From NCBI RefSeq assembly GCF_003334335.1, contig NZ_QOWQ01000001.1: a DNA stretch of 64,000 bases; one strand, given 5' to 3'. A model generated the notes under the pieces. That model did no database searches and had not been told where the DNA came from. It worked only from the letters and a program-made list of their open reading frames with translations. Below, in pieces: positions 1 to 64,000 of the stretch. The translations under genes and the position numbers were made by a program. The DNA is from Escherichia coli (GTDB lineage: Bacteria; Pseudomonadota; Gammaproteobacteria; Enterobacterales; Enterobacteriaceae). How positions within the stretch are numbered: the stretch's first letter is position 1; the number at the start of each line of letters is the position of its first letter.

Positions 1-650
1 TCGAAAAACGGCTTTTACAGAGCGGCGAAGATTATATTGCGATGCTTGAGGAAGCTCTTGCGGGTTACGGACGTTATCTGGATCTGCTGCAAGCGCGTGC
101 CGAGCCGGATTTAATCATTCAGGCGTTCAATGAGTACCAGCTTTTGTGCGCCCTGCGGGAAGGGCCGTTTGGCGTGGCTGGACTGAATGAGCGAATTGAG
201 CAGTTTATGCAACAGAAGCGCAAAATTCATCGTCATCCGCACTCTCGTTGGTACGAAGGTCGACCGGTGATGATTGCCCGTAATGACAGCGCGCTTGGGT
301 TGTTTAATGGCGATATCGGTATTGCGCTGGATCGCGGGCAGGGGACGCGCGTCTGGTTTGCGATGCCGGACGGCAATATTAAGTCTGTGCAACCGAGTCG
401 CTTGCCAGAGCACGAAACTACGTGGGCGATGACGGTACATAAATCGCAGGGATCGGAGTTCGACCATGCGGCGTTGATTTTGCCGAGCCAACGCACGCCG
501 GTAGTAACGCGAGAGCTGGTTTATACCGCGGTGACCCGCGCGCGTCGCCGTCTGTCGCTGTATGCCGATGAGCGCATATTAAGTGCGGCAATCGCCACTC
601 GTACTGAGCGGCGCAGTGGTCTGGCGGCGTTGTTTAGTTCACGGGAATAA
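1..650 (+). CDS. recD: RecD (exodeoxyribonuclease V alpha subunit), C-terminal part; 5' end is outside the window
   Basis: Frame is open from the window edge to the stop at 650; contains helicase motif [11 protein letters not shown] and C-terminal [12 protein letters not shown]; convergent with argA as in E. coli. Confidence 0.85.
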
Positions 651-711
651 ACGTAATTGCCGGATGCGACGTACGAGTGTTACGCATGTCGCATCCGACG
701 ATTTTCATCGC

Positions 712-2043
712 TTACCCTAAATCCGCCATCAACACTTTGGATTTACGCTGGTAGTTGTACAACTGCTTTTTGCTCTCGGGCAGTAAATCAATATCCACTG
801 GGGTAAATCCACGTTCCTGGAACCAGTGAATACTGCGCGTGGTCAGCACAAACAATTTGCTTAAGCCGCTCTGCTTCGCCTGAGCGGCAATGCGTTCCAG
901 CAGAACTTCACCCCTTGATGAACTGCGGTAATCCGGGTGAACTGCCACACAGGCCATTTCCCCAATCTTCTCTTCCGGGAACGGATAGAGCGCGGCGCAG
1001 GCAATAGTCGTGTTATCGCGCTGAATAATGGTGAATTTGTCGATTTCCATCTCCAGCTGCTCGCGAGAACGGCGTACCAGAATACCTTGCTGCTCCAGTG
1101 GGCGAATCAACTCCAGAATACCGCCAATATCGTTGATTGTTGCGCGACGAATCTGCTCGGCGCTTTCCATCACAATCTGCGTACCGATACCGTCGCGTGA
1201 GAACAACTCTTGCAACAGCGCGCCATCTTCCTGATAACTGATTAAATGACAGCGACGCACGCCGCTGCGGCAGGCTTTCACTGCGCCACGCAAAAAGCGC
1301 ACCGTACCGGAGTTGTAATCGCCTTTCTCTTCCTGGGCTTCTACCCGCGCTTGCGCTTCGTTAGGGAAAAGTTCGGAGACAATATCACCGTCGTCATTAG
1401 TGACGCCCTGGGAAGAGCAAAAACCAATCATCTTTTCAGCTTTCAGTTTGATGGCCAGTTGAGTGGCAATCTCTTCCGAGGTCAGGTTAAAGCTCTCGCC
1501 AGTGACTGAAACAGCGACCGGCCCCATTAGCACTATTGCACCGCTGTCCAGTTGACGATGGATCGCGTCTTCATCAATCCGCCGGATACGCCCGCTATGG
1601 CAGTAATCCACGCCGTCATCGACGCCCAGCGGCTGGGCAATAATAAAATTGCCACTGACGACGTTGATATGCGCGCCCTGCAGCGGCGTGTTATTGAGAC
1701 TCATCGACAGGCGAGCAGTAATATCCAGTTGCAATGTTCCCGCAGCCTGCTTCACCAGTTCCAGTGTTTTGGCGTCGGTCACACGTATATTCTTGTGATA
1801 CAGCGGTTCGTGGTGATGCGCAGCCAGATTTGCGTCGATCTGCGGACGTGCGCCATAGACCACCACCAGACGGATGCCGAGGCTGTGCAACAACCCGATA
1901 TCATTAACGATACTGGAGAAATTCTCATGCTCAATGGCTTCACCGCCGAGCATGATGACAAACGTTTTTCCCCGGTGGGTATTGATATAGGGAACCGAAT
2001 GGCGGAATCCCTCGACCAACTCGGTTTTACGTTCCTTTACCAC
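712..2043 (-). CDS. argA: N-acetylglutamate synthase
   Basis: ORF 712..2109; recognised N-terminus (M)[33 protein letters not shown], so likely GTG start at 2043 (443 aa); C-terminal GNAT region. Confidence 0.9.
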
Positions 2044-2274
2044 GGCACACCTCTTTGCATGATTATTCGAAATTAGTGTATTTTTATTCTGTTTTTTCGC
2101 AGGGTGCAAGTGTAAATTTTATGCGAGAGCGACTTTTTTATCAGTAATGCCGTGAATATAAAAAGAATGTTTACCGTTTATTAGATGACAGATTATGCGT
2201 CTTTCGCTAAAGTTTCCGGTCAAATTAGTCGTTTACTTGTTACACAGCTTAGATTTCTTTTGCTCGGGAGAGGC

Positions 2275-3528
2275 ATGTCAGGATCCAACACTGCAATCAG
2301 CCGTCGTCGTTTACTGCAAGGCGCGGGTGCCATGTGGCTATTGAGCGTAAGTCAGGTCAGTCTGGCTGCGGTCAGCCAGGTCGTGGCGGTGCGCGTCTGG
2401 CCTGCGTCCAGCTACACCCGCGTGACGGTGGAATCAAATCGTCAGCTGAAATATAAGCAGTTCGCGTTGAGTAACCCTGAACGCGTGGTGGTGGATATCG
2501 AAGATGTAAACCTGAACTCGGTACTCAAGGGGATGGCGGCACAAATTCGTGCAGACGACCCGTTCATCAAGTCGGCGCGCGTCGGGCAATTTGACCCGCA
2601 AACCGTACGGATGGTTTTTGAATTAAAGCAAAACGTAAAACCGCAGCTGTTTGCCCTTGCGCCGGTCGCCGGGTTTAAAGAGCGTCTGGTGATGGACCTC
2701 TATCCGGCCAATGCACAGGATATGCAGGACCCGCTGCTGGCGCTGCTGGAGGATTACAACAAAGGCGACCTCGAAAAGCAGGTGCCGCCAGCGCAAAGTG
2801 GTCCACAACCGGGTAAAGCAGGGCGCGATCGTCCGATTGTCATTATGCTTGACCCTGGCCACGGTGGCGAAGACTCCGGTGCGGTGGGGAAATACAAAAC
2901 GCGCGAAAAAGATGTGGTATTGCAAATAGCTCGCCGTTTGCGCTCTCTGATCGAGAAAGAGGGCAATATGAAGGTGTACATGACGCGCAATGAAGACATC
3001 TTCATTCCATTGCAAGTGCGCGTAGCAAAAGCCCAGAAACAGCGTGCTGACCTGTTTGTCTCTATCCATGCCGACGCCTTTACCAGTCGTCAGCCGAGCG
3101 GTTCCTCTGTGTTTGCGCTCTCAACCAAAGGTGCAACCAGTACTGCGGCAAAATATCTGGCACAAACCCAGAACGCCTCGGACTTGATTGGTGGCGTGAG
3201 CAAAAGCGGTGACCGCTATGTCGACCACACCATGTTCGATATGGTACAGTCGCTGACCATTGCCGACAGCCTGAAGTTTGGTAAAGCGGTACTGAATAAG
3301 CTCGGTAAAATCAACAAGCTGCATAAAAATCAAGTTGAACAGGCCGGGTTTGCCGTACTAAAGGCACCAGATATTCCCTCCATTCTGGTCGAAACGGCGT
3401 TTATCAGTAACGTTGAGGAAGAGCGTAAACTGAAAACGGCGACTTTCCAGCAGGAAGTTGCGGAGTCTATTCTTGCGGGGATTAAAGCGTATTTTGCCGA
3501 TGGGGCGACGCTGGCGAGAAGGGGATGA
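2275..3528 (+). CDS. amiC: N-acetylmuramoyl-L-alanine amidase AmiC (Tat-exported)
   Basis: ORF 2185..3528; recognised start [23 protein letters not shown] with twin-arginine signal; amidase_3 domain (DPGHGGED). Confidence 0.9.
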
Positions 3529-3529
3529 T

Positions 3530-3558
3530 AAAAAGGCGCTGAATGGCGCTTTTTTATG
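3530..3558 (+). terminator. Rho-independent terminator downstream of amiC
   Basis: aaaaaggcgctgaatggcgcttttttat: GC stem (ggcgc/gcgcc) followed by a T-run directly after the amiC stop. Confidence 0.6.
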
Positions 3559-3601
3559 GGAGACCAGAAACAAAAAAACACCCGTTAGGGTGTTCAATAA
3601 T

Positions 3602-3678
<77 letters not shown>

Positions 3679-3887
3679 TCCGTGGATGCGCACTATACTC
3701 CGCTCGCGTTTTCATGCAACCTTTTTTTTACCCCGATCACGGATTTGGCATGATTTTGAACAAAAACAAATCACTAAAGCCTATTTTTTGTGCAAAATTT
3801 GCGTCAGGGAGAGGCTGCTCATTTCATTAAACGCGGCGGTTTGTTATCTTCGTTGCGCCTTATTTTTTAACCTGAAGAAGAGAACAA

Positions 3888-4984
3888 TGAAAGGACGTTG
3901 GGTAAAGTACCTTCTTATGGGCACGGTTGTGGCAATGCTTGCCGCCTGCTCTTCCAAACCAACCGATCGCGGACAGCAATATAAAGACGGGAAATTTACC
4001 CAGCCTTTCTCTCTGGTGAACCAGCCAGATGCCGTTGGCGCGCCGATTAACGCCGGTGATTTTGCCGAGCAAATTAACCATATCCGTAATTCGTCACCGC
4101 GTCTGTATGGCAACCAGAGTAATGTTTATAACGCGGTGCAAGAGTGGCTGCGCGCAGGCGGTGATACCCGCAATATGCGCCAGTTCGGCATTGATGCCTG
4201 GCAGATGGAAGGTGCCGACAACTATGGTAACGTGCAGTTTACCGGTTATTACACGCCGGTAATTCAGGCGCGCCATACCCGCCAGGGCGAGTTCCAGTAT
4301 CCTATTTACCGTATGCCGCCAAAACGTGGTCGTCTGCCGTCTCGTGCGGAGATCTACGCGGGGGCATTGAGTGATAAATATATTCTCGCTTACAGTAACT
4401 CCCTGATGGATAACTTCATTATGGATGTGCAGGGTAGTGGGTATATCGACTTTGGTGATGGCAGTCCGCTTAACTTTTTCAGCTATGCAGGGAAAAACGG
4501 TCATGCCTATCGCAGCATTGGTAAGGTGCTGATCGACCGTGGCGAAGTGAAAAAAGAAGATATGTCGATGCAGGCGATTCGTCACTGGGGCGAAACACAC
4601 AGTGAAGCCGAGGTTCGCGAGCTGCTGGAACAGAACCCGTCTTTCGTCTTCTTTAAACCGCAATCTTTTGCTCCGGTGAAAGGGGCAAGTGCGGTGCCGC
4701 TGGTTGGTCGCGCGTCAGTTGCCTCTGATCGTTCCATTATTCCGCCAGGTACTACCTTGCTGGCAGAAGTGCCGTTGCTGGATAATAACGGCAAATTTAA
4801 TGGTCAGTACGAACTGCGTCTGATGGTGGCGCTGGATGTCGGTGGTGCAATCAAAGGCCAACACTTCGATATCTATCAAGGGATCGGGCCGGAAGCCGGA
4901 CACCGCGCAGGTTGGTACAACCACTATGGACGTGTCTGGGTGCTGAAAACCGCCCCGGGCGCAGGTAACGTCTTTAGCGGCTGA
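3888..4984 (+). CDS. mltA: Membrane-bound lytic murein transglycosylase A (lipoprotein)
   Basis: Real start MKGRWVKYLLMGTVVAMLAACSS (lipobox LAAC) inside the longer artefactual ORF 3458..4984; 365 aa. Confidence 0.9.
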
Positions 4985-5067
4985 TGTGATATTCTGTATG
5001 CCGTTTTTACGGATATGACAGGGTGAGGGGTAACCTCACATCCTGATTATTGACTAAGTGCGCGTTG

Positions 5068-5175
5068 TTCATGCCGGATGCGGCGTGAACGCCTTATCCG
5101 GCCTACAAATCATGCAAATCCAAAATATTGCAGGAGTTATGTAGGCCTGATAAGCGTAGCGCATCAGGCATTTAT
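5068..5175. repeat. REP (repetitive extragenic palindrome) pair, BIME-like
   Basis: gccggatgcggcgtgaacgccttatccggcctaca and inverted tgtaggcctgataagcgtagcgcatcaggca between mltA and tcdA. Confidence 0.75.
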
Positions 5176-5222
5176 GCGTTTAGGGTGAGGGATAACCTCG
5201 CCCTTTTTAATTCTGAGGTGCT

Positions 5223-6029
5223 ATGTCTGTGGTAATTAGTGATGCATGGCGTCAGCGTTTTGGTGGCACAGCGCGTCTGTATGGTGAAAAAGCGTTGCAA
5301 CTGTTTGCTGACGCGCATATTTGTGTGGTTGGTATCGGTGGTGTCGGTTCCTGGGCGGCGGAAGCGCTGGCGCGCACGGGGATTGGCGCAATCACGCTTA
5401 TCGATATGGATGATGTGTGCGTCACCAATACCAATCGGCAAATTCATGCCCTGCGCGATAACGTTGGGCTGGCAAAAGCGGAAGTTATGGCGGAGCGTAT
5501 TCGCCAGATTAACCCGGAGTGCCGTGTAACGGTGGTGGATGATTTCGTGACGCCGGATAACGTAGCGCAGTATATGAGCGTGGGTTATTCGTACGTGATT
5601 GATGCCATTGATAGTGTACGGCCCAAAGCGGCGCTGATTGCTTATTGTCGGCGCAATAAAATCCCACTGGTCACAACCGGTGGCGCGGGTGGGCAGATTG
5701 ATCCGACGCAGATTCAGGTTACCGATCTGGCGAAAACGATTCAGGACCCGCTGGCGGCGAAGTTGCGCGAGCGCCTGAAAAGCGATTTTGGCGTAGTGAA
5801 AAACAGTAAAGGTAAGCTCGGCGTGGATTGCGTGTTTTCTACTGAAGCGCTGGTGTACCCGCAGTCAGACGGTACGGTGTGTGCGATGAAAGCCACGGCA
5901 GAAGGGCCGAAGCGGATGGATTGTGCATCTGGATTTGGCGCGGCAACGATGGTGACCGCCACCTTTGGGTTTGTTGCGGTTTCTCATGCGCTGAAGAAGA
6001 TGATGGCGAAAGCGGCGCGTCAGGGTTAA
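5223..6029 (+). CDS. tcdA: tRNA threonylcarbamoyladenosine dehydratase (CsdL/TcdA), ThiF/MoeB-like E1 fold
   Basis: 268 aa; Rossmann motif VVGIGGVGSWAAEALARTGIG; position next to csdE-csdA. Confidence 0.9.
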   Translation: MSVVISDAWRQRFGGTARLYGEKALQLFADAHICVVGIGGVGSWAAEALARTGIGAITLIDMDDVCVTNTNRQIHALRDNVGLAKAEVMAERIRQINPECRVTVVDDFVTPDNVAQYMSVGYSYVIDAIDSVRPKAALIAYCRRNKIPLVTTGGAGGQIDPTQIQVTDLAKTIQDPLAAKLRERLKSDFGVVKNSKGKLGVDCVFSTEALVYPQSDGTVCAMKATAEGPKRMDCASGFGAATMVTATFGFVAVSHALKKMMAKAARQG

Positions 6030-6079
6030 ACAATCAGGTCGGATGAGACGCGAACGTCTTATCCGACCCGGTTCTGTGC

Positions 6080-6523
6080 TTAAACCTGCTTCGTCGCAGC
6101 GATAATCGCCTCGCTTAACGCATTTAACCCCTGGCTGCGTGAGGCGCTAAGCTGCGCACGTAATCCCAGCTCATCAAACAATGCCAGTGGTGACTGTGCC
6201 TGCAACTCGGCGGCGGTTTTCCCCTCAACGGCAGTCAACAACACCGCCAGCAGGCCGCGCACAATGCGCCCTTCGCTGTCGCCAAAGAAATGCATTTTGC
6301 CGTTTTCAGCCACTGTATATCCCAGCCAGACGCGGTTTTCGCATCCGGCAATCTCTTTAGCCTGCGCTTTTAACTCGTCTGGCAATGCCGGAAGCTGTTT
6401 CCCCAGCATGATCAACTGGCGATATTTATCTTCCCATTGCGTCAACGGTGCGAAGGTATTGCGTAACGTTTCTGCGGTTACGGTTGTGCCGAACGGATGT
6501 CCGGCGAATTGCGGGTTTGTCAT
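6080..6523 (-). CDS. csdE: Sulfur acceptor protein CsdE (SufE-like)
   Basis: 147 aa, [20 protein letters not shown]..., SufE-like; directly downstream of csdA. Confidence 0.9.
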
Positions 6524-7728
6524 TAATCCACCAATAATTCCAGCGCGCGGTCAACGGCATTCACCAGCGCATCCACATCACTCTTTGTATTATATGGCGC
6601 AAAAGAGGCGCGCAGTGTGCCGGTTACGCCTAATTCTGCCAGTAGCGGCTGAGCGCAATGCTGCCCGGCCCGCAGGGCAATACCGTACTCCGCCAGCAGC
6701 GTCACCATATCGCTATGATGAACGCCAGCAAAATCAAAGGCCAGCAGGCTGGAATCCTGGCAGCGGAATGAACGAAAGCCGGGACGTTTCGCCAGCGCAT
6801 CTTCCGCCAGCGTTGCTAAGCTACGGCTCCAGCTTTCGGCCTGGTTGATATCGTAATCTGCCAGCCATTCCAGCGCCGCGCTTAATCCTATGACACCAGC
6901 GACATTTGGCGTTCCAGCTTCCAGTTTCCACGGCGCAGATTGAGTCGTGAAGCCGTCAAAACTCACTTCGTGAACCATTTTGCCGCCGCCCAGCCAGGGC
7001 GACATCGCCTCCAGCAGTTCTGATTTACCATACAGCACGCCGATACCTGTCGGGCCATACAGTTTGTGACCTGAAAAAGCATAGAAATCAATATCCAGTT
7101 GCTGAACATCCGCGGGGAAATGCACTGCCCCCTGAGCACCATCAACCATCACCACCATCCCGGCTGAATGAGCAAAGGTAATCGCTCGCGCCAGATCCGG
7201 GCAACCGCCAGTAACGTTCGACATCTGACCCAACGCCAGAATCCGACTACGGGGAGTAATCAGTTCTGGCAACAAATCGACATCCGGCAGTCGCTGCGCA
7301 TTAAGCGGCAATTTCACCACTTTGGCTCCAGTTTGTTGGGCGACCATCAGCCAGGGGACGAGGTTGGCGTGGTGTTCTGCCACGCTGACAATAATCTCAT
7401 CGCCCGGTTGCAGACGCGGACGCGCATAGCATTGTGCCACCATGTTGATGGATTCAGTGGTGCCGCGCGTCCAGACGATAGTTTTATCATCCGGTGCATT
7501 CAGTAATTGCGCCACTTTCTCTCGTGCAGCTTCATAACGCGCGGTCAGGCGTTGGGCTTCGGCAAACTGGCTGCGATGGACGTTTCCGGCGCTCAGACTG
7601 TAAAACTGTTGGGTGGCTTCAACCACGGCTTCAGGTTTAAGCGCGGTCGCGGCGCTGTCGAGATAGACGCCCGCATCCTGTAGTGCGGGAAACTGGGCGC
7701 GAAACTGCGCGGGATTAAAAACGTTCAT
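6523..7728 (-). CDS. csdA: Cysteine sulfinate desulfinase / cysteine desulfurase CsdA (PLP-dependent)
   Basis: ORF 6523..7764; recognised start [16 protein letters not shown] at 7728 (401 aa); class V aminotransferase motifs ([12 protein letters not shown]). Confidence 0.9.
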
Positions 7729-7916
7729 GGTACTCCTCGGCTTGATGCACCGATCGTGACGCAAAATTCACTTTGATACAAGGAGAGTGCTAACCATCAG
7801 AATTATCTGGATATCCTGGCGAAGCCGCGTAAGTAACATATGCTGAATAGTGTTAGGCGTTAATTTTAGCCTGTTAATCAATACTATTAAGATTTATTAA
7901 TCGCTTTAAGGAGAAG

Positions 7917-8147
7917 ATGATGAAAAAGACTGCCGCAATTATTTCTGCCTGTATGCTGACTTTTGCCCTGAGCGCCTGTTCCGGTTCGAACTATGTGATG
8001 CACACCAATGACGGACGTACCATCGTCTCTGACGGCAAACCACAGACTGATAACGATACCGGTATGATTTCGTATAAAGACGCTAATGGCAACAAACAGC
8101 AGATCAACCGTACTGACGTGAAAGAGATGGTCGAACTGGATCAGTAA
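7917..8147 (+). CDS. ygdI: Small lipoprotein YgdI (DUF903)
   Basis: 76 aa, [24 protein letters not shown] lipobox signal peptide. Confidence 0.8.
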
Positions 8148-8163
8148 TTCGCGATCGCAAGGT

Positions 8164-8369
8164 AAAAAAAAGCACCGCAATTAGGCGGTGCTACATTAAT
8201 CACTATGGACAGACAGGGTAAATGTACAGGAAGTGAAAAAAGGTAGCTTTGCTACCATGGTCTGAATCGCAGACCAATTGCAAACACAACAACACAACAT
8301 CACAACCGTAAGCCAAAAGTTCACCAGAACACGCATTCCGATAAAACTTTTCGTTCCGGCTCAGGAAGT
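8164..8369 (-). ncRNA. gcvB: GcvB small regulatory RNA (Hfq-dependent), divergent from gcvA
   Basis: Reverse complement reads ACTTCCTGAGCCGGAACGAAAAGTTTTATCGGAATGCGTGTTCTGGTGAACTTTTGGCTTACGGTTGTGATGTTGTGTTGTTGTG...GCACCGCCTAATTGCGGTGCTTTTTTTT; G/U-rich target-binding region and terminal hairpin with U-run. Confidence 0.85.
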
Positions 8370-8497
8370 GCCGCCACTATAGGTATTTGCTGGTAGAAGC
8401 TCAACGGACAATTTATAATGGCTCAGATTAAAAAAACTAATAGGTTACATAGTGTGATCTAATTGTTAAATTCATTTAACATCAAAGTTTAATAGCC

Positions 8498-9415
8498 ATG
8501 TCTAAACGATTACCACCGCTAAATGCCTTACGAGTTTTTGATGCCGCAGCACGCCATTTAAGTTTCACTCGCGCAGCAGAAGAGCTTTTTGTGACCCAAG
8601 CCGCAGTAAGTCATCAAATCAAGTCTCTTGAGGATTTTTTGGGGCTAAAACTGTTCCGCCGCCGTAATCGTTCACTCCTGCTGACCGAGGAAGGGCAAAG
8701 CTATTTCCTCGATATCAAAGAGATATTTTCGCAATTAACCGAAGCGACGCGTAAACTCCAGGCCCGTAGCGCCAAGGGGGCGTTGACGGTCAGTTTACTC
8801 CCCAGTTTCGCCATTCATTGGTTGGTTCCGCGACTTTCCAGCTTTAATTCAGCTTATCCGGGAATTGACGTTCGAATCCAGGCGGTTGATCGTCAGGAAG
8901 ATAAGCTGGCGGATGATGTTGATGTGGCGATATTTTATGGTCGGGGCAACTGGCCGGGGCTACGGGTGGAAAAACTGTACGCCGAATATTTATTGCCGGT
9001 GTGTTCGCCGCTACTGCTGACTGGCGAAAAACCCTTGAAGACACCGGAAGATCTGGCTAAACATACGTTATTACATGATGCTTCGCGCCGTGACTGGCAG
9101 ACATATACCCGACAGTTGGGGTTAAATCATATCAACGTTCAGCAAGGGCCAATTTTTAGCCATAGCGCCATGGTGCTGCAAGCGGCTATCCACGGGCAGG
9201 GAGTGGCGCTGGCAAATAACGTGATGGCGCAATCTGAAATCGAGGCCGGACGTCTTGTTTGCCCGTTTAATGATGTTCTGGTCAGTAAAAATGCTTTTTA
9301 TCTGGTTTGTCATGACAGTCAGGCAGAACTGGGTAAAATAGCCGCCTTTCGCCAATGGATCCTGGCGAAAGCCGCTGCTGAACAAGAAAAATTCCGCTTT
9401 CGTTATGAACAATAA
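8498..9415 (+). CDS. gcvA: LysR-family regulator of the glycine cleavage system
   Basis: 305 aa, MSKRLPPLNALRVFDAAARHLSFTRAAEELFVTQAAVSHQIKSLE HTH. Confidence 0.9.
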   Translation: MSKRLPPLNALRVFDAAARHLSFTRAAEELFVTQAAVSHQIKSLEDFLGLKLFRRRNRSLLLTEEGQSYFLDIKEIFSQLTEATRKLQARSAKGALTVSLLPSFAIHWLVPRLSSFNSAYPGIDVRIQAVDRQEDKLADDVDVAIFYGRGNWPGLRVEKLYAEYLLPVCSPLLLTGEKPLKTPEDLAKHTLLHDASRRDWQTYTRQLGLNHINVQQGPIFSHSAMVLQAAIHGQGVALANNVMAQSEIEAGRLVCPFNDVLVSKNAFYLVCHDSQAELGKIAAFRQWILAKAAAEQEKFRFRYEQ

Positions 9416-9433
9416 TTTACGTAGGGTACGACC

Positions 9434-9829
9434 ATGACCAGCCGTTTTATGCTGATTTTCGCCGCCATTAGCGGCTTCATTTTTGTGGCTCTGGGCGCTT
9501 TTGGCGCGCATGTGTTAAGTAAAACCATGGGGGCCGTTGAGATGGGCTGGATCCAGACCGGCCTCGAATACCAGGCGTTTCATACGCTGGCGATCTTAGG
9601 TCTGGCGGTGGCAATGCAGCGTCGCATCAGTATCTGGTTTTACTGGAGTAGCGTTTTCCTCGCGTTAGGCACGGTGTTGTTCAGCGGCAGCCTTTATTGC
9701 CTGGCGCTGTCCCATCTGCGTTTGTGGGCGTTTGTCACTCCGGTTGGCGGCGTGAGCTTCCTCGCGGGCTGGGCGTTAATGTTAGTTGGTGCTATCCGTT
9801 TAAAGCGCAAGGGCGTAAGTCATGAATAA
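9434..9829 (+). CDS. ygdD: Inner membrane protein YgdD (DUF423)
   Basis: 131 aa, hydrophobic, overlaps rlmM start by 8 nt. Confidence 0.8.
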
Positions 9830-10922
9830 GGTTGTATTGCTGTGCCGTCCGGGCTTTGAAAAAGAGTGCGCCGCAGAAATTACCGATAAAGCCGGCCAGC
9901 GGGAAATTTTCGGTTTTGCCCGCGTGAAAGAGAATGCGGGTTATGTCATTTATGAATGTTATCAACCTGATGATGGCGATAAGTTAATCCGTGAGCTGCC
10001 GTTCAGTTCATTAATTTTTGCCCGCCAGTGGTTTGTGGTGGGGGAACTCCTGCAGCATTTGCCGCCAGAAGATCGTATTACCCCCATTGTCGGCATGTTA
10101 CAGGGCGTAGTAGAGAAGGGCGGTGAACTGCGTGTTGAAGTTGCCGATACCAACGAAAGCAAAGAGTTACTGAAATTCTGCCGTAAATTTACTGTTCCGC
10201 TACGCGCTGCCTTGCGCGATGCCGGGGTGCTGGCGAACTATGAAACGCCGAAGCGTCCGGTTGTGCATGTATTCTTTATTGCACCAGGCTGCTGCTATAC
10301 CGGTTACTCATACAGCAACAATAATTCGCCGTTCTATATGGGCATTCCGCGCCTGAAATTTCCGGCAGATGCGCCGAGTCGTTCCACGCTCAAACTGGAA
10401 GAGGCATTTCATGTGTTTATTCCTGCGGATGAGTGGGATGAACGCCTGGCGAACGGGATGTGGGCGGTGGATTTAGGCGCTTGCCCTGGCGGCTGGACCT
10501 ACCAACTGGTGAAGCGCAACATGTGGGTTTATTCCGTCGACAACGGCCCGATGGCGCAAAGTCTGATGGATACCGGACAGGTGACGTGGCTGCGGGAAGA
10601 CGGTTTCAAATTCCGTCCGACGCGCAGCAATATCTCCTGGATGGTATGCGATATGGTTGAAAAACCGGCGAAAGTTGCGGCATTGATGGCGCAGTGGCTG
10701 GTTAATGGCTGGTGCCGTGAAACCATTTTCAACCTCAAACTGCCGATGAAAAAACGCTACGAAGAAGTGTCACACAATCTGGCGTATATTCAGGCACAGC
10801 TTGATGAACATGGCATAAATGCTCAGATTCAGGCGCGGCAGTTGTATCACGATCGCGAAGAAGTGACGGTGCACGTCCGCCGCATCTGGGCTGCGGTGGG
10901 TGGTCGTCGCGACGAGCGATAA
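9822..10922 (+). CDS. rlmM: 23S rRNA 2'-O-ribose C2498 methyltransferase
   Basis: 366 aa, [24 protein letters not shown]; SAM-binding motif [10 protein letters not shown]. Confidence 0.9.
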
Positions 10923-10965
10923 CAGGCAAGGCCGGGGCGTCGTCTCCGGCCTGCTACCCTTTCCG

Positions 10966-11697
10966 TCAGGCTGTTACCAAAGAAGTTGCAACCTGGCGCT
11001 CATCAGAAATAATGTGCGTTACCTCATCCAGATGCCCGATGCGGGCTTCCCCTGAACGATTAAATTTACTTTTATCAATCAATAACAACGATTGCGCGGC
11101 ACGTTTTAATAGCATCGATTTGTAATCAGCGTTGATCGCATTGGAGTCCCACAGTGCGCCGCTGCTATCGATCCCTTCACAAGAAAAAATAAACAGATCG
11201 ATTTCCAGCGATTTAAGTTGGGAAATCAGCGAGGGATTGACGTAACAGCCATATTTGCGCTCAAGTGTGCCGCCGGAACTGATCAGTTGAATGCGTTCGC
11301 GTTTACCGAGTTCATGGCAAATCGGATGGCTATTGGTGAAGACCTGAATGTTGATGTCAGGCAACTGGCGTGCCAGATACCAGCAAGTTGAACTGGCGTC
11401 TAAGGCTATCACCATCCCTTCTTCAATCCACGCGAGCGCCTCGCGCGCGATATCTGCTTTATGCGCATAATGGCTTTTCAGCCTGATGTGAAAGGGATCG
11501 CCACTGTCTTGATTTTGACGGTGGATATATTTAGCGCGTCCATGATTGCGCAGAATTTTACCCTGCGTCTGTAATTCATTGAGATCGCGACGAATGGTTT
11601 CTTTACTGACCTTTAGCTGTTCAGAGAGAGCTTCCGTGGTCAGGCTGGTATGGTTCAGCAGCAGGTCGACTATCGCTTGCTGGCGTGCCGCTTTCAT
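10966..11697 (-). CDS. fucR: DeoR-family activator of the L-fucose regulon
   Basis: ORF 10966..11706; recognised start MKAARQQAIVDLLLNHTSLTTEALSEQLKVSKETIRRDL (243 aa). Confidence 0.88.
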   Translation of the reverse strand: MKAARQQAIVDLLLNHTSLTTEALSEQLKVSKETIRRDLNELQTQGKILRNHGRAKYIHRQNQDSGDPFHIRLKSHYAHKADIAREALAWIEEGMVIALDASSTCWYLARQLPDINIQVFTNSHPICHELGKRERIQLISSGGTLERKYGCYVNPSLISQLKSLEIDLFIFSCEGIDSSGALWDSNAINADYKSMLLKRAAQSLLLIDKSKFNRSGEARIGHLDEVTHIISDERQVATSLVTA

Positions 11698-11754
11698 ATT
11701 TTTCACCCCATCATTCGATAACCGCCCGCGTCATGCGGGCGTACCGGTATGAGA

Positions 11755-12177
11755 TTACGGTGTTACCCCTTTTTTTAAAAGAATATTCCCGTACTTCGCT
11801 CGTTCGCCTGTGATAACGATCGCAAAGGCTTTTTGCGCCCGTTCATAAAACGCAAAACGATTGATGCGGATGATGTCAGGACACGGGGCTTGTAGTGAAA
11901 GCGCATTACGGTAACGTCGTTCTACTTCAGGATCGAGAGTGTCACCTTCTACCGCCGCCATCATCACCAGCGGCGGTGCATAACTGTCCAGTTCAAATAA
12001 CGGGATAATCGCCTGGAGCAAGTCGCTCACCAACAGGCCATCAGCGCGGATCACCTGCGGTCCCATCGAATGGGCGGGAAAGTGAGCATCGGAAAAAATA
12101 ATTTCATCTCCATGTCCCATCTCTGCCAGCACTTTCAATAGTTCGGGAGAAATTAACGGCGAAATTGTTTTCAGCAT
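11755..12177 (-). CDS. fucU: L-fucose mutarotase
   Basis: 140 aa, [34 protein letters not shown]. Confidence 0.9.
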
Positions 12178-12178
12178 T

Positions 12179-13627
12179 TCACACTTCCTCTATAAATTCA
12201 GGTTCAGTTTGCGGGTAGAAATAACGGTACTGATAATGAATCTGTGCGCGGGCTTCTTCCGGGCTGTTAAATTCCCCTACGCCATACCAACCGAACAGCG
12301 CAGCTCCTGCGACGGTCGTTTCGGCGTCGTCGAGAACTTTTACCGGAATATCAAGCATATTGGCTTTAATCTGATTCCACAATGTGTTGCGACTTCCTCC
12401 ACCGACTAACAATAATTCAGAGGCCTTAAAGTGCCCGATTTTTTCCAGCATCTGTAGATTGCGCTGTAATTGCGCAGTTAACCCTTCCAGCGCCGCGCGA
12501 TAGAAATGCCCCCGCGTGGTATTAAGCGTCACTCCTTGCCAGCCAGCGTTCTGACACGACAATAAATCACACTGCATTTTTACGCCATCCGCGCCAGGCG
12601 CGATCAGACGAGCTTCTTCAATCAACATTTGCCAGGGTGTTTCAGCCGTCCAGAACAGTTTTCTCACCCATTCCAGCACGCCGGATGCCAGCCATTGCAT
12701 ACCTGGGTTATACAACCCTGCCTGGCTATCCAGTTCGCAGGTGGAACCGGCGTACTGACTTAACAGCGAAGTATCAACCTGGGCGCTGCGAACCATTAAA
12801 ATTTCCCATGTACCGGAAGAGAGCACGGGTTCATTTTGTTCAGCACCAGCGCCAAAAAGGGCGAACTGGGTATCGTGACCTGCGGAAATCACCGGTATGC
12901 CAACGGGTAAGCCGAGCATTGCTGCGGCGCTGTTCTGTAGCGTACCAATCTGTTCACCCGCTTCCACCAGACGAGGGAAGAGTCGGCGTGGAATACCGGT
13001 GGCTTGTAAAATTTGCGGACTGAAATCGCGTTGCTGGATATCCAGCATCTGGCTGGTTCCGGCCATCGTGATATCAGTAGTGAATTCGCCGGTTAAACGG
13101 TGGTTAATCAGCGACGAAATAAAGAGCCAGGCGTGCGCGCGTTCCAGCAGTTGTGGATGATTTTCTTTCAACCACACCAACTTATATAACGTATTGAAAC
13201 TAAAGGCTCCGACGCCAGAAATAGCCTGCAACCGCTGTGCGGAGATTAACCGTTCAATATTGTCCATAACCGCTGCTGTTCGCGGACATTTCCAGCTAAT
13301 AATCGGATAGAGCAGATTGCCTTGCTTATCTACCAGAGCGCCATCCACACCAAAGGTGGTGACGGCGATACCGCGGATGTGGCATTCAGTCAGTTCACTA
13401 TTGATTTGCCGACAGCAATCAGCAAAGCGTTGCAAAATGGCGTCTAAAGACCACTGGTGCCAGGTGTTGTTTTCCATCGCGATATCGCTGGCATTAGGCG
13501 TTGAGGCGCGGGCAACAATTTTGCCCTGCCGATTAACCGCGATGGCCCTGACATTGGTCGCGCCACAGTCGAGTACCAGGATAACTTCTTGTTTCATAAT
13601 CGCTCCTGCAATATAGCCGGATAACAT
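12179..13627 (-). CDS. fucK: L-fuculokinase (FGGY family)
   Basis: 482 aa, FGGY kinase motifs, position in fucPIKUR operon. Confidence 0.9.
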
Positions 13628-13705
13628 TGCTTATCCGGCTAACCACTCTTGCTTGTTCAGGCCCGGTAGCCGGAGCGACCGGGCATCACATCAGGGAGTA
13701 ATGTA

Positions 13706-15481
13706 TTAACGCTTGTACAACGGACCGTAGTTCTGGCAAGCGCGGTAATCCTGGCCTTCAATATCCATGCCGTGCGCAGCCCAGGCAGAAGGACGATACA
13801 CTTTGGTCTCTTCAACGTTGTGCATACATACCGGGATACGCAGCATGGAGGCGAGAGTGATAAAGTCTGCGCCAACGTGGCCGATGGTCAGAACCCCATG
13901 GTTAGCGCCCCAGTTCGCCATTACCGAGTACACATCCGTAAACGGCCCTTTACCGGTGAGGCGCGGTGCAAACCAGGTGGTTGGCCAGGTTGAGTTGGTG
14001 CGTTTGTTGAGGATGTCATGCACATCCTTCGGCAATTCCACGCTCCAGCCTTCCGCGATTTGCAGTACCGGTCCCAGGCCTTTGATGATGTTGACACGAG
14101 TCATGGTGAACGGGACGCCGCCTTCGGTAAGGAAGCGGGAAGAGTAACCGCCGCCACGGAAGTATTCGTGGATCGCCGGGCACCATTCGGTAGCGGCGAG
14201 GCAAGCGTCAGCCTCTTGCTGAGAGATTTCCCAGTGTGGCTTCATCGTCGGGTTACCTTCGCTGTCGCGTTGTTTACAGGAACCGTCCAGCGCAGCAGAA
14301 CCGGAGTTGATCAAATGGATGATGCCGTGTTCTGCCAGTCCATCCAGTTTATGCCCCGTTACACGCTCAATTGCTTCTGGTGACCAGTAGGTACGCACAT
14401 CGGCAAATACCTGAGCGGTGCCGGTGAGCTGGTGACCCATTAGCATTGCCACGCCGTTAAGACTGTCGTTTTCGGTCGCCACGACAAAGGGTTCGCGCAC
14501 GCCATTCCAGTCAAATGAACTGTTGAGGATCGCTTCGGCGGTGTCACCATTGGGATATTGATCGGTCCAGTGACGTTGCCCCTGGAAGCCCGCAGCGATG
14601 GCGTTGTAGCCAAGTGATTCTTCCACGCGACCAATATCGGCCAGTTTGCTGTTGCCTTGCATCATGTCGCGGATACACATCGCCATCAGTAAACTTTCGC
14701 GCAGAACTGCGCGGCTTTGCTCGGCATTACGTTGATACTGTTTGTTATTTTCATCTTCGCCATAGCGGAAGTTTTTATCAGCCCAGGCCAGTGCCATTTC
14801 CAATTCGGCTTCGTCGTAAATCTTCTGATCGATACGGCGACGCAGTTCGGTCATATCCACCGCCTGGACTTTCATTCCCAGCCAGGATTCAAAGAAGTTG
14901 TGATCAACAATGGAACCGGCGATACCCATCGAAACGCCGCCCAGCGACAGATAGCTTTTACCTTTCATGCTGGCGACGGCCAAACCGGCGCGGGCAAAGC
15001 GCAGCAGTTTTTCTTCAACATCGGCAGGAATCGATGTGTCATCGGCATCCTGAACGTCATGACCGTAAATGGAGAATGCTGGGATGCCTTTCTGGCTGTG
15101 AGCTGCCAGAGCCGCTGCCAGGTAAACAGCGCCGGGGCGTTCAGTGCCGTTAAAGCCCCAAATGGCCTTCGGGCGGGTTGGATCCATGTCGATGGTTTCA
15201 CTGCCATAGCACCAGCAAGGCGTTACCGTAATGGTGAGGCCTACATTCTGACTGCTGAATTTTTCTTCGCAAGCAGCGGCTTCAGCCATACCCGCGATAC
15301 AGGTATCGGAAATGACACACTCGACGGCAGCTCCGCAGGCATGGCGCAGTTTCTCGGTCAGCAGTGCGGCCGTAGCTTTCGCCATATTCATTGTTTGTTC
15401 TTCAAGCGACTCACGAACACCCATGCGACGACCGTCAATAACCGGGCGGATACCAATTTTCGGTAAGCTGATTTTTTTCAT
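13706..15481 (-). CDS. fucI: L-fucose isomerase
   Basis: 591 aa, [30 protein letters not shown]. Confidence 0.9.
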
Positions 15482-15513
15482 TACAGATTCCTCACTTTAT
15501 TCGGAAAATATGT

Positions 15514-16830
15514 TCAGTTAGTTGCCGTTTGAGAACGGAAACGGGCAAAGATAAAGATGACCGCGAAGCAGAGTGCGGGGATCAGTTCAGCAGTGGGGAT
15601 GTTGCCCGCCGCGTCACTGACAAAACCCATGACCGGAGTGACAATACCGCCGCCAATAATGGTCATAACGATGAAGGACGAACCATATTTGGTGTCCTGG
15701 CCGAGATTCTTAATGCCCAGCGAGAAGATTGTTGGGTACTGAATCGACATAAAGGCGCTGCATAAAGTCAGGGCTATTAAGCCCACATGACCGCCAGCGA
15801 AGGCTGAGATCAGGCACAGTGCCATAGCGATTAATGCGTAGGCGGCCAGGACTTTGTGTGGTGCGAAGCGACTGATGAGCCAGGTACCGGTGAAACGACC
15901 AATAAAGAAGCACACCATGGTTCCGGTTAAATAGTTAGCGGCAAAGCCTGCAGTCATACCTGGAATTTCTTCTACAGCGTAGCGAATCAAATAGCTCCAG
16001 CAGGCCGTTTGTGCGCCGACATAGCAGAATTGCGCTAATACCGCCCAGCGCCAGTGGCGAATACGCGCCAGGCGAGAAAGCGATGCGGAGAACGATCCTT
16101 GTTTGGCGTCACTGTGATTATCACTCTGCAATGCCGGGAATTTCGTCAGCATGATCAGCAGGGCGACCAGTAACACGATAGCCACGATGATCATATAAGG
16201 TGTCTGTACCGATAATACCAGGCTGTGTTTATACGCACTCAATTGCTCTGGAGACATTTTATCGAGAACGTCTTGCGATTGATGTGGCACGTTAGACAAA
16301 ATAAGACTTTGCCCAAAGACAACCGCGATAATTGCGCCAAACGAGTTAAATGTTTGCGCAAGATTTAAGCGGAAGTGACCACTACTTTCCGGCCCTAATA
16401 CCGTAACAAAAGGGTTTGCGGCAGTTTCCAGACAACCTAATCCGGCTGCAATAATAAATAGGCCAACTAAAAATAAGGTGTAGTTCATTATTTCTGCGGC
16501 GGGCCAGAATAATGCAGCACCCAAGGCATATAAAAATAACCCGGTAATAATCCCTGCTTTATAACTGAGTTTTTTCATCAATATCCCAGCAGGGATTGGG
16601 ATAATGAAATAACCAAAGTAAAAGGCCGATTGGATCAGGCCAGCCTGGAAATTTGTCAGCGTAAAAGCCTGCTGGAATTGAGGTAATAAAATGTCGTTAA
16701 GGTTATTGGCTACCGCCCAAAGAAAAAACAGTGAGCACAGCAGCGCGAATGGAATAATGTAACTTCTGCTTTGCCCTGCATCTTTATCTACCGCACGGTA
16801 ACTCTGCGTTTGTATTGATGTGTTTCCCAT
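15514..16830 (-). CDS. fucP: L-fucose:H+ symporter (MFS)
   Basis: 438 aa, multi-TM, MGNTSIQTQSYRAVDKDAGQSRSYIIPFALLCSLFFLWAVANNLNDILLPQFQ. Confidence 0.9.
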   Translation of the reverse strand: MGNTSIQTQSYRAVDKDAGQSRSYIIPFALLCSLFFLWAVANNLNDILLPQFQQAFTLTNFQAGLIQSAFYFGYFIIPIPAGILMKKLSYKAGIITGLFLYALGAALFWPAAEIMNYTLFLVGLFIIAAGLGCLETAANPFVTVLGPESSGHFRLNLAQTFNSFGAIIAVVFGQSLILSNVPHQSQDVLDKMSPEQLSAYKHSLVLSVQTPYMIIVAIVLLVALLIMLTKFPALQSDNHSDAKQGSFSASLSRLARIRHWRWAVLAQFCYVGAQTACWSYLIRYAVEEIPGMTAGFAANYLTGTMVCFFIGRFTGTWLISRFAPHKVLAAYALIAMALCLISAFAGGHVGLIALTLCSAFMSIQYPTIFSLGIKNLGQDTKYGSSFIVMTIIGGGIVTPVMGFVSDAAGNIPTAELIPALCFAVIFIFARFRSQTATN

Positions 16831-17376
16831 AGCATCCTCTTAGGTTCAGAAGCTTAAGCACGTAATCGGTTATGTTTTCAAAAGTGCAAAACCAGCGAGT
16901 TCGGGCTTCATATCAGTGAATATTTGCCTGTCTGAAATGAACTCATGGATTCATTTTCAAATAAAAAACGCTCTGTAATATGACGGCGGTCACACTTATT
17001 AGCTAGAAGGTGACTTTATGTGACTACCATCACTTTAATAATCGAAATTTCATGCCCGTTTCAGAAAATAAATCATAAAAAACACAAATCAGATGACCGT
17101 ATTAATTGTTTGTGCCGAAAACGGTCATTCCGGGCTTGGAGGAATAGAAAAATGACCGTTTTGATAAATATTTTTAAGAGCGGTCATTTTTAATGGGGTT
17201 ATAAAAAGAGAACTTGCAGTTATTTACTGTGATTAGTTGAACCAGGTCACAAAATATAAGCTTGTGAATTTCTTTCTTGTTAATCAGGAAGAAGATGGTG
17301 GGTAATTAAACGGCTAATTCAATAGTGTGAAAGGAACAACATTATTGCCCTGTTTTGAATCAGAGAGAGGTAGCTA

Positions 17377-18024
17377 ATGGAACGAAATAAACTTGCTCGT
17401 CAGATTATTGACACTTGCCTGGAAATGACCCGCCTGGGACTGAACCAGGGGACAGCGGGGAACGTCAGTGTACGTTATCAGGATGGGATGCTGATTACGC
17501 CTACAGGCATTCCATATGAAAAACTGACGGAGTCGCATATTGTCTTTATTGATGGCAACGGTAAACATGAGGAAGGAAAGCTCCCCTCAAGCGAATGGCG
17601 TTTCCATATGGCAGCCTATCAAAGCAGACCGGATGCCAACGCGGTTGTTCACAATCATGCCGTTCATTGCACGGCAGTTTCCATTCTTAACCGATCGATC
17701 CCCGCTATTCACTACATGATTGCGGCGGCTGGCGGTAATTCTATTCCTTGCGCGCCTTATGCGACCTTTGGAACACGCGAACTTTCTGAACATGTTGCGC
17801 TGGCTCTCAAAAATCGTAAGGCAACTTTGTTACAACATCATGGGCTTATCGCTTGTGAGGTGAATCTGGAAAAAGCGTTATGGCTGGCGCATGAAGTTGA
17901 AGTGCTGGCGCAACTTTACCTGACGACCCTGGCGATTACGGACCCGGTGCCAGTGCTGAGCGATGAAGAGATTGCCGTAGTGCTGGAGAAATTCAAAACC
18001 TATGGGTTACGAATTGAAGAGTAA
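17377..18024 (+). CDS. fucA: L-fuculose-phosphate aldolase (class II)
   Basis: 215 aa, MERNKLARQIIDTCLEMTRLGLNQGTAGNVSVRY. Confidence 0.9.
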   Translation: MERNKLARQIIDTCLEMTRLGLNQGTAGNVSVRYQDGMLITPTGIPYEKLTESHIVFIDGNGKHEEGKLPSSEWRFHMAAYQSRPDANAVVHNHAVHCTAVSILNRSIPAIHYMIAAAGGNSIPCAPYATFGTRELSEHVALALKNRKATLLQHHGLIACEVNLEKALWLAHEVEVLAQLYLTTLAITDPVPVLSDEEIAVVLEKFKTYGLRIEE

Positions 18025-18048
18025 TTTCGTAAAGCAACAAGGAGAAGG

Positions 18049-19200
18049 ATGATGGCTAACAGAATGATTCTGAACGAAACGGCATGGTTTGGTCGGGGTG
18101 CTGTTGGGGCTTTAACCGATGAGGTGAAACGCCGTGGTTATCAGAAGGCGCTGATCGTCACCGATAAAACGCTGGTGCAATGCGGCGTGGTGGCGAAAGT
18201 GACCGATAAGATGGATGCTGCAGGGCTGGCATGGGCGATTTACGACGGCGTAGTGCCCAACCCAACAATTACTGTCGTCAAAGAAGGGCTCGGTGTATTC
18301 CAGAATAGCGGCGCGGATTACCTGATCGCTATTGGTGGTGGTTCTCCACAGGATACTTGTAAAGCGATTGGCATTATCAGCAACAACCCGGAGTTTGCCG
18401 ATGTGCGTAGCCTGGAAGGGCTTTCCCCGACCAATAAACCCAGTGTACCGATTCTGGCAATTCCTACCACAGCAGGTACTGCGGCAGAAGTGACCATTAA
18501 CTACGTGATCACTGACGAAGAGAAACGGCGCAAGTTTGTTTGCGTTGATCCGCATGATATCCCGCAGGTGGCGTTTATTGACGCTGACATGATGGATGGT
18601 ATGCCTCCAGCGCTGAAAGCTGCGACGGGTGTCGATGCGCTCACTCATGCTATTGAGGGGTATATTACCCGTGGCGCGTGGGCGCTAACCGATGCACTGC
18701 ACATTAAAGCGATTGAAATCATTGCTGGGGCGCTGCGAGGATCGGTTGCTGGTGATAAGGATGCCGGAGAAGAAATGGCGCTCGGGCAGTATGTTGCGGG
18801 TATGGGCTTCTCGAATGTTGGGTTAGGGTTGGTGCATGGTATGGCGCATCCACTGGGCGCGTTTTATAACACTCCACACGGTGTTGCGAACGCCATCCTG
18901 TTACCGCATGTCATGCGTTATAACGCTGACTTTACCGGTGAGAAGTACCGCGATATCGCGCGCGTTATGGGCGTGAAAGTGGAAGGTATGAGCCTGGAAG
19001 AGGCGCGTAATGCCGCTGTTGAAGCGGTGTTTGCTCTCAACCGTGATGTCGGTATTCCGCCACATTTGCGTGATGTTGGTGTACGCAAGGAAGACATTCC
19101 GGCACTGGCGCAGGCGGCACTGGATGATGTTTGTACCGGTGGCAACCCGCGTGAAGCAACGCTTGAGGATATTGTAGAGCTTTACCATACCGCCTGGTAA
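18049..19200 (+). CDS. fucO: L-1,2-propanediol oxidoreductase (iron-containing alcohol dehydrogenase)
   Basis: MMANRMILNETAWFGRGAVGAL; true start may be the second ATG at 18052; Fe-ADH motifs. Confidence 0.9.
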   Translation: MMANRMILNETAWFGRGAVGALTDEVKRRGYQKALIVTDKTLVQCGVVAKVTDKMDAAGLAWAIYDGVVPNPTITVVKEGLGVFQNSGADYLIAIGGGSPQDTCKAIGIISNNPEFADVRSLEGLSPTNKPSVPILAIPTTAGTAAEVTINYVITDEEKRRKFVCVDPHDIPQVAFIDADMMDGMPPALKAATGVDALTHAIEGYITRGAWALTDALHIKAIEIIAGALRGSVAGDKDAGEEMALGQYVAGMGFSNVGLGLVHGMAHPLGAFYNTPHGVANAILLPHVMRYNADFTGEKYRDIARVMGVKVEGMSLEEARNAAVEAVFALNRDVGIPPHLRDVGVRKEDIPALAQAALDDVCTGGNPREATLEDIVELYHTAW

Positions 19201-19218
19201 ATGCGCTGATGTGATAAT

Positions 19219-19248
19219 GCCGGATACGACGTTTGCGGCGTATCCGGC
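19219..19248. terminator. REP-like hairpin between convergent fucO and xni (possible bidirectional terminator)
   Basis: gccggatacg acgtttgcgg cgtatccggc: perfect 10-bp inverted repeat; no clear U-run. Confidence 0.4.
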
Positions 19249-19254
19249 TCGCCG

Positions 19255-20121
<867 letters not shown>

Positions 20122-21489
20122 TTAATCGCAGGCAACGATCTTCATTGCCAGGCCGCCGCGAGAGGTTTCGCGGTACTTGGCGTTCATATCTTTACCTGTT
20201 TCGTACATGGTTTCGATAACTTTATCGAGGCAGACGCGCGGCTCGCTGGTACGGCGCAGCGCCATACGTGCGGCGTTCACCGCTTTTACTGCCGCAATGG
20301 CGTTACGCTCGATGCATGGCACCTGTACCTGTCCGGCGACCGGGTCACACGTCAGACCGAGGTTGTGCTCCATGGCGATTTCCGCCGCGATGCACACCTG
20401 CGCCGGGCTTGCGCCTAATAGTTCTGCCAGACCAGCCGCCGCCATTGAGCACGCCACGCCAACTTCACCCTGGCAACCCACTTCAGCACCAGAAATCGAC
20501 GCGTTCATCTTATAAAGAGAACCAATGGCGCTGGCTACCAGCAGGTAACGAGCCAGTGAGTTAGCGTTCACTTCGCGGATAAACTTGTCGTAGTACGCCA
20601 GAACTGCCGGGATAATCCCGCACGCACCGTTAGTCGGCGCAGTCACCACGCGACCGCCAGCAGCGTTCTCTTCGTTCACTGCCAGTGCAAACATGTTGAT
20701 CCAGTCAACAACCGCCATCGGGTCAGTGGTGGTTTTATCCTGGCTGACCAGCATCCGGCGTAGTGCCGCAGCACGGCGTGGAACGCGCAGTTTGCCAGGC
20801 AACACGCCTTCGGTGGAAATACCGCGCTCAATACCGCCGCGCATGACTTCCCAGACGTTCGCCAGGTGCTGTTCCAGCTCTTCTTTGCTGTGCAGCGCCA
20901 GCTCGTTTTTCATCATCAGGCCAGAGAGTGACAGCCCGGTTTCCTGACAATGTTTTTGCAGATCGGCTGCTGAACTGTACGGATAAGGAACTTCAACCGG
21001 TGCGCTATCCTGCTGGCCAAAATGCTCTTCATCAACGATAAAGCCACCGCCAATAGAGTAGTAAGTCTGGCTGTAAACGACTTTATCGCCCGCCAGTGCG
21101 GTAATGCGCATACCGTTTTCATGCAGAGAAAGGTTGTCGGCGTGGAAGTTCATGCACTGATCAACCGGGAACTCCACTTCATGCTGACCGTTTGCCAGCA
21201 TCAGGCGACCATGAGTATTCACATCCTGAATAAAACTGGGGATGGAATCGATATCCACGGTATCCGGCAGGTTACCCGCCAGGCCCATAATAATGGCGAT
21301 ATCAGTGTGGTGGCCTTTACCGGTCAGAGAGAGCGAGCCGTACACGTCAACCACCACGCGGGTCACGTCTTTAAGCAGGTTACGGGCAATCAGATCGTCG
21401 GTAAATTGTTTACCCGCTTTCATTGGTCCAACGGTATGAGAACTGGAAGGGCCAATGCCGATTTTGAAAATATCGAATACGCTAATCAT
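20122..21489 (-). CDS. sdaB: L-serine dehydratase 2 (Fe-S)
   Basis: 455 aa, MISVFDIFKIGIGPSSSHTVGPMKAGKQF. Confidence 0.9.
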   Translation of the reverse strand: MISVFDIFKIGIGPSSSHTVGPMKAGKQFTDDLIARNLLKDVTRVVVDVYGSLSLTGKGHHTDIAIIMGLAGNLPDTVDIDSIPSFIQDVNTHGRLMLANGQHEVEFPVDQCMNFHADNLSLHENGMRITALAGDKVVYSQTYYSIGGGFIVDEEHFGQQDSAPVEVPYPYSSAADLQKHCQETGLSLSGLMMKNELALHSKEELEQHLANVWEVMRGGIERGISTEGVLPGKLRVPRRAAALRRMLVSQDKTTTDPMAVVDWINMFALAVNEENAAGGRVVTAPTNGACGIIPAVLAYYDKFIREVNANSLARYLLVASAIGSLYKMNASISGAEVGCQGEVGVACSMAAAGLAELLGASPAQVCIAAEIAMEHNLGLTCDPVAGQVQVPCIERNAIAAVKAVNAARMALRRTSEPRVCLDKVIETMYETGKDMNAKYRETSRGGLAMKIVACD

Positions 21490-21546
21490 AGGAAATACAT
21501 CGCGTTAAAACGGAGGAAGCGCCGCCCGAAAGCGGCGCGAAAGGAC

Positions 21547-22836
21547 TTAGCTGAACAGAGAGTAGAAGATTGCGGAGATTGCAATCAGACCCATCACGAC
21601 AACGAATACGTTGCTGATGTGACCGCTGTACTTACGCATTGCCGGTACTTTCTGAATTGCGTACATCGGCATCAGGAACAGGATCATCGCGATGATTGGA
21701 CCGCCCAGGGTTTCAATCATACCCAGGATGCTCGGGTTCAGGGTGGCAACAATCCAGGTCGTTACCAGCATGAACAGCGCAGTGATACGGTTCAGCTTGT
21801 TGATTTCGATAGACTTACCTTTACCACGCAGAGATTTAATCACCATACCGTTGAAGCCTTCACGTGCGCCCAGGTAGTGACCGAGGAAGGATTTGGTGAT
21901 AGCGATAATCGCGATAATCGGAGCCATCCACGCGATAACCGGTGCGTTAAAGTGGTTAGCCAGGTAAGACAGAATCGAGATGTTCTGCTCTTTAGCCGCA
22001 GCCAGGTCTGCCGGAGTCAGGCTCAGTACACAGCTGAAGACGAAGAACATTACGGTCAGCACCATCATGATGTGTGCGAATGCCAGGATCTTCGAGCATT
22101 TCTGTTCTGCCATATCGCCGTACTCTTCACGCTTCGCAACGGCGAAAGAAGAGATGATCGGAGAGTGGTTGAACGAGAACACCATTACCGGAATTGCCAG
22201 CCACAGGGTCATCCACAGACCGTTTCCGGTTGCAGATGCAGTGTCCAGAGACAGCGTTTCCAGTGCAGCGCCGTTCCACTGCGGGATCAGGTACAGAGCC
22301 AGCAGCATCAGTACGCCAACAAACGGGAATACCAGAATACTCATCGCTTTAACGATCATCTGCTCACCGAAGCGAACGATGGTCATCATACCCACGATCA
22401 GGATCAGCGACAGAATCGCACGCGGCGGTGGCGTCATACCCAGCTGGTGAGACATGAAGCTTTCAACGGTATTGGTGATTGCCACGCTATAAACCAGCAG
22501 GATCGGGTAGATAGCGAAGAAGTAGAGCAGGGTAATCAGTTTACCTGCGCCAATACCAAAGTGTTCTTCTACAACCTCGGTGATGTCTTCGCCCGGGTTT
22601 TTACCAGACAGTACGAAGCGAGTCAGGCCGCGGTGAGCAAAAAACGTCATCGGGAACGCAAGGATAGCCATGATGATCAGCGGGATCATACCGCCAACAC
22701 CGGCGTTGATTGGCAGGAACAGCACGCCCGCGCCGATTGCCGTGCCGTAAAGGCCCAGCATCCACATGGTGTCTGTCTTGCGCCAGGCACTACGAGAGTC
22801 TTTCGACGCAATCGTGCTGGTTTGAGTCGTTTCCAT
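21547..22836 (-). CDS. sdaC: Serine:H+ symporter (HAAAP family)
   Basis: 429 aa, [46 protein letters not shown]. Confidence 0.9.
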
Positions 22837-23392
22837 CTATTTCTCCTGGAGGAATGCAAATAATTCAGCTTTTAGCCAGTTCAGCCCGGGAAGGTGCCTG
22901 ACCGTAAAAATGAAATCTGTCTATCGGCGATGGCTTAATCATTTACCGCCGTAATAATTTGAGGGCGGAAAGATACACACAAGTTATGTATCTATCAGTG
23001 ATCTTGATCTCAAATACAATAATCTACTTGGAAGATAGATTATCCCAACGCTTTACTCTGTAAATCAAAAGTAAAAGAGAATTTAAGGGCAATATTTGCC
23101 CATTAAACGACATCTGACTTCTTCCGGGGCGCGCAATATATGTAGGTTGAACTGAAAAAATCAATACTTTTAGTTAATCATGGTGATAATTTCTTTTTCA
23201 TAGCGATAAAATACGGTTTATGAAAATAGGGAAACGTTTGCGTTGCAACATAAATTGTATGACATATTAACTGTGATGATATTTGTCGCGTGAGGGTGGT
23301 AAGAAACATTCATATAACAAATGAAATGAGTTGATGAGTAAGTGACCAAAAACGAGAAAACCCGGCAACAAACGTCACCGGGGGAGCGGAGA

Positions 23393-24757
23393 TTACGTGC
23401 AGATTTCGTAGCAAGGGATGTAGGCTGAGCCTGGCAACTTCATACGATGCTGGGCAACAAAACCCTGTAGCAGGTCGTCCATACGACGCATAATCTCTTT
23501 ATCGCCGTTGATTTTGTAAGGACCAAACTCTTCAATGGCGCGAATACCGACTTCTTTTACGTTACCCGCCACAATACCGGAGAACGCACGGCGCAGGTCG
23601 GCAGCCAGCACTTCAACAGGTTGATCCGGGTAAAGCTTCAGATTAGCCATATTCTCGTGAGACGGCTCAAACGGCATTTGCAAATCTGGCGCAATGCGCA
23701 TTGACCAGTTAAAGCTGTAGGCATCGCCTGTATCACGGCGATTTTCTTTCACCAGCGGCATCGATTTTTTCATCTGACGAGCGACTTCAGCTGCGTCATC
23801 AATGATGATGCGGTAATGGCGGCGCGCGTTTTCACCCAGCGTATGCACGACAAACTCGTCCAGTACGCGGAAGTAGTCGGCGCTCTCTTTCGGGCCGGTG
23901 AGGATCAATGGTAAAACCTGATCTTTGTTGGCCGGGTTCATTAAAATTCCCAGCAAATAGAGCAACTCTTCTGCCGTACCCACACCGCCAGGGAAGATAA
24001 TGATACCGTGAGCGATACGGACAAACGCTTCCAGACGTTTTTCGATATCTGGCATGATGATCAATTCGTTGACCAGCGGGTTAGGCGGTTCAGCGGCGAT
24101 AATCGACGGCTCTGTCATACCAATAAAACGACTGTCTTTGTAACGCTGCTGCGCGTGTCCGACCGCAGCACCTTTCATCGGCGCTTCCATCGCTCCCGGA
24201 CCACAGCCGGTGCAGATATTCAGCTCACGCAGGCCCAGCTGGTTTCCGACGCGACGGGCATACAAATACTCGTTTTCGTTAATTGAGTGACCGCCCCAGC
24301 AGACCACCATATTTGGCGCTTCACCCACATGCAGCGCGCGAGCGTTACGCAAGATGGAAAAGACCAGGTTAGTGATGTGGACGGAGTTGTCGAGATTCAG
24401 GTTGGGAAAACGAACGGTGTTATGGATTTGCCCGTAAACGAAGAGAATGTCACGCAGGACCGCGAACAAGTTGGCCTGCAAAGCGCGAATAATTCGCCCA
24501 TCGACAAAAGCCTCTTCCGGGGGATTAATCAGTTCCAGCTTTACGCCGCGTTCACGGCGCAAGACGTTAATATCGAAATTTTCAAAACGAGACAGCAATT
24601 CTTTGCTGTTATCGGTCAAACTACCGGAGTTCAGTACGGCAAGTGAACAGTTGCGAAACAGTTGATAGAGGTCGCTGCTGGCGGTGCGTTTAAGCATATC
24701 CACTTCCAGCTGCGACAACATATCCATGGAGCCAAGCGGGCTAATATGTGTAATCAA
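23393..24757 (-). CDS. ppnN: Pyrimidine/purine nucleotide 5'-monophosphate nucleosidase (LOG-family, ppGpp-regulated)
   Basis: 454 aa, [41 protein letters not shown]; LOG-type motif [10 protein letters not shown]. Confidence 0.88.
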
Positions 24758-24868
24758 GAAAAACTCCTTATGGGACGAATATCGTCATTCCCTTTGATTA
24801 CAATAGCCCTGCCTGATGACCTTTCACAACCTTCTGCGTGAATCCAGCACGCAAAATTGAGAAAAAAT

Positions 24869-25717
24869 TTATTGCCGAACCAGTCTTGTGGTCGATGGGA
24901 CAAAATCGCTATTACTGCGCCACGGGTTAATGTCCAGACCGCCACGACGGGTATAACGTGCGTAAACGCTCAATTTTTCTGGCTGGCAGAAGCGTAACAG
25001 GTCATTAAAGATGCGTTCCACGCACTGTTCGTGGAACTCGTTGTGATGACGGAATGAGACCAGGTAACGCAGCAGTTTTTCTCTGTCAATTTGGCGTCCA
25101 CGATACTGAATTTGGAGCGAACCCCAATCTGGTTGATGGGTGATCAGGCAGTTTGATTTCAGCAGGTGGCTGACAAGCGTCTCTTCCACTACTTTTTCAC
25201 CACAGGTGGCATTCTCCAGATAGTCAGTAGTGAATTCATAGTTATCGATAGTGATATCCTGGTCATCAATGCAAGTGCCATTAAAATGACCTATCGGCTG
25301 GCCTTCCAGTTCATCAAGACGATATAACGCCACGCTAATCTTACCCTGAGCGCAAGTGCTTAAGTCGCGCTCCAGCGTCTGGCGCACCTCATCCCAGTTA
25401 TTAAAACGCGTCTGGTTAAAACTGTTGAGATAGAGCTTAAAACTCTTCGACTCAATCAGATTTACGCTGGTGTAATCAAGTTCAACATGACCGACAGCGA
25501 CCTGCGGCAAACCTTTCGCATTCAGCCAGGAAAGTTCATACAGCGTCCAGATATCCGTACCGTGAAAAGGCAGGTTATCCGCTTTCAGACCCAGCGGGTC
25601 GCGATTCAGGCTGCGTGGAACGCCTTGCAGTAGGCTGGCGTCATAGGTATCCCGGTAATCGGTTGATTTTCCAAGAGTCAGGCCCGCAAGTGCCTGATGG
25701 TTTGCATAAGAAGACAT
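24869..25717 (-). CDS. queF: NADPH-dependent 7-cyano-7-deazaguanine reductase (preQ0 to preQ1)
   Basis: 282 aa, [37 protein letters not shown]. Confidence 0.9.
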
Positions 25718-25784
25718 GTTTCACCGTCATAAACCAGATAAACTAAACGACAAGTGTATCTGGTTTAAGTGAAGAGAGAAATTA

Positions 25785-26330
25785 GTGGACGATTTGACCG
25801 CACAAGCCCTGAAAGATTTTACTGCACGCTACTGCGATGCGTGGCATGAAGAGCATAAAAGCTGGCCGTTAAGTGAGGAACTGTACGGTGTTCCTTCACC
25901 GTGCATTATTTCAACTACCGAAGATGCCGTATACTGGCAACCCCAGCCGTTTACCGGGGAACAAAATGTAAACGCGGTTGAACGCGCTTTTGATATTGTG
26001 ATACAACCCACAATTCATACCTTTTATACGACTCAGTTTGCCGGGGATATGCACGCGCAGTTTGGCGATATCAAACTGACATTGCTGCAAACCTGGAGTG
26101 AAGACGACTTCCGTCGGGTGCAGGAAAATCTGATTGGTCATCTGGTGACTCAGAAAAGGCTAAAACTGCCGCCCACACTATTTATCGCGACGCTGGAAGA
26201 AGAGTTAGAGGTCATCTCGGTGTGTAATCTCTCCGGTGAAGTGTGCAAAGAGACGCTGGGAACACGTAAACGGACGCATTTAGCCTCAAATCTTGCGGAA
26301 TTCCTTAATCAACTTAAGCCTCTTCTGTAA
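25785..26330 (+). CDS. syd: SecY-interacting protein Syd
   Basis: 181 aa, [40 protein letters not shown]. Confidence 0.88.
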
Positions 26331-26349
26331 TCCAAATACCCCATCTGGT

Positions 26350-26367
26350 TGTGAGAGATCTCTTACA
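26350..26367. promoter_or_regulatory. UvrY (BarA/UvrY two-component) binding palindrome upstream of csrB
   Basis: TGTGAGAGATCTCTTACA, perfect 18-bp palindrome about 175 nt upstream of the csrB 5' region; barA is encoded at 33252..36008 in this window. Confidence 0.65.
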
Positions 26368-26540
26368 GACTCTGTAGGAGATCGCTAGGAAATAAGCGAA
26401 TACTTAAAAAGATAAGAATCGTTATTTTCATTTAAAATCAAAATGTTGATTGTTAATTCTTAACTTTCATATGAAATTTTCCTTAAGGCATTGTCTGTAA
26501 GCGCCTTGTAAGACTTCGCGAAAAAGACGATTCTATCTTC

Positions 26541-26907
26541 GTCGACAGGGAGTCAGACAACGAAGTGAACATCAGGATGATGACACTTCTGCAGGACACA
26601 CCAGGATGGTGTTTCAGGGAAAGGCTTCTGGATGAAGCGAAGAGGATGACGCAGGACGCGTTAAAGGACACCTCCAGGATGGAGAATGAGAACCGGTCAG
26701 GATGATTCGGTGGGTCAGGAAGGCCAGGGACACTTCAGGATGAAGTATCACATCGGGGTGGTGTGAGCAGGAAGCAATAGTTCAGGATGAACGATTGGCC
26801 GCAAGGCCAGAGGAAAAGTTGTCAAGGATGAGCAGGGAGCAACAAAAGTAGCTGGAATGCTGCGAAACGAACCGGGAGCGCTGTGAATACAGTGCTCCCT
26901 TTTTTTA
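26541..26907 (+). ncRNA. csrB: CsrB regulatory RNA (CsrA-sequestering)
   Basis: About 367 nt with no long ORF; many CAGGA(U)G / AGGA hairpin-loop motifs (caggatgatg, accaggatggtg, tccaggatggag, tcaggatgattc, ttcaggatgaag, ttcaggatgaac, aaggatgagc); ends in terminator gggagcgctgtgaatacagtgctccc + T7. Confidence 0.9.
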
Positions 26908-26951
26908 TTCCTGCTATCCTTCGCGGCAGTTTTTCTTATTGAGGTTGCTTT

Positions 26952-27281
26952 ATGACCACTCATGACCGCGTTCGTCTCCAGTTGCAGGCGCTTGAAGCGT
27001 TACTGCGTGAACATCAGCACTGGCGAAACGATGAACCCCAGCCGCATCAATTTAATAGTACCCAACCGTTCTTTATGGACACCATGGAACCACTGGAGTG
27101 GTTGCAGTGGGTGCTGATCCCGCGAATGCACGATTTGTTAGATAACAAACAGCCGTTACCGGGCGCTTTTGCCGTTGCACCCTATTATGAAATGGCGCTG
27201 GCGACGGACCATCCGCAACGCGCGCTTATTCTGGCTGAGCTGGAAAAACTGGATGCTCTTTTTGCGGATGATGCGAGCTAA
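26952..27281 (+). CDS. yqcC: DUF446 protein YqcC
   Basis: 109 aa, MTTHDRVRLQLQALEALLREHQHW; stop overlaps truC start (TAATG). Confidence 0.85.
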   Translation: MTTHDRVRLQLQALEALLREHQHWRNDEPQPHQFNSTQPFFMDTMEPLEWLQWVLIPRMHDLLDNKQPLPGAFAVAPYYEMALATDHPQRALILAELEKLDALFADDAS

Positions 27282-28063
27282 TGCTGGAAATACTCTATCA
27301 GGATGAATGGCTGGTTGCGGTAAATAAACCCTCCGGCTGGCTGGTTCACCGCAGCTGGCTGGATCGCGACGAGAAAGTAGTGGTCATGCAAACCGTGCGT
27401 GACCAGATAGGCCAGCATGTTTTTACTGCTCATCGTCTGGACCGACCCACTTCTGGTGTGTTGTTGATGGGATTATCCAGCGAGGCCGGACGGCTGCTGG
27501 CACAACAGTTTGAACAGCACCAAATCCAGAAACGTTACCATGCGATTGTGCGCGGCTGGTTGATGGAAGAAGCGGTGCTGGATTATCCACTGGTGGAAGA
27601 ACTGGACAAAATCGCTGATAAATTTGCCCGCGAAGATAAAGGCCCGCAGCCAGCAGTGACGCATTATCGCGGTCTGGCGACCGTAGAAATGCCGGTAGCG
27701 ACCGGACGTTACCCGACCACGCGCTACGGCCTGGTGGAACTGGAGCCGAAAACCGGACGCAAACATCAGCTTCGCCGACATCTTGCCCATTTGCGTCATC
27801 CGATTATTGGCGATAGCAAACATGGCGATTTACGCCAGAATCGCAGCGGTGCTGAGCATTTTGGCCTCCAGCGGTTAATGCTACATGCCAGTCAGTTGTC
27901 ATTGACGCATCCTTTTACTGGCGAGCCGCTGACTATTCACGCGGGCCTGGACGACACCTGGATGCAGGCGTTATCACAATTTGGCTGGCGCGGTCTGCTT
28001 CCTGAAAATGAAAGGGTTGAGTTCAGTGCGCCATCGGGTCAGGATGGAGAGATAAGTTCCTAA
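27281..28063 (+). CDS. truC: tRNA pseudouridine(65) synthase
   Basis: 260 aa, [25 protein letters not shown]; RluA-family catalytic HRLDRPTSG. Confidence 0.9.
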
Positions 28064-28080
28064 TCCAGGGAGAAAACGGT

Positions 28081-28530
28081 ATGGCGGAAATTGGTATTTT
28101 TGTCGGCACCATGTACGGGAATTCACTGTTAGTGGCCGAAGAAGCGGAAGCGATTCTGACCGCGCAGGGCCACAAAGCAACGGTATTTGAAGATCCTGAA
28201 TTAAGCGACTGGCTGCCCTATCAGGATAAGTATGTTCTGGTGGTTACGTCCACGACCGGGCAGGGCGACCTTCCTGATAGCATTGTGCCACTCTTTCAGG
28301 GAATCAAAGATAGTCTGGGCTTCCAGCCGAATCTGCGTTATGGCGTGATTGCGCTCGGCGACAGTAGTTATGTGAATTTCTGCAATGGCGGCAAACAGTT
28401 CGATGCCTTGTTGCAGGAACAGAGCGCTCAGCGGGTTGGCGAAATGCTGTTGATTGACGCCAGTGAGAACCCGGAACCGGAAACGGAATCAAATCCGTGG
28501 GTCGAACAGTGGGGCACGCTGTTGTCCTGA
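28081..28530 (+). CDS. yqcA: Flavodoxin-like protein YqcA
   Basis: 149 aa, [26 protein letters not shown]; flavodoxin FMN-binding T/S-rich loop ([12 protein letters not shown]). Confidence 0.88.
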
Positions 28531-28964
28531 TATGTTCAGCGAGCGGTAAATGTCGTTTTAGCGGTGCTGAATCGAATCTTTTCAGGCAAATGCCAGTAAA
28601 AACTGCTTCATAGCGCGGATTTTTACTGGCGTTTGCCTGGAGTCAAGCGATCCATTTCATACTCTTCTTTATTTCTTCGTTTTAACCCTTCCTTTCTTGT
28701 TCTTGTTTTCATTTCCGTGAAGTGGATTCCACCGTCCAGGGCTAATGCCAAAATCGGGCCTCATTGAACGCATTAATGTTGTGTTGTTGCACGGTGAGCC
28801 GCTATGGCGCGCTTTTTATACTGCTATTGCCAGATATAAACACGCGCCGTATTCGGCGAACGACCTATAAAAACGGCAAAAAACACCCTACGTCACCTCT
28901 GATTTCCTGGCGATGTCGCAGTCCAGAGTGAGCGTGGCTAACGCGAATTTTCAGGAGTGCAACA

Positions 28965-30317
28965 ATGAGTTCTTTAAGTCAGGCTGCGAGCAGTGTGGAA
29001 AAACGCACAAATGCTCGTTACTGGATAGTGGTGATGTTGTTTATCGTCACATCCTTCAACTACGGCGACCGCGCTACGCTCTCTATCGCCGGTTCGGAAA
29101 TGGCCAAAGATATCGGCCTTGATCCCGTGGGAATGGGCTATGTGTTCTCTGCTTTCTCATGGGCTTATGTTATCGGGCAGATCCCTGGTGGCTGGTTGCT
29201 GGACCGTTTTGGTTCAAAACGCGTCTACTTCTGGTCGATCTTTATCTGGTCGATGTTTACCTTGCTGCAAGGCTTCGTCGATATCTTTAGTGGATTCGGC
29301 ATTATCGTTGCCCTGTTTACGCTGCGCTTCCTGGTCGGGCTTGCTGAAGCGCCATCTTTCCCCGGCAACAGTCGCATTGTTGCGGCCTGGTTTCCGGCGC
29401 AGGAAAGGGGAACGGCGGTGTCGATTTTTAACTCCGCTCAATACTTCGCAACGGTGATCTTCGCGCCGATTATGGGCTGGCTGACGCATGAAGTGGGCTG
29501 GTCACACGTCTTCTTCTTTATGGGCGGTCTGGGGATTGTCATCAGCTTTATCTGGTTGAAAGTCATCCACGAGCCAAATCAACATCCGGGGGTAAATAAG
29601 AAAGAGCTGGAGTACATCGCCGCGGGTGGTGCGCTGATCAATATGGATCAGCAAAACACCAAAGTTAAAGTGCCGTTCAGCGTGAAGTGGGGGCAGATCA
29701 AACAGCTGCTAGGGTCACGGATGATGATCGGCGTTTATATCGGTCAGTACTGTATCAACGCCCTGACTTACTTCTTTATTACCTGGTTCCCGGTTTATCT
29801 GGTGCAGGCACGCGGGATGTCGATTCTGAAAGCGGGCTTTGTGGCTTCCGTTCCGGCGGTTTGCGGTTTTATCGGCGGTGTGCTGGGTGGGATTATTTCC
29901 GACTGGCTGATGCGCCGCACGGGATCGCTGAACATTGCGCGTAAAACACCGATCGTAATGGGCATGTTGCTGTCGATGGTGATGGTGTTCTGCAACTACG
30001 TCAACGTTGAGTGGATGATCATCGGCTTTATGGCGCTGGCCTTCTTCGGTAAGGGCATCGGGGCGCTGGGTTGGGCAGTAATGGCAGATACCGCGCCAAA
30101 AGAGATCAGCGGTCTTTCCGGTGGCCTGTTCAACATGTTCGGTAACATTTCTGGCATCGTCACGCCAATCGCAATTGGTTATATCGTTGGCACGACTGGC
30201 TCGTTTAATGGGGCGCTGATTTATGTTGGTGTTCATGCCTTAATCGCGGTACTGAGCTACCTGGTGCTGGTGGGCGATATCAAGCGTATCGAGTTGAAAC
30301 CTGTTGCGGGGCAATAA
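28965..30317 (+). CDS. gudP: Glucarate/galactarate MFS transporter
   Basis: 450 aa, [43 protein letters not shown]. Confidence 0.9.
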
Positions 30318-30318
30318 G

Positions 30319-31659
30319 ATGGCGACACAATCCAGTCCTGTTATTACTGATATGAAAGTCATTCCGGTGGCAGGGCATGACAGCATGTTGCTTAATATTG
30401 GTGGGGCACATAACGCATATTTCACCCGCAATATTGTGGTACTCACCGATAACGCCGGGCATACCGGCATTGGTGAAGCGCCGGGCGGAGATGTGATTTA
30501 TCAGACGCTTGTCGATGCTATTCCGATGGTTCTGGGCCAGGAAGTTGCGCGACTGAATAAAGTGGTCCAGCAGGTGCATAAAGGTAATCAGGCCGCCGAT
30601 TTTGATACCTTCGGTAAAGGTGCCTGGACCTTTGAATTACGCGTTAACGCCGTGGCGGCGCTGGAAGCCGCTTTGCTTGACCTGCTAGGTAAGGCGCTGA
30701 ATGTTCCGGTCTGCGAACTGTTAGGGCCAGGCAAGCAACGCGAGGCTATTACCGTCCTCGGTTATCTGTTTTATATCGGTGATCGGACCAAAACCGATCT
30801 TCCTTATGTGGAAAATACGCCGGGCAACCATGAGTGGTATCAGTTGCGGCATCAGAAAGCAATGAACAGCGAAGCCGTTGTGCGTCTGGCGGAAGCCTCA
30901 CAGGATCGCTACGGCTTTAAAGATTTCAAACTTAAGGGCGGCGTGTTACCTGGCGAGCAAGAAATCGACACTGTTCGTGCATTGAAGAAACGCTTCCCGG
31001 ATGCGCGGATTACCGTTGATCCCAACGGTGCATGGCTGCTTGATGAAGCCATTTCTTTATGCAAAGGGCTGAATGATGTTCTTACCTATGCCGAAGATCC
31101 ATGCGGCGCAGAACAGGGCTTCTCCGGACGTGAAGTGATGGCGGAATTTCGACGGGCGACCGGCTTGCCCGTCGCGACTAACATGATCGCCACCAACTGG
31201 CGCGAAATGGGTCATGCGGTGATGCTCAATGCGGTAGATATTCCACTTGCCGATCCGCACTTCTGGACGCTTTCCGGTGCAGTCCGTGTGGCGCAGCTTT
31301 GCGACGACTGGGGGCTGACCTGGGGCTGCCATTCTAATAACCATTTCGATATCTCTCTGGCGATGTTTACCCATGTGGGCGCGGCGGCACCGGGTAATCC
31401 TACCGCTATCGATACCCACTGGATTTGGCAGGAGGGCGATTGTCGCCTGACCCAAAATCCGCTGGAGATTAAAAACGGAAAAATTGCCGTTCCTGATGCG
31501 CCCGGTCTGGGCGTGGAACTGGACTGGGAACAGGTACAAAAGGCACATGAGGCCTATAAACGTCTGCCTGGCGGTGCGCGTAACGACGCAGGTCCGATGC
31601 AGTACCTGATCCCCGGCTGGACCTTTGACCGTAAACGTCCCGTTTTCGGCCGTCATTGA
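30319..31659 (+). CDS. gudX: Glucarate dehydratase-related protein (enolase superfamily)
   Basis: ORF 30304..31659; recognised start [31 protein letters not shown] at 30319 (446 aa). Confidence 0.9.
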
Positions 31660-31679
31660 TTCTGAAAAAGGACATAAAT

Positions 31680-33020
31680 ATGAGTTCTCAATTTACGACG
31701 CCTGTTGTTACTGAAATGCAGGTTATCCCGGTGGCGGGTCATGACAGTATGCTGATGAATCTGAGTGGTGCACACGCACCGTTCTTTACGCGTAATATTG
31801 TGATTATCAAAGATAATTCTGGTCACACTGGCGTAGGGGAAATTCCCGGCGGCGAGAAAATCCGTAAAACGCTGGAAGATGCGATTCCGCTGGTGGTAGG
31901 TAAAACGCTGGGTGAATACAAAAACGTTCTGACGCTGGTGCGTAATACTTTTGCCGATCGTGATGCTGGTGGGCGCGGTTTGCAGACATTTGACCTACGT
32001 ACCACTATTCATGTAGTTACCGGGATAGAAGCGGCAATGCTGGATCTGCTGGGGCAGCATCTGGGGGTAAACGTGGCATCGCTGCTGGGCGATGGTCAAC
32101 AGCGTAGCGAAGTCGAAATGCTCGGTTATCTGTTCTTCGTCGGTAATCGCAAAGCCACGCCGCTGCCGTATCAAAGCCAGCCGGATGACTCATGCGACTG
32201 GTATCGCCTGCGTCATGAAGAAGCGATGACGCCGGATGCGGTGGTGCGCCTGGCGGAAGCGGCATATGAAAAATATGGCTTCAACGATTTCAAACTGAAG
32301 GGCGGTGTACTGGCCGGGGAAGAAGAGGCCGAGTCTATTGTGGCACTGGCGCAACGCTTCCCGCAGGCGCGTATTACGCTCGATCCTAACGGTGCCTGGT
32401 CGCTGAACGAAGCGATTAAAATCGGTAAATACCTGAAAGGTTCGCTGGCTTATGCAGAAGATCCGTGTGGTGCGGAGCAAGGTTTCTCCGGGCGTGAAGT
32501 GATGGCAGAGTTCCGTCGCGCGACAGGTCTACCGACTGCAACCAATATGATCGCCACCGACTGGCGGCAAATGGGCCATACGCTCTCCCTGCAATCCGTT
32601 GATATCCCGCTGGCGGATCCGCATTTCTGGACAATGCAAGGTTCGGTACGTGTGGCGCAAATGTGCCATGAATTTGGCCTGACCTGGGGTTCACACTCTA
32701 ACAACCACTTCGATATTTCCCTGGCGATGTTTACCCATGTTGCCGCCGCTGCACCGGGTAAAATTACTGCTATTGATACGCACTGGATTTGGCAGGAAGG
32801 CAATCAGCGCCTGACCAAAGAACCGTTTGAGATCAAAGGCGGGCTGGTACAGGTGCCAGAAAAACCGGGGCTGGGTGTAGAAATCGATATGGATCAAGTG
32901 ATGAAAGCCCATGAGCTGTATCAGAAACACGGGCTTGGCGCGCGTGACGATGCGATGGGAATGCAGTATCTGATTCCTGGCTGGACGTTCGATAACAAGC
33001 GCCCGTGCATGGTGCGTTAA
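31680..33020 (+). CDS. gudD: D-glucarate dehydratase
   Basis: ORF 31656..33020; recognised start [32 protein letters not shown] at 31680 (446 aa); paralog of gudX. Confidence 0.9.
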
Positions 33021-33139
33021 GACAGAAAACCAAAACCGGCTCTATCTGGAGCCGGTTTGAGACTGATGCTAAACGCAAAATAGCCTGTTGTGCTATGTAT
33101 CAGGTCTACATCATTTTTTAATTCATTGAATTTAATTGG

Positions 33140-33185
33140 TTTTGTAGGCCGGATAAGGCGTTAACGCCGCATCCGGCATAAACAC
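33140..33185. repeat. REP element between gudD and barA
   Basis: ttttgtaggccggataaggcgttaacgccgcatccggcataaaca. Confidence 0.7.
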
Positions 33186-33251
33186 AGGCACTTTGTCACC
33201 AATCTGAAACCAGCGTCATAAAAAGCCGATTGCTACTCGACAAGACATCCA

Positions 33252-36008
33252 TTACCCGAGAATTTTGCTGGCTTCGCGCGCGACATTATCCATCTCGTCC
33301 AACAGTTCCAGCAGCTCCGGTTCCAAATCTTCTTCTTTAGTACCGCTACGTAGCTGTTGTTCGATCAGTTGGCAGAGATTCTTCATACGTGGCACACCGC
33401 TATAGCCGCAACTGCCATGCAGTTTATGAATCAAATCAACCAGGCCTTCCGGGTTTTCTCCAACCAGCTGTTCCTCAACTTTGTTGCGAACTTCAGGCAG
33501 GAAATCGAGTAACATTTGCAGCATATCGCGCGCTAAATCGGTTTTTCCTGCTGCCTGGCGTAGTGCCAGTTGCCAGTCGAGGGTCGCATTCGGGTTCACC
33601 ACAATTTCGTTGACTTCGGGCGTCACGACGCGAGAGGAAATACCGCTGCCAGGCTTGTAGCGCAACAACAAATTATGCAATCGCTCTTCTTCAATCGGTT
33701 TCGCCAGATAATCGCTCATCCCTGCGCCAAGCAGCTTCTCTTTTTGCCCGGCCATTGCATGCGCCGTTACCGCGATAACCGGCGTTTGTTGCTGATGCGG
33801 GAGTTGGTGGATGAGTTCGCAGGCCCGAATGCCATCCATGTCCGGCATTTGAATATCCATTAAGATCAAATCGAACGGCATCTGTTTCGCCCGTTCAACC
33901 GCCTGATGCCCGCTATCGCAAAGTTCCACATGTTGCACCATATCTTCCAGCAATGCGCCGATAAGTTTCAGGTTAGCGGGGTTGTCATCAACCGCCATGA
34001 CTGTCATTGCCAGCTTACTTTCATCGGTTACAGGCAAAAGCGTGTTTTGTTTGTGATGACAAAATTCCGTCAGGGCAGGCAACAGGCGTGTAGGTGTTAA
34101 TGGTTTCAGCAGACACGCGCCGATACCATCTTGCTTGAGTTTTTCAGCATTGACTTGTGCATGGCAAGGAAGTGCCAGCATCAGGAAATCGGTCATCGAT
34201 ACCGCTTTCGCTAATCGCTCATGTTGCATTGTTAGCGGCTCGCGGAAGGTCACCGCGATGCCTAACAACATCATGTCGTAATGCGCGGGAGGCAGCGCGG
34301 AGAACGTTGGGCTATAAACCACTTCCAGCGGCGTTTCACTTAAAATATCCAGCGTGCATTGCGCTGCTGCGGAGTTTGGTTCGACATAGGCCAGGCGCTT
34401 ACCTGCGAGGCACTGGGTGGATGGCCCTTCGATAATAATGTTCGGGTTCAGATCGAGATTAATGTGGAACCAGAAAGTTGAACCGCGATTCGGCTGGCTA
34501 TGGAACGAAATATCGCCGCCCATTTCATTAACCAGTTTTTGTGTAATCACCAGCCCCAGCCCGGTGCCACCATGACGGCGGGAAATACTGGCATCAGCCT
34601 GTCGGAAGGCCTGGAATAAGCGCGATTGATCGCGTTCAGGAATACCAATGCCGGTATCCCGAATCTGCACTTCAATCTGCACTTTGGTATTACTCAGCGC
34701 ACGTTTTTCTACCAGAATATCAATGTTGCCATTCTCGGTGAATTTAATTGCATTCCCCACCAGGTTAGTGATGATTTGCTGTAATCGCAGCGGGTCGCCG
34801 ATCACGTTATCAGGCACGTCGCTTTTAATATTGAGCGTCAGTTCTAACCCTTTATCGTGAGAAGAATGTGCCAGCAGAGTAACGACTTCATCCAGCGTGC
34901 TGCGTAGTGGGAATGGAATACTTTCCAGAATCAGCTTACCTGCTTCCAGTTTCGAGAAGTCGAGAACATCATTAATAATTGCCAGCAAATTATTTGCCGA
35001 ACGTTCAATCGTATTCAGGTGATCGCGCTGCGTTGGTGTTAATTCTGTTTTCAGCGTCAGGCGGGTAAAGCCAATAACACCATTCAGTGGTGTACGCAGC
35101 TCGTGTGACATATTTGCCAGAAACTCGGATTTAATACGCGCCGCTTCCTGGGCGCGCTTTTTCGCCAGATCTAACTCAACGTTCTGAATTTCCATCTGCT
35201 CCAGCGTTTCACGCAGATCGGACGTCGCCTGGTCGATATTGTGCTGCATCTCTTCGTGATAAGCAGCCAGCGACATTGCCATCGAGTTGATACCGTTTTT
35301 CAGCATATCCAGCTCGCCGAGCATAAATCCTTCCACCCGGCTGTCGAGTTGCCCGCGACGGATGCGGTCGACGGTATTCACCATGTTGCGAATCGGACCG
35401 GTTACATCGCGCATTAAGCGCCAGCCAAAAATAAGCGCAATACCGATACAAAACAGCATCATCACGCTGGAAATAAAGATCTCTTTATATTGCTGCAAGC
35501 GAACCGATTTAAGATCCAGCTCCAGCGCAATATATCCCAACATATTTTGACTATTTTTGGCATCGCTACTGGGCGATTCGTCGGGGGAGTAACTCTCAGA
35601 AATAATCGGCGTGCGGAGGATCATAATATCGCCGTCACGAGTGACAGTGAGCTGGCGAGGAAACGGCACGTTGCTGCCGAGCTGCATTGATGAGGGATCA
35701 AGATGAAAATTGGAGGTGACAAAGAGTCGGTTATTTTCATCATAAACCGAAATCGCGCGAACAATATCGGAATGGCGACGATGCAGTACGCTTATTAACT
35801 GACCGATAGATTCGCGATTTTGCAGGCTCATGCCATATTCAGTAGAAACTGCAAGCGGCTCAATAATGCTGGCACCGGCATCTTCCAGTTGACGCTGCAA
35901 GTCGTTATAGCGATGCACGACGAAAAAGATACTCAGCAATAAACCAATAAGGACGGTCGGTGCCAGGATCAGAATCATCATGCGTGCGCGCAGGCTGTAG
36001 TTGGTCAT
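33252..36008 (-). CDS. barA: Hybrid sensor histidine kinase BarA (tripartite phosphorelay)
   Basis: 918 aa, [29 protein letters not shown]; HisKA H-box ([17 protein letters not shown]), receiver and HPt domains. Confidence 0.92.
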
Positions 36009-36064
36009 GGAGTTCCGTTATGGGACAATTAAGGTCACACTGTTAAATTGAGAAAGTCTCGCCA

Positions 36065-37366
36065 ATGGCGCAATTCTACTCTGCAAAACGACGCACGACG
36101 ACGCGTCAGATCATAACCGTTTCAGTCAACGACCTCGACTCTTTTGGTCAGGGCGTGGCGCGACATAACGGCAAAACGCTATTTATCCCCGGATTATTGC
36201 CGCAGGAAAACGCGGAAGTTACTGTTACTGAAGATAAAAAACAGTATGCCCGCGCTAAAGTCGTACGCCGGTTAAGCGATAGCCCGGAACGCGAAACGCC
36301 ACGCTGTCCTCATTTTGGCGTATGCGGTGGCTGTCAGCAACAACACGCCAGCGTGGATTTACAGCAGCGAAGCAAAAGTGCGGCACTCGCCCGATTAATG
36401 AAACACGATGTCTCTGAAGTGATCGCCGATGTTCCCTGGGGCTATCGCCGTCGCGCGCGTTTAAGTCTGAACTACTTACCGAAAACACAGCAACTTCAGA
36501 TGGGGTTTCGCAAAGCGGGCTCCAGTGACATTGTCGACGTCAAACAATGCCCCATTTTAGCGCCCCAACTTGAAGCATTGCTGCCCAAAGTCAGGGCATG
36601 TCTGGGCAGCTTACAAGCTATGCGCCATCTTGGTCATGTTGAACTGGTACAGGCAACCAGCGGCACGCTGATGATTTTGCGCCATACCGCACCGCTAAGT
36701 TCGGCAGATCGCGAAAAACTGGAACGCTTTTCGCATTCTGAAGGCCTGGATCTGTATCTCGCCCCCGATAGTGAGATACTCGAAACCGTCTCTGGTGAGA
36801 TGCCCTGGTATGACTCAAACGGGTTGCGCTTAACTTTTAGCCCGCGCGATTTTATTCAGGTCAATGCGGGTGTGAACCAAAAAATGGTAGCGCGTGCGTT
36901 GGAATGGCTGGATGTGCAACCTGAAGATCGCGTACTGGATCTGTTCTGCGGTATGGGCAACTTTACACTGCCATTGGCGACACAAGCTGCCAGTGTGGTC
37001 GGTGTAGAAGGTGTTCCGGCGCTGGTGGAAAAAGGCCAGCAGAATGCGCGTCTTAATGGCTTACAGAATGTGACGTTTTATCACGAAAATCTTGAAGAAG
37101 ATGTCACAAAGCAGCCGTGGGCGAAAAACGGCTTCGATAAAGTGTTGCTGGACCCGGCGCGAGCAGGTGCCGCAGGTGTTATGCAGCAAATTATAAAACT
37201 GGAACCTATTCGTATAGTTTATGTATCCTGTAACCCTGCAACGCTGGCTCGGGATAGCGAAGCGTTATTAAAAGCAGGATATACCATTGCGCGACTGGCG
37301 ATGCTGGATATGTTCCCACACACGGGACATCTGGAATCGATGGTACTTTTCTCGCGCGTTAAATAG
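36065..37366 (+). CDS. rlmD: 23S rRNA m5U1939 methyltransferase (RumA)
   Basis: 433 aa, [43 protein letters not shown]; Fe-S cysteines [14 protein letters not shown]. Confidence 0.9.
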
Positions 37367-37413
37367 TTGCGATTTGCCGATTTCGGCAGGTCTGGTCCCT
37401 AAAGGAGAGGACG

Positions 37414-39648
37414 ATGGTTGCGGTAAGAAGTGCACATATCAATAAGGCTGGTGAATTTGATCCGGAAAAATGGATCGCAAGTCTGGGTATTACCAGCCAG
37501 AAGTCGTGTGAGTGCTTAGCCGAAACCTGGGCGTATTGTCTGCAACAGACGCAGGGGCATCCGGATGCCAGTCTGTTATTGTGGCGTGGTGTTGAGATGG
37601 TGGAGATCCTCTCGACATTAAGTATGGACATTGACACGCTGCGGGCGGCGCTGCTTTTCCCTCTGGCGGATGCCAACGTAGTCAGCGAAGATGTGCTGCG
37701 TGAGAGCGTCGGTAAGTCGGTCGTTAACCTTATTCACGGCGTGCGTGATATGGCGGCGATCCGCCAGCTGAAAGCGACGCACACTGATTCTGTTTCCTCC
37801 GAACAGGTCGATAACGTTCGCCGGATGTTATTGGCGATGGTCGATGATTTTCGCTGCGTAGTCATCAAACTGGCGGAGCGTATTGCTCATCTGCGCGAAG
37901 TAAAAGATGCGCCGGAAGATGAACGTGTACTGGCGGCAAAAGAGTGTACCAACATCTACGCACCGCTGGCTAACCGTCTCGGAATCGGACAACTGAAATG
38001 GGAACTGGAAGATTACTGCTTCCGTTACCTCCATCCAACCGAATACAAACGAATTGCCAAACTGCTGCATGAACGGCGTCTCGACCGCGAACACTACATC
38101 GAAGAGTTCGTTGGTCATCTGCGCGCTGAGATGAAAACTGAAGGCGTTAAAGCGGAAGTGTATGGTCGTCCGAAACACATCTACAGCATCTGGCGTAAAA
38201 TGCAGAAAAAGAACCTCGCCTTTGATGAGCTGTTTGATGTGCGTGCGGTACGTATTGTCGCCGAGCGTTTACAGGATTGCTATGCCGCACTGGGGATAGT
38301 GCACACTCACTATCGCCACCTGCCGGATGAGTTTGACGATTACGTCGCTAACCCGAAACCAAACGGTTATCAGTCTATTCATACCGTGGTTCTGGGGCCG
38401 GGTGGAAAAACCGTTGAGATCCAAATCCGCACCAAACAGATGCATGAAGATGCAGAGTTGGGTGTTGCTGCGCACTGGAAATATAAAGAGGGCGCGGCTG
38501 CTGGCGGCGCACGTTCGGGACATGAAGACCGGATTGCCTGGCTGCGTAAACTGATTGCGTGGCAGGAAGAGATGGCTGATTCCGGCGAAATGCTCGACGA
38601 AGTACGTAGTCAGGTCTTTGACGACCGGGTGTACGTCTTTACGCCGAAAGGTGATGTCGTTGATTTGCCTGCGGGATCAACGCCGCTGGACTTCGCTTAC
38701 CACATCCACAGTGATGTCGGACACCGCTGCATCGGGGCAAAAATTGGCGGGCGCATTGTGCCGTTCACCTACCAGCTGCAGATGGGCGACCAGATTGAAA
38801 TTATCACCCAGAAACAGCCGAACCCCAGCCGTGACTGGTTAAACCCAAACCTCGGTTACGTCACAACCAGCCGTGGGCGTTCGAAAATTCACGCCTGGTT
38901 CCGTAAACAGGACCGTGACAAAAACATTCTGGCTGGGCGGCAAATCCTTGACGACGAGCTGGAACATCTGGGGATCAGCCTGAAAGAAGCAGAAAAACAT
39001 CTGCTGCCGCGTTACAACTTCAATGATGTCGACGAGTTGCTGGCGGCGATTGGTGGCGGGGATATCCGTCTCAATCAGATGGTGAACTTCCTGCAATCGC
39101 AATTTAATAAGCCGAGTGCCGAAGAGCAGGACGCCGCCGCGCTGAAGCAACTTCAGCAAAAAAGCTACACGCCGCAAAACCGCAGTAAAGATAACGGTCG
39201 CGTGGTAGTCGAAGGTGTTGGCAACCTGATGCACCACATCGCGCGCTGCTGCCAGCCGATTCCTGGAGATGAGATTGTCGGCTTCATTACCCAGGGGCGC
39301 GGTATTTCAGTACACCGCGCCGATTGCGAACAACTGGCGGAACTGCGCTCCCATGCGCCAGAACGCATTGTTGACGCGGTATGGGGTGAGAGCTACTCCG
39401 CCGGATATTCGCTGGTGGTCCGCGTGGTAGCTAATGATCGTAGTGGGTTGTTACGTGATATCACGACCATTCTCGCCAACGAGAAGGTGAACGTGCTTGG
39501 CGTTGCCAGCCGTAGCGACACCAAACAGCAACTGGCGACCATCGACATGACCATTGAGATTTACAACCTGCAAGTGCTGGGGCGCGTGCTGGGTAAACTC
39601 AACCAGGTGCCGGATGTTATCGACGCGCGTCGGTTGCACGGGAGTTAG
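37414..39648 (+). CDS. relA: (p)ppGpp synthetase I (GTP pyrophosphokinase)
   Basis: 744 aa, MVAVRSAHINKAGEFDPEKWIASLGITSQKSCECL. Confidence 0.92.
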   Translation: MVAVRSAHINKAGEFDPEKWIASLGITSQKSCECLAETWAYCLQQTQGHPDASLLLWRGVEMVEILSTLSMDIDTLRAALLFPLADANVVSEDVLRESVGKSVVNLIHGVRDMAAIRQLKATHTDSVSSEQVDNVRRMLLAMVDDFRCVVIKLAERIAHLREVKDAPEDERVLAAKECTNIYAPLANRLGIGQLKWELEDYCFRYLHPTEYKRIAKLLHERRLDREHYIEEFVGHLRAEMKTEGVKAEVYGRPKHIYSIWRKMQKKNLAFDELFDVRAVRIVAERLQDCYAALGIVHTHYRHLPDEFDDYVANPKPNGYQSIHTVVLGPGGKTVEIQIRTKQMHEDAELGVAAHWKYKEGAAAGGARSGHEDRIAWLRKLIAWQEEMADSGEMLDEVRSQVFDDRVYVFTPKGDVVDLPAGSTPLDFAYHIHSDVGHRCIGAKIGGRIVPFTYQLQMGDQIEIITQKQPNPSRDWLNPNLGYVTTSRGRSKIHAWFRKQDRDKNILAGRQILDDELEHLGISLKEAEKHLLPRYNFNDVDELLAAIGGGDIRLNQMVNFLQSQFNKPSAEEQDAAALKQLQQKSYTPQNRSKDNGRVVVEGVGNLMHHIARCCQPIPGDEIVGFITQGRGISVHRADCEQLAELRSHAPERIVDAVWGESYSAGYSLVVRVVANDRSGLLRDITTILANEKVNVLGVASRSDTKQQLATIDMTIEIYNLQVLGRVLGKLNQVPDVIDARRLHGS

Positions 39649-39664
39649 GCCGAAATTTGCTCGT

Positions 39665-39679
39665 ATCTACAATGTAGAT
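39665..39679. promoter_or_regulatory. mazEF promoter-operator palindrome (autoregulation site)
   Basis: atctacaatgtagat perfect palindrome 45 nt upstream of mazE start, followed by a related tatctacatat motif. Confidence 0.5.
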
Positions 39680-39725
39680 TGATATATACTGTATCTACAT
39701 ATGATAGCGGTTTGAGGAAAGGGTT

Positions 39726-39974
39726 ATGATCCACAGTAGCGTAAAGCGTTGGGGAAATTCACCGGCGGTGCGGATCCCGGCTACGTTAATGCAGGCGCTC
39801 AATCTGAATATTGATGATGAAGTGAAGATTGACCTGGTGGATGGCAAATTAATTATTGAGCCAGTGCGTAAAGAGCCCGTATTTACGCTTGCTGAACTGG
39901 TCAACGACATCACGCCGGAAAACCTCCACGAGAATATCGACTGGGGAGAGCCGAAAGATAAGGAAGTCTGGTAA
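39726..39974 (+). CDS. mazE: Antitoxin MazE
   Basis: 82 aa, [47 protein letters not shown]; AbrB/SpoVT-type; stop overlaps mazF start. Confidence 0.92.
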
Positions 39975-40309
39975 TGGTAAGCCGATACGTACCCGATATG
40001 GGCGATCTGATTTGGGTTGATTTTGACCCGACAAAAGGTAGCGAGCAAGCTGGACATCGTCCAGCTGTTGTCCTGAGTCCTTTCATGTACAACAACAAAA
40101 CAGGTATGTGTCTGTGTGTTCCTTGTACAACGCAATCAAAAGGATATCCGTTCGAAGTTGTTTTATCCGGTCAGGAACGTGATGGCGTAGCGTTAGCTGA
40201 TCAGGTAAAAAGTATCGCCTGGCGGGCAAGAGGAGCAACGAAGAAAGGAACAGTTGCCCCAGAGGAATTACAACTCATTAAAGCCAAAATTAACGTACTG
40301 ATTGGGTAG
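39974..40309 (+). CDS. mazF: Toxin MazF (ACA-specific mRNA interferase)
   Basis: 111 aa, [36 protein letters not shown]. Confidence 0.92.
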   Translation: MVSRYVPDMGDLIWVDFDPTKGSEQAGHRPAVVLSPFMYNNKTGMCLCVPCTTQSKGYPFEVVLSGQERDGVALADQVKSIAWRARGATKKGTVAPEELQLIKAKINVLIG

Positions 40310-40379
40310 TGTTACTAACTCACTTCTATTCTGGTCACAGGTTTCCACCTGACAGACCCGCAATTTTCAGGACAATTCA

Positions 40380-41171
40380 ATGAATCAAATCGACCGTTTG
40401 CTCACTATTATGCAGCGCCTGCGCGATCCGGAAAACGGCTGCCCGTGGGATAAAGAGCAGACATTTGCCACCATTGCGCCTTACACCCTTGAAGAAACCT
40501 ACGAAGTGCTGGACGCCATCGCCCGTGAAGATTTTGACGATCTTCGCGGTGAACTGGGCGATCTGCTATTCCAGGTGGTGTTTTACGCGCAAATGGCTCA
40601 GGAAGAAGGGCGCTTTGACTTTAATGATATTTGCGCTGCTATTAGCGATAAATTAGAGCGTCGCCATCCGCATGTTTTTGCTGATAGTTCTGCCGAAAAC
40701 AGTAGTGAAGTGCTTGCCCGTTGGGAGCAAATCAAAACCGAAGAGCGCGCGCAGAAAGCGCAGCATTCGGCGCTGGACGATATTCCTCGTAGTTTACCGG
40801 CTTTAATGCGTGCGCAAAAAATCCAGAAACGTTGCGCCAACGTTGGCTTCGATTGGACGACGCTTGGTCCGGTAGTCGATAAAGTCTACGAAGAGATCGA
40901 CGAGGTGATGTACGAAGCGCGGCAGGCTGTTGTCGACCAGGCTAAACTGGAGGAGGAAATGGGGGACCTGCTGTTTGCCACGGTTAATCTGGCTCGCCAT
41001 TTAGGGACGAAAGCAGAAATCGCATTGCAAAAAGCGAACGAAAAATTCGAGCGTCGTTTTCGCGAAGTGGAGCGTATTGTTGCCGCGCGTGGACTGGAAA
41101 TGACAGGTGTTGACCTCGAAACAATGGAAGAAGTCTGGCAACAGGTAAAACGGCAGGAAATTGATCTCTAA
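40380..41171 (+). CDS. mazG: Nucleoside triphosphate pyrophosphohydrolase MazG
   Basis: 263 aa, MNQIDRLLTIMQRLRDPENGCPWDKEQTF. Confidence 0.9.
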   Translation: MNQIDRLLTIMQRLRDPENGCPWDKEQTFATIAPYTLEETYEVLDAIAREDFDDLRGELGDLLFQVVFYAQMAQEEGRFDFNDICAAISDKLERRHPHVFADSSAENSSEVLARWEQIKTEERAQKAQHSALDDIPRSLPALMRAQKIQKRCANVGFDWTTLGPVVDKVYEEIDEVMYEARQAVVDQAKLEEEMGDLLFATVNLARHLGTKAEIALQKANEKFERRFREVERIVAARGLEMTGVDLETMEEVWQQVKRQEIDL

Positions 41172-41383
41172 GGGAATTACGCGGTCAAGCGCCATTTGTG
41201 TCATTTTTTAAATGACAAGCGCTTGATTTGCGTCAAAAACATTTACCCCAAAGGGGCTATTTTCTCACTCCTGATTTCAATAGTGCGCTGGCGAAGAGGA
41301 GGGATAATGAAAGTTTGTGGCACAGGTCATGTTCGGGTATACTGCTTTCCCGTCTTGGTTATTCCATCGTCTTTTCAACCTAA

Positions 41384-43036
<1,653 letters not shown>

Positions 43037-43108
43037 GTAAAAAAGTTAGAGCGGCAACGCGTACCCTGGGTACGCGTTGTTTGTCTGGAGTTTCAGTTTA
43101 ACTAGTGA

Positions 43109-44422
<1,314 letters not shown>

Positions 44423-44441
44423 GACTGACTTTATCTGATTT

Positions 44442-44472
44442 AAAAATGCCAGCCTCCGGGCTGGCATTTTTT
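44442..44472. terminator. Rho-independent terminator between convergent eno and ygcG (likely bidirectional)
   Basis: aaaaatgccagcc tccg ggctggcattttttat: 10-bp stem flanked by an A-run and a T-run. Confidence 0.7.
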
Positions 44473-44481
44473 ATGGTTGAG

Positions 44482-45354
44482 TTACCAGCGGCCGGATGCG
44501 CCGCCACCTCCAGAAGAACCGCCCCCGCCGCTAAATCCGCCGCTATCTGAGCCTCCAGCGGAACCGCTGTTGTCTGAATGATAACTTCTACCAGATGCTC
44601 TTTTCTGAAGTACACATAAACAGGTAAAGACCATAAATATGGTGAAAGTAAAAAAGAAGGAAAATACAGCAATGGAAAAAATTTTATCGGAGAACAGGAA
44701 TAAATCTAAAAGATAGATTGCTGAAATACAGACTCCACTTTTACATGCGCGACAAAAATTACTGCCTTGATGAAAAAACCAGAAAGGGAAGAACATCACT
44801 GCAAATACCCAAAAAATAGCAAAGTAATAATGATCACTGGAAGACGCTGATTCACTTTCTGAAGGATTAGTCGGATATTGGTGTTGTGAAGTGAGTTGGT
44901 TATTCAAAGCGTTTATAGCTAGCTCTAATCCCTTAGCTAATTTTTGTTGTTTAAATGCGGGTATCATGTTGCTACGGATGATATCTCCAGCCAGAGCATC
45001 GGTTACCTTTTCTTCCAGCCCATAACCTACCTGGATGCGGACAGTGCGATCCGACCAGGCAACAACGATCAGTATCCCATCATTACGTTTGGCATCTCCT
45101 AAACGCCAATTGTCAAAAACTCTTGTAGCATATTGTTCAATTGTCTCGTCTTTGGTTGTGGGAACAATTAATACGGCAATTTGCACTTGGGTATTATTGA
45201 AAATAGATTCTAACTTGTGCGTCAGTTCTTTCTTTTCTTGTGAGTTTAAGCTACTCGTAAGATCCGTAACTTGTTGCTGTAATTGTGGGACAATAGTTGG
45301 TTGGGCTGCAACAAAGGAACATACGAAAGTGAACATTAGTATGAAATAGCGCAT
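44482..45354 (-). CDS. ygcG: TPM-domain membrane protein YgcG with glycine-rich C-terminal tail
   Basis: ORF 44482..45423; probable start [18 protein letters not shown] (signal peptide) at 45354; internal TM segment; C-terminus [24 protein letters not shown]; AT-rich coding sequence. Confidence 0.75.
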
Positions 45355-45646
45355 TATAAATTTCTCATTAAATCTGGATAAATAAATTGACGGCGGCATC
45401 GGTAATTTTATATTCGTTATCATTAAAAACTAATACAGAAAAAATAAATATAATTTTGGTGAATGTTTTGACATGATTAAATCCATTTTCTTTATTTTCT
45501 TCTGACATAATACGTTACTCCCTTTAATTATTAACGATATGTTTCGCATTTTTCTTTAAACCTGCCTGTAACAGAATGTTAATAAGACATGATTGTTGTG
45601 GCAGGATCTGCAATAATTAACAATTATCCACTTCACAGAGAATGCT

Positions 45647-46318
45647 ATGCAGTACCCGATTAACGAGATGTTCCAGACGCTGCAAGGTGAGGGTTACTTT
45701 ACCGGCGTTCCCGCCATTTTTATTCGTTTACAGGGATGCCCGGTTGGCTGTGCCTGGTGCGACACCAAACACACCTGGGAAAAGCTTGAGGATCGGGAAG
45801 TCTCCCTTTTCAGCATTCTGGCGAAGACCAAAGAGAGTGATAAGTGGGGGGCTGCGAGCAGTGAAGATTTGCTGGCTGTCATTGGTCGCCAGGGATACAC
45901 CGCGCGGCATGTGGTGATTACGGGTGGTGAGCCTTGCATTCATGATTTGCTGCCACTGACTGATCTGCTCGAAAAGAACGGTTTTAGCTGCCAGATCGAA
46001 ACCAGTGGTACTCATGAGGTACGCTGCACACCGAATACCTGGGTTACCGTATCGCCAAAGCTGAACATGCGCGGCGGCTATGAAGTGTTGTCACAGGCAC
46101 TGGAGCGAGCCAACGAAATCAAGCATCCAGTGGGGCGCGTACGCGATATTGAAGCACTGGATGAACTACTGGCAACGCTGACCGATGATAAACCGCGAGT
46201 CATTGCACTGCAGCCGATTAGCCAAAAGGATGATGCCACACGTTTGTGCATTGAAACCTGCATTGCGCGTAATTGGCGTTTGTCGATGCAAACACATAAA
46301 TATCTAAATATTGCCTGA
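45647..46318 (+). CDS. queE: 7-carboxy-7-deazaguanine synthase (radical SAM)
   Basis: 223 aa, MQYPINEMFQTLQGEGYFTGVPAIFIRLQGCPVGCAWCDTKHTW. Confidence 0.9.
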   Translation: MQYPINEMFQTLQGEGYFTGVPAIFIRLQGCPVGCAWCDTKHTWEKLEDREVSLFSILAKTKESDKWGAASSEDLLAVIGRQGYTARHVVITGGEPCIHDLLPLTDLLEKNGFSCQIETSGTHEVRCTPNTWVTVSPKLNMRGGYEVLSQALERANEIKHPVGRVRDIEALDELLATLTDDKPRVIALQPISQKDDATRLCIETCIARNWRLSMQTHKYLNIA

Positions 46319-46657
46319 TTAAACATTTATAAGCGTTATAAATGGGTGGAACCTGTAAAGACTTCTACTCATTTATATTGTTTGTCGCCTCTGAAAACTC
46401 CTCCATTTTACCCATCCAGGGCTAATCATTAGCATTCTCTACAAATTCTGTGGCATTAATTTTTCGCTGGAGTGAAAATTATTGCGGTAAAGTTTGGTAG
46501 ATTTTAGTTTGTATAGAGTTATTTTAAATATTTACCTTTTTAATCAATGGATTAAGTGCTCTTTAACATAATGGATGTGTTGTTTGTGTGATACTATAAA
46601 GTTGGTAGATTGTGACTGGCTTAAAAAATCATTAATTAATAATAGGTTATGTTTAGA

Positions 46658-47052
46658 GTGTTCCCCGCGCCAGCGGGGATAAACCGGCAAAAACCGGGCA
46701 ATCGCAAAAAGGCGTAATGTGTTCCCCGCGCCAGCGGGGATAAACCTGTGTTTGCGGCATTAACGCTCACCAGCATTTCGTGTTCCCCGCGCCAGCGGGG
46801 ATAAACCGACGTGGTCATGGGTGCTGCTGTTGCAGAGCCAGTGTTCCCCGCGCCAGCGGGGATAAACCGAGCAGATACACGGCTTTGTATTCCGTGCGCC
46901 CGTGTTCCCCGCGCCAGCGGGGATAAACCGAATAGCAATAGTCCATAGATTTGCGAAAACAGGTGTTCCCCGCGCCAGCGGGGATAAACCGGAGCCTGAC
47001 GAGACTACTGAGGCCGTTCTGTCGAGTTCCCCGCGCCAGCGGGGATAAACCA
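46658..47052 (+). CRISPR. Type I-E-style CRISPR array: 7 repeats of 29 bp, 6 spacers of 32 bp, AT-rich leader on the queE side
   Basis: Repeats GTGTTCCCCGCGCCAGCGGGGATAAACCG start at 46658, 46719, 46780, 46841, 46902, 46963 and 47024, strict 61-bp period; last repeat is the variant GAGTTCCCCGCGCCAGCGGGGATAAACCA; no cas genes in the window. Confidence 0.95.
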
Positions 47053-47522
47053 CCATATAACCCGTTATCTCTTTCTCAAGTTTTTATATTAGCAGTACTT
47101 GTAATAAGCAACATATCCACGTAACACCTCATGTTCAAAATAGTTCTCCATGCCAGAGAGGTTCACAATTATCGATACAAAAAATTAAATTTAATCAAAG
47201 TGTTATTTGTATGATTCTTAAATCGTTAAGAAATTTTAATCTATTATTTTTTTAATATTGAATTAATGCCTGTTAATTTTTTCTTTAGAATAACAGTATA
47301 TTTTTTAAGCTTGTTATTCATTGGTTAAGTAATAAATCTGGAAGTTTGTCTTTGTTTTGAGGCTAATGAGTGGTTTTACATAACCGCCTCTATACGCTGT
47401 TGATGAATAGTTCTTATGAATAAAGATATCCAGTTCATACTTTAAGTGAAAATTGATAAAGTGCGATTCGTATTGTCTTTTATTCTAAAGACATCGAGTG
47501 TAGTTAATATTCCTTGTAAAAA

Positions 47523-47645
47523 CAGGGATAAACCGAACTAGTTAAAGTTTTTATTATGTTCCCTGCATCAGCGGGGATAAACCGGACTTGTTATCATTTT
47601 TTAAGTTGTCGAACTTATGTTCCCCGCGTCAGCGGGGATAACCAT
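47523..47645 (+). CRISPR. Degenerate CRISPR remnant: 2 diverged repeats plus a truncated repeat
   Basis: cagggataaaccg (truncated), atgttccctgcatcagcggggataaaccg (47556-47584), 32-bp spacer gacttgttatcattttttaagttgtcgaactt, atgttccccgcgtcagcggggataaccat (47617-47645). Confidence 0.8.
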
Positions 47646-47690
47646 TCAGGTATGTTCAGGCCGGGCAGTTTCCCGCCCGGCCTTCCTCAC

Positions 47691-49169
47691 TTACGCATTC
47701 GACCAGCTCTGGATCGAATCCACATTCCCCAATTCCCCATGCATCACTTCATACGATTTTTTCAGGATCACATCAGTATGTTTGGTTAGGTCTTTGAAAA
47801 TGCCTTTATTCATCGCGTCGTAGCGTTTGGCATTGCTCTCAATCGGTATAAAGATATCTTTCACGCGAACCATGTTATCGACAGCCGTTGCGTAATCCGG
47901 GTATAGCCCCAGACCTACCGCTGTATTAATCGCTGCCCCCAGGCTTGCACAACCGTTAATGGCGTTACGTCGTGCCGGAAGGTTGAACACGTCGGCAAAA
48001 ATCTGCATAAACAGATCGCTGTTCGAACCGCCGCCAGTAATGATCACATGCTTCGCAAAGTGATTCATTTCATTACACATATTGTCGTAATTGTTCTTCA
48101 GCGTCAGCGCCACGCTTTCCAGTATCGAACGATATATCCATGCGTAATCCATGCTGGAATCAAAGCCGATCATAATCCCGCGTTTGTACGGTTCCCACGG
48201 ATTGGTCAGCCAGTCCAGCACCGTCATCAGACCATTACAGCCTGGCGGCACACAAGAAGCTTTTTTGTTGAGTAAATCTTCCGGTGAAAGATCCTGCGCC
48301 CTGGCATCCTGAATTAACGACTCGCCTAGCATGTCGCGCAGCCAGCTCACCGTCCACATGCCTTTGCGAATACCGTAACCTTCATACAGCAATGTTTGCG
48401 GAATAGAAGACATAATCGGCCAGTACGCTACTGGATCTTTCGGCAGTGCTTTGCCGTTCATCATCAATGCGATGTAAGTGCCAAGAGAAATTACCGCCGT
48501 TTCATCATCCAGTAATCCGGCCCCCAGAGCTTCTACCGGTTTATCACTGGTGGTACAAACAACCGGCAGTCCTGCCGGGAAATGTGTCGCCAGTGCGGCT
48601 TGTGGTGTGATATGTCCGAGGACGGTGCCAGGCATTTGCACATCAAACAGCATATGACGGGGGATATTAAACTTATCCATTACCGCAGCATCTTCGCTCC
48701 ATGCCCAGCTCTTATAATCCACCGGCCACTGACCAAAATAGTTGGCGATATTGTCTTTAAACTCGCCGGTTAAGCGATGCGTCAGATAACCCGAAAAAGA
48801 GGTGACATATGCCACGTCAGGGTTAGTGTGTTCGTAAGGGCGTGTAACGCGTGCATCCTGCCAGCTAATCAACGGCGCAGCAGGCGTGCCATCGGCTTTC
48901 AATAACGCACGGCAGCAACGGATGGATCCCAGACCAATACCGACAATATCTTCTTTATTCCCGGCAAACTGACTCATCAAATCGTGACCGGCAAAACATA
49001 ATGATGCCCATAAATCGTCGTCAGGATGTTCTGCAGTATCGGCATCTGGCGTGTGCATCGGCTGTAATAAGCCTTTGCCTTCGCAAACCACGTTACCTTC
49101 CAGATCGTACATCACCACTTTTGTGCTCTGACTTCCGCCATCAATCCCTATGATGTATTTTTTCGACAT
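47691..49169 (-). CDS. ygcE: FGGY-family carbohydrate kinase, substrate unknown
   Basis: 492 aa, MSKKYIIGIDGGSQSTKVVMYDLEGNVVCEG; FGGY N- and C-terminal domains. Confidence 0.85.
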   Translation of the reverse strand: MSKKYIIGIDGGSQSTKVVMYDLEGNVVCEGKGLLQPMHTPDADTAEHPDDDLWASLCFAGHDLMSQFAGNKEDIVGIGLGSIRCCRALLKADGTPAAPLISWQDARVTRPYEHTNPDVAYVTSFSGYLTHRLTGEFKDNIANYFGQWPVDYKSWAWSEDAAVMDKFNIPRHMLFDVQMPGTVLGHITPQAALATHFPAGLPVVCTTSDKPVEALGAGLLDDETAVISLGTYIALMMNGKALPKDPVAYWPIMSSIPQTLLYEGYGIRKGMWTVSWLRDMLGESLIQDARAQDLSPEDLLNKKASCVPPGCNGLMTVLDWLTNPWEPYKRGIMIGFDSSMDYAWIYRSILESVALTLKNNYDNMCNEMNHFAKHVIITGGGSNSDLFMQIFADVFNLPARRNAINGCASLGAAINTAVGLGLYPDYATAVDNMVRVKDIFIPIESNAKRYDAMNKGIFKDLTKHTDVILKKSYEVMHGELGNVDSIQSWSNA

Positions 49170-49195
49170 GATTTTTCTCCTGTAATTTTCCTGGC

Positions 49196-50473
49196 TTACT
49201 TGCTGCTAGCCATTGCGGGGGCGCTATCAGCAGTACGAATTTTTTGGAACAGCAAAAAGGTAAAGACAATCACCATGCCAAGCGCCGCCATGCCCATCAG
49301 CCACATATTGCGGTAGGCTTCTGCAGCGGGCAGGGTGTCTTGCCAGTGGCCGATAATTGGGTAAACGAAGACATCCGGCAGGAATCCAATCACCGAACAA
49401 ATACCTACCGTGGTGCCCATAATGTAAGACGGTGTTCTCGCTTCGCCAGGGCAGGCCCAGTACAGTCCGCGTGAGGCGTAACAGGTGAATCCCAGCAGTA
49501 AAATCAGGCCAATCCCCATCGCGACCGATTGCGGGTTAGAGTTCGTGACGAGCAGGGCAGTTAACGTCAGCAGGCCGAGTACGGAAAGGATTTGGATCAC
49601 GCGGGTAGGGGATTTCACTTTGCTGTAGGTGGTGATTATGCCGCCAAGTGGGCCGCACAGCGCGCGGAATATTTTGTTGATCACAATCCCCATGTAGCTC
49701 GCCGCCACCAGCGACATGCCATACATTTCGGTCAGATAGTTGGTGGAGTAACTCAGAATGGCGTAGATGGTGAAGACGCCAAAAATCACCATGCTGCAAT
49801 ACCAGGTGGTGCTGATACGCAAAACGGCCAGGATGTCGCTAAGCTGGAATGACTGTTTTTCTTCGTTATTGGCACTGCGCAGGTTGTTGTTATCGCTAAC
49901 AAAAAACCAGCACAGAATCCCCAACAAGATGTAAACCACACTATAGATGATAATGACCGTTTTCAGGCTGGTGCTGTCATCCGGTGCAAAGCGAGAAAAG
50001 ACCCACATGGTAAACACCGCCAGCGACATTACACCGACGCCGCGCAGCCCTTCCATCCAGCCCATAATTTTCCCTTGCTCGCTATGATCGCCAAGCAACG
50101 ATGCAGCTTTAATCGACACCGACCACAGCATTAAAATCGTCGTTATCGCAAAGGCGATCTGAATACAGAGCATTACCCACAGCGGTGGATACGTTGCCAT
50201 TAACAGACCCAGTAATCCGGTAATGATCATCGCGGAAGTAATCATTTTGCGGTGTGAAAATTTATCGGCAATAACGCCGCTGGGGGCATAAAGAATAATG
50301 GCCGCAATACCAAAGGTACTCATTATTAAACCTATCTCGGTATTGCTGAATCCCATAAATTTCGCCATGGGAATTTGATAAATATAACGTAAATAAGCCA
50401 GGTCGAAACTAACGCCGCCGCTAAAACTAATTATCGCGAGGGTTATCCAACGGCGATATGAGTTGTGTTGCAT
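49196..50473 (-). CDS. yqcE: MFS transporter, substrate unknown
   Basis: 425 aa, 12-TM-like hydrophobic profile, MQHNSYRRWITLAIISFSGGVSFDLAYLRY. Confidence 0.85.
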   Translation of the reverse strand: MQHNSYRRWITLAIISFSGGVSFDLAYLRYIYQIPMAKFMGFSNTEIGLIMSTFGIAAIILYAPSGVIADKFSHRKMITSAMIITGLLGLLMATYPPLWVMLCIQIAFAITTILMLWSVSIKAASLLGDHSEQGKIMGWMEGLRGVGVMSLAVFTMWVFSRFAPDDSTSLKTVIIIYSVVYILLGILCWFFVSDNNNLRSANNEEKQSFQLSDILAVLRISTTWYCSMVIFGVFTIYAILSYSTNYLTEMYGMSLVAASYMGIVINKIFRALCGPLGGIITTYSKVKSPTRVIQILSVLGLLTLTALLVTNSNPQSVAMGIGLILLLGFTCYASRGLYWACPGEARTPSYIMGTTVGICSVIGFLPDVFVYPIIGHWQDTLPAAEAYRNMWLMGMAALGMVIVFTFLLFQKIRTADSAPAMASSK

Positions 50474-50497
50474 ATCGTATTCCCATTTGTAATAGAC

Positions 50498-50545
50498 AAA
50501 AAAAAGAGAAAAGTAAGCCGCCCTTTCAGGTGGATTACTTTTCTC
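50498..50545 (-). terminator. Intrinsic-terminator-like hairpin in the 5' leader of yqcE (candidate attenuator)
   Basis: On the minus strand: gagaaaagtaa [18-nt loop] ttacttttctc followed by tttttttt, ending about 25 nt upstream of the yqcE ATG. Confidence 0.55.
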
Positions 50546-50651
50546 AGGTCTCTAGTAATTGAAATAATAAATAACATGGAAAGCAGAGGTGTTGTGTGAG
50601 AGTAATCACGCTTCTGCTTTTTAAAATTATTTGACAATACGAATATCACAC

Positions 50652-50667
50652 TGTGATTACGATCACA
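50652..50667. promoter_or_regulatory. Candidate CRP binding site shared by divergent yqcE and ygcW promoters
   Basis: TGTGATTACGATCACA, perfect match to the TGTGA-N6-TCACA core; a ttgaca hexamer lies at 50631-50636. Confidence 0.55.
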
Positions 50668-50722
50668 TTAGCAGTTATGCCCTTATGCTAAAAATTATCT
50701 CCAGTTACCAGAGATAATGAGA

Positions 50723-50767
50723 AAGGTAACTTCCCTCTCGCGGGGGAAGTTACCTTTCTTTTTTTTT
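50723..50767 (+). terminator. Intrinsic-terminator-like hairpin in the 5' leader of ygcW (candidate attenuator)
   Basis: aaggtaacttccc tctcgcgg gggaagttacctt followed by tctttttttttt; 13-bp stem ending about 25 nt upstream of the ygcW ATG at 50792; upstream agttacc (50703-50709) could form an alternative pairing. Confidence 0.6.
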
Positions 50768-50791
50768 GCCTTACGGAAATTGGAGCTAACT

Positions 50792-51577
50792 ATGTCAATC
50801 GAATCTCTCAATGCGTTCTCAATGGATTTTTTCTCCCTGAAAGGTAAAACCGCAATTGTTACCGGTGGGAATAGCGGTTTAGGCCAGGCATTTGCCATGG
50901 CGTTGGCCAAAGCTGGCGCAAATATCTTTATTCCTAGTTTCGTCAAAGATAACGGCGAAACAAAGGAAATGATTGAAAAACAGGGTGTTGAGGTGGACTT
51001 CATGCAGGTGGATATCACCGCAGAAGGCGCGCCGCAGAAGATTATCGCTGCTTGCTGTGAGCGTTTCGGTACAGTTGATATTCTGGTTAACAATGCCGGT
51101 ATTTGTAAGCTGAATAAGGTGCTGGACTTCGGTCGTGCCGACTGGGATCCGATGATTGATGTGAACCTGACCGCCGCATTCGAGTTAAGCTATGAAGCTG
51201 CAAAAATTATGATCCCGCAGAAAAGCGGCAAAATTATTAATATCTGTTCATTGTTCTCTTACTTAGGTGGACAATGGTCACCTGCATATTCTGCCACTAA
51301 ACATGCTCTTGCCGGGTTCACCAAAGCTTATTGTGATGAACTAGGTCAATATAATATTCAGGTAAATGGTATCGCCCCTGGCTATTATGCAACAGATATT
51401 ACGCTGGCGACACGCAGTAATCCAGAAACCAATCAGCGCGTTCTTGATCATATTCCGGCAAACCGTTGGGGCGATACTCAGGATTTAATGGGCGCAGCCG
51501 TATTCCTCGCAAGTCCGGCATCGAATTATGTCAACGGGCATTTATTAGTGGTTGATGGCGGTTATTTAGTGCGCTAA
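50792..51577 (+). CDS. ygcW: Short-chain dehydrogenase/reductase (KduD-like), substrate unknown
   Basis: ORF 50717..51577; recognised start MSIESLNAFSMDFFSLKGKTAIVTGGNSGLGQA at 50792 (261 aa); Rossmann TGGNSGLG. Confidence 0.85.
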   Translation: MSIESLNAFSMDFFSLKGKTAIVTGGNSGLGQAFAMALAKAGANIFIPSFVKDNGETKEMIEKQGVEVDFMQVDITAEGAPQKIIAACCERFGTVDILVNNAGICKLNKVLDFGRADWDPMIDVNLTAAFELSYEAAKIMIPQKSGKIINICSLFSYLGGQWSPAYSATKHALAGFTKAYCDELGQYNIQVNGIAPGYYATDITLATRSNPETNQRVLDHIPANRWGDTQDLMGAAVFLASPASNYVNGHLLVVDGGYLVR

Positions 51578-51646
51578 CCCATAACGGTGGTTTCTGTTTT
51601 CTCTTATTAATGATTATTCCATTTTTATTATCAGGAAGGAATTACT

Positions 51647-53101
51647 ATGTCTTTATCTCGCGCAGCGATTGTCGACCAGCTAAAGGAAATTGTTGGTGCA
51701 GATCGCGTAATTACCGATGAAACAGTATTAAAGAAAAACAGTATTGACCGTTTTCGTAAATTTCCGGATATTCATGGCATTTATACTTTGCCGATTCCGG
51801 CAGCGATCGTAAAACTCGGTTCCACAGAGCAAGTATCCCGTGTGCTGAATTTTATGAATGCGCACAAAATTAACGGTGTGCCGCGTACCGGTGCTTCCGC
51901 CACCGAAGGTGGGCTGGAAACTGTTGTAGAAAACTCGGTGGTGCTCGACGGCTCCGCCATGAATCAAATCATTAATATTGATATTGAGAATATGCAGGCG
52001 ACGGCGCAATGTGGTGTTCCGCTGGAAGTGCTGGAAAACGCGTTGCGTGAAAAAGGTTACACCACGGGGCATTCTCCGCAGTCAAAGCCGCTGGCGCAGA
52101 TGGGCGGCCTGGTAGCAACCCGAAGTATCGGGCAGTTCTCCACACTCTACGGCGCAATCGAAGATATGGTCGTTGGTCTGGAAGCAGTATTGGCTGATGG
52201 CACCGTCACACGCATTAAAAACGTGCCACGCCGCGCGGCTGGCCCGGACATTCGTCACATCATCATCGGCAACGAAGGTGCATTGTGCTATATCACTGAA
52301 GTAACAGTGAAAATCTTTAAATTCACCCCGGAAAACAACCTCTTCTACGGCTATATCCTGGAAGACATGAAAACCGGCTTCAACATCCTGCGTGAAATCA
52401 TGGTGGAAGGGTATCGTCCGTCAATCGCTCGTTTGTATGACGCTGAAGATGGCACCCAACACTTCACCCATTTTGCCGACGGAAAATGCGTGCTGATCTT
52501 TATGGCTGAAGGTAACCCTCGCATTGCGAAGGTGACGGGCGAAGGGATTGCGGAAATCGTTGCCCGCTACCCGCAATGCCAGCGCGTGGACAGCAAGCTG
52601 ATCGAAACCTGGTTTAACAACCTGAACTGGGGACCGGATAAAGTGGCTGCCGAACGTGTGCAGATCCTCAAAACCGGCAACATGGGCTTTACCACCGAAG
52701 TATCCGGCTGCTGGAGCTGCATCCACGAAATCTACGAAAGCGTTATTAACCGTATTCGTACTGAGTTCCCGCACGCCGACGACATCACCATGCTGGGCGG
52801 TCATTCCTCTCATAGCTATCAGAACGGCACCAACATGTACTTCGTCTACGATTACAACGTCGTTGACTGTAAGCCGGAAGAGGAAATCGACAAGTACCAC
52901 AATCCGCTCAACAAGATCATCTGTGAAGAAACCATTCGCCTCGGCGGTTCGATGGTGCACCACCACGGTATCGGTAAACATCGCGTTCACTGGAGCAAAC
53001 TGGAACACGGCAGCGCGTGGGCGTTGCTGGAAGGGCTGAAAAAGCAGTTCGATCCTAATGGCATTATGAATACGGGTACTATCTATCCGATTGAAAAATA
53101 A
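51647..53101 (+). CDS. ygcU: FAD-linked oxidoreductase (GlcD / alkyl-DHAP-synthase-like), substrate unknown
   Basis: 484 aa, MSLSRAAIVDQLKEIVGADRVITDETVLKKNSIDRFRKF; FAD-binding PCMH-type domain. Confidence 0.85.
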   Translation: MSLSRAAIVDQLKEIVGADRVITDETVLKKNSIDRFRKFPDIHGIYTLPIPAAIVKLGSTEQVSRVLNFMNAHKINGVPRTGASATEGGLETVVENSVVLDGSAMNQIINIDIENMQATAQCGVPLEVLENALREKGYTTGHSPQSKPLAQMGGLVATRSIGQFSTLYGAIEDMVVGLEAVLADGTVTRIKNVPRRAAGPDIRHIIIGNEGALCYITEVTVKIFKFTPENNLFYGYILEDMKTGFNILREIMVEGYRPSIARLYDAEDGTQHFTHFADGKCVLIFMAEGNPRIAKVTGEGIAEIVARYPQCQRVDSKLIETWFNNLNWGPDKVAAERVQILKTGNMGFTTEVSGCWSCIHEIYESVINRIRTEFPHADDITMLGGHSSHSYQNGTNMYFVYDYNVVDCKPEEEIDKYHNPLNKIICEETIRLGGSMVHHHGIGKHRVHWSKLEHGSAWALLEGLKKQFDPNGIMNTGTIYPIEK

Positions 53102-53194
53102 TGTGTCAGGCAGCGTTCCGCGATGACGGGGCGTTGCCTTTTCGGCTTCTCAGGCGAGAAGCCGTTCTTATTACCGGACAATGAAGGGGTAAAG

Positions 53195-54532
53195 ATGAAC
53201 ACTTCACCGGTGCGAATGGATGATTTACCGCTTAACCGTTTTCACTGCCGCATTGCTGCGCTCACTTTCGGCGCACACCTGACCGACGGTTATGTTCTCG
53301 GCGTCATTGGTTACGCCATTATTCAGCTTACGCCCGCCATGCAACTGACGCCGTTTATGGCGGGAATGATCGGCGGCTCGGCGCTCCTTGGTTTGTTCCT
53401 TGGCAGCCTGGTTCTTGGGTGGATCTCCGACCATATTGGTCGGCAAAAAATCTTCACCTTCAGCTTTTTGCTGATTACGCTTGCTTCGTTTTTACAATTT
53501 TTTGCCACCACGCCAGAGCATCTTATTGGACTGCGCATTTTGATTGGCATTGGTCTGGGAGGCGATTATTCAGTAGGTCACACCTTGCTGGCTGAATTTT
53601 CCCCGCGCCGCCATCGCGGTATTTTGCTGGGCGCATTCAGCGTGGTGTGGACCGTAGGCTATGTGCTGGCAAGTATTGCCGGACATCACTTTATTTCCGA
53701 AAACCCGGAGGCCTGGCGCTGGCTACTGGCATCGGCAGCTCTGCCCGCGTTGTTGATTACGTTATTACGCTGGGGAACGCCAGAATCACCACGCTGGCTA
53801 CTGCGCCAGGGGCGTTTTGCAGAAGCTCACGCTATCGTGCATCGCTATTTTGGTCCCCATGTTTTACTGGGCGATGAAGTGGTAACGGCGACCCATAAAC
53901 ACATCAAAACCTTGTTCTCTTCGCGTTACTGGCGGCGCACGGCGTTTAACAGCGTCTTCTTTGTCTGCCTCGTAATCCCATGGTTTGTGATTTATACCTG
54001 GCTGCCAACTATCGCCCAGACTATTGGTCTGGAAGATGCGCTGACTGCCAGCCTGATGCTTAATGCGTTGTTAATTGTGGGCGCGCTGCTGGGATTAGTT
54101 CTGACGCACCTGCTGGCACATCGCAAATTTTTGCTGGGAAGTTTTTTGCTGCTGGCGGCAACGCTGGTAGTCATGGCCTGTTTGCCTTCCGGCAGTTCAT
54201 TAACGCTGCTGCTTTTTGTTCTCTTCAGCACCACCATTTCGGCAGTCAGTAATCTGGTGGGCATTTTGCCTGCGGAAAGTTTTCCTACTGACATTCGCTC
54301 GCTGGGCGTCGGTTTTGCCACTGCCATGAGTCGACTTGGCGCGGCGGTAAGTACTGGCCTGCTGCCGTGGGTGCTGGCGCAGTGGGGAATGCAAGTCACC
54401 TTATTGCTCCTGGCGACAGTGTTGTTGGTTGGTTTTGTTGTGACCTGGCTATGGGCACCAGAAACTAAAGCCCTCCCGCTGGTGGCGGCGGGAAATGTAG
54501 GAGGTGCGAATGAACATTCTGTTAGCGTTTAA
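53195..54532 (+). CDS. ygcS: MFS sugar-porter-like transporter, substrate unknown
   Basis: ORF 53123..54532; probable start MNTSPVRMDDLPLNRFHCRIAALTFGAHLTDGY at 53195 (445 aa). Confidence 0.8.
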   Translation: MNTSPVRMDDLPLNRFHCRIAALTFGAHLTDGYVLGVIGYAIIQLTPAMQLTPFMAGMIGGSALLGLFLGSLVLGWISDHIGRQKIFTFSFLLITLASFLQFFATTPEHLIGLRILIGIGLGGDYSVGHTLLAEFSPRRHRGILLGAFSVVWTVGYVLASIAGHHFISENPEAWRWLLASAALPALLITLLRWGTPESPRWLLRQGRFAEAHAIVHRYFGPHVLLGDEVVTATHKHIKTLFSSRYWRRTAFNSVFFVCLVIPWFVIYTWLPTIAQTIGLEDALTASLMLNALLIVGALLGLVLTHLLAHRKFLLGSFLLLAATLVVMACLPSGSSLTLLLFVLFSTTISAVSNLVGILPAESFPTDIRSLGVGFATAMSRLGAAVSTGLLPWVLAQWGMQVTLLLLATVLLVGFVVTWLWAPETKALPLVAAGNVGGANEHSVSV

Positions 54533-55289
54533 AGCCGAACCGGATGCCGGAATGCTGGCGGAAAAAGAGTGGCAGGCGGCGGCTCAGGGTAAAAGCGGAC
54601 CGGATATTTCGCTACTGCGAAGTTTACTCGGTGCTGATGAACAGGCCGCTGCCGCGCTGCTGTTGGCGCAGAGAAAAAACGGTACGCCGATGTCTTTAAC
54701 CGCGTTGAGCATGGGGGATGAACGGGCATTGCACTGGCTGCGCTATCTCATGGCTCTTGGGTTTGAGGAAGCTGTATTGCTGGAGACGGCGGCAGATCTG
54801 CGCTTTGCGCCGGAATTTGTCGCTCGCCATATTGCCGAATGGCAGCATCAGAATCCGCTGGATCTGATAATTACCGGCTGCCAAAGCAGCGAAGGGCAGA
54901 ATGGGCAAACGCCATTTTTGCTGGCGGAAATGCTGGGCTGGCCCTGCTTCACCCAGGTGGAGCGTTTCACTCTCGACGCGCTGTTTATCACCCTCGAACA
55001 GCGTACTGAACATGGGTTGCGTTGTTGCCGGGTTCGCTTGCCTGCGGTGATTGCCGTGCGTCAGTGCGGTGAAGTGGCCTTGCCAGTACCGGGAATGCGC
55101 CAGCGAATGGCTGCGGGGAAAGCAGAAATTATCCGTAAAACTGTTGCTGCCGAAATGCCAGCGATGCAGTGTCTGCAACTGGCAAGAGCAGAGCAACGAC
55201 GCGGAGCGACGCTGATTGATGGGCAAACGGTAGCAGAAAAAGCTCAAAAGCTATGGCAGGACTATTTACGCCAAAGGATGCAGCCATGA
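54510..55289 (+). CDS. ygcR: Electron transfer flavoprotein beta-subunit-like (FixA-like)
   Basis: ORF 54504..55289; start MNILLAFKAEPDAGMLAEKEWQ (259 aa); overlaps ygcQ. Confidence 0.8.
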   Translation: MNILLAFKAEPDAGMLAEKEWQAAAQGKSGPDISLLRSLLGADEQAAAALLLAQRKNGTPMSLTALSMGDERALHWLRYLMALGFEEAVLLETAADLRFAPEFVARHIAEWQHQNPLDLIITGCQSSEGQNGQTPFLLAEMLGWPCFTQVERFTLDALFITLEQRTEHGLRCCRVRLPAVIAVRQCGEVALPVPGMRQRMAAGKAEIIRKTVAAEMPAMQCLQLARAEQRRGATLIDGQTVAEKAQKLWQDYLRQRMQP

Positions 55290-56146
55290 ATATCGCAATT
55301 GTGACAATAAATCAGGAGAATGCCGCAATAGCAAGCTGGCTGGCGGCGCAGGATTTCAGCGGTTGTACCCTGGCGCACTGGCAGATTGAACCTCAGCCTG
55401 TAGTGGCGGAACAGGTGCTGGATGCGTTGGTGGAACAGTGGCAGCGAACGCCTGCGGACGTTGTTCTCTTTCCGCCGGGAACGTTTGGCGATGAACTGTC
55501 GACCCGGCTGGCCTGGCGTTTACATGGTGCAAGCATCTGCCAGGTGACTTCGTTAGATATTCCAACCGTAAGCGTGCGCAAATCCCACTGGGGAAATGCG
55601 CTAACGGCGACGCTGCAAACAGAAAAACGCCCGCTATGCCTTTCCCTGGCGCGTCAGGCGGGAGCAGCGAAAAACGCCACGTTGCCCTCTGGAATGCAAC
55701 AACTGAACATTGTCCCGGGTGCGCTTCCGGACTGGCTGGTTAGCACAGAGGATCTGAAAAATGTTACCCGCGACCCATTAGCTGAGGCCAGACGGGTGCT
55801 GGTGGTGGGGCAGGGCGGAGAGGCAGATAACCAGGAAATCGCTATGCTGGCAGAAAAGCTGGGAGCTGAAGTGGGCTACAGTCGGGCGCGAGTGATGAAC
55901 GGTGGCGTTGATGCTGAAAAAGTGATTGGTATTTCCGGACATCTGCTGGCACCTGAGGTGTGTATTGTTGTTGGCGCTTCTGGCGCAGCAGCGTTAATGG
56001 CGGGCGTACGCAATAGCAAGTTTGTGGTGGCGATTAATCATGACGCCAGCGCTGCGGTATTTTCACAGGCAGATGTTGGCGTGGTTGATGACTGGAAAGT
56101 GGTGCTGGAGGCACTGGTGACAAACATTCACGCAGATTGCCAATAA
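55286..56146 (+). CDS. ygcQ: Electron transfer flavoprotein alpha-subunit-like (FixB-like)
   Basis: ORF 55253..56146; start MNIAIVTINQENAAIASWLAAQ (286 aa); ETF-alpha C-terminal FAD-binding region (VGYSRARVMNGGVDAEKVIGISGHLLAPEVCIVVGASGAAALMAGV). Confidence 0.8.
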   Translation: MNIAIVTINQENAAIASWLAAQDFSGCTLAHWQIEPQPVVAEQVLDALVEQWQRTPADVVLFPPGTFGDELSTRLAWRLHGASICQVTSLDIPTVSVRKSHWGNALTATLQTEKRPLCLSLARQAGAAKNATLPSGMQQLNIVPGALPDWLVSTEDLKNVTRDPLAEARRVLVVGQGGEADNQEIAMLAEKLGAEVGYSRARVMNGGVDAEKVIGISGHLLAPEVCIVVGASGAAALMAGVRNSKFVVAINHDASAAVFSQADVGVVDDWKVVLEALVTNIHADCQ

Positions 56147-56152
56147 CGTGTT

Positions 56153-56260
56153 GCCGGATGATCCTGCCTACGGTTCTGGCCTGGGGACTTGTAGGCCTGA
56201 TAAGACGCGTCAAGCGTCGCATCAGGCGCTGAATGTCGGATGTGGCGTGCGGCCTACAAA
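56153..56260. repeat. REP element cluster between ygcQ and ygcP
   Basis: gccggatgatcctgcctacgg, ttgtaggcctgataagacgcgtcaagcgtcgcatcaggcg, gtcggatgtggcgtgcggcctacaaa. Confidence 0.75.
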
Positions 56261-56293
56261 TCAAACCAAATTCAATTGGTTACGATTATCCCG

Positions 56294-56869
56294 TCAAAGT
56301 AATTTTTTCGCTAACGTCCAGACCCCGGTATTCGTGGTGGAAAGCGCCACGACACCCGCGTTAATCGCATTACGCGCATCTTCTTCATCGCACACCAGCC
56401 CACCGGCAATCAGCGGTTGGCGGATTTTCTCTGTCACCCAGCCCAGCACTTTGGGCATACAGCCTGGCAGGATCTCAATACAATCCGGATTCGATTGCGC
56501 AACTTGCTTATCAATGTTGTGAAACGAAATTGAATCAACAATAAACAGGCGATGAATACAGAAAAAACCTTCCGCTCTTGCCGCTTTCAACATTGAGGCT
56601 TTGGTACTGATAATGCCGTCCGCCTCGGTCACCAGTTTCAAAAACTGAATAACGACTTCTTTATTTGACGCGCCTTCCAGCAAATCAACATGAATAAAAG
56701 CATATTTCCCGGCGTTCTTAATCTTTTTAACGATATTACTGATGGTGCAGATATTGCCGTACAACACGGAAATAAATTGGCATTCAGAATCGATTGCCAG
56801 TTGCAGGCTGGCATTATCTTTAACGGCAGCAATCACCGGATTCTGGCGGAGCAGGTGTAAGAGGGGCAT
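56294..56869 (-). CDS. ygcP: GlpP-family (glycerol-3-phosphate-responsive) antiterminator-like protein
   Basis: 191 aa, MPLLHLLRQNPVIAAVKDNASLQLAIDSECQFISVLYGNICTISNIVKKIKNAGKYAFIHVDLLEG, G3P_antiterm-type fold. Confidence 0.8.
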   Translation of the reverse strand: MPLLHLLRQNPVIAAVKDNASLQLAIDSECQFISVLYGNICTISNIVKKIKNAGKYAFIHVDLLEGASNKEVVIQFLKLVTEADGIISTKASMLKAARAEGFFCIHRLFIVDSISFHNIDKQVAQSNPDCIEILPGCMPKVLGWVTEKIRQPLIAGGLVCDEEDARNAINAGVVALSTTNTGVWTLAKKLL

Positions 56870-56885
56870 AAATTATCCTTATTAT

Positions 56886-57146
56886 TTATCCAAAGCGGTA
56901 GGTGATGCCGAATCCGGAAGGCGGATAGCGCCACTGTTGTAGTGTTGATTCGTCGCACAGCAAACGGCAGGTGCCACACTCCAGGCAACTGCGATAGTCA
57001 ATACGTAAGTTACCTTCCGGTGTGAGCGAAAAAAGACCTGCCGGACAGGCGTTAATCAACCGTTCTGCCGTCTGGCGCTCAACGGAGTCAGCCGGAACAA
57101 TGTGCGGCGCATCAGCAACGCGCCAGAGATTACGGGCTACAGACAT
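56886..57146 (-). CDS. ygcO: Ferredoxin-like protein (FixX-like)
   Basis: ORF 56886..57182; probable start MSVARNLWRVADAPHIVPADSVERQ (86 aa); cysteine cluster CLECGTCRLLC; overlaps ygcN stop. Confidence 0.75.
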   Translation of the reverse strand: MSVARNLWRVADAPHIVPADSVERQTAERLINACPAGLFSLTPEGNLRIDYRSCLECGTCRLLCDESTLQQWRYPPSGFGITYRFG

Positions 57147-58408
57147 CGCAGACTCCTGATAACATCGCCCGCCAGATGCCACAGGCCGTGACGACGTAAA
57201 TGATGCCAGAATAACTGGCGCAGCGGTGGAACAGGTTTATCACCCTGATCCCATAAATCGCGGGAAATATCCTGCATTAACGCAGGCCACGTACGGTACC
57301 ATCCCGGGCGTTGCAAAAGCGCCGGAACATGCTGATAACGCTGTAGAACATCCCACAGCAGGCTGCGCTCTACGTTGTGATGATAAAGCGGAAACAGATT
57401 TTGCGGCTCGCGGTGCTGGCAGGCGCTTATCAGCGTTTGTGCCGCCGCCTGCGCGCCAGTCAGCGCCATATCCATGCCGCGCACGGAAATTCCGGTATTG
57501 ACGCAACTGCGCAACGCATCGCCCACCAGCAGCCAGCCGTTACCGGCGTATTGCACCGGCATACTGTGCAAGCCACCTTCTGGCACCAGATGCGCACCAT
57601 ACTCCAGTGATTCCGTGTTTTTGATAAGCGGGCGCACTGCCGGATGCGCTTTAAAGCGAGTCAGCAGCTCGCTTGCCGGAACACGACTTTGCGTAAGGGA
57701 AGAGAGCGGGCAAACAATCCCTAACGAGAGCGTTTGTTGATTAGTATAAAGAAATGCGCCGCCGGGTAAGTCATCACAGATCCTGCCGCTGAACAGCAAC
57801 GCTGCGCCTTCGTTATTCTCCAGATGAAAACGTTCTTCAATAGCGGATGTTTCCAGCGACAGCACTTCTTTGATCCCCAACGCCATCGCTTCGCCAGCAG
57901 GACGAGCCACTAACCCGTGACGTTCAGCCAGGACGCTGTTGGCACCTTCTGCCAGCACCACATAACGGGCGCGGAGAATATCGTCACCACAAATAACGCC
58001 ACAGACTCTGCCGTTTTCTTCATACAGTGCATCCACCGTCGCTCCGGGGATGCATTCGACACCTTCTTTTTCGGCTTCGGCAACCAGCCACGGATCGAAT
58101 CGTGCACGTAATACACTCCAGGATTCACCGCCGGGCTGTAAGCTGGAAAACGTCGTTACGCCATCGGGCGTTAACAGGGAAAGGCTTTCGTGAGTGATGC
58201 GTCGTTCAAGAGGCGCGGTCAGATGAAATTGCGGGAGGAGTTCCGCGAGTGCATGGGTATATAACCGCCCGCCGGAAAGATTTTTGCTGCCGGGGATTTC
58301 AGCGCGTTCCAGTAACAAAACGGATAAACCCGCTCGCGCGCAGCGTAACGCGCAAGCGGTGCCTGCAATACCGGCACCAATAATAATAATGTCGCAGTCG
58401 TCTTCCAT
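57137..58408 (-). CDS. ygcN: FAD-dependent oxidoreductase, ETF-quinone-oxidoreductase-like (FixC-like)
   Basis: ORF 57137..58438; start MEDDCDIIIIGAGIAGTACALRCARAGLSVLLLER (423 aa), dinucleotide-binding GxGxxG. Confidence 0.85.
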   Translation of the reverse strand: MEDDCDIIIIGAGIAGTACALRCARAGLSVLLLERAEIPGSKNLSGGRLYTHALAELLPQFHLTAPLERRITHESLSLLTPDGVTTFSSLQPGGESWSVLRARFDPWLVAEAEKEGVECIPGATVDALYEENGRVCGVICGDDILRARYVVLAEGANSVLAERHGLVARPAGEAMALGIKEVLSLETSAIEERFHLENNEGAALLFSGRICDDLPGGAFLYTNQQTLSLGIVCPLSSLTQSRVPASELLTRFKAHPAVRPLIKNTESLEYGAHLVPEGGLHSMPVQYAGNGWLLVGDALRSCVNTGISVRGMDMALTGAQAAAQTLISACQHREPQNLFPLYHHNVERSLLWDVLQRYQHVPALLQRPGWYRTWPALMQDISRDLWDQGDKPVPPLRQLFWHHLRRHGLWHLAGDVIRSLRCL

Positions 58409-58485
58409 GTCATGCCCCAGATATCCAGAACACAACACCCTAACATAGCGTTACTTAAGGGAAATTGACCGCCGACACACTCTTA

Positions 58486-58851
58486 TCATTCGCCGCGATA
58501 GATACAACCTGCGGTGCAGGTTTCTTTTACCATCACCGCACTTAACAGCGGCACAACGGGTTTAACCTGATCCCAAATCCATTTTGCTAAAACCTCGCTG
58601 GTTGGGTTTTCCAGACCTGGAATATCATTGAGATAATGGTGATCGAGGCGCTCGTAGGTTGGTTTAAACGCCGCTTTTAGTTCAGCGAAATCGATAATCC
58701 AGCCCGTATGCGGATCGACTTCCCCGGTAATTTCCAGTCGCACCATAAAGGAATGCCCGTGCAGGCGACCACATTTATGCCCTTCCGGGACGTGTGGTAA
58801 GCGGTGAGCGGCTTCGAAGGTGAAATCTTTAAATAACGTGGTGGACATCAT
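58486..58851 (-). CDS. queD: 6-carboxy-5,6,7,8-tetrahydropterin synthase
   Basis: ORF 58486..58935; recognised start [35 protein letters not shown] (121 aa). Confidence 0.9.
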
Positions 58852-59166
58852 AATTTCTCTACAGGACGATAAAACCGCCGTAGAGTACCGGAAAGGCTGT
58901 TTTTTCGCATTATCTAAAACGACTTTGTTGCGCAAAATCGCTGATTTATCTTAATGATTGGCTAAATTCATTTGTTTTTCATTAGGTTGGTTAATCTATT
59001 TTGTTGTTAAAGACTATTGCTAAAACAGGTTAGTCGATTTGGTTATTAGTTATCGCTATCCCGTCTTTAATCCACACCGTTTGCCCCGTTAACCTTACCT
59101 TCTCTTCTGTTTTATGGGCGCTGACAGGGCGCAGAAACAGCTTTGCTTACTGGAACATAACGACGC

Positions 59167-60966
59167 ATGACGACACAGGTCCCACCTTCCGCGTTGCTTC
59201 CGTTGAACCCGGAGCAACTGGCACGCCTTCAGGCGGCCACGACCGATTTAACTCCCACCCAGCTTGCCTGGGTTTCTGGCTATTTCTGGGGCGTACTCAA
59301 TCAGCAGCCTGCTGCGCTTGCAGCGACGCCAGCGCCAGCCGCAGAAATGCCGGGTATAACTATTATCTCCGCCTCGCAAACCGGCAATGCGCGCCGGGTT
59401 GCTGAAGCATTACGTGATGATTTATTAGCTGCAAAACTGAACGTTAAGCTGGTGAACGCGGGCGACTATAAATTCAAACAAATCGCCAGCGAAAAACTGC
59501 TCATCGTAGTGACGTCAACGCAAGGGGAAGGGGAACCGCCGGAAGAAGCCGTCGCGCTGCATAAGTTCCTGTTCTCCAAAAAAGCGCCAAAGCTGGAAAA
59601 CACCGCGTTTGCCGTGTTTAGCCTCGGCGATAGCTCTTATGAATTTTTCTGCCAGTCCGGGAAAGATTTCGACAGCAAGCTGGCGGAACTGGGTGGTGAA
59701 CGCCTGCTCGACCGTGTCGATGCCGATGTTGAATACCAGGCTGCTGCCAGCGAGTGGCGCGCCCGCGTGGTTGATGCGCTTAAATCGCGTGCGCCTGTCG
59801 CGGCACCTTCGCAATCCGTCGCTACTGGCGCGGTAAATGAAATCCACACCAGCCCGTACAGCAAAGACGCGCCGCTGGTGGCTAGCCTCTCTGTTAACCA
59901 GAAAATTACCGGGCGTAACTCTGAAAAAGACGTTCGCCATATCGAAATTGACTTAGGTGACTCGGGCCTGCGTTACCAGCCGGGTGACGCGCTGGGCGTC
60001 TGGTATCAGAACGATCCGGCACTGGTGAAAGAACTTGTCGAACTGCTGTGGCTGAAAGGCGATGAACCTGTCACCGTCGAGGGCAAAACGTTGCCTCTGA
60101 ACGAAGCGCTACAGTGGCACTTCGAACTGACCGTCAACACCGCCAACATTGTTGAGAATTACGCCACGCTTACCCGCAGTGAAACACTGCTGCCGCTGGT
60201 GGGCGATAAAGCGAAGTTACAGCATTACGCCGCGACGACGCCGATTGTTGACATGGTGCGTTTCTCCCCGGCACAGCTTGATGCCGAAGCGCTAATTAAT
60301 CTGCTGCGCCCGCTGACGCCGCGTCTCTATTCCATTGCCTCCTCGCAGGCGGAAGTCGAGAACGAAGTACACGTCACCGTTGGTGTGGTGCGTTACGACG
60401 TGGAAGGCCGCGCCCGTGCCGGTGGTGCCTCCAGCTTCCTCGCTGACCGCGTGGAAGAAGAGGGCGAAGTCCGCGTATTTATCGAACATAACGATAACTT
60501 CCGCCTGCCAGCCAATCCAGAAACCCCGGTGATTATGATTGGCCCAGGCACCGGCATCGCGCCGTTCCGCGCCTTTATGCAGCAACGTGCTGCCGATGAA
60601 GCGCCGGGAAAAAACTGGCTGTTCTTTGGCAACCCGCACTTTACGGAAGATTTCCTCTACCAGGTGGAGTGGCAGCGCTACGTCAAAGAGGGTGTGCTGA
60701 CGCGGATCGATCTCGCCTGGTCGCGCGACCAAAAAGAAAAAGTTTACGTACAAGACAAACTGCGCGAACAGGGCGCGGAGCTGTGGCGCTGGATCAATGA
60801 CGGTGCCCACATTTATGTCTGCGGTGACGCTAATCGCATGGCGAAAGACGTTGAGCAGGCACTTCTGGAAGTGATTGCCGAATTTGGTGGCATGGACACC
60901 GAAGCGGCGGATGAATTTTTAAGTGAGCTGCGCGTAGAGCGCCGTTATCAGCGAGATGTCTACTAA
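59167..60966 (+). CDS. cysJ: Sulfite reductase [NADPH] flavoprotein alpha component
   Basis: 599 aa, [42 protein letters not shown]; flavodoxin and FNR-like domains. Confidence 0.92.
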
Positions 60967-62678
60967 TGAGCGAAAAACATCCAGGGCCTTTAGTGGTCGA
61001 AGGAAAACTGACAGACGCCGAGCGCATGAAGCTTGAAAGCAACTACCTGCGCGGCACCATTGCGGAAGATTTAAACGACGGTCTGACCGGCGGCTTTAAG
61101 GGCGACAACTTCCTGCTGATCCGCTTCCACGGCATGTATCAGCAGGATGACCGCGACATCCGCGCCGAACGTGCTGAACAGAAGCTGGAGCCGCGCCACG
61201 CGATGCTGTTGCGCTGCCGTCTGCCGGGTGGGGTGATTACCACTAAACAGTGGCAGGCGATAGACAAATTTGCCGGTGAAAACACCATCTATGGCAGCAT
61301 TCGCCTGACCAACCGCCAGACGTTTCAGTTCCACGGCATTCTGAAAAAGAACGTCAAACCGGTGCACCAGATGCTGCACTCGGTTGGTCTTGATGCGCTG
61401 GCGACCGCTAACGACATGAACCGTAACGTACTCTGCACCTCGAACCCTTACGAGTCGCAGCTACACGCGGAAGCGTACGAGTGGGCGAAGAAGATTTCTG
61501 AGCATCTGCTGCCGCGTACCCGCGCGTATGCGGAGATCTGGCTCGACCAGGAAAAAGTCGCCACTACTGATGAAGAACCGATCCTCGGCCAGACCTACCT
61601 GCCGCGTAAATTCAAAACCACGGTAGTGATCCCGCCACAGAACGATATCGATCTGCACGCCAACGACATGAACTTCGTGGCGATCGCCGAAAACGGCAAG
61701 CTGGTGGGCTTTAACCTGTTGGTGGGCGGTGGGCTTTCCATCGAACACGGCAACAAGAAAACCTACGCCCGCACCGCGAGTGAGTTTGGCTATCTGCCGC
61801 TGGAGCATACGCTGGCGGTGGCCGAAGCCGTCGTGACAACTCAGCGTGACTGGGGTAACCGAACCGATCGTAAAAATGCCAAAACCAAATACACGCTGGA
61901 GCGCGTGGGGGTTGAGACGTTTAAAGCGGAAGTGGAGCGTCGCGCGGGGATCAAATTTGAACCGATCCGTCCATATGAGTTCACCGGACGAGGCGATCGT
62001 ATTGGCTGGGTTAAGGGCATTGATGATAACTGGCACCTGACGCTGTTTATCGAAAATGGTCGCATCCTTGATTATCCGGCGCGTCCGCTGAAAACCGGCC
62101 TGCTGGAGATCGCGAAGATCCACAAAGGCGATTTCCGCATTACGGCGAACCAGAATCTGATCATCGCCGGTGTACCGGAAAGCGAGAAAGCGAAGATCGA
62201 GAAGATCGCCAAAGAGAGCGGGTTAATGAATGCCGTCACGCCGCAGCGTGAAAACTCAATGGCCTGCGTGTCATTCCCGACTTGCCCGCTGGCGATGGCG
62301 GAAGCGGAGCGTTTCCTGCCGTCTTTTATCGACAACATCGATAATTTAATGGCGAAACATGGTGTCAGCGATGAGCATATCGTGATGCGTGTAACAGGCT
62401 GCCCGAACGGTTGTGGTCGCGCGATGCTGGCGGAAGTGGGCCTGGTGGGTAAAGCGCCGGGTCGCTACAACCTGCATCTTGGCGGCAACCGCATTGGGAC
62501 ACGTATCCCTCGGATGTATAAAGAAAACATCACCGAGCCGGAAATCCTGGCGTCGCTTGATGAACTGATAGGGCGCTGGGCGAAAGAGCGCGAAGCGGGT
62601 GAAGGCTTCGGCGACTTTACGGTGCGTGCGGGCATCATTCGCCCGGTGCTCGATCCGGCGCGCGATTTGTGGGATTAA
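60966..62678 (+). CDS. cysI: Sulfite reductase [NADPH] hemoprotein beta component
   Basis: 570 aa, [64 protein letters not shown]; start overlaps cysJ stop (TAATG). Confidence 0.92.
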
Positions 62679-62691
62679 CCATCAGCCCGGT

Positions 62692-62733
62692 CTTGTAGGC
62701 CTGATAAGACGCGTGAGCGTCGCATCAGGCAAG
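62692..62733. repeat. REP element between cysI and cysH
   Basis: cttgtaggcctgataagacgcgtgagcgtcgcatcaggcaagg. Confidence 0.7.
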
Positions 62734-62751
62734 GCAAACAGTGAGGAATCT

Positions 62752-63486
62752 ATGTCCAAACTCGATCTAAACGCCCTGAACGAACTGCCGAAGGTAGATC
62801 GCATTCTGGCGCTGGCGGAAACTAACGCCCAACTGGAAAAACTGGACGCTGAAGGCCGCGTAGCCTGGGCGCTGGATAATCTGCCCGGTGAATATGTGCT
62901 TTCTTCCAGCTTCGGCATTCAGGCGGCGGTGAGCCTGCATCTGGTGAATCAGATTCGGCCGGATATTCCAGTGATCCTCACCGATACCGGTTATCTGTTT
63001 CCGGAAACCTACCGCTTTATTGACGAGTTAACGGACAAACTCAAGCTCAACCTGAAAGTGTACCGTGCTACCGAAAGCGCCGCCTGGCAGGAAGCACGCT
63101 ACGGCAAACTGTGGGAACAGGGCGTTGAAGGCATTGAAAAGTACAATGACATCAACAAAGTCGAACCGATGAACCGGGCGCTGAAAGAACTTAACGCGCA
63201 AACCTGGTTTGCTGGCCTGCGCCGCGAACAATCCGGCAGCCGCGCCAATTTACCGGTGCTGGCAATTCAGCGTGGCGTATTTAAAGTGCTGCCGATTATC
63301 GACTGGGATAACCGAACTATTTATCAGTACCTGCAAAAACATGGCCTGAAATATCACCCATTATGGGATGAAGGATATTTATCGGTCGGTGATACCCATA
63401 CAACCCGTAAATGGGAACCTGGCATGTCGGAAGAAGAAACACGTTTCTTTGGCTTAAAAAGGGAATGTGGATTGCACGAAGGGTAA
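62752..63486 (+). CDS. cysH: Phosphoadenosine phosphosulfate (PAPS) reductase
   Basis: Real start [65 protein letters not shown] inside ORF 62599..63486 (244 aa); C-terminal ECGLH. Confidence 0.9.
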
Positions 63487-63652
63487 ATATTGCCGGATAA
63501 ATTAAACGCCTCTGTCAGAAATGATGGGGGCGTTTTTATTTTGCGAGCAGTATTCCTGATTTTAAACGTGAACGCCGCTGGAAGAATTATCAGGTATAGA
63601 ATGGCGTCGGGTGCTTGAGGCTGTCTGGCGTTAAGCATTCGCGAGGTTCCAG

Positions 63653-63757
63653 ATGGACAAAAGCCCCAGGCGATATTTCTATCAACCTGAGGCTTACGTT
63701 CGAACCCAAACAATTCGAATGTTAGTCTCTTCTTTGCAGGGAGGCAAGACATGCTGA
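63653..63757 (+). CDS. Mok-like upstream coupling ORF (34 codons) overlapping the hok-like start
   Basis: atg at 63653 to tga at 63755-63757 ([34 protein letters not shown]); stop overlaps the hok-like ATG (acATGcTGA); arrangement typical of hok/sok loci. Confidence 0.4.
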
Positions 63758-63903
63758 CAAAATATGCCCTTGTGGCAATCATAGTGCTGTGTTTTACAGT
63801 ACTGGGATTCACGCTGATGGTAGGCGACTCGTTGTGTGAGTTGAGTATCAGAGAACGTGGTATGGAGTTTAAGGCAGTTCTCGCTTACGAATCGAAGAAG
63901 TAG
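63751..63903 (+). CDS. Hok-family small membrane toxin (50 aa), below the size cut-off of the ORF track
   Basis: [50 protein letters not shown]: N-terminal TM helix, conserved Cys plus C-terminal AYES(K) motif as in Hok/Gef; preceded by GGAGG at about 63741. Confidence 0.7.
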
Positions 63904-64000
63904 CCACCACGCGGGGGTAAAACCCATAAGCGCTAACTTAAGGGTTGAACCATCTGAAGAATGCGACGCCTCGGTGCCTCGTTAAGACGATGCCTCGCGT

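Follow-up and report, generated by a model that had tools for sequence, protein, structure and literature searches.

Background

About 1% of the E. coli genome consists of REP and BIME sequences. BIME-1 elements occur as single copies where transcription units have their 3' ends. BIME-1 elements are composed of a Y and a Z1 unit and a long L linker that binds IHF (PMC3333891). RAYT is the only enzyme proposed to move REP doublets (PMC3333891), IS200/IS605-type Y1 transposition produces no target duplication (PMC3333891, PMC2817692), and BIME integration has been proposed to need a target that already contains a REP or a BIME (PMC3333891).

MITEs such as Correia/NEMIS and ERIC/IRU, which duplicate TA, are flanked by direct repeats of a fixed 2-9 bp. 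Long (tens of bp) and variable target duplications are produced by IS1634 and IS1549, which are autonomous insertion sequences of unrelated bacteria with DDE transposases; to our knowledge these duplications have not been reported to coincide with a palindrome. The class C group II introns of bacteria insert directly beside a terminator stem-loop in a fixed orientation and leave genes intact, and their retrohoming does not duplicate the stem-loop.

A literature search found no mention of duplicated terminators or of target duplication at BIME-1 borders, the key papers of the 1990s apart. The abstract of the 1997 Bachellier paper is said to report 'excisions of a whole BIME-1'. The footprint described below may have been noted in this older literature (Bachellier et al. 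1997, Boccard & Prentki 1993, Gilson et al. 1991).

Architecture of the mltA-tcdA spacer

Two similar hairpins bracket a REP pair between mltA and tcdA, and were analysed within a window, the whole 64,000-nt stretch of E. coli DNA, to which all unlabelled coordinates refer. The hairpin pair is very probably a target-site duplication, in which the mltA terminator palindrome was doubled when a BIME-1 inserted. The features of the region are as follows.

3887-4984, plus strand: coding sequence of the upstream gene, mltA, for murein transglycosylase A (open reading frame; RefSeq annotation under an identical 401-bp match).
5019-5045, plus strand: left copy of the duplicated mltA terminator palindrome (CAGGGTGAGGGGTAACCTCAC-AT-CCTG; direct repeat and fold, with no terminator-like call).
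5044-5070, plus strand: left arm of the BIME-1 (TGATTATTGACTAAGTGCGCGTTGTTC), diverged from the family arm AGATTGYTGACAAAGTGCGCGTTGTTC (repeated in genomes; by-eye alignment with loci L005-L007 and the family consensus).
5071-5107, plus strand: Y-type REP or palindromic unit (ATGCCGGATGCGGCGTGAACGCCTTATCCGGCCTAC), read as an iREP ending CTAC (inverted repeat I3; sub-threshold naRNA4 (REP) matches; Y/Z1 composition per PMC3333891).
5108-5140, plus strand: long L linker, the part of the family with the IHF site, diverged (GCAAATCCAAAATATTGCAG) from the consensus GCAAATTCAATATATTGCAG (Rfam ES036/CssrF).
5141-5171, plus strand: Z1-type REP (GTAGGCCTGATAAGCGTAGCGCATCAGGCAT), a short form inverted with respect to the first REP (inverted repeats I2 and I4; compared with the Z2 units flanking rayT).
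5172-5181, plus strand: truncated right arm (TTATGCGTTT), with ~12 terminal nt of the family arm GYCATCAGTCTC missing (comparison with canonical ...GTTTTGCGTTTGCCATCAGTCTC).
5182-5209, plus strand: right copy of the palindrome and T-run (AGGGTGAGGGATAACCTCGCCCT TTTTA), the predicted mltA intrinsic terminator (terminator-like call, fold, conservation).
5223-6029, plus strand: tcdA coding sequence, tRNA t6A37 dehydratase, the downstream gene (open reading frame, annotation, homologues named TcdA).

The hairpins AGGGTGAGGGGTAACCTCAC (5020-5039) and AGGGTGAGGGATAACCTCGC (5182-5201) are direct repeats that are identical at 18 of 20 positions and lie 162 bp apart. The repeat search returned 18 nt of each (5020-5037 and 5182-5199, 94% identity with one mismatch, start-to-start spacing 162 bp), and extension to 20 nt by eye gave two differences, a loop G/A (5030/5192) and a stem A/G (5038/5200) that swaps a U-A pair for U·G. 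The sequence-only reading had described two near-identical motifs in direct orientation around the REP pair, and these were found where it had placed them, with both copies folding (left copy -14.1 kcal/mol, z -2.9; right copy -17.2 kcal/mol, z -4.2). The fold of the whole 238-nt spacer consists of the two hairpins and the REP structure. Both motifs had also been called self-complementary, which holds for the right copy, a clean hairpin returned as a terminator-like call with a 9-bp stem (5182-5204, six G-C pairs) followed by TTTTTAATTC, but not in the same way for the left copy, which is of another length, requires a 2-nt bulge (AT, 5040-5041) for a full stem and has no T-run after it. The T-run reported behind the second motif is present (TTTTT) and ends 14 nt upstream of the tcdA ATG (5223), while the mltA stop ends at 4984; mltA of MG1655 is 1098 nt long and ends at the equivalent position.

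With up to three mismatches allowed, the 17-mer GGGTGAGGGRTAACCTC had only two matches in the 64-kb window, both of them the hairpins, against 0.09 expected by chance, and the probability that a fixed pair of 20-mers agrees at 18 or more of 20 positions is ~1.6e-9. Chance similarity of the hairpins was excluded on these two values. A 37-mer around the hairpin had a median of one place per E. coli genome, a count that is a lower bound per genome as BLAST misses the 20-nt left copy, yet no other locus appeared. The genome-wide search suggested for the motif therefore gave a match in E. coli at the mltA-tcdA locus only, and a dispersed GGGTGAGGGRTAACCTC family was rejected, there being two matches in the window and one place per genome by the 37-mer. 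A further direct repeat, GCCGTTTTTA / GCCCTTTTTA, was considered as part of the duplication and was also rejected, since its first copy belongs to a separate small hairpin (CCGTTTTTACGG, 5002-5013) that is kept in both filled and empty alleles; this hairpin lies just past the mltA stop and its tail resembles the terminator tail by chance.

By composition, the insert at 5044-5181 is a BIME-1 (RIP/RIB) with a Y REP, an L linker, a Z1 REP and short arms. The unit at 5071-5107 is presumably Y (...GCGGCGTGAACGCC...CTAC) and that at 5141-5171 presumably a short Z1 (GTAGGCCTGATAAGCGTAGCGCATCAGGC), as judged by eye against consensus sequences and the Z2 units of rayT. The two units are inverted, their arms pairing as inverted repeats I2 and I4, and are separated by a long conserved L linker, where Rfam ES036/CssrF scores 46.5 bits (gathering score 37.6) at 5106-5148. 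Aligned with the L motif of 60+ elements, the linker shows three substitutions in its 20-nt core, and the predicted IHF-site core (ATCCAAAATATTG) is by eye farther from WATCAANNNNTTR than the family consensus is. The insert is a single extragenic copy at a transcription unit's 3' end, where it follows the mltA stop (4984) and precedes the tcdA start (5223). The non-REP stretch to the left of the first REP (31 bases) was found at a median of five places per E. coli genome with 85-93% identity. The insert therefore resembles described BIME-1 elements in its inverted Y/Z1 units, L linker, extragenic position at the mltA 3' end and arms common to other copies, and differs from them in its truncated right arm and diverged L motif.

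The right arm stops at GCGTTT, ~12 nt short, which is atypical for the family, and this truncation is common to the window, E. coli E69 and Escherichia sp. MOD1-EC7003. At the left junction, the six bases between CCTCA and GATT are CATCCT here and TCTCCT in E69, neither of which matches the end of the palindrome joined to a canonical element (...TTTC followed by AGATTG). Because the right arm is truncated and the left junction is non-canonical, a later rearrangement must be assumed and the exact length of the duplication at mltA-tcdA is uncertain, with 20 nt as its minimum and 23 nt as a possible value. The odd structure shared by the window, E69 and MOD1-EC7003 traces all three back to a single old insertion. 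Both E69 and MOD1-EC7003 have A at the loop position of either copy, and the stem position is A in all E69 copies and in the internal MOD1-EC7003 copies while the terminal MOD1-EC7003 copy beside tcdA has G. These states indicate that some of the differences between the copies in the window arose after insertion.

Several other features were observed in the window. One initiator tRNA-Met gene (3602-3678) lies between amiC and mltA as compared to three in tandem in MG1655 (metZ, metW, metV), the spacer being ~220 bp shorter, which shows that this DNA does not come from K-12 MG1655. A single degenerate REP-like palindrome (GGTCGGATGAGACGCGAACGTCTTATCCGACC, 6030-6079) with a weak sub-threshold naRNA4 match is located between the convergent tcdA and csdE. 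Rfam matches at gathering score to GcvB (8164-8369), CsrB (26550-26909) and the sok antitoxin RNA (63609-63766) are expected landmarks of this chromosome region.

Filled and empty alleles at mltA-tcdA

A megablast comparison of positions 4900-5300 with 5,426 complete E. coli genomes found the locus in all of them. The long allele was present in 2,752 of the 5,426, and the remainder matched over 239 rather than 401 bases, so that the short alleles are shorter by exactly 162 bp, which is the repeat spacing. All nine of the short alleles that were read had one hairpin and a T-run, and these nine lacked the entire stretch that begins behind the left copy and closes with the BIME. Comparison with strains lacking REP sequences at this site, proposed as a check on the motif, thus showed that roughly one E. 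coli genome in two is shorter by exactly 162 bp and has one hairpin with a T-run.

The mltA-tcdA spacer of Salmonella enterica includes a single hairpin, AGGGGTGAGGAATAACCTC(G/A)CCTTTTTTT, immediately ahead of tcdA, as far from the tcdA start as its E. coli counterpart, and no BIME-1. One copy is therefore the older state, and the stem-loop is an old conserved feature of the mltA 3' end. The alternative earlier description of the locus, a terminator pair around an inserted REP unit, was essentially correct, both as to the insertion, which is absent in about half of E. coli, and as to two copies of a terminator stem-loop, but did not hold for two terminators, as the T-run is on the right only. 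The hairpin pair is a target duplication and not two independent terminators.

Other states of the spacer were also seen. In L079 and L080 (Salmonella enterica, both at 1410-1446), the conserved hairpin is preceded by another palindrome, GCCCGATAACGCGATCGCTATCGGGC, which follows the mltA stop and is absent from E. coli. A third spacer state is found in an Escherichia relative, where the Logan contig L081 (1-70, TcdA 97% identical) has a REP that adjoins tcdA on its upstream side, and no terminator hairpin separates the two; as it starts inside the REP, the contig was left out as a closer outgroup.

Three hairpin variants, given as (loop, stem), were seen in the empty alleles: (G,A), (A,A) and (A,G). 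They are spread over more than one flank haplotype, and Salmonella also segregates for the stem A/G change. The differences between the copies (loop G/A, stem A/G) were considered as proof of secondary excision and rejected as such, the same states being found on different flank haplotypes and in Salmonella, which makes recurrent mutation or recombination possible. It is nevertheless plausible, with a probability somewhat short of even, that the filled allele is the older one within Escherichia and that the ~49% of genomes with empty alleles represent secondary precise deletions between the 20-nt repeats, the duplication itself still having come from insertion. The same atypical insertion in E. 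coli, E69 and Escherichia sp. MOD1-EC7003, and hence its age, would agree with this order of events, as would the derived loop G shared by the K-12 left copy and a B2-type empty allele with an identical left flank, and the repeats demonstrably recombine into tandem arrays. Homologous recombination between strains could, however, also move the loop G, Salmonella is empty, and the empty alleles are diverse, with at least two flank haplotypes of which one has several private SNPs, as would fit a long-lived ancestral allele.

The same footprint at other BIME-1 sites

Three paralogous elements were read, at yqjF-yqjG, mngB 3' and mscK 3'. Each had the left arm AGATTGYTGACAAAGTGCGC..., two REPs with the L linker and the right arm ...GCGTTTGYCATCAGTCTC, and each was bracketed by two direct copies of its own local GC-rich palindrome with a T-run after the right copy. 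A scan for the L-motif core in one genome per species returned 67 loci, almost all in Escherichia and Pseudocitrobacter, and most of these appeared by eye to have the same arrangement. Removal of orthologues left 37 sites, 18 of which had both arms at the canonical distance.

The footprint was defined as a direct repeat between the 40-nt outer flanks that abuts both element ends within 4 nt. It was found in 12 of the 18 non-orthologous two-armed sites and in 3 of 306 permuted pairs, in which the flanks came from different sites (binomial P ~1e-20), while no clear abutting repeat was present in the other 6 of the 18. Duplications were 17-31 nt long and spanned the whole stem-loop (-5 to -18 kcal/mol), with a T-rich tail after the right copy. 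The T-run was on the right-arm side in all six one-directional terminator targets, mltA-tcdA included (P = 0.03). Canonical elements were 150-151 bp long with the terminal inverted repeats AGAYTGNTGACAAA. Filled and empty alleles were again found within E. coli, the yqjF-yqjG element being filled in 78 and the mscK-rsmS element in 3,881 of the 5,426 genomes, and the empty alleles of both had one palindrome. A general footprint, the structure-defined duplication of terminator palindromes, is strongly supported statistically.

Individual sites varied. Two Pseudocitrobacter loci (L020 and L025) have a canonical BIME-1 with only a 7-nt flanking repeat, ATGCTAT, and no hairpin, and are an exception to the palindrome rule. 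An orthologous BIME-1 insertion after the hairpin AAAGCCGGAAGAACATTCCGGCTTC is found in E. albertii, E. coli SCPM-O-B-8794 (L010 and L031) and E. coli E69 (L036), where the right copy of this hairpin is kept in E69 and missing in the other two, a later loss of one duplicate.

Tandem expansion

In Escherichia sp. MOD1-EC7003 (L071:13900-14685, minus strand) at least five tandem 162-bp units of BIME-1 plus hairpin precede tcdA, and the contig starts inside this array. The array shows unequal exchange to be promoted by the direct repeats. A duplicated target has also led to amplification in Escherichia sp. E1V33 (L043), the second such case, with a tandem arrangement of two hairpin-element units and a final hairpin that includes three near-identical 30-nt hairpin copies, AGGCCAGCCAGTAACATTACTGACTGGCCT. 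The 20-nt repeats thus destabilise the locus by slippage or unequal recombination, which allows tandem arrays to form, and deletion back to one hairpin would be expected by the same route. Long tandem BIME arrays with L-type linkers, up to five L motifs within 600 bp, were also seen at two further MOD1-EC7003 loci (L073 and L074), so that BIME-1-like units are not always single-copy in this lineage.

Comparison with described mobile elements

As in the REPIN/RAYT system (TnpA_REP, a Y1 HUH transposase), a REP doublet here acts as a discrete unit, carried by some strains and missing from others, and is subject to tandem amplification. The targets in this case are ordinary terminator palindromes, which are duplicated, and the arms are absent from the rayT flanks of MG1655. 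Absence of target duplication is expected of REPINs, whereas duplications were found at mltA-tcdA, yqjF-yqjG, mscK-rsmS and other sites.

The likeness to MITEs includes a length of ~151 bp, the inverted ends AGAYTGNTGACAAA, an intergenic location, filled and empty sites and a flanking direct repeat, and the 155-bp Correia element is also alike in having an internal IHF-type site. A direct target repeat at both ends together with a single copy in empty sites was found at mltA-tcdA, yqjF-yqjG and mscK-rsmS. Defined inverted ends are a feature of the canonical members of 150-151 bp, while in the window copy the right end is cut short and the left junction is scrambled. A fixed duplication length was not found, the length being 17-31 nt (7 nt at one site) and tracking the size of the palindrome. 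BIME-1 therefore differs from MITEs in that its duplication is of variable length and equals a whole palindrome rather than a fixed 2-9 bp, and in having no known parent insertion sequence or transposase.

The duplications resemble those of IS1634 and IS1549 in extending to tens of bp and varying by event, and differ in that the BIME-1 duplication coincides with a palindrome. The oriented, terminator-adjacent insertion is shared with class C group II introns, although BIME-1 is without a ribozyme or reverse transcriptase.

Mechanism of insertion

Insertion with duplication is favoured because deletion removes repeats and cannot create local ones at many unrelated loci. The ancestral mltA-tcdA spacer had one GC-rich palindrome with a T-run, the mltA intrinsic terminator. 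On arrival of BIME-1 as a discrete unit, the palindrome would have come to flank it on both sides over its full 20-23 nt. The two strands would be nicked at opposite bases of the stem or cruciform, which staggers the nicks across the palindrome, and the defined ~151-bp unit would be joined at the staggered nicks with subsequent fill-in synthesis. The length of the duplication would then be set by the structure of the target (17-31 nt) and not by a fixed spacing. We infer that staggered-cut insertion with fill-in is the likeliest mechanism, at about even confidence, because the duplicated stretch covers the palindrome symmetrically and varies in length with palindrome size. The constant length and terminal inverted repeats are as expected of a discrete mobile unit. 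No cognate transposase with matching ends was found in the rayT flanks of MG1655, which contain Z2 and Y REPs without BIME-1 arms and lend no support either way to a link with rayT.

An unlikely alternative route to the same event is replication template switching (FoSTeS/MMBIR-like), which would involve no transposase. A strand would stall after the palindrome, switch to a donor BIME-1 via homology in the T-tract that follows the donor's left hairpin copy, copy the element, and return to the A-rich base upstream of the target palindrome, which would be copied again. Hairpins are obstacles to replication, and the duplications start and end in A/T residues at the palindrome base (e.g., AAACGAGG...CCTCGTTT) that are possible microhomology; the imprecise junctions at mltA-tcdA and the lack of a cognate transposase in the rayT flanks also count towards such a route. 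The constant length and precise ends (150-151 bp) would not be expected from microhomology jumps, though, and there were no chimeric donor/target hairpins among the sites read. Orientation relative to the T-run was also uniform, 6:0 among unidirectional targets.

It is far less probable that the hairpins are the outer motif of a mosaic element, i.e. a new BIME module, and that the short alleles are without the whole composite, as was proposed in the sequence-only reading, where the hairpins were parts of a composite mosaic repeat. The hairpins are symmetric at both ends of the REP pair and extra-REP motifs are known in BIMEs (PMC3333891). Against this, the motif occurs in E. coli at mltA-tcdA only, one copy is left in every empty allele that was read and in Salmonella without any REP or BIME, and the other BIME-1 copies are bracketed by different, unrelated local hairpins, so the mosaic reading was rejected. 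Chance likeness or convergence of two independent stem-loops, such as tandem terminators selected for efficient termination, can be dismissed, for while tandem terminators are known in bacteria and both copies fold, an 18/20 match at fixed positions has a probability of ~1.6e-9, the loop sequence that is free to vary is common to both copies, the left copy is without a T-run, the indel length is exactly one repeat spacing, and the same pattern is found at other loci.

Termination of mltA and expression of tcdA

An intrinsic terminator on the mltA sense strand comprises a GC-rich stem-loop directly followed by a T-run, an arrangement found in the right copy and not in the left. The right copy is the predicted mltA intrinsic terminator and should still terminate. 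The left copy, now separated from the T-run, probably amounts to no more than a stem-loop within the mltA 3' UTR, since there is no T-run behind it to make it a terminator. Transcripts of mltA would pass the left stem-loop, which has no U-tract, continue across BIME-1 and stop at the right stem-loop, which is followed by a U-tract. BIME-1 would accordingly lie within the predicted mltA 3' UTR, which agrees with its linker being an Rfam 'sRNA' family. A consensus scan of the spacer found no tcdA promoter, and as the tcdA start is only 14 nt past the T-run, expression of tcdA may be dependent on read-through.

Significance

REP and BIME sequences were discovered forty years ago, and the literature still describes their route to new sites as unknown (PMC3333891; 2026 preprint), and a reproducible insertion footprint makes BIME spread testable. 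The footprint, a ~151-bp unit in one orientation with a whole terminator stem-loop at either end, names the target and predicts the product of a de novo insertion, and is a constraint that the favoured Y1-transposase model does not satisfy. Locally, it explains a common polymorphism, the 162 extra bases in the mltA 3' UTR upstream of tcdA in half of E. coli strains, and why the mltA-tcdA spacer can grow into tandem arrays. Taken alone, mltA-tcdA is an old BIME-1 insertion of the ordinary kind, in a genome that has been well studied, and if the older BIME papers already give the flanking repeats, the finding is a clean, well-documented example of a known polymorphism. A structure-defined duplication fits neither RAYT/IS200-type transposition, which produces none, nor ordinary DDE transposition, in which it is fixed and short. 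We tentatively suggest, with distinctly less than even confidence, that BIME-1/RIP elements are, or once were, true mobile units that home to terminator palindromes and duplicate the whole stem-loop (17-31 nt, as defined by its structure) through an undescribed insertion chemistry. If this is true, the footprints would be usable to date and count BIME-1 insertions across the Enterobacteriaceae.

What the first reader, a model, noticed from the sequence alone, without database searches (positions are those of the whole stretch)
17092..17187. Two operator-like palindromes TGACCGT-N20-ACGGTCA in the divergent fucPIK / fucAO control region
The heptamer TGACCGT or its complement occurs four times in alternating orientation (17094-17100, 17121-17127, 17153-17159, 17181-17187), forming two near-identical inverted-repeat units (tgaccgtattaattgtttgtgccgaaaacggtca and tgaccgttttgataaatatttttaagagcggtca) about 190-285 bp upstream of fucA. 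Tandem palindromes of this kind are typical binding sites for DeoR-type regulators, so these are candidate FucR operators; they do not match the CRP consensus.
Basis: partly seen in the sequence, partly recalled or inferred. Interest (0 to 1): 0.4.

Follow-up and report, generated by a model that had tools for sequence, protein, structure and literature searches.

The report
Known FucR activator sites, fuc promoters
The repeats are real and are the DNA sites where the fucose-pathway activator FucR binds between the divergent E. coli fucPIK and fucAO operons; this was published in 2021-2025, so it is a correct but ordinary finding.

Summary
The window is E. coli. Its fucP-fucA intergenic region is identical to K-12 MG1655. 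The repeat pattern is real and non-random: no GC-rich hexamer reached 4 copies in 100 bp in 3000 shuffles. Only three copies are exact TGACCGT. Two of the four copies are exactly the published FucR sites OFucR2 (17115-17129) and OFucR3 (17174-17188). Zhang et al. 2024 found that mutating them cut fucose induction of PfucAO by about 30% and by more than 50-fold. The motif came from an in vitro binding assay (Baumgart 2021). Comparison of six genera shows five elements, not four, with core aaaaTG[A/C/t]CCGTTT. The fifth lies at 17053-17058. Order (+ + - + -) and spacing (41 / 28 / 28-31 / 28 bp) are conserved, and CRP sites flank the array at fixed distances. Position 3 of the core varies freely; most E. 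coli sampled carry TGCCCG at the second copy. The FucR assignment is right. The "two palindromic operators" reading is only partly right. The 28-bp spacing of the inverted pairs is the most conserved spacing. However, the published truncations show that 17181-17186 alone keeps about 70% of induction. Verdict: already known, with a small comparative refinement.

The parts
17049..17062 (+). It lies 29 bp from the centre of OCrp1.
   Evidence: It is a one-mismatch copy of the repeat (D2/I12). It is conserved in position and orientation in Salmonella, K. michiganensis, Raoultella, Hafnia (as TGCCAG) and Plesiomonas. Its function has not been tested. It may be one of the 'putative OR0/OR1' operators of PMC11894529.
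17090..17103 (+). S1, a FucR-type element (core TGACCG at 17094-17099).
   Evidence: It is conserved in six genera as TGMCCG(A/T)WT. It is dispensable for PfucAO: truncation V5 starts at -270 (window 17107) and keeps full activity.
17115..17129 (-). S2, which is the published OFucR2 (ccgaaaaCGGtCAtt; core CGGTCA at 17122-17127).
   Evidence: The string is identical to the site mutated in PMC11011485, where mutation reduced fucose-induced PfucAO activity by about 30%. It is conserved in six genera. It reads CGGGCA in other E. coli lineages.
17149..17162 (+). S3, a FucR-type element (AAAATGACCGTTTT; core at 17153-17158).
   Evidence: It is the best match in the whole 64-kb window to the six-genus matrix, at 21.6 bits, the maximum possible. 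It is conserved in six genera. The 2024 paper does not name it. Removing it together with S2 (V6, -206) costs no more than mutating S2 alone.
17174..17188 (-). S4, which is the published OFucR3 (ttaagagCGGtCAtt; core CGGTCA at 17181-17186; the heptamer is GCGGTCA at 17180-17186).
   Evidence: The string is identical to the site mutated in PMC11011485, where mutation lowered fucose induction more than 50-fold. Its centre is at -130.5 from the fucA transcription start and 59-60 bp from the OCrp2 centre in all six genera.
16976..16997 (.). OCrp0, a CRP site of the fucPIK promoter (taaTaTGAcggcggTCACActt). It contains a sixth TGACCG at 16987-16992.
   Evidence: The sequence is given in PMC11894529. 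The site is conserved.
17016..17037 (.). OCrp1, the second CRP site of the fucPIK promoter. Its centre is 40 bp from OCrp0.
   Evidence: TGTGActaccaTCACT is read. The site is named in PMC11011485 and PMC11894529. It is conserved in six genera.
17233..17254 (.). OCrp2, the CRP site essential for PfucAO (ttagtTGAaccaggTCACAaaa). Its centre is at -70.5 from the transcription start.
   Evidence: The sequence and the mutagenesis result (a 350-fold loss) are in PMC11011485. I mapped it. It is conserved.
17314..17314 (+). fucA transcription start (a C, 63 nt before the ATG). The -10 element aattaa lies at 17304-17309.
   Evidence: 5'RACE result reported in PMC11011485. I mapped it on the sequence.
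10966..11697 (-). fucR, the gene for the DeoR-family activator that recognises the elements.
   Evidence: The ORF is listed. It matches NCBIfam NF007720, 'L-fucose operon activator' (equivalog), at 508 bits against a cut-off of 259.
15514..16830 (-). fucP, the first gene of fucPIK(UR), transcribed leftwards.
17377..18024 (+). fucA, the first gene of fucAO, transcribed rightwards.

Best explanation
The four repeats, plus a fifth at 17053-17058, are recognition elements for FucR. FucR is the DeoR-family activator of the fuc regulon and is active when bound to fuculose-1-phosphate.

Each element is an asymmetric site of about 12-15 bp, aaaaTG[A/C/t]CCGTTTt. The five elements (+ + - + -) form an upstream activating array of about 135 bp. 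The array sits between the CRP sites of the leftward fucPIK promoter (OCrp0, OCrp1) and the CRP site of the rightward fucAO promoter (OCrp2).

What is shown by published work: S2 and S4 are needed for fucose induction of PfucAO. S4 is critical. CRP at OCrp2 is indispensable.

What I infer here: S0, S1 and S3 are also FucR sites. The array is spaced rigidly (Crp0 -40- Crp1 -29- S0 -41- S1 -28- S2 -28/31- S3 -28- S4 -59/60- Crp2), which suggests FucR oligomers and CRP assemble into one nucleoprotein complex. The three (+) elements, which read AAACGGNCA towards fucP, probably serve mainly PfucPIK. The two (-) elements, which read AAACGGNCA towards fucA, serve PfucAO.

FucR most likely acts by helping CRP occupy its site or by shaping the DNA, not by touching RNA polymerase, because S4 is centred at -130.5. 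This is the proposal of the 2024 authors.
For: - Identity of the locus. The intergenic region is 100% identical to MG1655, and 5013 E. coli genomes hold it once each.
- Published function. OFucR2 and OFucR3 are string-identical to 17115-17129 and 17174-17188, with mutational effects of about 30% and more than 50-fold. The motif comes from an in vitro genomic binding assay.
- PMC11894529 speaks of four known FucR sites: OR0 and OR1, putative, for fucPIKR, and OR2 and OR3 for fucAO.
- Non-randomness: 0 of 3000 shuffles.
- Phylogenetic footprint. All five elements keep the same order, orientation and spacing in Salmonella, Klebsiella michiganensis, Raoultella, Hafnia and Plesiomonas, while the DNA between them diverges.
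- The flanks, A-rich 5' and TTT 3', are conserved independently of the core used to find the sites.
- Within E. coli, substitutions pile up in the S2-S3 spacer. Elements S0, S1, S3 and S4 are unchanged in all five E. coli sequences compared.
- S3 is the top match in 64 kb.
- fucR is encoded in the same locus.
- Orientation and function. The truncation at -270 removes S0 and S1 with no loss. The truncation at -206 removes S2 and S3 and loses the same 30% as the S2 point mutant.
Against: - No footprint or gel shift of purified FucR on this region was found in the papers I could read. Direct binding rests on the high-throughput assay, which I know only as cited; the Baumgart paper itself is not held.
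- S0, S1 and S3 have no functional data, and none of the five has been tested on PfucPIK.
- I selected the cores in other genera with the pattern TGNCCG, so invariance at core positions 1, 2, 4, 5 and 6 is partly by construction.
- Only six genera were compared, because the large genome scan could not be run.
- The reporter data come from the lac locus at saturating fucose. Cooperative effects of the dispensable elements could have been masked.
Confidence: 0.85

Rival explanations
1. The functional units are two palindromic operators, S1+S2 and S3+S4. Each is bound by one symmetric FucR dimer or tetramer that needs both arms.
For: - The arms are convergent inverted repeats (I1 and I10).
- The 28-bp centre-to-centre spacing within each pair is invariant in five genera, and both pairs become 29 bp in Plesiomonas. 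By contrast S2-S3 varies (28 or 31) and so does S0-S1 (41, 42 or 51).
Against: - A centre-to-centre distance of 28 bp (about 2.7 helical turns) is far longer than a classical dimer operator.
- The published motif is one asymmetric 15-mer.
- V5 lacks S1 and is fully active. V6 retains S4 without S3 and still gives about 70%.
- A fifth, unpaired element, S0, is equally conserved.
- In K-12 the best complementarity is between S2 and S3, not within the proposed pairs (I5).
Confidence: 0.3
2. The inverted repeats are selected to form a DNA cruciform or an RNA hairpin, for example an attenuator or an sRNA, and not to serve as protein sites.
For: Single-stranded folding of 17086-17195 gives two hairpins with z = -4.1 against shuffles.
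Against: - The region lies upstream of both native transcription starts. The fucA start is at 17314, and the fucP start is described as lying to the left, near OCrp0.
- The loops are 20 nt long.
- Core position 3 does not covary between partners. Examples: E. coli ST131 and O157 have S1 TGACCG with S2 CGGGCA; Raoultella has S1 TGCCCG with S2 CGGTCA; Hafnia and Plesiomonas have S3 TGCCCG with S4 CGGACA.
- No Rfam match at E <= 1.
- No terminator-like site.
Confidence: 0.02
3. The elements are sites for a regulator other than FucR (CRP, SrsR or an unknown factor), or they are a chance cluster.
For: - One TGACCG lies inside CRP site OCrp0 (16987-16992).
- SrsR has been proposed to regulate fuc.
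Against: - The elements lack TGTGA-N6-TCACA.
- The S2 and S4 mutations have no effect in glycerol, where CRP acts but FucR is inactive, and act only in fucose.
- SrsR was shown not to regulate fucAO.
- Chance is excluded by the shuffles and by conservation in six genera.
Confidence: 0.03

Closest known systems
OFucR2 / OFucR3 (OR2 / OR3) of the E. coli fucAO regulatory region (Zhang et al. 2024, PMC11011485; Zhang et al. 2025, PMC11894529; motif from Baumgart et al. 2021)
   Same: This is literally the same DNA. 17115-17129 and 17174-17188 are string-identical to the two mutated sites. The regulator, the inducer and the promoter are also the same.
   Different: The papers treat the sites as single 15-mers on one strand. 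The 2025 paper adds two 'putative' sites, OR0 and OR1, whose sequences the text does not give. Here five elements are defined with coordinates, orientation, cross-genus consensus and spacing. At least one of S0, S1 or S3 is therefore not among the four published.
Operators of other E. coli DeoR-family regulators: DeoR 16-bp palindromes O1/O2/OE with looping, GlpR tandem 20-bp operators, UlaR, AgaR (from my own knowledge; not tested here)
   Same: The protein family is the same (FucR also scores against the GlpR, AgaR, SrlR, UlaR and DeoR models). In each case there are multiple sites per control region, oligomeric regulators, and sugar-phosphate effectors.
   Different: Those regulators are repressors whose sites overlap or flank the promoter. 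FucR is an activator whose nearest site is at -130. The FucR elements are asymmetric, with 28-bp spacing, not compact palindromes or abutting tandem repeats.
The malEp-malKp divergent control region, with arrays of asymmetric MalT boxes and interspersed CRP sites (from my own knowledge)
   Same: This is what it works like. A divergent sugar regulon has several asymmetric activator boxes in both orientations plus several CRP sites at fixed distances, forming one nucleoprotein complex that drives two promoters.
   Different: The activator family is unrelated (MalT is a STAND/LuxR type). MalT contacts RNA polymerase from promoter-proximal boxes, whereas FucR sites lie distal to the CRP sites.

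Membership tests
FucR binding element (published motif NNNAAAACGG[T/G]CAT[T]) | Sequence match to the published consensus | tested here: met
   S2 and S4 are the published strings themselves. S1 and S3 match on the opposite strand, and S3, AATGACCGTTTT, is a perfect reverse complement. S0 matches with the allowed G variant, CGGGCA.
FucR binding element (published motif NNNAAAACGG[T/G]CAT[T]) | Location in a promoter region whose expression depends on FucR | tested here: met
   The elements lie between fucP (15514-16830, -) and fucA (17377-18024, +). The FucR dependence of both operons is taken from PMC11011485.
FucR binding element (published motif NNNAAAACGG[T/G]CAT[T]) | Mutation abolishes or reduces fucose (FucR) induction but not basal expression | not testable with these tools
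   This is published for S2 (about 30% loss) and S4 (more than 50-fold loss), with no effect in glycerol. No data exist for S0, S1 or S3. The truncations suggest they are dispensable for PfucAO.
FucR binding element (published motif NNNAAAACGG[T/G]CAT[T]) | Direct binding of FucR protein to the DNA | not testable with these tools
   The only evidence is the high-throughput in vitro assay, as cited in PMC11011485, and it concerns the OFucR2 region. The primary paper is not held.
FucR binding element (published motif NNNAAAACGG[T/G]CAT[T]) | Conservation in orthologous fucP-fucA control regions | tested here: met
   Five elements occur in the same order, orientation and spacing in six genera.
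Classical palindromic dimer operator | Inverted-repeat symmetry of two half-sites | tested here: met
   S1/S2 and S3/S4 are convergent inverted repeats (I1 and I10).
Classical palindromic dimer operator | Half-sites close enough, about 10-11 bp centre to centre, for one compact dimer | tested here: not met
   The centre-to-centre distance is 28 bp, or 29 bp in Plesiomonas.
Classical palindromic dimer operator | Both half-sites required for function | tested here: inconclusive
   The published truncations V5 (no S1, full activity) and V6 (S4 without S3, about 70%) argue against this for PfucAO. They were measured only at saturating fucose and at the lac locus. PfucPIK has not been tested.
CRP site | TGTGA-N6-TCACA | tested here: not met
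   None of S0-S4 has this form. The true CRP sites lie at 16976-16997, 17016-17037, 17233-17254 and 17323-17344.
Structured RNA or hairpin element | Rfam match, or covariation that preserves the pairing | tested here: not met
   There is no Rfam match at E <= 1. Core position 3 differs between partners in several lineages.
Dispersed repeat (REP/BIME-like or mobile element) | Many copies per genome | tested here: not met
   The median is one place per E. coli genome.

The most novel reading that the evidence does not exclude
The five FucR elements and four CRP sites form one rigidly spaced, roughly 330-bp nucleoprotein scaffold that has been conserved since the common ancestor of Escherichia, Hafnia and Plesiomonas. 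Within it, FucR elements of opposite polarity are interleaved. The three that point to fucP (S0, S1, S3) activate only PfucPIK. The two that point to fucA (S2, S4) activate only PfucAO. FucR oligomers bridge the convergent 28-bp pairs, which couples the two promoters. Such an orientation-specific, interdigitated activator array has not been described for a DeoR-family protein.
Probability: 0.3. Interest if true: 0.35.

Novelty: already known. Interest (0 to 1): 0.15.

Why it matters
On its own the finding re-discovers published FucR sites, so it changes little.

The comparative result adds exact coordinates for the untested elements S0, S1 and S3. It also adds a consensus in which the third core base is free, and a conserved spacing rule. 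These give a direct design for the experiments still missing on the fucPIK side of the regulon, and for deciding how a DeoR-type activator is arranged on DNA.

The regulon matters in practice. Fucose use affects gut colonisation by E. coli and Salmonella. fucO and propanediol metabolism is a classic model of IS5-driven adaptive mutation.

Tried and rejected
- Large comparative scan. I replaced the scan with protein searches and exact-protein look-ups.
- FucA-anchored look-ups in Klebsiella sp., Citrobacter freundii, Atlantibacter, C. rodentium, Morganella and Gibbsiella. These returned a different locus type: fucA sits behind periplasmic-binding-protein/ABC genes, with no divergent fucP. They have no TGNCCG arrays, so they could not be used for footprinting.
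- RNA explanation. Rfam gave nothing. The hairpin z-score of -4.1 follows trivially from the inverted repeats and is contradicted by the lack of covariation.
- Consensus sigma-70 promoter and terminator scan found nothing in the region. This fits activator-dependent promoters.
- PDB sequence search with FucR gave no hit at E <= 0.001, so I attempted no structure-based geometry argument.
- Papers not held: Baumgart 2021, Zhang 2010 and Podolny 1999. As a result I could not determine the exact published positions of OR0 and OR1 or of the fucP transcription start.
- A search for newer work on FucR sites of fucPIK found none.
- The isolated strong matrix hit at 49950-49963 lies inside a 425-aa ORF and is most simply explained by chance.

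Full report
**Where we are.** The window carries the E. coli fuc locus in reverse orientation. The genes are fucR 10966-11697 (-), fucU 11755-12177 (-), fucK 12179-13627 (-), fucI 13706-15481 (-), fucP 15514-16830 (-), fucA 17377-18024 (+) and fucO 18049-19200 (+). The 546-nt fucP-fucA intergenic region (16831-17376) is 100% identical to K-12 MG1655. It occurs once per genome in 5013 of 5426 complete E. coli genomes. The fucR product matches the NCBIfam equivalog 'L-fucose operon activator' at 508 bits against a cut-off of 259, with weaker matches to GlpR, AgaR, SrlR, UlaR and DeoR. It is therefore a DeoR-family protein.

**The observation.** TGACCGT is exact at 17094-17100 (+), 17121-17127 (-) and 17153-17159 (+). 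The fourth copy is GCGGTCA at 17180-17186. The hexamer TGACCG/CGGTCA is exact four times. Both 20-nt spacers are as described.

In 3000 dinucleotide-preserving shuffles of the intergenic region, none contained 4 or more TGACCG. None contained any G+C-rich hexamer four times within 100 bp. AT-rich hexamers do reach four copies in about 7% of shuffles, so the G+C content of the repeat is what makes it stand out.

**What the literature already says.** Zhang et al. 2024 (PMC11011485) took a FucR motif from the in vitro genomic binding assay of Baumgart et al. 2021, quoted as ...AAAA-CGG-T/G-CA-T-T. With it they identified OFucR2 (CCGAAAACGGTCATT) and OFucR3 (TTAAGAGCGGTCATT).

- Mutating OFucR2 lowered fucose-induced PfucAO-lacZ activity by about 30%.
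- Mutating OFucR3 lowered it more than 50-fold.
- Neither mutation changed basal activity in glycerol.

The same paper mapped the fucA transcription start by 5'RACE to the C at -63, which is window 17314. It also showed that CRP site OCrp2 (17233-17254, centred at -70.5) is essential. Zhang et al. 2025 (PMC11894529) refer to 'four known' FucR sites: putative OR0 and OR1 for fucPIKR, and OR2 and OR3 for fucAO. All four lie on the fucA side of the IS5 target CTAG. The text does not give the sequences of OR0 and OR1.

**Comparative genomics.** The large genome scan could not be run. I instead fetched orthologous fucP-fucA divergent regions from five other genera:

- Salmonella enterica (L002)
- Plesiomonas (L003)
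- Hafnia (L004)
- Klebsiella michiganensis (L014)
- Raoultella ornithinolytica (L015)

In every one there are five TGNCCG elements, not four, in the same order and orientation (+ + - + -). The fifth, S0, corresponds to window 17053-17058 (TGCCCG). It is a one-mismatch copy that the repeat finder had already flagged (D2 and I12).

Start-to-start spacings S0-S1 / S1-S2 / S2-S3 / S3-S4 are:

| Genus | S0-S1 | S1-S2 | S2-S3 | S3-S4 |
|---|---|---|---|---|
| E. coli | 41 | 28 | 31 | 28 |
| Salmonella | 41 | 28 | 28 | 28 |
| Klebsiella | 41 | 28 | 28 | 28 |
| Raoultella | 41 | 28 | 28 | 28 |
| Hafnia | 42 | 28 | 31 | 28 |
| Plesiomonas | 51 | 29 | 31 | 29 |

The flanking CRP sites are also fixed. 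OCrp0 to OCrp1 is 39-40 bp. OCrp1 to S0 is 29 bp. S4 to OCrp2 is 59-60 bp. The Plesiomonas OCrp1 value printed is a mis-pick of a second TCAC; from the alignment the distances there are 40 and 30 bp.

A 30-site matrix gives aaaa-T-G-[A 14 / C 14 / T 2]-C-C-G-T-T-T-t. The A-rich 5' flank and the TTT 3' flank were not used to find the sites, so they are independent evidence for a common recognition element. In the multiple alignment, the conserved blocks are the CRP sites and S0-S4, while the spacers diverge.

Within E. coli, four other lineages (ST131, O157:H7, strains 104 and 0H25) carry CGGGCA at S2. Their substitutions concentrate in the S2-S3 spacer. The exact K-12 39-mer spanning S1-S2 is found in 1219 genomes. 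The exact heptamer repeated four times is therefore a detail of K-12-type strains. The conserved feature is TGNCCGTTT.

**How the elements are used.** The published 5' truncations end at -480, -377, -339, -270, -206, -166 and -123 from the fucA ATG. I mapped them on the elements: S0 at -324, S1 at -283, S2 at -255, S3 at -224 and S4 at -196.

- V5 (-270) lacks S0 and S1 and has full induced activity.
- V6 (-206) retains only S4 and keeps about 70%.
- V7 (-166) has lost S4 and has lost most of its activity.

The 30% lost in V6 equals the loss from the S2 point mutation alone, so removing S3 adds nothing measurable. This means both (-) elements, which read AAACGGNCA towards fucA, contribute to PfucAO. 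All three (+) elements, which read AAACGGNCA towards fucP, are dispensable for it. I infer that the (+) elements mainly serve PfucPIK. That is consistent with the 2025 paper's assignment of OR0 and OR1 to fucPIKR. It also fits the published observation that an IS5 insertion at CTAG (17003-17006) silences fucPIK. That insertion separates OCrp1, and everything to its right, from the fucP promoter. This step is an inference, because no fucP-lacZ data exist for any element.

S2-S3 and S0-S1 vary, the latter by about one helical turn.

Several points count against an obligate palindromic operator:

- The half-site centres are 2.7 helical turns apart.
- The published motif is a single asymmetric 15-mer.
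- S4 functions without S3, and S2 functions without S1.
- S0 has no partner.

My reading is that the unit of recognition is the single element. The conserved 28-bp geometry most likely reflects bridging by FucR oligomers within a larger FucR-CRP complex. I put about 0.3 on the strict palindrome model.

**Rivals rejected.** The region does not match any Rfam family and contains no consensus promoter or terminator. Its predicted hairpins (z = -4.1) lie upstream of both transcription starts, and they lose complementarity at core position 3 in several lineages. The elements do not fit the CRP consensus. The S2 and S4 mutations act only under FucR-activating conditions. SrsR was excluded experimentally by the 2024 authors.

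**Verdict.** The finding is a correct re-discovery of known FucR sites. The new content is modest: precise coordinates for five elements, a cross-genus consensus, a conserved spacing rule, and an orientation-function correlation that can be tested directly. Novelty: already known. Interest: low.

Noticed in passing
window 17003-17006: The CTAG target used by IS5 in all propanediol-positive (PPD+) K-12 mutants (PMC11894529) is absent from the four other E. coli lineages sampled. It reads CTGG in O157 and 0H25, CCGG in ST131, and TTGG in strain 104. The classical IS5 route to fucAO activation may therefore be available only to K-12-type strains.
   Followed up: partly
window 17077-17088: A block AAAAAACACAAA lies between S0 and S1. 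Its core CACA at 17083-17086 is conserved in five of the six genera, as (A/C)CACAG in four of them and CACAAA in E. coli; Plesiomonas differs. It is not a FucR or CRP motif, and no function is known.
   Followed up: no
window 16987-16992: A sixth TGACCG lies inside CRP site OCrp0 (TGTGACCG). The CCG that follows TGTGA is conserved in Escherichia, Salmonella, Klebsiella and Raoultella, but not in Hafnia or Plesiomonas. It could be coincidence or a hybrid CRP/FucR site.
   Followed up: partly
window 17130-17150: The spacer between S2 and S3 is the polymorphism hot spot of the intergenic region within E. coli. It is also where Salmonella, Klebsiella and Raoultella have a 3-bp deletion.
   Followed up: partly
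window 49950-49963: An isolated strong match to the FucR matrix, ATAATGACCGTTTT at 19.5 bits, is the second best in the window. It lies inside a 425-aa ORF (49196-50473, -) and has no neighbouring elements. It is probably chance.
   Followed up: partly
window 46662-47040: A CRISPR-like array with a 61-nt period and repeat GTGTTCCCCGCGCCAGCGGGGATAAACCG. It is unrelated to the finding.
   Followed up: partly
L017 (E. coli EC25) 278-1036; target corresponds to window 16889-16897: A human-gut E. coli isolate carries an IS1A insertion in the fucP leader, with a 9-bp target duplication AAACCAGCG. The insertion lies on the fucP side of the CRP and FucR sites.
   Followed up: partly
window 17262-17267 vs 17281-17286: PMC11011485 places the PfucAO -35 hexamer 'TTGtgA' at -96 to -91 from the fucA ATG. 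In the sequence, TTGTGA is at -115 to -110 (17262-17267), which is 36 bp from the stated -10 element (17304-17309). The bases at -96 to -91 are TAATCA. The assignment of the -35 element looks inconsistent.
   Followed up: no
L005, L006, L007, L008, L009, L016: In Klebsiella sp., Citrobacter freundii, Atlantibacter, C. rodentium, Morganella and Gibbsiella, fucA (85-87% identical) sits downstream of periplasmic-binding-protein/ABC-transporter genes, not divergent from fucP. No TGNCCG array is present. This points to a different transport system and probably a different regulator.
   Followed up: partly

Follow-up and report, generated by a model that had tools for sequence, protein, structure and literature searches.

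The question raised by this locus is what occupies the gap between syd and yqcC at positions 26331–26951 of the window, as we call the whole 64,000-nucleotide stretch of Escherichia coli DNA analysed here. A first-pass annotation, made from the sequence alone, had filled this gap with the small RNA gene csrB, preceded by a binding site of the response regulator UvrY, and a second one, between ygdI and gcvA, with the small RNA gene gcvB. It is almost certain that the former gap consists of csrB and its long upstream control region and that the latter contains gcvB, and no observation speaks against either assignment. Reference identity, covariance-model membership, motif content, element positions, and conservation of the module were determined in this analysis, while binding, activation, sequestration, decay, and the target regulon are taken from the literature on identical K-12 sequences.

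In a BLAST search, the window aligned colinearly, in the reverse orientation, with the chromosome of K-12 MG1655 (NC_000913.3, approximately 2,951,284 to 2,887,311), and it represents an ordinary stretch of E. coli chromosome. There are 86 differences from MG1655 in all, only 14 of which fall between 3.6 kb and 59.4 kb of the window; the remaining differences are concentrated in cysJIH, near the window end. On this comparison, the strain is close to K-12, yet not identical to it; besides the 86 differences, only one of the three tRNA-fMet copies is present and the window end carries an intact hok gene, so that K-12 itself is ruled out as the source.

Two small RNA genes between protein-coding genes

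A scan of the whole window with the Rfam models at the gathering threshold gave five matches, CsrB, GcvB, sok, tRNA, and ES036. The CsrB model (RF00018) matched positions 26550–26909 of the plus strand with 380.4 bits against a gathering score of 71 (E = 1e-110), covering model positions 1–356 of 356, and the interval 26541–26909 is 100% identical to the annotated csrB gene of K-12 (b4408, 369 nt). The first-pass annotation had given csrB as 26541–26907; its 5′ end is exact, while the 3′ end in the K-12 annotation lies two nucleotides further on, at 26909, within the U-tail. The following features of the RNA gene were located:

26541..26909, plus strand: csrB, 369 nt, predicted CsrA-sequestering sRNA (Rfam RF00018, identity with K-12 b4408)
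26874..26906, plus strand: intrinsic terminator of csrB, an 11-bp stem with 7 G-C pairs and a loop of 4, followed by T7 (terminator scan, Rfam consensus structure, and MFE fold)
approximately 26857..26873, plus strand: putative region of the RNase E "necessary cleavage site", unstructured, between the last single-stranded GGA (site 21, 26854–26856) and the terminator (placed from PMC5027483, the GGA map, and the fold)

The gene contains 22 GGA, 14 AGGA, and 10 CAGGA motifs. The first pass had reported multiple CAGGA(U)G loops; a small correction is that only 8 of the 22 GGA triplets fit CAGGA[T/A]G exactly. Across the window, 369 nt contain 4.6 ± 2.3 GGA on average, and no stretch of this length outside csrB exceeds 13. 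Raw GGA is only moderately enriched over dinucleotide shuffles of csrB itself (22 versus 14.8 ± 2.5), because the composition of csrB is itself GGA-like, while CAGGA occurs 10 times versus 1.3 in the shuffles. The statistical weight for the enrichment is carried by the CAGGA motif and the window-wide comparison. The mean probability of being unpaired is 0.80 for the GGA nucleotides and 0.36 for the other nucleotides of csrB; in the MFE structure, 18 of the 22 GGA have at least two of their three nucleotides unpaired, and the fold z-score is −3.85. The strong terminator claimed for csrB was recovered as an 11-bp stem followed by T7.

The final 107 nt of csrB carry five GGA, four single-stranded and one within the terminator stem. 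Vakulskas et al. (2016, PMC5027483) described GGA sites 18–22 of csrB and mapped the necessary cleavage site of RNase E immediately 5′ of the terminator; the total of 22 GGA, with five in the last 107 nt, agrees with their numbering of sites 18–22.

Could this interval encode one or several small proteins instead of, or besides, a noncoding RNA? Six mechanically predicted ORFs of 26–71 aa overlap the csrB gap, but these are short and distributed over both strands, and GTG is the start codon of most of them. Moreover, the full length of a structured-RNA covariance model is matched here with 380 bits, the feature conserved at csrB across genera is the pattern of GGA loops rather than a reading frame, and the K-12 curators annotate csrB as an ncRNA. 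The protein-coding reading is thus extremely improbable, and the small ORFs were rejected as coding given the full-length match to the RNA model. A noncoding csrB of the CsrB/RsmB family agrees with all the features observed, namely a score over the full model, many mostly unpaired GGA, a 3′ Rho-independent terminator, and only short mechanical ORFs.

Sequestration of CsrA by the K-12 csrB RNA has been shown experimentally (PMC5027483, PMC7652899), and on the grounds of 100% identity the csrB RNA of the window is expected to bind and sequester CsrA as well. The 22 GGA of its noncoding 369-nt product, mostly single-stranded or in small hairpin loops, would bind many CsrA dimers and draw CsrA off its mRNA targets. 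Turnover of CsrB would begin with RNase E cleavage just 5′ of the terminator; CsrA bound to the last GGA sites would shield the cleavage site, and CsrD would overcome this shielding (PMC5027483).

Over its 369 nt, csrB of the window is the same as K-12 csrB (b4408). It is likewise flanked by syd on the upstream and yqcC on the downstream side, and the 22 GGA, the terminator, and the sequence and position of the UvrY box also agree; the sole difference is an upstream SNP at −155 (26386, T versus C). The second RNA of this type in E. coli, csrC, has the same function and the same regulator, and an upstream UvrY inverted repeat is also present there. Unlike csrB, it resides at another locus, outside the window, has a weaker inverted repeat (TGTGAGACATTGCCGATA) and a shorter RNA, and does not depend on IHF (PMC4682653).

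The second RNA gene, gcvB, had been placed at 8164–8369 on the minus strand. The Rfam model RF00022 (GcvB) matched exactly this interval (8369–8164, minus strand) with 199 bits versus a gathering score of 42, over model positions 1–204 of 204, and 8164–8369 is 100% identical to K-12 gcvB (b4443, 206 nt), which bears out the assignment. For both RNAs, the covariance-model search proposed as a check in the first pass returned scores of about five times the curated thresholds over the full models. The features of the gcvB locus are as follows:

8164..8369, minus strand: gcvB, 206 nt, sRNA, Hfq-dependent by analogy with K-12 (Rfam, identity with K-12 b4443)
approximately 8307–8281 (nt 63–89), minus strand: putative G/U-rich R1 seed, placed by reading the sequence against PMC9299463
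8256–8242, minus strand: internal terminator-like hairpin (terminator scan)
approximately 8235–8221, minus strand: putative R2 region, CACUUCCUGUACAUU, placed by reading the sequence against PMC9299463
8192–8171, minus strand: final terminator (terminator scan)
8376..8404, minus strand: sigma-70 promoter of gcvB, TTGAGC, 17-nt spacer, and TATAGT (9/12 matches in the promoter scan)
8498..9415, plus strand: gcvA, LysR-type activator of gcvB, divergent; 305-aa protein starting MSKRLPPLNALRVF, maps to K-12 gcvA (b2808)

The −10 hexamer of the gcvB promoter ends 7 nt before the +1 position (8369, minus strand), as expected for a sigma-70 promoter, and the gcvA start (8498, plus strand) is located 128 bp from this +1. 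The fold z-score of gcvB is −3.63. The score over the full model, the divergent orientation relative to gcvA, the G/U-rich R1 seed, and the terminal Rho-independent terminator all agree with membership in the GcvB family. In comparison with K-12 gcvB (b4443), no difference was found: the 206 nt are the same, as are the promoter and terminators, and the gene is divergent from gcvA and convergent with ygdI. The distance between the 5′ ends of csrB and gcvB, 18,172 bp, is also the same as in K-12.

GcvB is characterised by GcvA/GcvR-controlled transcription, decay triggered by the SroC sponge, and a large Hfq-dependent regulon (Miyakoshi et al. 2022, PMC9299463). Identity with the K-12 gene suggests that gcvB of the window likewise represses mRNAs of amino-acid transporters and amino-acid metabolism in an Hfq-dependent manner (PMC9299463). 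The gene would be transcribed divergently from gcvA under GcvA/GcvR control at high glycine, and GcvB together with Hfq would base-pair via the G/U-rich R1, and also via R2 and R3, with many mRNAs of amino-acid transport and metabolism, leading to their repression (PMC9299463).

Both RNAs are base-for-base the K-12 genes and were already known, as the first-pass annotation acknowledged in calling them established biology; csrB and gcvB of the window are known K-12 reference genes, and the finding is correct but ordinary. Its warning that ORF-based annotation misses such genes is confirmed by PGAP-annotated RefSeq E. coli records, which list only syd and yqcC under the csrB interval. The curated K-12 record carries both genes as ncRNA features, csrB between yqcC and syd and gcvB between gcvA and ygdI. 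The main value of the result is therefore for annotation: ORF pipelines, and PGAP too in the case of csrB, leave these gaps unlabelled, and labelling csrB and gcvB keeps them from passing as empty or novel DNA, while the current understanding is unchanged. Both are global post-transcriptional regulators, CsrB acting on CsrA and, by way of CsrA, on carbon metabolism, biofilm formation, and motility, and GcvB on amino-acid uptake and metabolism.

The control region upstream of csrB

The long region between syd and csrB was searched for regulatory elements, and the following were placed:

26350..26367, strand not assigned: predicted operator of UvrY, the response regulator of the BarA–UvrY system; 18-bp near-palindrome TGTGAGAGATCTCTTACA, centre at −183/−182 from csrB +1 (26541)
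26373..26383, plus strand: additional UvrY-type half-site TGTAGGAGATC, 5 nt past the palindrome on the promoter side; putative function
26436..26451, strand not assigned: putative IHF site, consensus WATCAANNNNTTR, with pattern matches at 26436–26448 (plus strand) and 26439–26451 (minus strand), approximately −105 to −90, in an AT-rich spacer
26506..26536, plus strand: candidate core promoter region of csrB, TTGTAA (−35 to −30) and GATTCTAT (−12 to −5), blocks conserved in a 15-genus alignment

The sequence TGTGAGAGATCTCTTACA occurs once in the window, with about 0.02 matches expected at up to three mismatches. The first-pass annotation had called it an 18-bp UvrY palindrome; it does lie at the published site, but the palindrome is imperfect, with 8 of 9 pairs complementary, so that the reverse strand differs at two positions, which represent one mismatched pair. 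In K-12, DNase I protection of TGTGAGAGATCTCTTACA at −183/−182 was seen with phosphorylated UvrY and not with the unphosphorylated protein, and the same sequence lies at the centre of the upstream UvrY ChIP-exo peak, spanning −222 to −142 (Zere et al. 2015, PMC4682653). The box of the window is the same in sequence and position as this footprint, and BarA-dependent binding of phosphorylated UvrY has been published for the identical K-12 sequence (PMC4682653). The presence of a TGTRAG-N6-CTYACA box upstream of csrB places the gene in the GacA/UvrY-controlled family at the sequence level, and its activation by UvrY is expected by analogy.

Alternatively, the 18-bp palindrome could be the terminator of syd or a chance palindrome rather than a regulator site. 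It is located directly 3′ of the syd stop codon (syd ends at 26330, 20 bp upstream) and could form a short RNA hairpin. Nevertheless, it is not followed by a T-run, the terminator scan made no call there, and on these grounds its role as the syd terminator was rejected; only about 0.02 chance matches are expected, and the sequence is exactly the footprint of phosphorylated UvrY (PMC4682653). Such an origin of the palindrome therefore has next to no credibility, and we regard it as the UvrY operator.

On the promoter side, TGTAGGAGA at 26373–26381 starts 5 bp after TGTGAGAGATCTCTTACA, as in the operator description of Zere et al. (2015), where it is mentioned for E. coli and Salmonella as a "partially conserved" additional sequence (PMC4682653). 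The IHF consensus falls between the UvrY box and the csrB promoter, and an AATCAA..TT block in this region is conserved in the alignment of 15 genera. In K-12, a putative IHF site was located between two UvrY cross-linking regions, and CsrB decreased about 10-fold without IHF (Zere et al. 2015, PMC4682653).

A consensus sigma-70 scan of 26300–26960 found no strong match for a csrB promoter, and the core promoter was therefore placed from the blocks conserved in 15 genera. TTGTAA and GATTCTAT are tentatively assigned as the hexamers of a weak, activator-dependent core promoter, and the absence of a strong sigma-70 match fits with such activator dependence. A GACGA-N8-TCGTC inverted repeat at 26526–26543 (−15 to +3 of csrB), flagged as a terminator-like hairpin on the minus strand, probably arose by chance, since its conservation does not extend even to Citrobacter or Enterobacter.

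Taking these elements together with the published data, one could propose that BarA phosphorylates UvrY, the gene of which, like csrA, csrD, and hfq, is outside the window, and that UvrY-P would bind the 18-bp inverted repeat at −183/−182 (PMC4682653). Bending of the AT-rich spacer by IHF, with its consensus near −100, would then bring UvrY-P to the weak sigma-70 promoter, and transcription would start at 26541.

The sole difference from K-12 within 26266–26965 is the T at 26386 (C in K-12), at position −155. The csrB interval is present in all 5,426 complete E. coli genomes, none of which is identical to the window across 26250–27000, the best match being 99.9%. The T allele is rare, nearly all E. 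coli having C as in K-12, and only 3 of the 5,426 genomes are identical to the window over the 101 nt of 26336–26436. The position falls within the upstream region cross-linked by UvrY; in the 15-genus alignment, about half of the genera have C in this column, which is outside any conserved block. An effect of the T on csrB, as judged from these data, is possible but unlikely.

The box and its RNA gene in other Gammaproteobacteria

To place the csrB control region in a broader context, GTDB representatives (one genome per species) were scanned for exact TGTRAGAGATCTCTYACA, which yielded at least 120 loci, with 125 box occurrences among the matches listed. The loci listed belong to Enterobacterales, Vibrionaceae, Shewanella, Halomonadaceae, Alcanivorax, Kangiella, and a small number of further groups. 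As each locus was selected by its 18-mer, the presence of the 18-mer there is no evidence of conservation, and only the features flanking it were counted, namely the density of GGA, the third half-site, the block around the IHF site, and synteny. The centre of the box, AGATCT, contains a Dam GATC site, the conservation of which cannot be judged from an exact-pattern search.

For 90 of the 125 box occurrences among the matches listed, a 300-nt stretch with at least 18 GGA begins 120–240 nt to one side, and a further 23 have 10–17 GGA; the locus background is about 3–5 per 300 nt. Of the 16 loci from Enterobacterales and Vibrionaceae that were scanned with Rfam, 15 have a CsrB call beside the box, Vibrio breoganii being the only exception. 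The box centre is located 175–204 nt upstream of the start of the CsrB model in twelve enteric genera, and 191.5 nt upstream in the window. The gene order syd–box–csrB–yqcC–truC–yqcA is kept across Enterobacterales and partly in Vibrionaceae and Shewanella. The box is also oriented: in 59 of the 90 loci among the matches listed, TGTGAG is distal and CTTACA proximal to the RNA gene, while 11 show the reverse arrangement. Both the recurrence of the same 18-mer before GGA-rich RNA genes in many genera and its preferred orientation relative to them are further arguments against a syd terminator or a chance palindrome. Altogether, these flanking features indicate that the module comprising the box and a GGA-rich RNA is ancient and non-random.

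The boxes of GacA, UvrY, SirA, and VarA upstream of csrB and csrC, of csrB–D in Vibrio, and of rsmX/Y/Z in Pseudomonas share the TGTRAG-N6-CTYACA architecture, and a box of this type upstream of a GGA-rich sponge RNA is found in Enterobacterales, Vibrionaceae, Shewanella, and other groups. The E. coli csrB box differs from other Csr/Rsm boxes in being unusually far upstream (approximately −183) and IHF-dependent (PMC4682653). At some non-enteric loci, unlike at E. coli csrB, shorter GGA-rich stretches start 0–100 nt from the box.

The third half-site is conserved in the 15-genus alignment. Among the matches listed, 65 of 90 loci have a TGTRRG motif starting 5–6 nt past the box towards the promoter, compared with 4 of 90 on the distal side; the half-site reads TGTAGGAGATC in E. 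coli and often exactly TGTGAGAGATC in other genera. Together with the box orientation across genera, this represents a small refinement of the known UvrY/GacA operator, slightly extending the remark made for E. coli and Salmonella in the 2015 paper. One could hypothesise that TGTAGGAGATC (26373–26383) is a functional part of the operator and not a relic, and that it might accommodate a further subunit or dimer of UvrY or determine in which direction activation proceeds, but we consider this rather doubtful. Were the third half-site functional, csrB output in the strain of the window could be changed by the rare T at 26386 (−155, C in K-12), which lies just beyond this half-site.

In Shewanella (four loci), the box stands beside 20–23 GGA per 300 nt, and in Vreelandella (three loci), Alcanivorax (two), and Kangiella (one) beside 9–15 GGA per 300 nt. 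Five of these loci, two from Shewanella and one from each of the other three genera (L014, L071, L009, L007, and L028), were scanned with Rfam, and no family was detected at the gathering score. The GGA-rich stretches in these four genera are likely to be Csr/Rsm-type sponge RNAs beyond the reach of current models. Three tandem CsrB-family genes were observed within 2 kb at one locus of Photobacterium indicum (L064, 2618–4512), as well as at L075 and L029; the exact box pattern precedes two of the three tandem genes of P. indicum. An exact box was also found outside Gammaproteobacteria, on a contig of a Bacteroidota MAG (uncultured Porphyromonadaceae, L046, 14541–14558), with 11 GGA nearby and no Rfam match; it may be a chance match or a result of bin contamination.

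The separation of csrB and gcvB is only about 7 kb in Yersinia nurmii and Edwardsiella ictaluri, versus 18 kb in E. coli. From this shorter spacing it follows that the shared neighbourhood of the two genes would predate the insertion of fuc, sda, and other genes.

barA and other features of the window

The kinase gene barA had been reported to lie about 6 kb from csrB in the same window, and this distance holds:

33252..36008, minus strand: barA, 918-aa ORF, predicted sensor kinase phosphorylating UvrY; maps to K-12 barA (b2786, 2915057–2917813)

The 3′ end of barA is located 6.3 kb from the 3′ end of csrB, and the region 30372–38137, including barA, has no nucleotide difference from K-12. One could suppose that this proximity is due to a functional or selected linkage of the kinase with its indirect target and did not arise by accident; in Escherichia albertii and Enterobacter sp. 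Ag1, too, only a few kb separate barA from csrB. However, BarA would act on csrB in trans through UvrY, the uvrY gene is encoded far from both barA and csrB in K-12, and the unrelated gudPXD operon separates barA and csrB in E. coli. A tblastn search for barA on the fetched loci, most of which are too short to reach barA, found it in two enteric loci only, and in Vibrionaceae loci it produced only weak partial matches to histidine kinases, with 28–32% identity. Selected linkage appears improbable, and the neighbourhood of barA and csrB is more probably an accident of gene order.

The remaining Rfam matches in the window are as follows:

3605–3678, minus strand: tRNA, one gene
5106–5148, plus strand: ES036 (CssrF) sRNA, 46.5 bits versus 37.6, in the tcdA–mltA intergenic region
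63609–63766, plus strand: sok, antitoxin RNA of hok/sok, 113 bits

The tRNA match corresponds to one initiator tRNA-Met gene at 3602–3678 (minus strand). K-12 carries three at this place, metZ, metW, and metV, and of its three 110-bp repeat units the window lacks two. At the sok locus, K-12 retains only the annotated sokX sRNA.

SNPs relative to K-12 become much denser towards the end of the window: a stretch of 56 kb contains only 14, and the 4.3 kb across cysJIH (59430–63753) contain about 70. Homology to K-12 stops at 63753, the remaining stretch being 63754–64000. Other E. coli strains are 100% identical to this end of the window (59430–64000), and an intact gene of the Hok/Gef family is annotated in them. 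Judging by these patterns, the region 59430–64000 looks like a recombination boundary beside the variable CRISPR-cas flank.

Follow-up and report, generated by a model that had tools for sequence, protein, structure and literature searches.

The stretch of Escherichia coli DNA analysed here (64,000 nt, hereafter the window) carries csrB, yqcC, truC, yqcA, an intergenic region of 434 nt, gudP and gudX, the same gene order as in MG1655. The position of csrB (26550-26909) was given by its Rfam match, and the flavodoxin gene yqcA (28081-28530, plus strand) and gudP (28965-30317, plus strand) were taken from the list of open reading frames; both correspond to genes annotated in MG1655 and yqcA is annotated in other strains as well. 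The yqcA-gudP intergenic region has no RefSeq annotation, and literature searches for yqcA with gudP or with terminator, and for gudP, gave no work on it. An open reading frame of 42 aa on the minus strand (28623-28751) was rejected as it covers non-conserved sequence.

A near-perfect 20-bp inverted repeat had been described after yqcA in a first-pass annotation of the window and this was confirmed. It begins 52 nt past the last base of the yqcA stop codon (28528-28530) and consists of a left arm (caggcaaatgccagtaaaaa, 28583-28602), a 17-nt loop (28603-28619) and a right arm (tttttactggcgtttgcctg, 28620-28639, starting with a run of five Ts), all read on the plus strand; its MG1655 position is 2,922,426-2,922,482, on the same strand as yqcA and gudP. 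The only position in the arms that is not Watson-Crick, T28591 against G28631, gives a U·G wobble in plus-strand RNA. The repeat search extended the arms imperfectly to 35 nt (77% complementarity, 28568-28654), and with arms up to 60 nt apart this is the longest inverted repeat of the window. Scanning the window for an arm at three or fewer mismatches found two matches, the two arms themselves, against 0.00 expected in the shuffled window. The plus-strand RNA folds into a helix of 20 + 4 bp at -36.8 kcal/mol compared with a mean of -12.7 for shuffled sequences (z -9.0, none of 200 shuffles equal), and the minus-strand RNA at -30.2 (z -7.9). Cruciform extrusion is unlikely given the 17-nt spacer.

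It was also correct that the full hairpin has no U-run on its 3' side (the flank is GAGTCAAGCG), but the T5 run inside the right arm had been missed. This run lies directly 3' of a weak inner stem in the loop (CTGC..GCGG, 4 bp, 8-nt loop, dG -2.8), probably the remnant of a terminator-like inner hairpin found in other genera. A simple terminator scan of 28000-29100 gave no plus-strand terminator, and PMC7815308 gives no Term-seq 3' end in its tables for 2,914,915-2,924,161, where low yqcA expression could hide one. With a stem of only 4 bp before the T5 run, a null scan and no listed 3' end, the verdict that the E. coli hairpin is not a canonical terminator stands.

All 5426 complete E. coli genomes searched have the intergenic region, each of them once, and a segment of 106 nt spanning the hairpin shows 99% identity or more in 4939 of them. 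Among sampled E. coli variants single-nucleotide changes were seen in the flank (28553, 28563 and 28578) and in the loop (28614), with none in the arms. Even in L004 and L005, divergent lineages of Escherichia, the arms are unchanged, and in a comparison of E. coli with L004 they differ at 0 of 40 positions and the loop at 10 of 17. In L001 the U·G pair has been replaced via changes in both arms, with AAATG and AAACG swapped between them. As the arms are invariant while the loop has changed at 10 of 17 positions, and as the 106-nt region is conserved, these comparisons indicate that the arms are probably under purifying selection. This bears on the idea that the repeat might be a functionless relic, an old region of terminator plus box made complementary in the Escherichia ancestor by a template switch. 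Template-switch correction is a known mechanism of quasi-palindrome mutation, and like quasi-palindromes of that origin the repeat is long, near-perfect and was perfected in one lineage by coordinated changes: four coordinated substitutions in Escherichia, relative to Citrobacter and Salmonella, made an extra 5 bp (CAGGC/GCCTG), and the L001 swap is what arm-to-arm templating would be expected to give. Quasi-palindromes are defined by mutational origin rather than by function, however, and the selection apparent on the arms, together with the near-identity of the surrounding 106 nt across E. coli, makes the relic distinctly unlikely in our judgement.

Two strains have rearrangements close by. 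In strain 2014C-4135 (L096, 6089-8700) the IS66-family element ISEc23 is inserted at 28647/28648, inside the conserved block D defined below, and separates the hairpin from the gudP promoter region. In strain EC6563 (L088, 2657 onward) gudPXD is deleted with a junction after 28687, leaving yqcA, the hairpin and 48 nt, which are followed by a small GC hairpin, a REP-like sequence and barA. These junctions, at 50 bp or less downstream, speak for the earlier suggestion of a recombination site or, more broadly, a mobile-element end (att site, REP/MITE-like repeat or IS target), but they are ordinary events, mutually different, and both lie outside the arms. With one copy per genome, no second copy in the window and vertical inheritance of the sequence with the locus across genera, the suggestion found no support and we regard it as barely credible.

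Conservation across enterobacteria was examined by comparing 80 yqcA loci from species-representative genomes, most of which have yqcA and gudP in synteny. The intergenic regions could be divided into two forms. Long forms (420-530 nt) occur in Escherichia, the C. koseri/amalonaticus/sedlakii group, S. enterica arizonae and diarizonae, Superficieibacter, Silvania, Phytobacter, Kosakonia and Raoultella. Their order from 5' to 3' is block A (CTGAATCGnGTTAGC), box B (GGCAwwTGCC plus an A-rich flank, at the left arm), a variable inner stem-loop, followed in most cases by a T5-T7 run, block C (GGCnTTTTCA, at the right-arm position), block D (GTCAAGCGAcctgTTTCACAC), a non-conserved spacer of 56-57 nt, block E (TTTTCATTTCCGTGAAG), box F (GGCTwATGCCnnAAA), box P (TGTTGTGTTGTTGCACGGTGAG), the -10 sequence TATACT and a structured leader. 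Outside Escherichia the long forms also have a canonical terminator (CCCTCCC..GGGAGGG with a T-rich tail) directly after yqcA, which Escherichia has lost. Short forms (280-390 nt; Enterobacter, the C. freundii group, Lelliottia, Buttiauxella and others) have E, F, P and the -10 sequence, at least in part, and lack A-D; unrelated GC hairpins or REP-like elements lie 3' of their yqcA. In loci that lack gudP in the 3 kb downstream of yqcA (E. albertii L011, together with L012, L014, L017, L019, L062, L064, L068 and L069) neither box B nor the hairpin was found. In E. albertii a different 9-bp GC hairpin, GCCCTCTGA..TCAGAGGGC, follows yqcA (L011, 3451-3490). The left-arm box is thus kept in the long forms and a good right-arm box is found only in Escherichia. 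On these alignments the repeat is the form taken in Escherichia by an older module that lies at the upstream end of gudP control, with the inner stem apparently decayed and the outer stem 5 bp longer.

In the window, block A (GCTGAATCGAATCTTT, 28566-28581; aCTGAATCGnGTTAGC in other genera) precedes the hairpin as a conserved segment, and we take it to resemble the half-palindrome TGAAwCG of LacI-family (Cra-type) sites. Box B (GGCAAATGCCAGTAA, 28585-28599, plus strand), a candidate distal CdaR-type box defined from the alignment and from position weight matrices (PWMs), occurs in all 29 long-form sequences of alignment A1 (about ten genera) with its G, C and C invariant. It is kept even in sequences whose block C is no pairing partner for it (outer helix about 50% Watson-Crick), and an RNA stem with the other arm would not by itself require the conserved palindromic core. 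Box C' (GGCAAACGCCAGTAA, 28623-28637, minus strand), a second, inverted copy of box B, is specific to Escherichia with a weaker match in L020, and matches to the matrix for gar box X (see below) about 342 nt upstream of the gudP ATG were correspondingly limited to the Escherichia loci and L020. Block D (GTCAAGCGATCCATTTCATACT, 28642-28663), recognized from the alignments and its spacing, has the core parts GTCAAGCGA...TTTCATACT. Its 3' end is overlapped by the pyrimidine-rich spacer (28651-28706, plus strand), which is of fixed length and non-conserved, and the distance from D to block E across this spacer is held in about 30 loci. Block E (TTTTCATTTCCGTGAAGT, 28706-28723), assigned on the same evidence as D, is the most conserved of the upstream blocks; blocks C-D and E look like direct repeats of TTTTCA..GTnAAG. 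Box F (GGCTAATGCCAAAAT, 28740-28754, plus strand), a proximal-region copy of the box supported by PWMs and spacing, is present in long and short forms and in nearly all loci. Box P (TTGTGTTGTTGCACGGTGAG, 28779-28798, plus strand, with TTGCAC at 28787-28792) is a candidate promoter-proximal activator box on the basis of spacing and layout, and TATACT at 28817-28822 (plus strand), conserved and picked as the -10 in the Citrobacter orthologue, is the probable gudP -10 hexamer.

Two other promoter-like sites were considered. TTGACT-16-AAAAAT on the minus strand (28646-28619, overlapping the right arm and directed towards yqcA) was dropped because its -10 is without the final T in other genera; its TTGAC is conserved and is part of block D. 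TTGCCT-N18-CATACT, on the plus strand within the module, scored 8/12, under the scan threshold, and was kept only for the possible second promoter module described below. Further downstream, in the gudP leader (28893-28932), a stem is conserved (TCACCTCTG / CAGAGTGA), and genera differ in it by compensatory changes (CTCTG/CAGAG, TTCTG/CAGAA, TTCGG/CCGGA and TCCTG/CAGGA). Possibly this is a structured element of the 5' UTR, immediately before the ribosome-binding site.

The distances between these elements are near-invariant even though about half of the intervening bases are not conserved. Box B occurs in 29 long-form loci, and in 26 of them it lies 154-156 bp from F, the exceptions being two Salmonella loci (146 bp, 9 bp shorter and so near one helical turn) and L048 (161 bp). 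B to D is 55-57 bp (47 in Salmonella, 62 in L048), D to E is 65-66 bp, E to F is 33 bp wherever both were located (27 in L073) and F to P is 47 bp wherever both were located (53 in L073, 48 in L075). Measured from core to core, B and C' are 43 bp apart, F and P 42 bp and the pair of boxes in the gar region 42 bp, where 43 bp amounts to four helical turns. The box thus has the fixed position and helical phasing relative to the promoter that we looked for in a CdaR-regulon box. Assemblies of DNA-bound protein impose rigid phasing of this kind, whereas an RNA hairpin at a 3' end has no need of it. GTTTGCC is offset from B by 46 nt and GTTGCAC from F by the same 46 nt, and TTTGCC is followed 19 nt later by CATACT, so that B, C' and D could possibly be a duplicated second promoter module of CdaR type with the box offset of F and P.

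The sequence of the box is shared with other control regions of the regulon. Alignment of the garP-garD intergenic region from seven genera showed a conserved box X (TTgrGCATATGCaCAtAA), a garP promoter-adjacent box (GCATTTGCACAATGAT, garP strand) and a CRP-like site. Also conserved, upstream of garD, is a palindrome of CRP type close to the consensus, GTGATCnnGATCACA (in E. coli TTGACATTGATCACA), at 7225-7245 of L082 and in the orthologues L089-L094; TA(A/T)ACTCCTG follows it. The shared motif was picked by eye before the statistical tests, for which PWMs were trained on one set of boxes and applied to the others. With a matrix trained only on gar box X of the seven genera and 127,972 window positions scored, the left arm ranked 5th, the right arm 19th and box F 26th, that is three of the top 26 matches lie in the 434-nt region where about 0.18 would be expected. 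Over the 80 loci, matches to this matrix are 10 times more frequent in the gud intergenic DNA than in flanking DNA and concentrate at two fixed positions, F and B. In the reciprocal direction, a matrix trained only on 28 gud F boxes gave box B as the best non-training match in 64 kb, with the right arm 7th, and box X as the top match in the 12-kb gar locus; the cross-trained matrices therefore recover each other's sites. It should be noted that with a 20-nt matrix mixing garP-proximal and X sites the arms ranked only about 100th, so the match depends on the gar box chosen and our claim is limited to the X-only and F-only matrices. Our argument does not depend on the bare 8-mer GCAWWTGC, which shows no enrichment in the window (7 found against 11.8 expected).

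The promoter of cdaR contains GGCATTTGCACAATG, nearly the same sequence as the proximal box of garP. Upstream of cdaR a single long block is invariant, TGCACAATG with TATGCT 20 nt later (TATTCT in Pantoea), which is unchanged in six genera from Escherichia out to Dickeya and Pantoea, and the invariant box within this promoter, GCAwTTGCACAATG, is a candidate for the core CdaR site. The promoter alignments of gudP, garP and cdaR thus give a common layout, TTGCAC-N24-TAT(A/G)CT, found at 28787-28822 of the window, at about 7000-7045 of L082 (minus strand) and at about 3403-3438 of L095. CdaR has been reported to raise its own expression (PMC7544201; PMC4551912). Our literature search found no paper defining a CdaR operator and no CdaR footprint, EMSA or ChIP data. 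A conserved motif recurs in the gud, gar and cdaR control regions, and as that of box B is met again about 85 bp upstream of the gudP start (placed from the TATACT -10), in the garP-garD region and at the cdaR promoter, it is most likely a CdaR site; the link from box to protein is by association with the regulon, and CdaR is the presumed rather than the established ligand. The suggestion that the repeat might bind a regulator of gudPXD has gained comparative support, since its arms match a box of the gudP, garP-garD and cdaR regions and lie at fixed spacing.

The same alignments contain signs of selection at the RNA level. When the E. coli structure was imposed on the 29 sequences of A1, 66.5% of cells could pair compared with 33-47% when partners were slid, pair 31/68 of the outer stem occurs as three Watson-Crick types (CG 10, AU 7, UA 3) and five of six inner-stem pairs differ in both partners. 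Among the non-Watson-Crick cells, G·U accounts for 23 on the plus strand against 9 on the minus strand (Escherichia, Citrobacter and Salmonella; these counts are not independent). The inner segment has a mean z of -1.8 over 22 loci and is weak in Escherichia (-0.9, the E. coli value, and -0.4), with values of -2 to -5.7 from differing sequences in Citrobacter, Superficieibacter, Raoultella and Kosakonia (-3 to -5.7 in the first three). Directly 3' of it, 17 of 32 loci have T5-T7 and three more have T4. The Citrobacter orthologue was scored as terminator-like on both strands (6 bp + GTTTTTAC). The hairpin beside the T-run is nevertheless weak in all loci (-1 to -9 kcal/mol), with the -2.8 of Escherichia at the weak end. 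Taking together the covariation, the self-complementary inner segments and the G·U strand bias, the ancestral element looks like a small terminator for yqcA transcription. Beyond the hairpin, the spacer 28651-28706 is 84% C+T in E. coli (27% C, 5% G), with C exceeding G in most long forms; this composition is compatible with Rho acting on read-through RNA, for which the spacer would be a possible rut-like tract, without being evidence of it.

These observations are the basis of a reading in which the element acts at the RNA level only, as the stem-loop at the 3' end of the truC-yqcA transcript, descended from an intrinsic terminator, with the likeness of its arms to promoter boxes being coincidental. 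Termination at the T5 run would then be weak, and the 24-bp helix would serve mainly as a barrier to 3' exonucleases after Rho-dependent termination, or as an RNase III substrate, setting the stability of yqcA mRNA and keeping read-through out of gudP. Transcripts ended by Rho are reportedly trimmed back to a stem-loop, according to one model. The placing just after yqcA, the very stable fold, the compensatory changes in both outer and inner helices, the terminator-like orthologue in Citrobacter, the self-complementary inner segments of many genera with a T-run next to them and the C-rich, G-poor tract of 56 nt downstream all fit, as do the loss of the CCCTCCC..GGGAGGG terminator, which leaves this hairpin as the only one after yqcA in Escherichia, and the unrelated hairpins or REP-like elements that take the equivalent place in short-form genera. 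Against it, the E. coli stem by the U-run is of 4 bp only, the full hairpin is without a U-tail and no 3' end appears in the PMC7815308 tables, although yqcA is perhaps too weakly expressed. It also leaves unexplained why a palindromic left arm is conserved without a partner and matches F and X, and why its distance to the promoter elements is fixed within 1 bp. We would therefore treat an RNA-only function as a serious but minority possibility. The RNA stability hairpin of the first-pass annotation accordingly survives in part: pairing covariation and terminator-like orthologues favour it indirectly and the Term-seq tables list no end that would go with it.

A hairpin with a T-run directly 3' of a conserved, single-stranded-looking segment (CTGAATCGnGTTAGC) in many genera could also be the terminator of an unannotated sRNA, with block A as its seed, transcribed from a promoter of its own or processed out of the yqcA 3' UTR. 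The Rfam 15 covariance models (E <= 1), applied to 26000-29500 and to four orthologous loci (Salmonella, Citrobacter, Superficieibacter and Raoultella), matched only CsrB. In the RIL-seq-derived tables yqcA appears as CDS only (sRNA probability about 0.0002) with no 3' UTR or intergenic node, the Hfq CLASH tables have no entry for it, and among the Term-seq ends of PMC7815308 there is none at this place. With a poor terminator in E. coli in addition, such an sRNA is very improbable.

The explanation we prefer, to which we give an even chance of being right, is that the repeat is a distal pair of gud/gar-regulon boxes, probably for CdaR, inverted around a decayed terminator. The left arm would be the old, sequence-conserved palindromic box B, and in Escherichia the right arm would have been remodelled into a second, inverted copy of it, giving a B-C' geometry (43 bp) like that of the proximal F-P pair and the gar pair (42 bp). 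An activator oligomer on the distal pair might tune gudP induction in cooperation with the proximal boxes, at a distance of 155 bp, perhaps through a DNA loop. The stem-loop and T-run between the boxes would be the remnant of a small intrinsic terminator, decayed in E. coli, which in Citrobacter and other genera still looks functional and may insulate gudP from truC-yqcA read-through. Because B and C' are complementary, read-through RNA would also fold into a very stable hairpin, and this may be a useful side effect as a barrier at the 3' end. As the short-form genera have gudP, F and P without B-D, the distal boxes can be at most accessory. It also weighs against this explanation that the right-arm box is good only in Escherichia, and that independent protein sites need not match at non-informative positions, yet the arms do. 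The covarying pair 31/68 and the excess of plus-strand G·U cells likewise point to selection on pairing in addition to the two boxes. The near-identity of the arms at such positions, together with the covariation, suggests that pairing itself, or mutation templated from arm to arm, also matters.

The protein-site and RNA 3' hairpin readings are not mutually exclusive, and could be combined in a dual-use element in which the 20-nt box is a CdaR site in DNA and its transcribed inverted copies form the hairpin that ends or protects yqcA mRNA. We think this combination rather unlikely. If it were true, occupancy of the distal boxes and truC-yqcA read-through would influence each other, as in a regulated roadblock or insulator, and the Escherichia element would replace both canonical terminators of its relatives.

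Looping systems with auxiliary operators include araO2-araI, lacO3-O1 and galOE-OI. The gud region resembles such operator pairs in having a repeated box with a palindromic core, boxes paired about four turns apart, 155 ± 1 bp between the distal and proximal boxes and a distal module that is dispensable in some genera. It differs from them in that the distal boxes are complementary over 20 nt and flank a terminator-like stem-loop, in that the presumed protein, CdaR (PucR family), is without a defined operator in the literature searched, and in being known here from sequence alone. With bidirectional intrinsic terminators it shares a hairpin just 3' of a gene, A5 before and T5 after the inner stem, an orthologue scored on both strands (Citrobacter) and inner stems that covary across genera, but in E. 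coli the U-run is buried in a 24-bp helix without a 3' U-tail and the adjacent stem is of 4 bp. As with 3' stabilizer hairpins (REP-type, or stem-loops left by trimming after Rho), there is a very stable 3' UTR stem-loop next to a C-rich, G-poor tract, and REP-like elements take the equivalent place in short-form genera. Unlike REP it has no REP similarity, its arms contain a promoter-type box phased to the promoter, and instead of the many copies typical of REP/BIME there is one site per genome in the 5426 genomes. It is best described as an ordinary regulatory and 3' end feature and not as a new class.

The published CdaR glucarate biosensor uses as its promoter part the whole fragment from inside yqcA to the gudP ATG (PMC4551912, table S1). 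As this part contains the hairpin and all of the boxes, it does not discriminate among the sites. To our knowledge the CdaR binding site has so far not been defined experimentally. The comparative map gives testable candidate sites (B, C', F and P), the layout TTGCAC-N24-TAT(A/G)CT and fixed spacings, and it suggests which parts of the 434-nt gudP fragment might be trimmed or tuned. The more useful by-product of the analysis is this concrete proposal of what a CdaR box looks like and how gudP control is laid out. The locus would in addition be a case in which a terminator has decayed while its flanks were recruited or retained as candidate protein sites.

Follow-up and report, generated by a model that had tools for sequence, protein, structure and literature searches.

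The gap between eno and queE in the Escherichia coli chromosome segment analysed here, a single stretch of 64 kb that we call the window, very probably carries a small foreign insert at 44480–45555, a reduced LemA–TPM cassette that is AT-rich and bound by H-NS. A reading of this DNA as AT-rich, foreign and H-NS-bound has already been published; what is new here are the boundaries of the insert, its haplotypes, the lemA stump that it contains and the recombinant nature of ygcG. In the course of events that we propose, the Escherichia lineage would have acquired, at the eno–queE site, lemA followed by one to three tandem TPM genes. Decay would then have removed all of lemA but its promoter, 5′ UTR and first codons, a stump now read as the 46-aa YqcG, and a single TPM gene, the recombinant ygcG, would have remained after the reduction. 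We infer the direction of this change, from four genes to one, mainly from the long form that is common to E. albertii and E. whittamii.

Layout and base composition of the locus

The plus strand of the window has the gene order relA–mazEFG–pyrG–eno, a segment of the E. coli chromosome, and the features around ygcG are collected in Table 1. The genes eno and ygcG are convergent, with a terminator hairpin between them. This hairpin folds at −27.1 kcal/mol on the plus strand (z = −6.1) and at −20.3 kcal/mol on the minus strand (z = −4.9); a promoter and terminator scan, in which counts were not above those of shuffled sequences, overlooked it, and it was confirmed by folding. An Rfam search over the whole window gave no matches within 44–48 kb.

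Table 1. Features of the eno–ygcE region, with positions counted in the window.
Feature	Position	Strand	Evidence or remark
eno	43124–44422	+	GC 0.503; left neighbour of the eno–queE gap
Bidirectional intrinsic terminator, common to eno and ygcG	44442–44471	both	13-bp stem, U-runs on both strands
ygcG, 290 aa	44482–45354	−	RefSeq CDS, starts MRYF; ORF extends to 45423
Last 17 codons of ygcG, family-wide C-terminal motif	44485–44535	−	Conservation and composition
Phe-rich hydrophobic region with Cys-containing loop (codons 176–250)	44605–44829	−	Hydropathy, GC 0.329
TPM domain (residues 29–152)	44899–45270	−	Pfam PF04536
Recombination breakpoint zone, ygcG codons ~60–80	45115–45177	−	Identity jump against L004 gene 4; at a conserved motif
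K-12-type-specific segment	45181–45440	−	ygcG codons 1–58, 13-nt spacer and yqcG codons 23–46
yqcG, 46 aa, small-protein gene	45368–45508	−	RefSeq annotation
Divergent queE / yqcG–ygcG control region	45509–45646	.	Haplotype and outgroup alignment, published binding
queE (ygcF), 672 bp	45647–46318	+	GC 0.516; core gene
AT-rich leader of the type I-E CRISPR-II array	46319–46657	+	GC 0.304; immediately 5′ of repeat 1, oriented as the repeat is transcribed
CRISPR-II array, 7 repeats and 6 spacers	46658–47052	+	61-nt periodicity; repeat GTGTTCCCCGCGCCAGCGGGGATAAACCG
Second AT-rich stretch, then degenerate repeats	47055–47645	+	GC 0.277
ygcE	47691–49169	−	Annotation

A sequence-only reading of this DNA had described ygcG and its upstream region as markedly more AT-rich than the flanking eno and queE, and calculation bears this out. 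The gene has a GC content of 0.411 (z = −4.1; 0.382 without its tail) and a GC3 of 0.357 (z = −4.2), both about 4 sd below the 45 other genes of the window, for which the means are 0.520 (sd 0.027) for GC and 0.556 (sd 0.047) for GC3. Codon use is atypical as well, with a z of −2.8 against window genes on a leave-one-out index of codon typicality built from those genes. Sliding along the 64 kb, the eno–queE gap as a whole (44423–45646; GC 0.380) is the minimum over all 1224-bp windows, whose mean GC is 0.507 (sd 0.038). The upstream region is AT-rich too, and both the yqcG stretch (GC 0.234) and the yqcG–queE spacer (0.326) are below the gap average, but it holds an annotated gene, yqcG. Within ygcG, AT content peaks in the codons of the Phe-rich membrane region, and the tail codons are a local GC-rich exception (0.629).

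The eno–queE junction across Enterobacteriaceae

For comparison we used the loci of 80 Enterobacteriaceae species, anchored on QueE and taken from the best 80 QueE matches; the set lacks Salmonella and E. fergusonii, and it was the syntenic site that was examined, not whole genomes. In every locus that reaches far enough, eno lies upstream of queE, and the QueE proteins are 86–100% identical, with a gap between the two genes that ranges from 121 bp to 5.2 kb. The junction is empty (121–235 bp) in nine genera, represented by Citrobacter sedlakii, Pseudescherichia vulneris, Shimwellia, Pluralibacter, Mangrovibacter, Pseudocitrobacter and others. On one side, the gaps in these loci match the eno terminator, and on the other, window positions 45551/45587–45641, the last 55–90 nt before queE; the E. 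coli insert therefore corresponds to ~44480–45555, or ~1.1 kb. The terminator shared by eno and ygcG is the left edge of the insert and is retained in all haplotypes, and the empty-site outgroups have an analogous eno terminator at the matching position.

Most other genera carry unrelated cargo at this site, including an RpiR/PTS/epimerase set, a 369-aa reductase-like gene, a permease, a dehydrogenase and AT-rich clusters of small genes. Among the 80 species, LemA and TPM genes at this position are limited to E. coli, E. albertii, E. whittamii and Klebsiella spallanzanii. In K. spallanzanii, a 22-repeat array whose I-E repeat is identical to that of the window lies inside the eno–queE gap and abuts TPM–TPM–lemA. 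The eno–queE junction is a hotspot at which DNA is replaceable by recombination across the Enterobacteriaceae, and its clean empty sites are what define the insert. Horizontal acquisition of ygcG, raised as a possibility from the sequence, fits this distribution, with the junction empty in nine genera, filled by other cargo in most, and present in at least three very different versions in E. coli. At this site, and within the 80-species set, ygcG is patchy (Escherichia and one Klebsiella) and not universal. The insert has none of the classical features of a genomic island (an integrase, a tRNA, an IS element or direct repeats at its flanks); ygcG and yqcG are its only ORFs, and the sole tRNA of the window is at 3602–3678. 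It does have features of xenogeneic DNA, namely a GC of 0.380 against a window mean of 0.507 and a patchy distribution of what occupies the site.

Haplotypes within E. coli and the mosaic structure of ygcG

Within E. coli, the locus occurs in several forms. The K-12 type, with yqcG and ygcG, is the type of the window and is found in 3924–3949 of 5426 E. coli genomes, or ~72% of complete E. coli genomes. The O157:H7/CFT073 type is a 3.8-kb version with lemA and three TPM genes (1103/5426 genomes), and the L083 type has lemA, a truncated TPM gene and an unrelated ORF (340/5426). The GTDB representative E. coli genome, which has the L004 haplotype, carries lemA–TPM1–TPM3–'gene 4'. Intact lemA is present in ~27% of complete genomes, accompanied by one to three TPM genes, and each full-length TPM copy at the locus encodes a signal peptide, a TPM domain, membrane helices and a conserved C-terminal motif. 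The haplotypes are alike at their flanks only. On one side, this likeness covers the terminator and the tail-coding 130 nt (94% identity), and on the other the queE-proximal 207 nt (83–84%), of which the first 91 nt are ~99% identical and the DNA beyond ~70%.

The identity of ygcG to gene 4 of L004 changes abruptly along the gene, from 52–58% over codons 1–60 to 83% over codons 61–80 and 97–100% over codons 81–220. Codons ~64–290 as a whole have 92–100% nucleotide identity to that gene, and codons 1–60 only 50–62% to any paralogue; the Phe-rich region, which is specific to the K-12-type paralogue, has 92–100% identity to gene 4 and 28–50% to the other paralogues. Judged by this identity profile, the K-12-type ygcG is a recombinant of paralogues, in which the first 60 and the last 230 codons have different histories. 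The 260 nt of the K-12-type-specific segment match nothing in the O157 or L004 haplotypes at the nucleotide level and have no significant similarity to lemA. The same segment is present in 3949 of 5426 E. coli genomes, at 92.8–100% identity and in its own context only, and it lies under ygcG (and yqcG where this is annotated) in all matches listed. Since dN/dS between ygcG alleles is 0.31–0.38, ygcG is under weak but real purifying selection; for eno and queE, dN is 0.

yqcG as a lemA stump

A stretch of 207 nt at the 5′ end of yqcG is 83–84% identical to the 5′ end of lemA and its upstream DNA (E = 1e-58), and the homology to lemA takes in the yqcG promoter, leader and first 22 codons. At the protein level, YqcG residues 14–41 are colinear with LemA residues 3–30, with 9 of 2000 shuffles reaching the score, and the hydrophobic core KIIFIF of YqcG is the LemA signal anchor, with the lipobox lost. 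The 3′ half of yqcG has no significant similarity to lemA at either the protein or the DNA level. From these alignments, the 5′ end of yqcG appears to derive from a truncated lemA, an origin for which we found no published statement in the literature.

Among the divergent K-12-type alleles (92–95% identity), a 1-nt indel shifts the yqcG start to the lemA-equivalent ATG and gives a 35-aa ORF, alleles that the annotation pipeline labels 'frameshifted'. Between yqcG alleles there are 6 non-synonymous differences and 1 synonymous one (pN/pS ~1.6), too few for a test, with no constraint apparent. In RefSeq, the product of yqcG carries the name 'cell envelope stress response protein', and a lemA-stump origin affects how this 'stress protein' annotation of YqcG is to be read. 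It may also bear on the 'essential' call of yqcG in TraDIS, which we suspect reflects protection of the DNA from insertions by H-NS; the Goodall TraDIS paper contains no discussion of H-NS.

Of 6 distant metagenomic or genomic contexts of tail-bearing TPM proteins, 5 have LemA (PF04011) encoded directly upstream of the TPM gene, and some of them also contain a second TPM gene. LemA–TPM is a widespread conserved cassette, and the K-12-type locus is therefore a decayed version of it: an intact lemA directly upstream of a TPM gene is present in other E. coli haplotypes and absent in the window, where the 46-codon yqcG stump takes its place.

The YgcG protein and its C-terminal motif

That ygcG encodes a TPM-domain membrane protein, as had been read from the translation, is supported by both Pfam and hydropathy. 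The TPM_phosphatase model (PF04536) matches residues 29–152 of YgcG with E = 2.5e-37 over model positions 1–124 of 125. Hydropathy shows a signal peptide and peaks at residues 176–194, ~203–221 and 225–243, or approximately three membrane helices. From this arrangement, the TPM domain is predicted to be periplasmic, and topology rules would place the Gly-rich C-terminus in the cytoplasm. An NCBIfam search with YgcG gave only sub-threshold matches to Psb32 and MamQ, and no specific family name.

The Gly/Ser-rich end of YgcG is present in the ORF translation exactly as the sequence-only reading quoted it, but the view of this tail as unusual does not hold, as it is the best-conserved motif of the family. 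A HMMER search of 1.84 billion cluster representatives returned 21,094 relatives of YgcG, and tail statistics were taken from 142 distant representatives (≤56% identity) among the matches listed. Of these 142, 132 end in W, 117 have a Gly-rich stretch in their last 25 residues and 111 contain GGGG-x(1-3)-GGGG, frequencies that are inflated because the query contained the tail and the figures come from the top-scoring matches. The consensus of the tail is F-S-G-G-G-G-S-[F/S]-G-G-G-G-A-S-G-x-W, and its conservation is 3.66 bits per position, compared with 2.53 for the TPM domain, in the same 142 representatives among the matches listed. YgcG itself has the features of the YgcG-type subgroup: signal peptide, TPM domain, membrane segment(s) and GGGG-x-x-GGGG-A-S-G-x-W. 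The YgcG group corresponds to COG1512. All full-length paralogues at the eno–queE locus in other E. coli strains have the same C-terminal ending, and the tail-coding DNA has 83–94% nucleotide identity across paralogues and haplotypes. In divergent ygcG alleles the motif is nearly intact, with a single Gly-to-Asp change in one of them (L085). As a terminal motif, the Gly-rich tail stands out for its sharp conservation within a very large TPM family. By analogy with other TPM proteins, YgcG most likely faces the periplasm as an auxiliary or maintenance factor of the envelope.

A role in defence, suggested by the CRISPR neighbourhood, was considered and dropped. PADLOC defence models gave no meaningful match to YgcG, YqcG, LemA or TPM2, the best being DrmB at E = 0.0075 with no qualifying stretch.

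H-NS binding and the control of queE

Silencing by H-NS had been suggested from AT-richness, and published tables do report H-NS binding at the queE/ygcG spacer (PMC3661553; PMC3946193). Table 1 of Panyukov and Ozoline (2013; PMC3661553) lists two 'promoter islands' here, queE/ygcG (2903475, 338 bp) and ygcE/queE (2901670, 347 bp), and by coordinate mapping these correspond to window positions 45275–45612 and 47071–47417. In the ChIP data compiled in that paper, the queE/ygcG island is H-NS-bound with mark 'K' (legend: Kahramanoglou and Oshima), and the ygcE/queE island, in the AT-rich stretch between two CRISPR arrays, is H-NS-bound by all studies considered. The same source gives queE/ygcG as predicted foreign by Nakamura, Lawrence and Price, and ygcE/queE by Price only (PMC3661553). 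For the queE/yqcG spacer, an H-NS site was identified by genomic SELEX, together with RpoD promoters (PMC3946193, Table 1), and a sigma-S ChIP peak and an RpoS SELEX peak have been published on the queE/ygcG spacer.

H-NS binds the insert on account of its AT content, which far exceeds that of the host genome. Most likely, H-NS keeps yqcG–ygcG at low expression until stress signals override it; binding is published, and silencing is what we infer from it. Candidate signals for overriding H-NS would be sigma-S, PhoP and envelope stress. Given the published sigma-S ChIP peak and the envelope-stress name in RefSeq, the yqcG–ygcG locus appears to be transcribed and regulated.

Regulation of the neighbouring queE also involves this DNA. 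In gel shifts, PhoP-P bound both the 300 bp that precede queE and the adjoining 300 bp, which lie inside ygcG, and deletion of yqcG in a ΔmgrB strain strongly raises queE expression (PMC4974570). This rise in queE expression may be an indirect hint of H-NS silencing. A PhoP-box pattern has one site with two mismatches at 45557–45573, but with 21 matches in the window compared with 14 expected, this site is not evidence. The queE-proximal ~60–95 nt of the control region are ancestral, and the remainder came with the insert. We tentatively raise the idea, which is possible but rather doubtful, that the decayed insert has been co-opted as a regulatory element of queE. If so, an H-NS nucleation and PhoP-binding region, formed by the AT-rich lemA stump (yqcG) together with the start of ygcG, would set the strength of QueE induction under PhoQ/PhoP stimulation. 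QueE blocks cell division when over-produced. The validated small protein YqcG would, on this idea, be a by-product ORF of the truncated lemA, not a conserved protein. Since only ~60–95 nt upstream of queE are ancestral and the DNA beyond them differs by haplotype, strains would differ in queE control and in stress-induced filamentation. This matters as queE links PhoQ/PhoP signalling to cell division, and its regulatory DNA is largely insert-borne and strain-variable.

Alternative explanations

The sequence-only reading had placed ygcG beside the CRISPR leader and had joined the two, together with the region upstream of ygcG, in one AT-rich block. The leader is AT-rich as claimed (Table 1), but the 672-bp queE intervenes, and ygcG and the leader each occur alone elsewhere. 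It is very unlikely that one AT-rich, H-NS-silenced island brought in ygcG, the region upstream of it, and the leader and array of CRISPR-II, even with both AT-rich stretches reported as H-NS-bound, conserved blocks common to the leaders, and an array that adjoins TPM–TPM–lemA in the K. spallanzanii gap. The intervening queE is a core gene with an unremarkable GC (0.516), and wherever a species locus extends to eno, queE and eno are neighbours. Several genera that lack LemA/TPM have I-E arrays downstream of queE (loci L056, L058, L073, L076 and others), and the LemA/TPM loci of the E. coli representative and E. whittamii (L004 and L005) have no repeats. What the window leader has in common with the Klebsiella leader are generic I-E leader blocks and nothing more, and because this is only the generic I-E pattern, the likeness is no argument for a common origin. 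Variation on one side of queE is independent of that on the other, and the one-block reading is largely refuted.

A foreign origin of the insert has also to be weighed against a native one, in which ygcG would be ancestral to Enterobacteriaceae and AT-rich only as a gene for a Phe/Ile/Lys-rich, weakly expressed membrane protein. In favour of this, the Phe-rich membrane region is the most AT-rich coding part of the gene (GC 0.329), and ygcG in some form is present in 5414 of 5426 E. coli genomes. However, GC3 depends little on amino-acid content and is 4.2 sd low, most genera have either nothing or unrelated genes at the site, and very different haplotypes occupy it within E. coli; we consider a native origin almost certainly wrong. 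Another explanation accepts the insert as foreign and sees the K-12-type yqcG–ygcG as a dead relic, non-functional and en route to loss, with AT-richness that is partly due to mutational decay. The conserved partner lemA is destroyed, the few differences among yqcG alleles are mostly amino-acid changes (pN/pS ~1.6, 7 differences) together with a start-shifting indel, codon use in ygcG is poor, and its dN/dS is high for E. coli when dN is 0 in eno and queE. Even so, dN/dS remains under 1 at 0.31–0.38, the K-12-type matches listed have an intact annotated ygcG CDS, in a haplotype found in ~3900 genomes, and the tail motif is almost fully kept in divergent alleles. The sigma-S ChIP peak at the queE/ygcG spacer and the stress-response name of the yqcG product in RefSeq also speak against a relic, which we regard as unlikely. 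A reduced foreign cassette that retains a constrained ygcG is the reading that we prefer.

Comparison with known systems

Among the H-NS-bound xenogeneic 'promoter islands' of E. coli K-12, the window locus is one of the listed cases and does not differ from them in kind. Among the small proteins of E. coli K-12, where yqcG is annotated, its alleles are without sign of protein-level constraint; yqcG is given as a 2008 discovery in the passage of PMC5821084 that cites it as a K-12 small protein.

The closest solved structures to the TPM domain of YgcG are BA41 (5ANP; E = 9e-24), 7TBR and 2KW7. BA41, from Bizionia argentinensis, has the same order as YgcG, with a TPM domain, a hydrophobic segment and a Gly-rich end (GGGGASGGW), but differs in that the domains are ~35–40% identical and BA41 has a single membrane segment. 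The founding TPM proteins, Psb32, TLP18.3 and MOLO-1, have the same domain as YgcG, and the NCBIfam Psb32 model matches it with E = 3.5e-10; YgcG is not a Psb32 orthologue, because the score of 39.9 is far under the 160-bit cut-off. The context differs as well, as E. coli has no photosystem or receptor setting of the kind in which these proteins work. Relatives with this domain range from PSII-repair and receptor-auxiliary proteins to enzymes with weak phosphatase or ATPase activity, and a recent preprint states that TPM domains have no consensus function. The known system closest to the locus as a whole is the LemA–TPM two-gene membrane module (Pfam PF04011 and PF04536). The O157-type and other E. 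coli haplotypes follow it, with lemA and then TPM genes that share the same C-terminal motif, whereas in the window haplotype LemA is reduced to a 5′ stump and a single recombinant TPM gene encodes an atypical membrane region with three helices and a Cys-containing loop.

Probable haplotype decay and allelic divergence at the eno-queE junction

On account of its near lack of transposon insertions, yqcG (45368-45508) is listed as possibly essential in a TraDIS study (PMC5821084). Because GC content is only 0.23 here and H-NS binding to this site has been published, this scarcity seems more likely to reflect protection against insertion than essentiality; H-NS is not discussed in the TraDIS paper.

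The O157:H7 haplotype, which carries lemA and three TPM-domain genes related to ygcG, is in decay too, since of these three the TPM gene next to lemA has been cut to 224 aa, with a 233-nt non-coding gap after it (L001:2512-3419, the O157:H7 locus), whereas its counterpart in L004, the locus of the GTDB representative E. coli genome, is full length and retains the Gly-rich tail. In one E. coli strain (NZ_AP027854.1 949061-951837), an IS1 element lies in the K-12-type ygcG region, and the nucleotide match to this genome is broken by it into three pieces.

Divergence is also seen in queE. Between the window and the 95%-type E. coli haplotype (comparison with loci L084 and L085), dS is ~0.27 in queE and 0.043 in eno, the QueE protein is identical, and a 250-nt stretch in the 3' half of queE (45950-46200) has just 88% identity to L084/L085. 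Together, these values suggest that this 3' patch, which adjoins the variable sites, is an imported or very old allele. A PhoP-box-like direct repeat occurs 74-90 nt before the start of queE, on the margin of a stretch with ~99% identity between E. coli haplotypes; matches to this pattern show no enrichment across the window (21 vs. 14 expected).

Features of the window and of comparison loci from other genomes
Feature	Position	Strand	Basis or context
PhoP-box-like direct repeat TGTTACAGGCAGGTTTA, 2 mismatches	45557-45573	minus	pattern match
tRNA-Met, CAT anticodon	3602-3678	minus	sole tRNA of window
Membrane-transporter ORF, 438 aa	15514-16830	minus	5' part within low-GC region 16050-17376
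CsrB	26550-26909		Rfam, gathering threshold
GcvB	8164-8369		Rfam, gathering threshold
sok antitoxin RNA (CssrC)	63609-63766		Rfam, gathering threshold
ES036 (CssrF)	5106-5148		Rfam, gathering threshold
AT-rich small-ORF cluster (Citrobacter, Pseudocitrobacter)	L007:5978-7839, L065:6089-7885, L010:3001-4465		eno-queE junction
Type I-E CRISPR array, 22 repeats (Klebsiella spallanzanii)	L022:4152-5461		between eno and TPM-TPM-lemA-queE

Other features of the window

The four Rfam matches are all far from the ygcG insert. The longest-ORF call at 3500-4984 overlaps tRNA-Met on the opposite strand, so the true start of this ORF is probably further downstream. The region with the second-lowest GC of the window (~0.40) covers the 5' part of the transporter ORF, which we take to be fucP, together with the divergent spacer of 546 bp that separates this ORF from its neighbour.

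Other cargo at the junction

The Citrobacter and Pseudocitrobacter cluster is very AT-rich (GC 0.36), with a 190-257-aa ORF surrounded by repeated membrane-like ORFs of ~104-115 aa, and has no relation to LemA/TPM. In K. spallanzanii, queE is immediately followed by ygcE, and the CRISPR array, which lies within the eno-queE gap, borders directly on a TPM gene at that gene's 3' end. This is the only case we saw in which an array and LemA-TPM genes are contiguous, and the repeat of this array is exactly that of E. coli.

Follow-up and report, generated by a model that had tools for sequence, protein, structure and literature searches.

An Escherichia coli CRISPR-II array probably orphaned by IS186/IS421-driven loss of the cas-E operon

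Introduction

A CRISPR array with no cas genes beside it raises the question of whether anything in the cell can still read it. We examined such an array, with seven repeats and six spacers, in a 64,000-nt stretch of Escherichia coli DNA (hereafter the window). In type I-E systems, a leader promoter drives synthesis of a precursor crRNA, which Cas6e cuts at the base of each repeat hairpin to yield 61-nt crRNAs. Cascade loaded with a crRNA then recruits Cas3 against DNA that carries the protospacer beside an AWG PAM, and Cas1-Cas2 insert new spacers where the leader joins the repeats. A single cas-E operon, which lies in the CRISPR-I locus between cysH and iap, supplies all these proteins in trans in E. 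coli.

An earlier note on this DNA had described the array as an orphan that would depend on a distant cas operon, some 17 kb away, as in K-12. Our analysis favors a different answer. With a probability of roughly 0.8, the array, which belongs to the CRISPR-II locus, is in this strain a genuine orphan, an inert relic left after an IS186/IS421-driven deletion of the cas-E operon. The evidence for this model, and for the alternatives to it, is given below.

Results and Discussion

The Array Is the CRISPR2.3 Member of the CRISPR-II Locus

The CRISPR-II locus of E. coli was defined between ygcE and ygcF, the latter being queE, and comprises arrays named CRISPR2.2 and CRISPR2.3 that are separated by 0.5 kb (Almendros et al. 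2014, PMC3903273). The array of the window is this locus, consisting of a leader-bearing CRISPR2.3 and a decayed CRISPR2.2 (Table 1), because the interval 46300-47700 (1401 nt) is 100% identical to K-12-type strains, the flanking genes are queE and ygcE, as the definition of the locus demands, and the RefSeq annotation reads "CRISPR". Its counterpart in K-12 ("CRISPR II" in the K-12 papers, CRISPR2.3 in the naming of Diez-Villasenor and Almendros) is identical in position, leader, repeats, all six spacers, and CRISPR2.2 remnant. The locus was matched in 4585 of the 5426 complete E. coli genomes of the collection. The description of an orphan array in the earlier note therefore holds insofar as the array is distant from cas genes, but not insofar as this was presented as unusual, since the array occupies the standard CRISPR-II site.

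The CRISPR2.2 remnant had been overlooked. It has the same orientation as CRISPR2.3 and stands just before the terminator hairpin of ygcE. Its three repeats (47507-47535, 47556-47584, and 47617-47644), counted by eye against the 29-nt consensus, retain 19 of 29 bases, 25 of 29 bases, and 25 of 28 bases with a one-base deletion, respectively. The two arrays are 454 nt apart and only CRISPR2.3 carries a leader, which is the arrangement expected of CRISPR-II. Whether the inter-array region might be homologous to the leader was considered too, but the score of 29 falls within the range obtained with shuffled sequences (23 +/- 2.7, maximum 32), and this idea was rejected.

Table 1: Features of the CRISPR-II locus and of the right edge of the window (strand + or -, where assigned).
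Feature	Position	Strand	Description
queE (ygcF), left flank	45647..46318	+	223-aa ORF; annotated queE in identical genomes
AT-rich leader 2.3	46319..46657	+	Whole interval from queE to repeat 1; conserved core ~46540-46657
CRISPR2.3 array	46658..47052	+	Seven 29-nt repeats and six 32-nt spacers; transcription from left to right
Spacer 2	46748..46779	+	Resembles HK97-family portal genes from temperate phages of enterobacteria
Spacer 5	46931..46962	+	Exact protospacer in a prophage tyrosine integrase gene, ATG PAM
Inter-array region	47053..47506		AT-rich, 28% G+C
Degenerate CRISPR2.2 remnant	47507..47644	+	3 decayed repeats, spacers of 20 and 32 nt
ygcE, right flank	47691..49169	-	492-aa ORF; annotated ygcE in identical genomes
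hok (Hok/Gef toxin), intact	63751..63903	+	50 codons, downstream of cysH; annotated Hok/Gef in identical genomes
IS186/IS421 (IS4-family), left end	63925..64000		Last 76 nt of the window, which ends inside the element

Repeats and Leader Are Those of a Type I-E Array

The repeats of CRISPR2.3 start at 46658, 46719, 46780, 46841, 46902, 46963, and 47024, with a period of exactly 61 nt. All seven are copies of GWGTTCCCCGCGCCAGCGGGGATAAACCG with at most one mismatch (five exact, two with one mismatch), and the number of copies expected by chance, estimated from 100 shuffles of the window, was 0. The six spacers are all different and each is 32 nt long. The interval 46658-47052 thus has the properties by which a CRISPR is defined, namely three or more direct repeats, uniform in length, with unique spacers of nearly uniform length between them. 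Repeat 2 (ATAAACCT) carries a final T instead of G at 46747, and the terminal repeat at 47024-47052 is degenerate, with the variant GAGTT...ACCA. As RNA, the repeat folds into a 7-bp GC hairpin (-15.2 kcal/mol, z = -3.2). Repeat sequence, period, and hairpin all fit type I-E, the class of the "type 2" repeats of E. coli, in agreement with the type I-E style proposed from the sequence earlier, and the seven 29-bp repeats and six 32-bp spacers had been given exactly, with every spacer read as we read it. Of the extent then assigned to the array, 46500-47052, the end is correct; the array proper begins at 46658, and the 158 nt added by the earlier start belong to the leader.

On either strand, ORFs overlapping the array consist of the repeat translated in rotating frames. 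On the minus strand this produces the recurring motifs GLSPLARGT, RFIPAGAGNT, and VYPRWRGE, and these ORFs had rightly been set aside as artefacts of repeat translation. An Rfam scan of 44000-50000 (E <= 1) reported no CRISPR repeat family. Its only matches were an overlapping pair on opposite strands at 44408-44509, upstream of the CRISPR locus and at the eno-ygcG boundary, both to the sRNA family STnc370. At 31.8 and 28.7 bits they fall short of the gathering score of 54, and we suspect that they reflect a palindromic terminator-like element.

The leader extends over 339 nt from the queE stop codon (46318) to repeat 1 and has 30% G+C, against 51% for the window, so its earlier description as an AT-rich leader beside queE was accurate. 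Over its last ~120 nt it can be aligned with the CRISPR-I leaders found beside cas2 in K-12 and in strain P50, with which it has the blocks TCTTTAA, GTTGGT.G.TTGT, and TTAG in common. This alignment makes it a genuine type I-E leader, and the array consequently shows the two ends of a type I-E array, an AT-rich, related leader on one side and a degenerate repeat on the other. The leaders adjoining CRISPR2.1 and CRISPR2.3 have been reported to carry promoters (PMC3903273), and it is from this literature on the locus that transcription of the array from its leader may be expected. A scan of 46300-47720 with sigma-70 and terminator consensus sequences found no plus-strand promoter in the leader, and sites were no more numerous than in shuffled sequences.

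Two further elements were seen within the leader. The direct repeat mentioned in the earlier note is present as a string (46488-46503 and 46597-46611) but cannot be considered significant, with a score of 25 against 19.5 +/- 3.3 (maximum 34) for shuffled sequences. The IHF consensus WATCAANNNNTTR has one perfect palindromic site (AATCAATGGATTA, found on both strands) at 46542-46554, about 104-116 nt before repeat 1. We did not retain the IHF motif as evidence because it is not enriched in the window (55 found versus 58 expected by chance).

Spacers Are Shared across E. coli and Two Match Temperate-Phage Genes

The earlier note had suggested comparing the six spacers across strains and searching them in databases. 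Of the 5426 complete E. coli genomes, 1701 carry one or more of these spacers, a set identical to that of K-12, and 873 carry five or more. When arrays were partly shared, it was mostly the right-hand spacers that were in common, which fits a leader on the left and acquisition at that end. All the spacer matches examined in E. coli fell in the queE-ygcE locus, including one sampled match that was "unannotated." Beyond one place per genome, 42 extra spacer-bearing places were counted (strains 720632, 23CRST042, and CFSAN061761); these may be duplications of the array or of the region.

Spacer 5 gave the only exact protospacer. In IMG/VR, it has a 32/32 match in IMGVR_UViG_2713896897_000016 (L085 4936-4967, minus strand), preceded directly by ATG. 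The canonical type I-E PAMs are AAG, ATG, AGG, and GAG. The ORF that contains the match belongs to the integrase family phrog_1 (2.7e-62) and is found at the end of a 29-kb IMG/VR contig. This integrase was absent from all 5426 E. coli genomes, where the arrays alone were matched, and spacer 5 is therefore not self-targeting.

When 50,697 phage records and 72,556 plasmids were searched, matches were obtained for spacer 2 only. This spacer aligns with portal genes of Klebsiella and Escherichia phages over 30 bases, 28 of them identical (E = 7e-3), and a variant of it is found in 68 prophage-sized IMG/VR contigs, with 29-30 of 32 bases identical and mismatches at positions 2, 6, and 12. The triplet upstream of these matches is GCG, a non-canonical PAM. 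Taken together, the mismatches and the GCG flank indicate that the true source of spacer 2 is a relative of these phages. In type I-E systems, the last base of the repeat comes in with the new spacer and derives from the PAM. Because repeat 2 ends in T, the PAM of the source protospacer may not have ended in G, and the portal genes related to spacer 2 do carry G at that final position.

Spacers 1, 3, 4, and 6 had no match in the phage and plasmid collections or in IMG/VR scans with every sixth base masked. That four of the six spacers are without an identifiable target weighs against reading the array as a record of past encounters with phages. The two targets that were found are temperate-phage genes, one for an integrase and one for a portal protein. 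This agrees with the view of E. coli I-E spacers as chiefly a record of prophages, which are what the spacers of this species mostly target (PMC10910852).

The Right Edge of the Window Departs from K-12

The window differs from the K-12-type strain used for comparison at 80 positions over 37 kb, and homology ends at 63753. In the K-12-type strain, the last repeat and the start of cas3, in the cas-E2 operon, are 16.8 kb apart, and hok is absent at the matching position after cysH. In the window, by contrast, cysH is followed by an intact hok and then by IS421. Among the arrangements described, the cas-E2 (K-12) type alone lacks hok/sok (PMC3903273). The intact hok marks a non-K-12 (non-cas-E2) arrangement of the CRISPR-I locus. 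The K-12 context assumed in the earlier note, with cas3 just past cysH and a hok-like locus, has to be abandoned for this DNA.

Strain HSP425 has two IS421 copies, and the left ends of both are identical to the final segment of the window, 63925-64000; IS-free genomes match the window only up to 63925. Over its full length, the element occupies L002 36924-38267, corresponding to window position 63923 onward. The element has targeted the GC-rich palindrome CGCGGGGGTAAAACCCCGCG downstream of hok, which is of the GGGG...CCCC type. Both the terminal sequence and the target are thus those of IS186/IS421, the left junction being the one contained in the window. Other genomes have hok-IS186 junctions of this kind, ~90% identical, at hokC/mokC and at hokE, and IS186-family elements therefore recur just downstream of hok genes.

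For annotation, the consequence is that the window should not be read as K-12 and that cas backing of the array should not be assumed.

The cas-E Operon Is Deleted in Most of the Nearest Genomes

No cas genes are found in the 64-kb window, whose content runs from recD to syd (1-26.5 kb) and from syd to cysH-hok (26.3-63.9 kb). The 46 kb on the left of the array and the 17 kb on its right contain none, and the complete I-E set (cas3, cse1, cse2, cas7, cas5, cas6e, cas1, and cas2) is hence missing from the window. This gene content bears out the earlier statement that the window has no cas ORF. The 29-nt palindromic repeat, the 32-nt spacers, the AT-rich leader, and the AWG PAM on the sole exact protospacer are all as in type I-E systems generally. 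What differs is that the window has no cas genes and the genome probably none.

We turned to relatives of the source strain for the arrangement beyond the IS element. An exact match to the whole window was not found among the complete genomes of the collection. EC416 had the top bit score for 39500-64000, at 100.0% identity, and BR1220 and WP5-S17-ESBL-10 tied for 1-25000. The 25 best matches to 39500-64000 were all within a few mismatches of it, and 16 of these genomes were examined. In 14 of the 16, the order is hok-IS421-CRISPR-I remnant-iap, with every cas gene deleted at the CRISPR-I locus; the other two keep only cas3 and fragments, and not one has an intact operon. The cysH-hok-IS421 left junction at the end of the window is identical to that of E. 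coli C and similar strains in which cas-E is deleted, among them EC416, BR1220, ML35, and NCTC9040, and in these four 24.5 kb including the array is essentially identical to the window. E. coli C has the same gene order as EC416, hok-IS421-CRISPR remnant-iap.

The flanks of the IS elements point to the way in which the operon was lost. HSP425, which is 100.0% identical to the window over 39500-64000, has the order hok-IS421-cas3-truncated casA-cas2-part of the CRISPR-I array-second IS421-rest of the array-iap, so that only cas3 remains, along with a truncated casA joined to cas2. Its IS421 after hok is flanked on either side by GGGTAAAACC, which is what a simple insertion would produce, and its second IS421 sits in a CRISPR-I spacer, with the flank GGGGTTTTTCC. 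In EC416, a lone IS421 is bordered on the left by the hok-side flank and on the right by the spacer-side flank, and six CRISPR-I repeats and iap come after it. These hybrid flanks are the signature of an IS-by-IS recombination that removed the eight cas-E genes and the CRISPR-I leader. HSP425 represents the intermediate state. Deletion of cas-E genes by IS186-mediated recombination has been described (Almendros et al. 2014, PMC3903273), and we infer that the window belongs to the cas-E-deleted group of that study, with the reservation that it ends before the far side of the IS.

In the model that we favor, the IS186/IS421 element, which sits directly after hok, on the cysH side of the cas-E operon, would have recombined with a second copy inside the CRISPR-I array, with the loss of cas3 through cas2 and of the CRISPR-I leader. 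The CRISPR-II array would perhaps still be transcribed, but its transcript would stay unprocessed and would serve neither interference nor the acquisition of spacers. What is left would be a frozen record of past encounters with temperate phages.

Could the Array Still Be Served by Cas Proteins?

A point against an orphan array is that the window stops inside the IS, the far side of which is out of view, and that the same left junction precedes different arrangements in other strains. An initial count had been blurred by the paralogous hokC/hokE-IS186 junctions. With two junction-specific queries, the deleted arrangement was found in 278 genomes of the whole collection and the IS421-cas3 junction in 326, which means that slightly more than half of the hok-IS421 genomes keep at least cas3. 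In P50, the complete series cas3-casA-casB-cas7-cas5-cas6e-cas1-cas2 follows the IS, and in 160-11H1 it is nearly complete.

If the source strain resembled P50, the IS421 would be a simple insertion between hok and cas3, and some 18.3 kb to the right an intact cas-E1 operon and a CRISPR-I array would follow. The array would then be functional, served in trans, silent under H-NS and competent once the operon is derepressed, which is essentially what the earlier note had envisaged. The full cas set of P50 and the 326 junctions speak for such an arrangement, as do the leader and repeats, which are intact and identical to those of K-12-type strains carrying the cas operon. Among the nearest genomes, however, an intact operon was never encountered (14 have no cas gene and two have cas3 plus fragments), and neither P50 nor 160-11H1 is among the 25 best matches to 39500-64000. 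We therefore regard service in trans as improbable.

A second arrangement would retain Cas3 after the IS but lack Cascade and the adaptation genes, leaving the array an orphan in practice. HSP425 has exactly this layout at 100.0% identity over 39500-64000, and OZ547038 shows the same match pattern, with Cas3 listed under the match. Being the layout of only two of the 16 nearest genomes, it is unlikely to be that of the source strain, if somewhat less so than a working operon.

The window ends in IS421 and most of the nearest genomes examined lack the operon altogether, and the array is therefore probably a true orphan. On these grounds, the strain very likely has no functional Cascade left, and it is likely that every one of its cas-E genes is gone. 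The operon ~17 kb away on which the array had been supposed to depend probably no longer exists, as in the 14 of 16 nearest genomes that have no cas genes. Any claim about immunity in this strain hinges on the sequence beyond the IS element.

Why Is an Array without cas Genes So Well Preserved?

The same six-spacer array and leader are found unchanged in K-12-type strains that bear cas genes and in strains that have none, and leader 2.3 has been reported to be conserved in strains lacking the cas-E genes (PMC3903273). Both observations could be explained if selection kept the array for some function that needs no Cas proteins, be it that of a regulatory RNA, a docking or adaptation site for cas modules, or a structural or recombination element. 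Such a role would account for an intact array in cas-less lineages, and a docking site would make a re-acquired cas module useful at once. On the other side, the flanking DNA of the cas-less genomes is only ~0.2% from K-12, which leaves little time for decay and explains the conservation of the array without selection. In addition, the adjacent CRISPR2.2 shows that arrays at this locus do decay. A Cas-independent role is thus very improbable, and an inert relic of IS-driven cas-E loss remains the preferred explanation. Nothing in this account is new. The locus, how far it lies from the cas genes, the slow turnover of its spacers, and the loss of cas-E through IS186 have all been published.

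Two minor observations were made in the genomes used for comparison. In HSP425 (L003 37486-40083), the CRISPR-I spacer interrupted by the second IS421 is AGTTAAGAGGGGGTTTTTCCCCACCGTTCAGG, whose GGGGG-TTTTT-CCCC core resembles an IS186-family target. In 160-11H1 (L006 1657-4947), a single ORF of 3291 nt annotated as casA directly follows IS421 at the place where other strains have cas3 (2.7 kb) and casA (1.56 kb), and its length and position suggest an in-frame cas3-casA fusion created by deletion.
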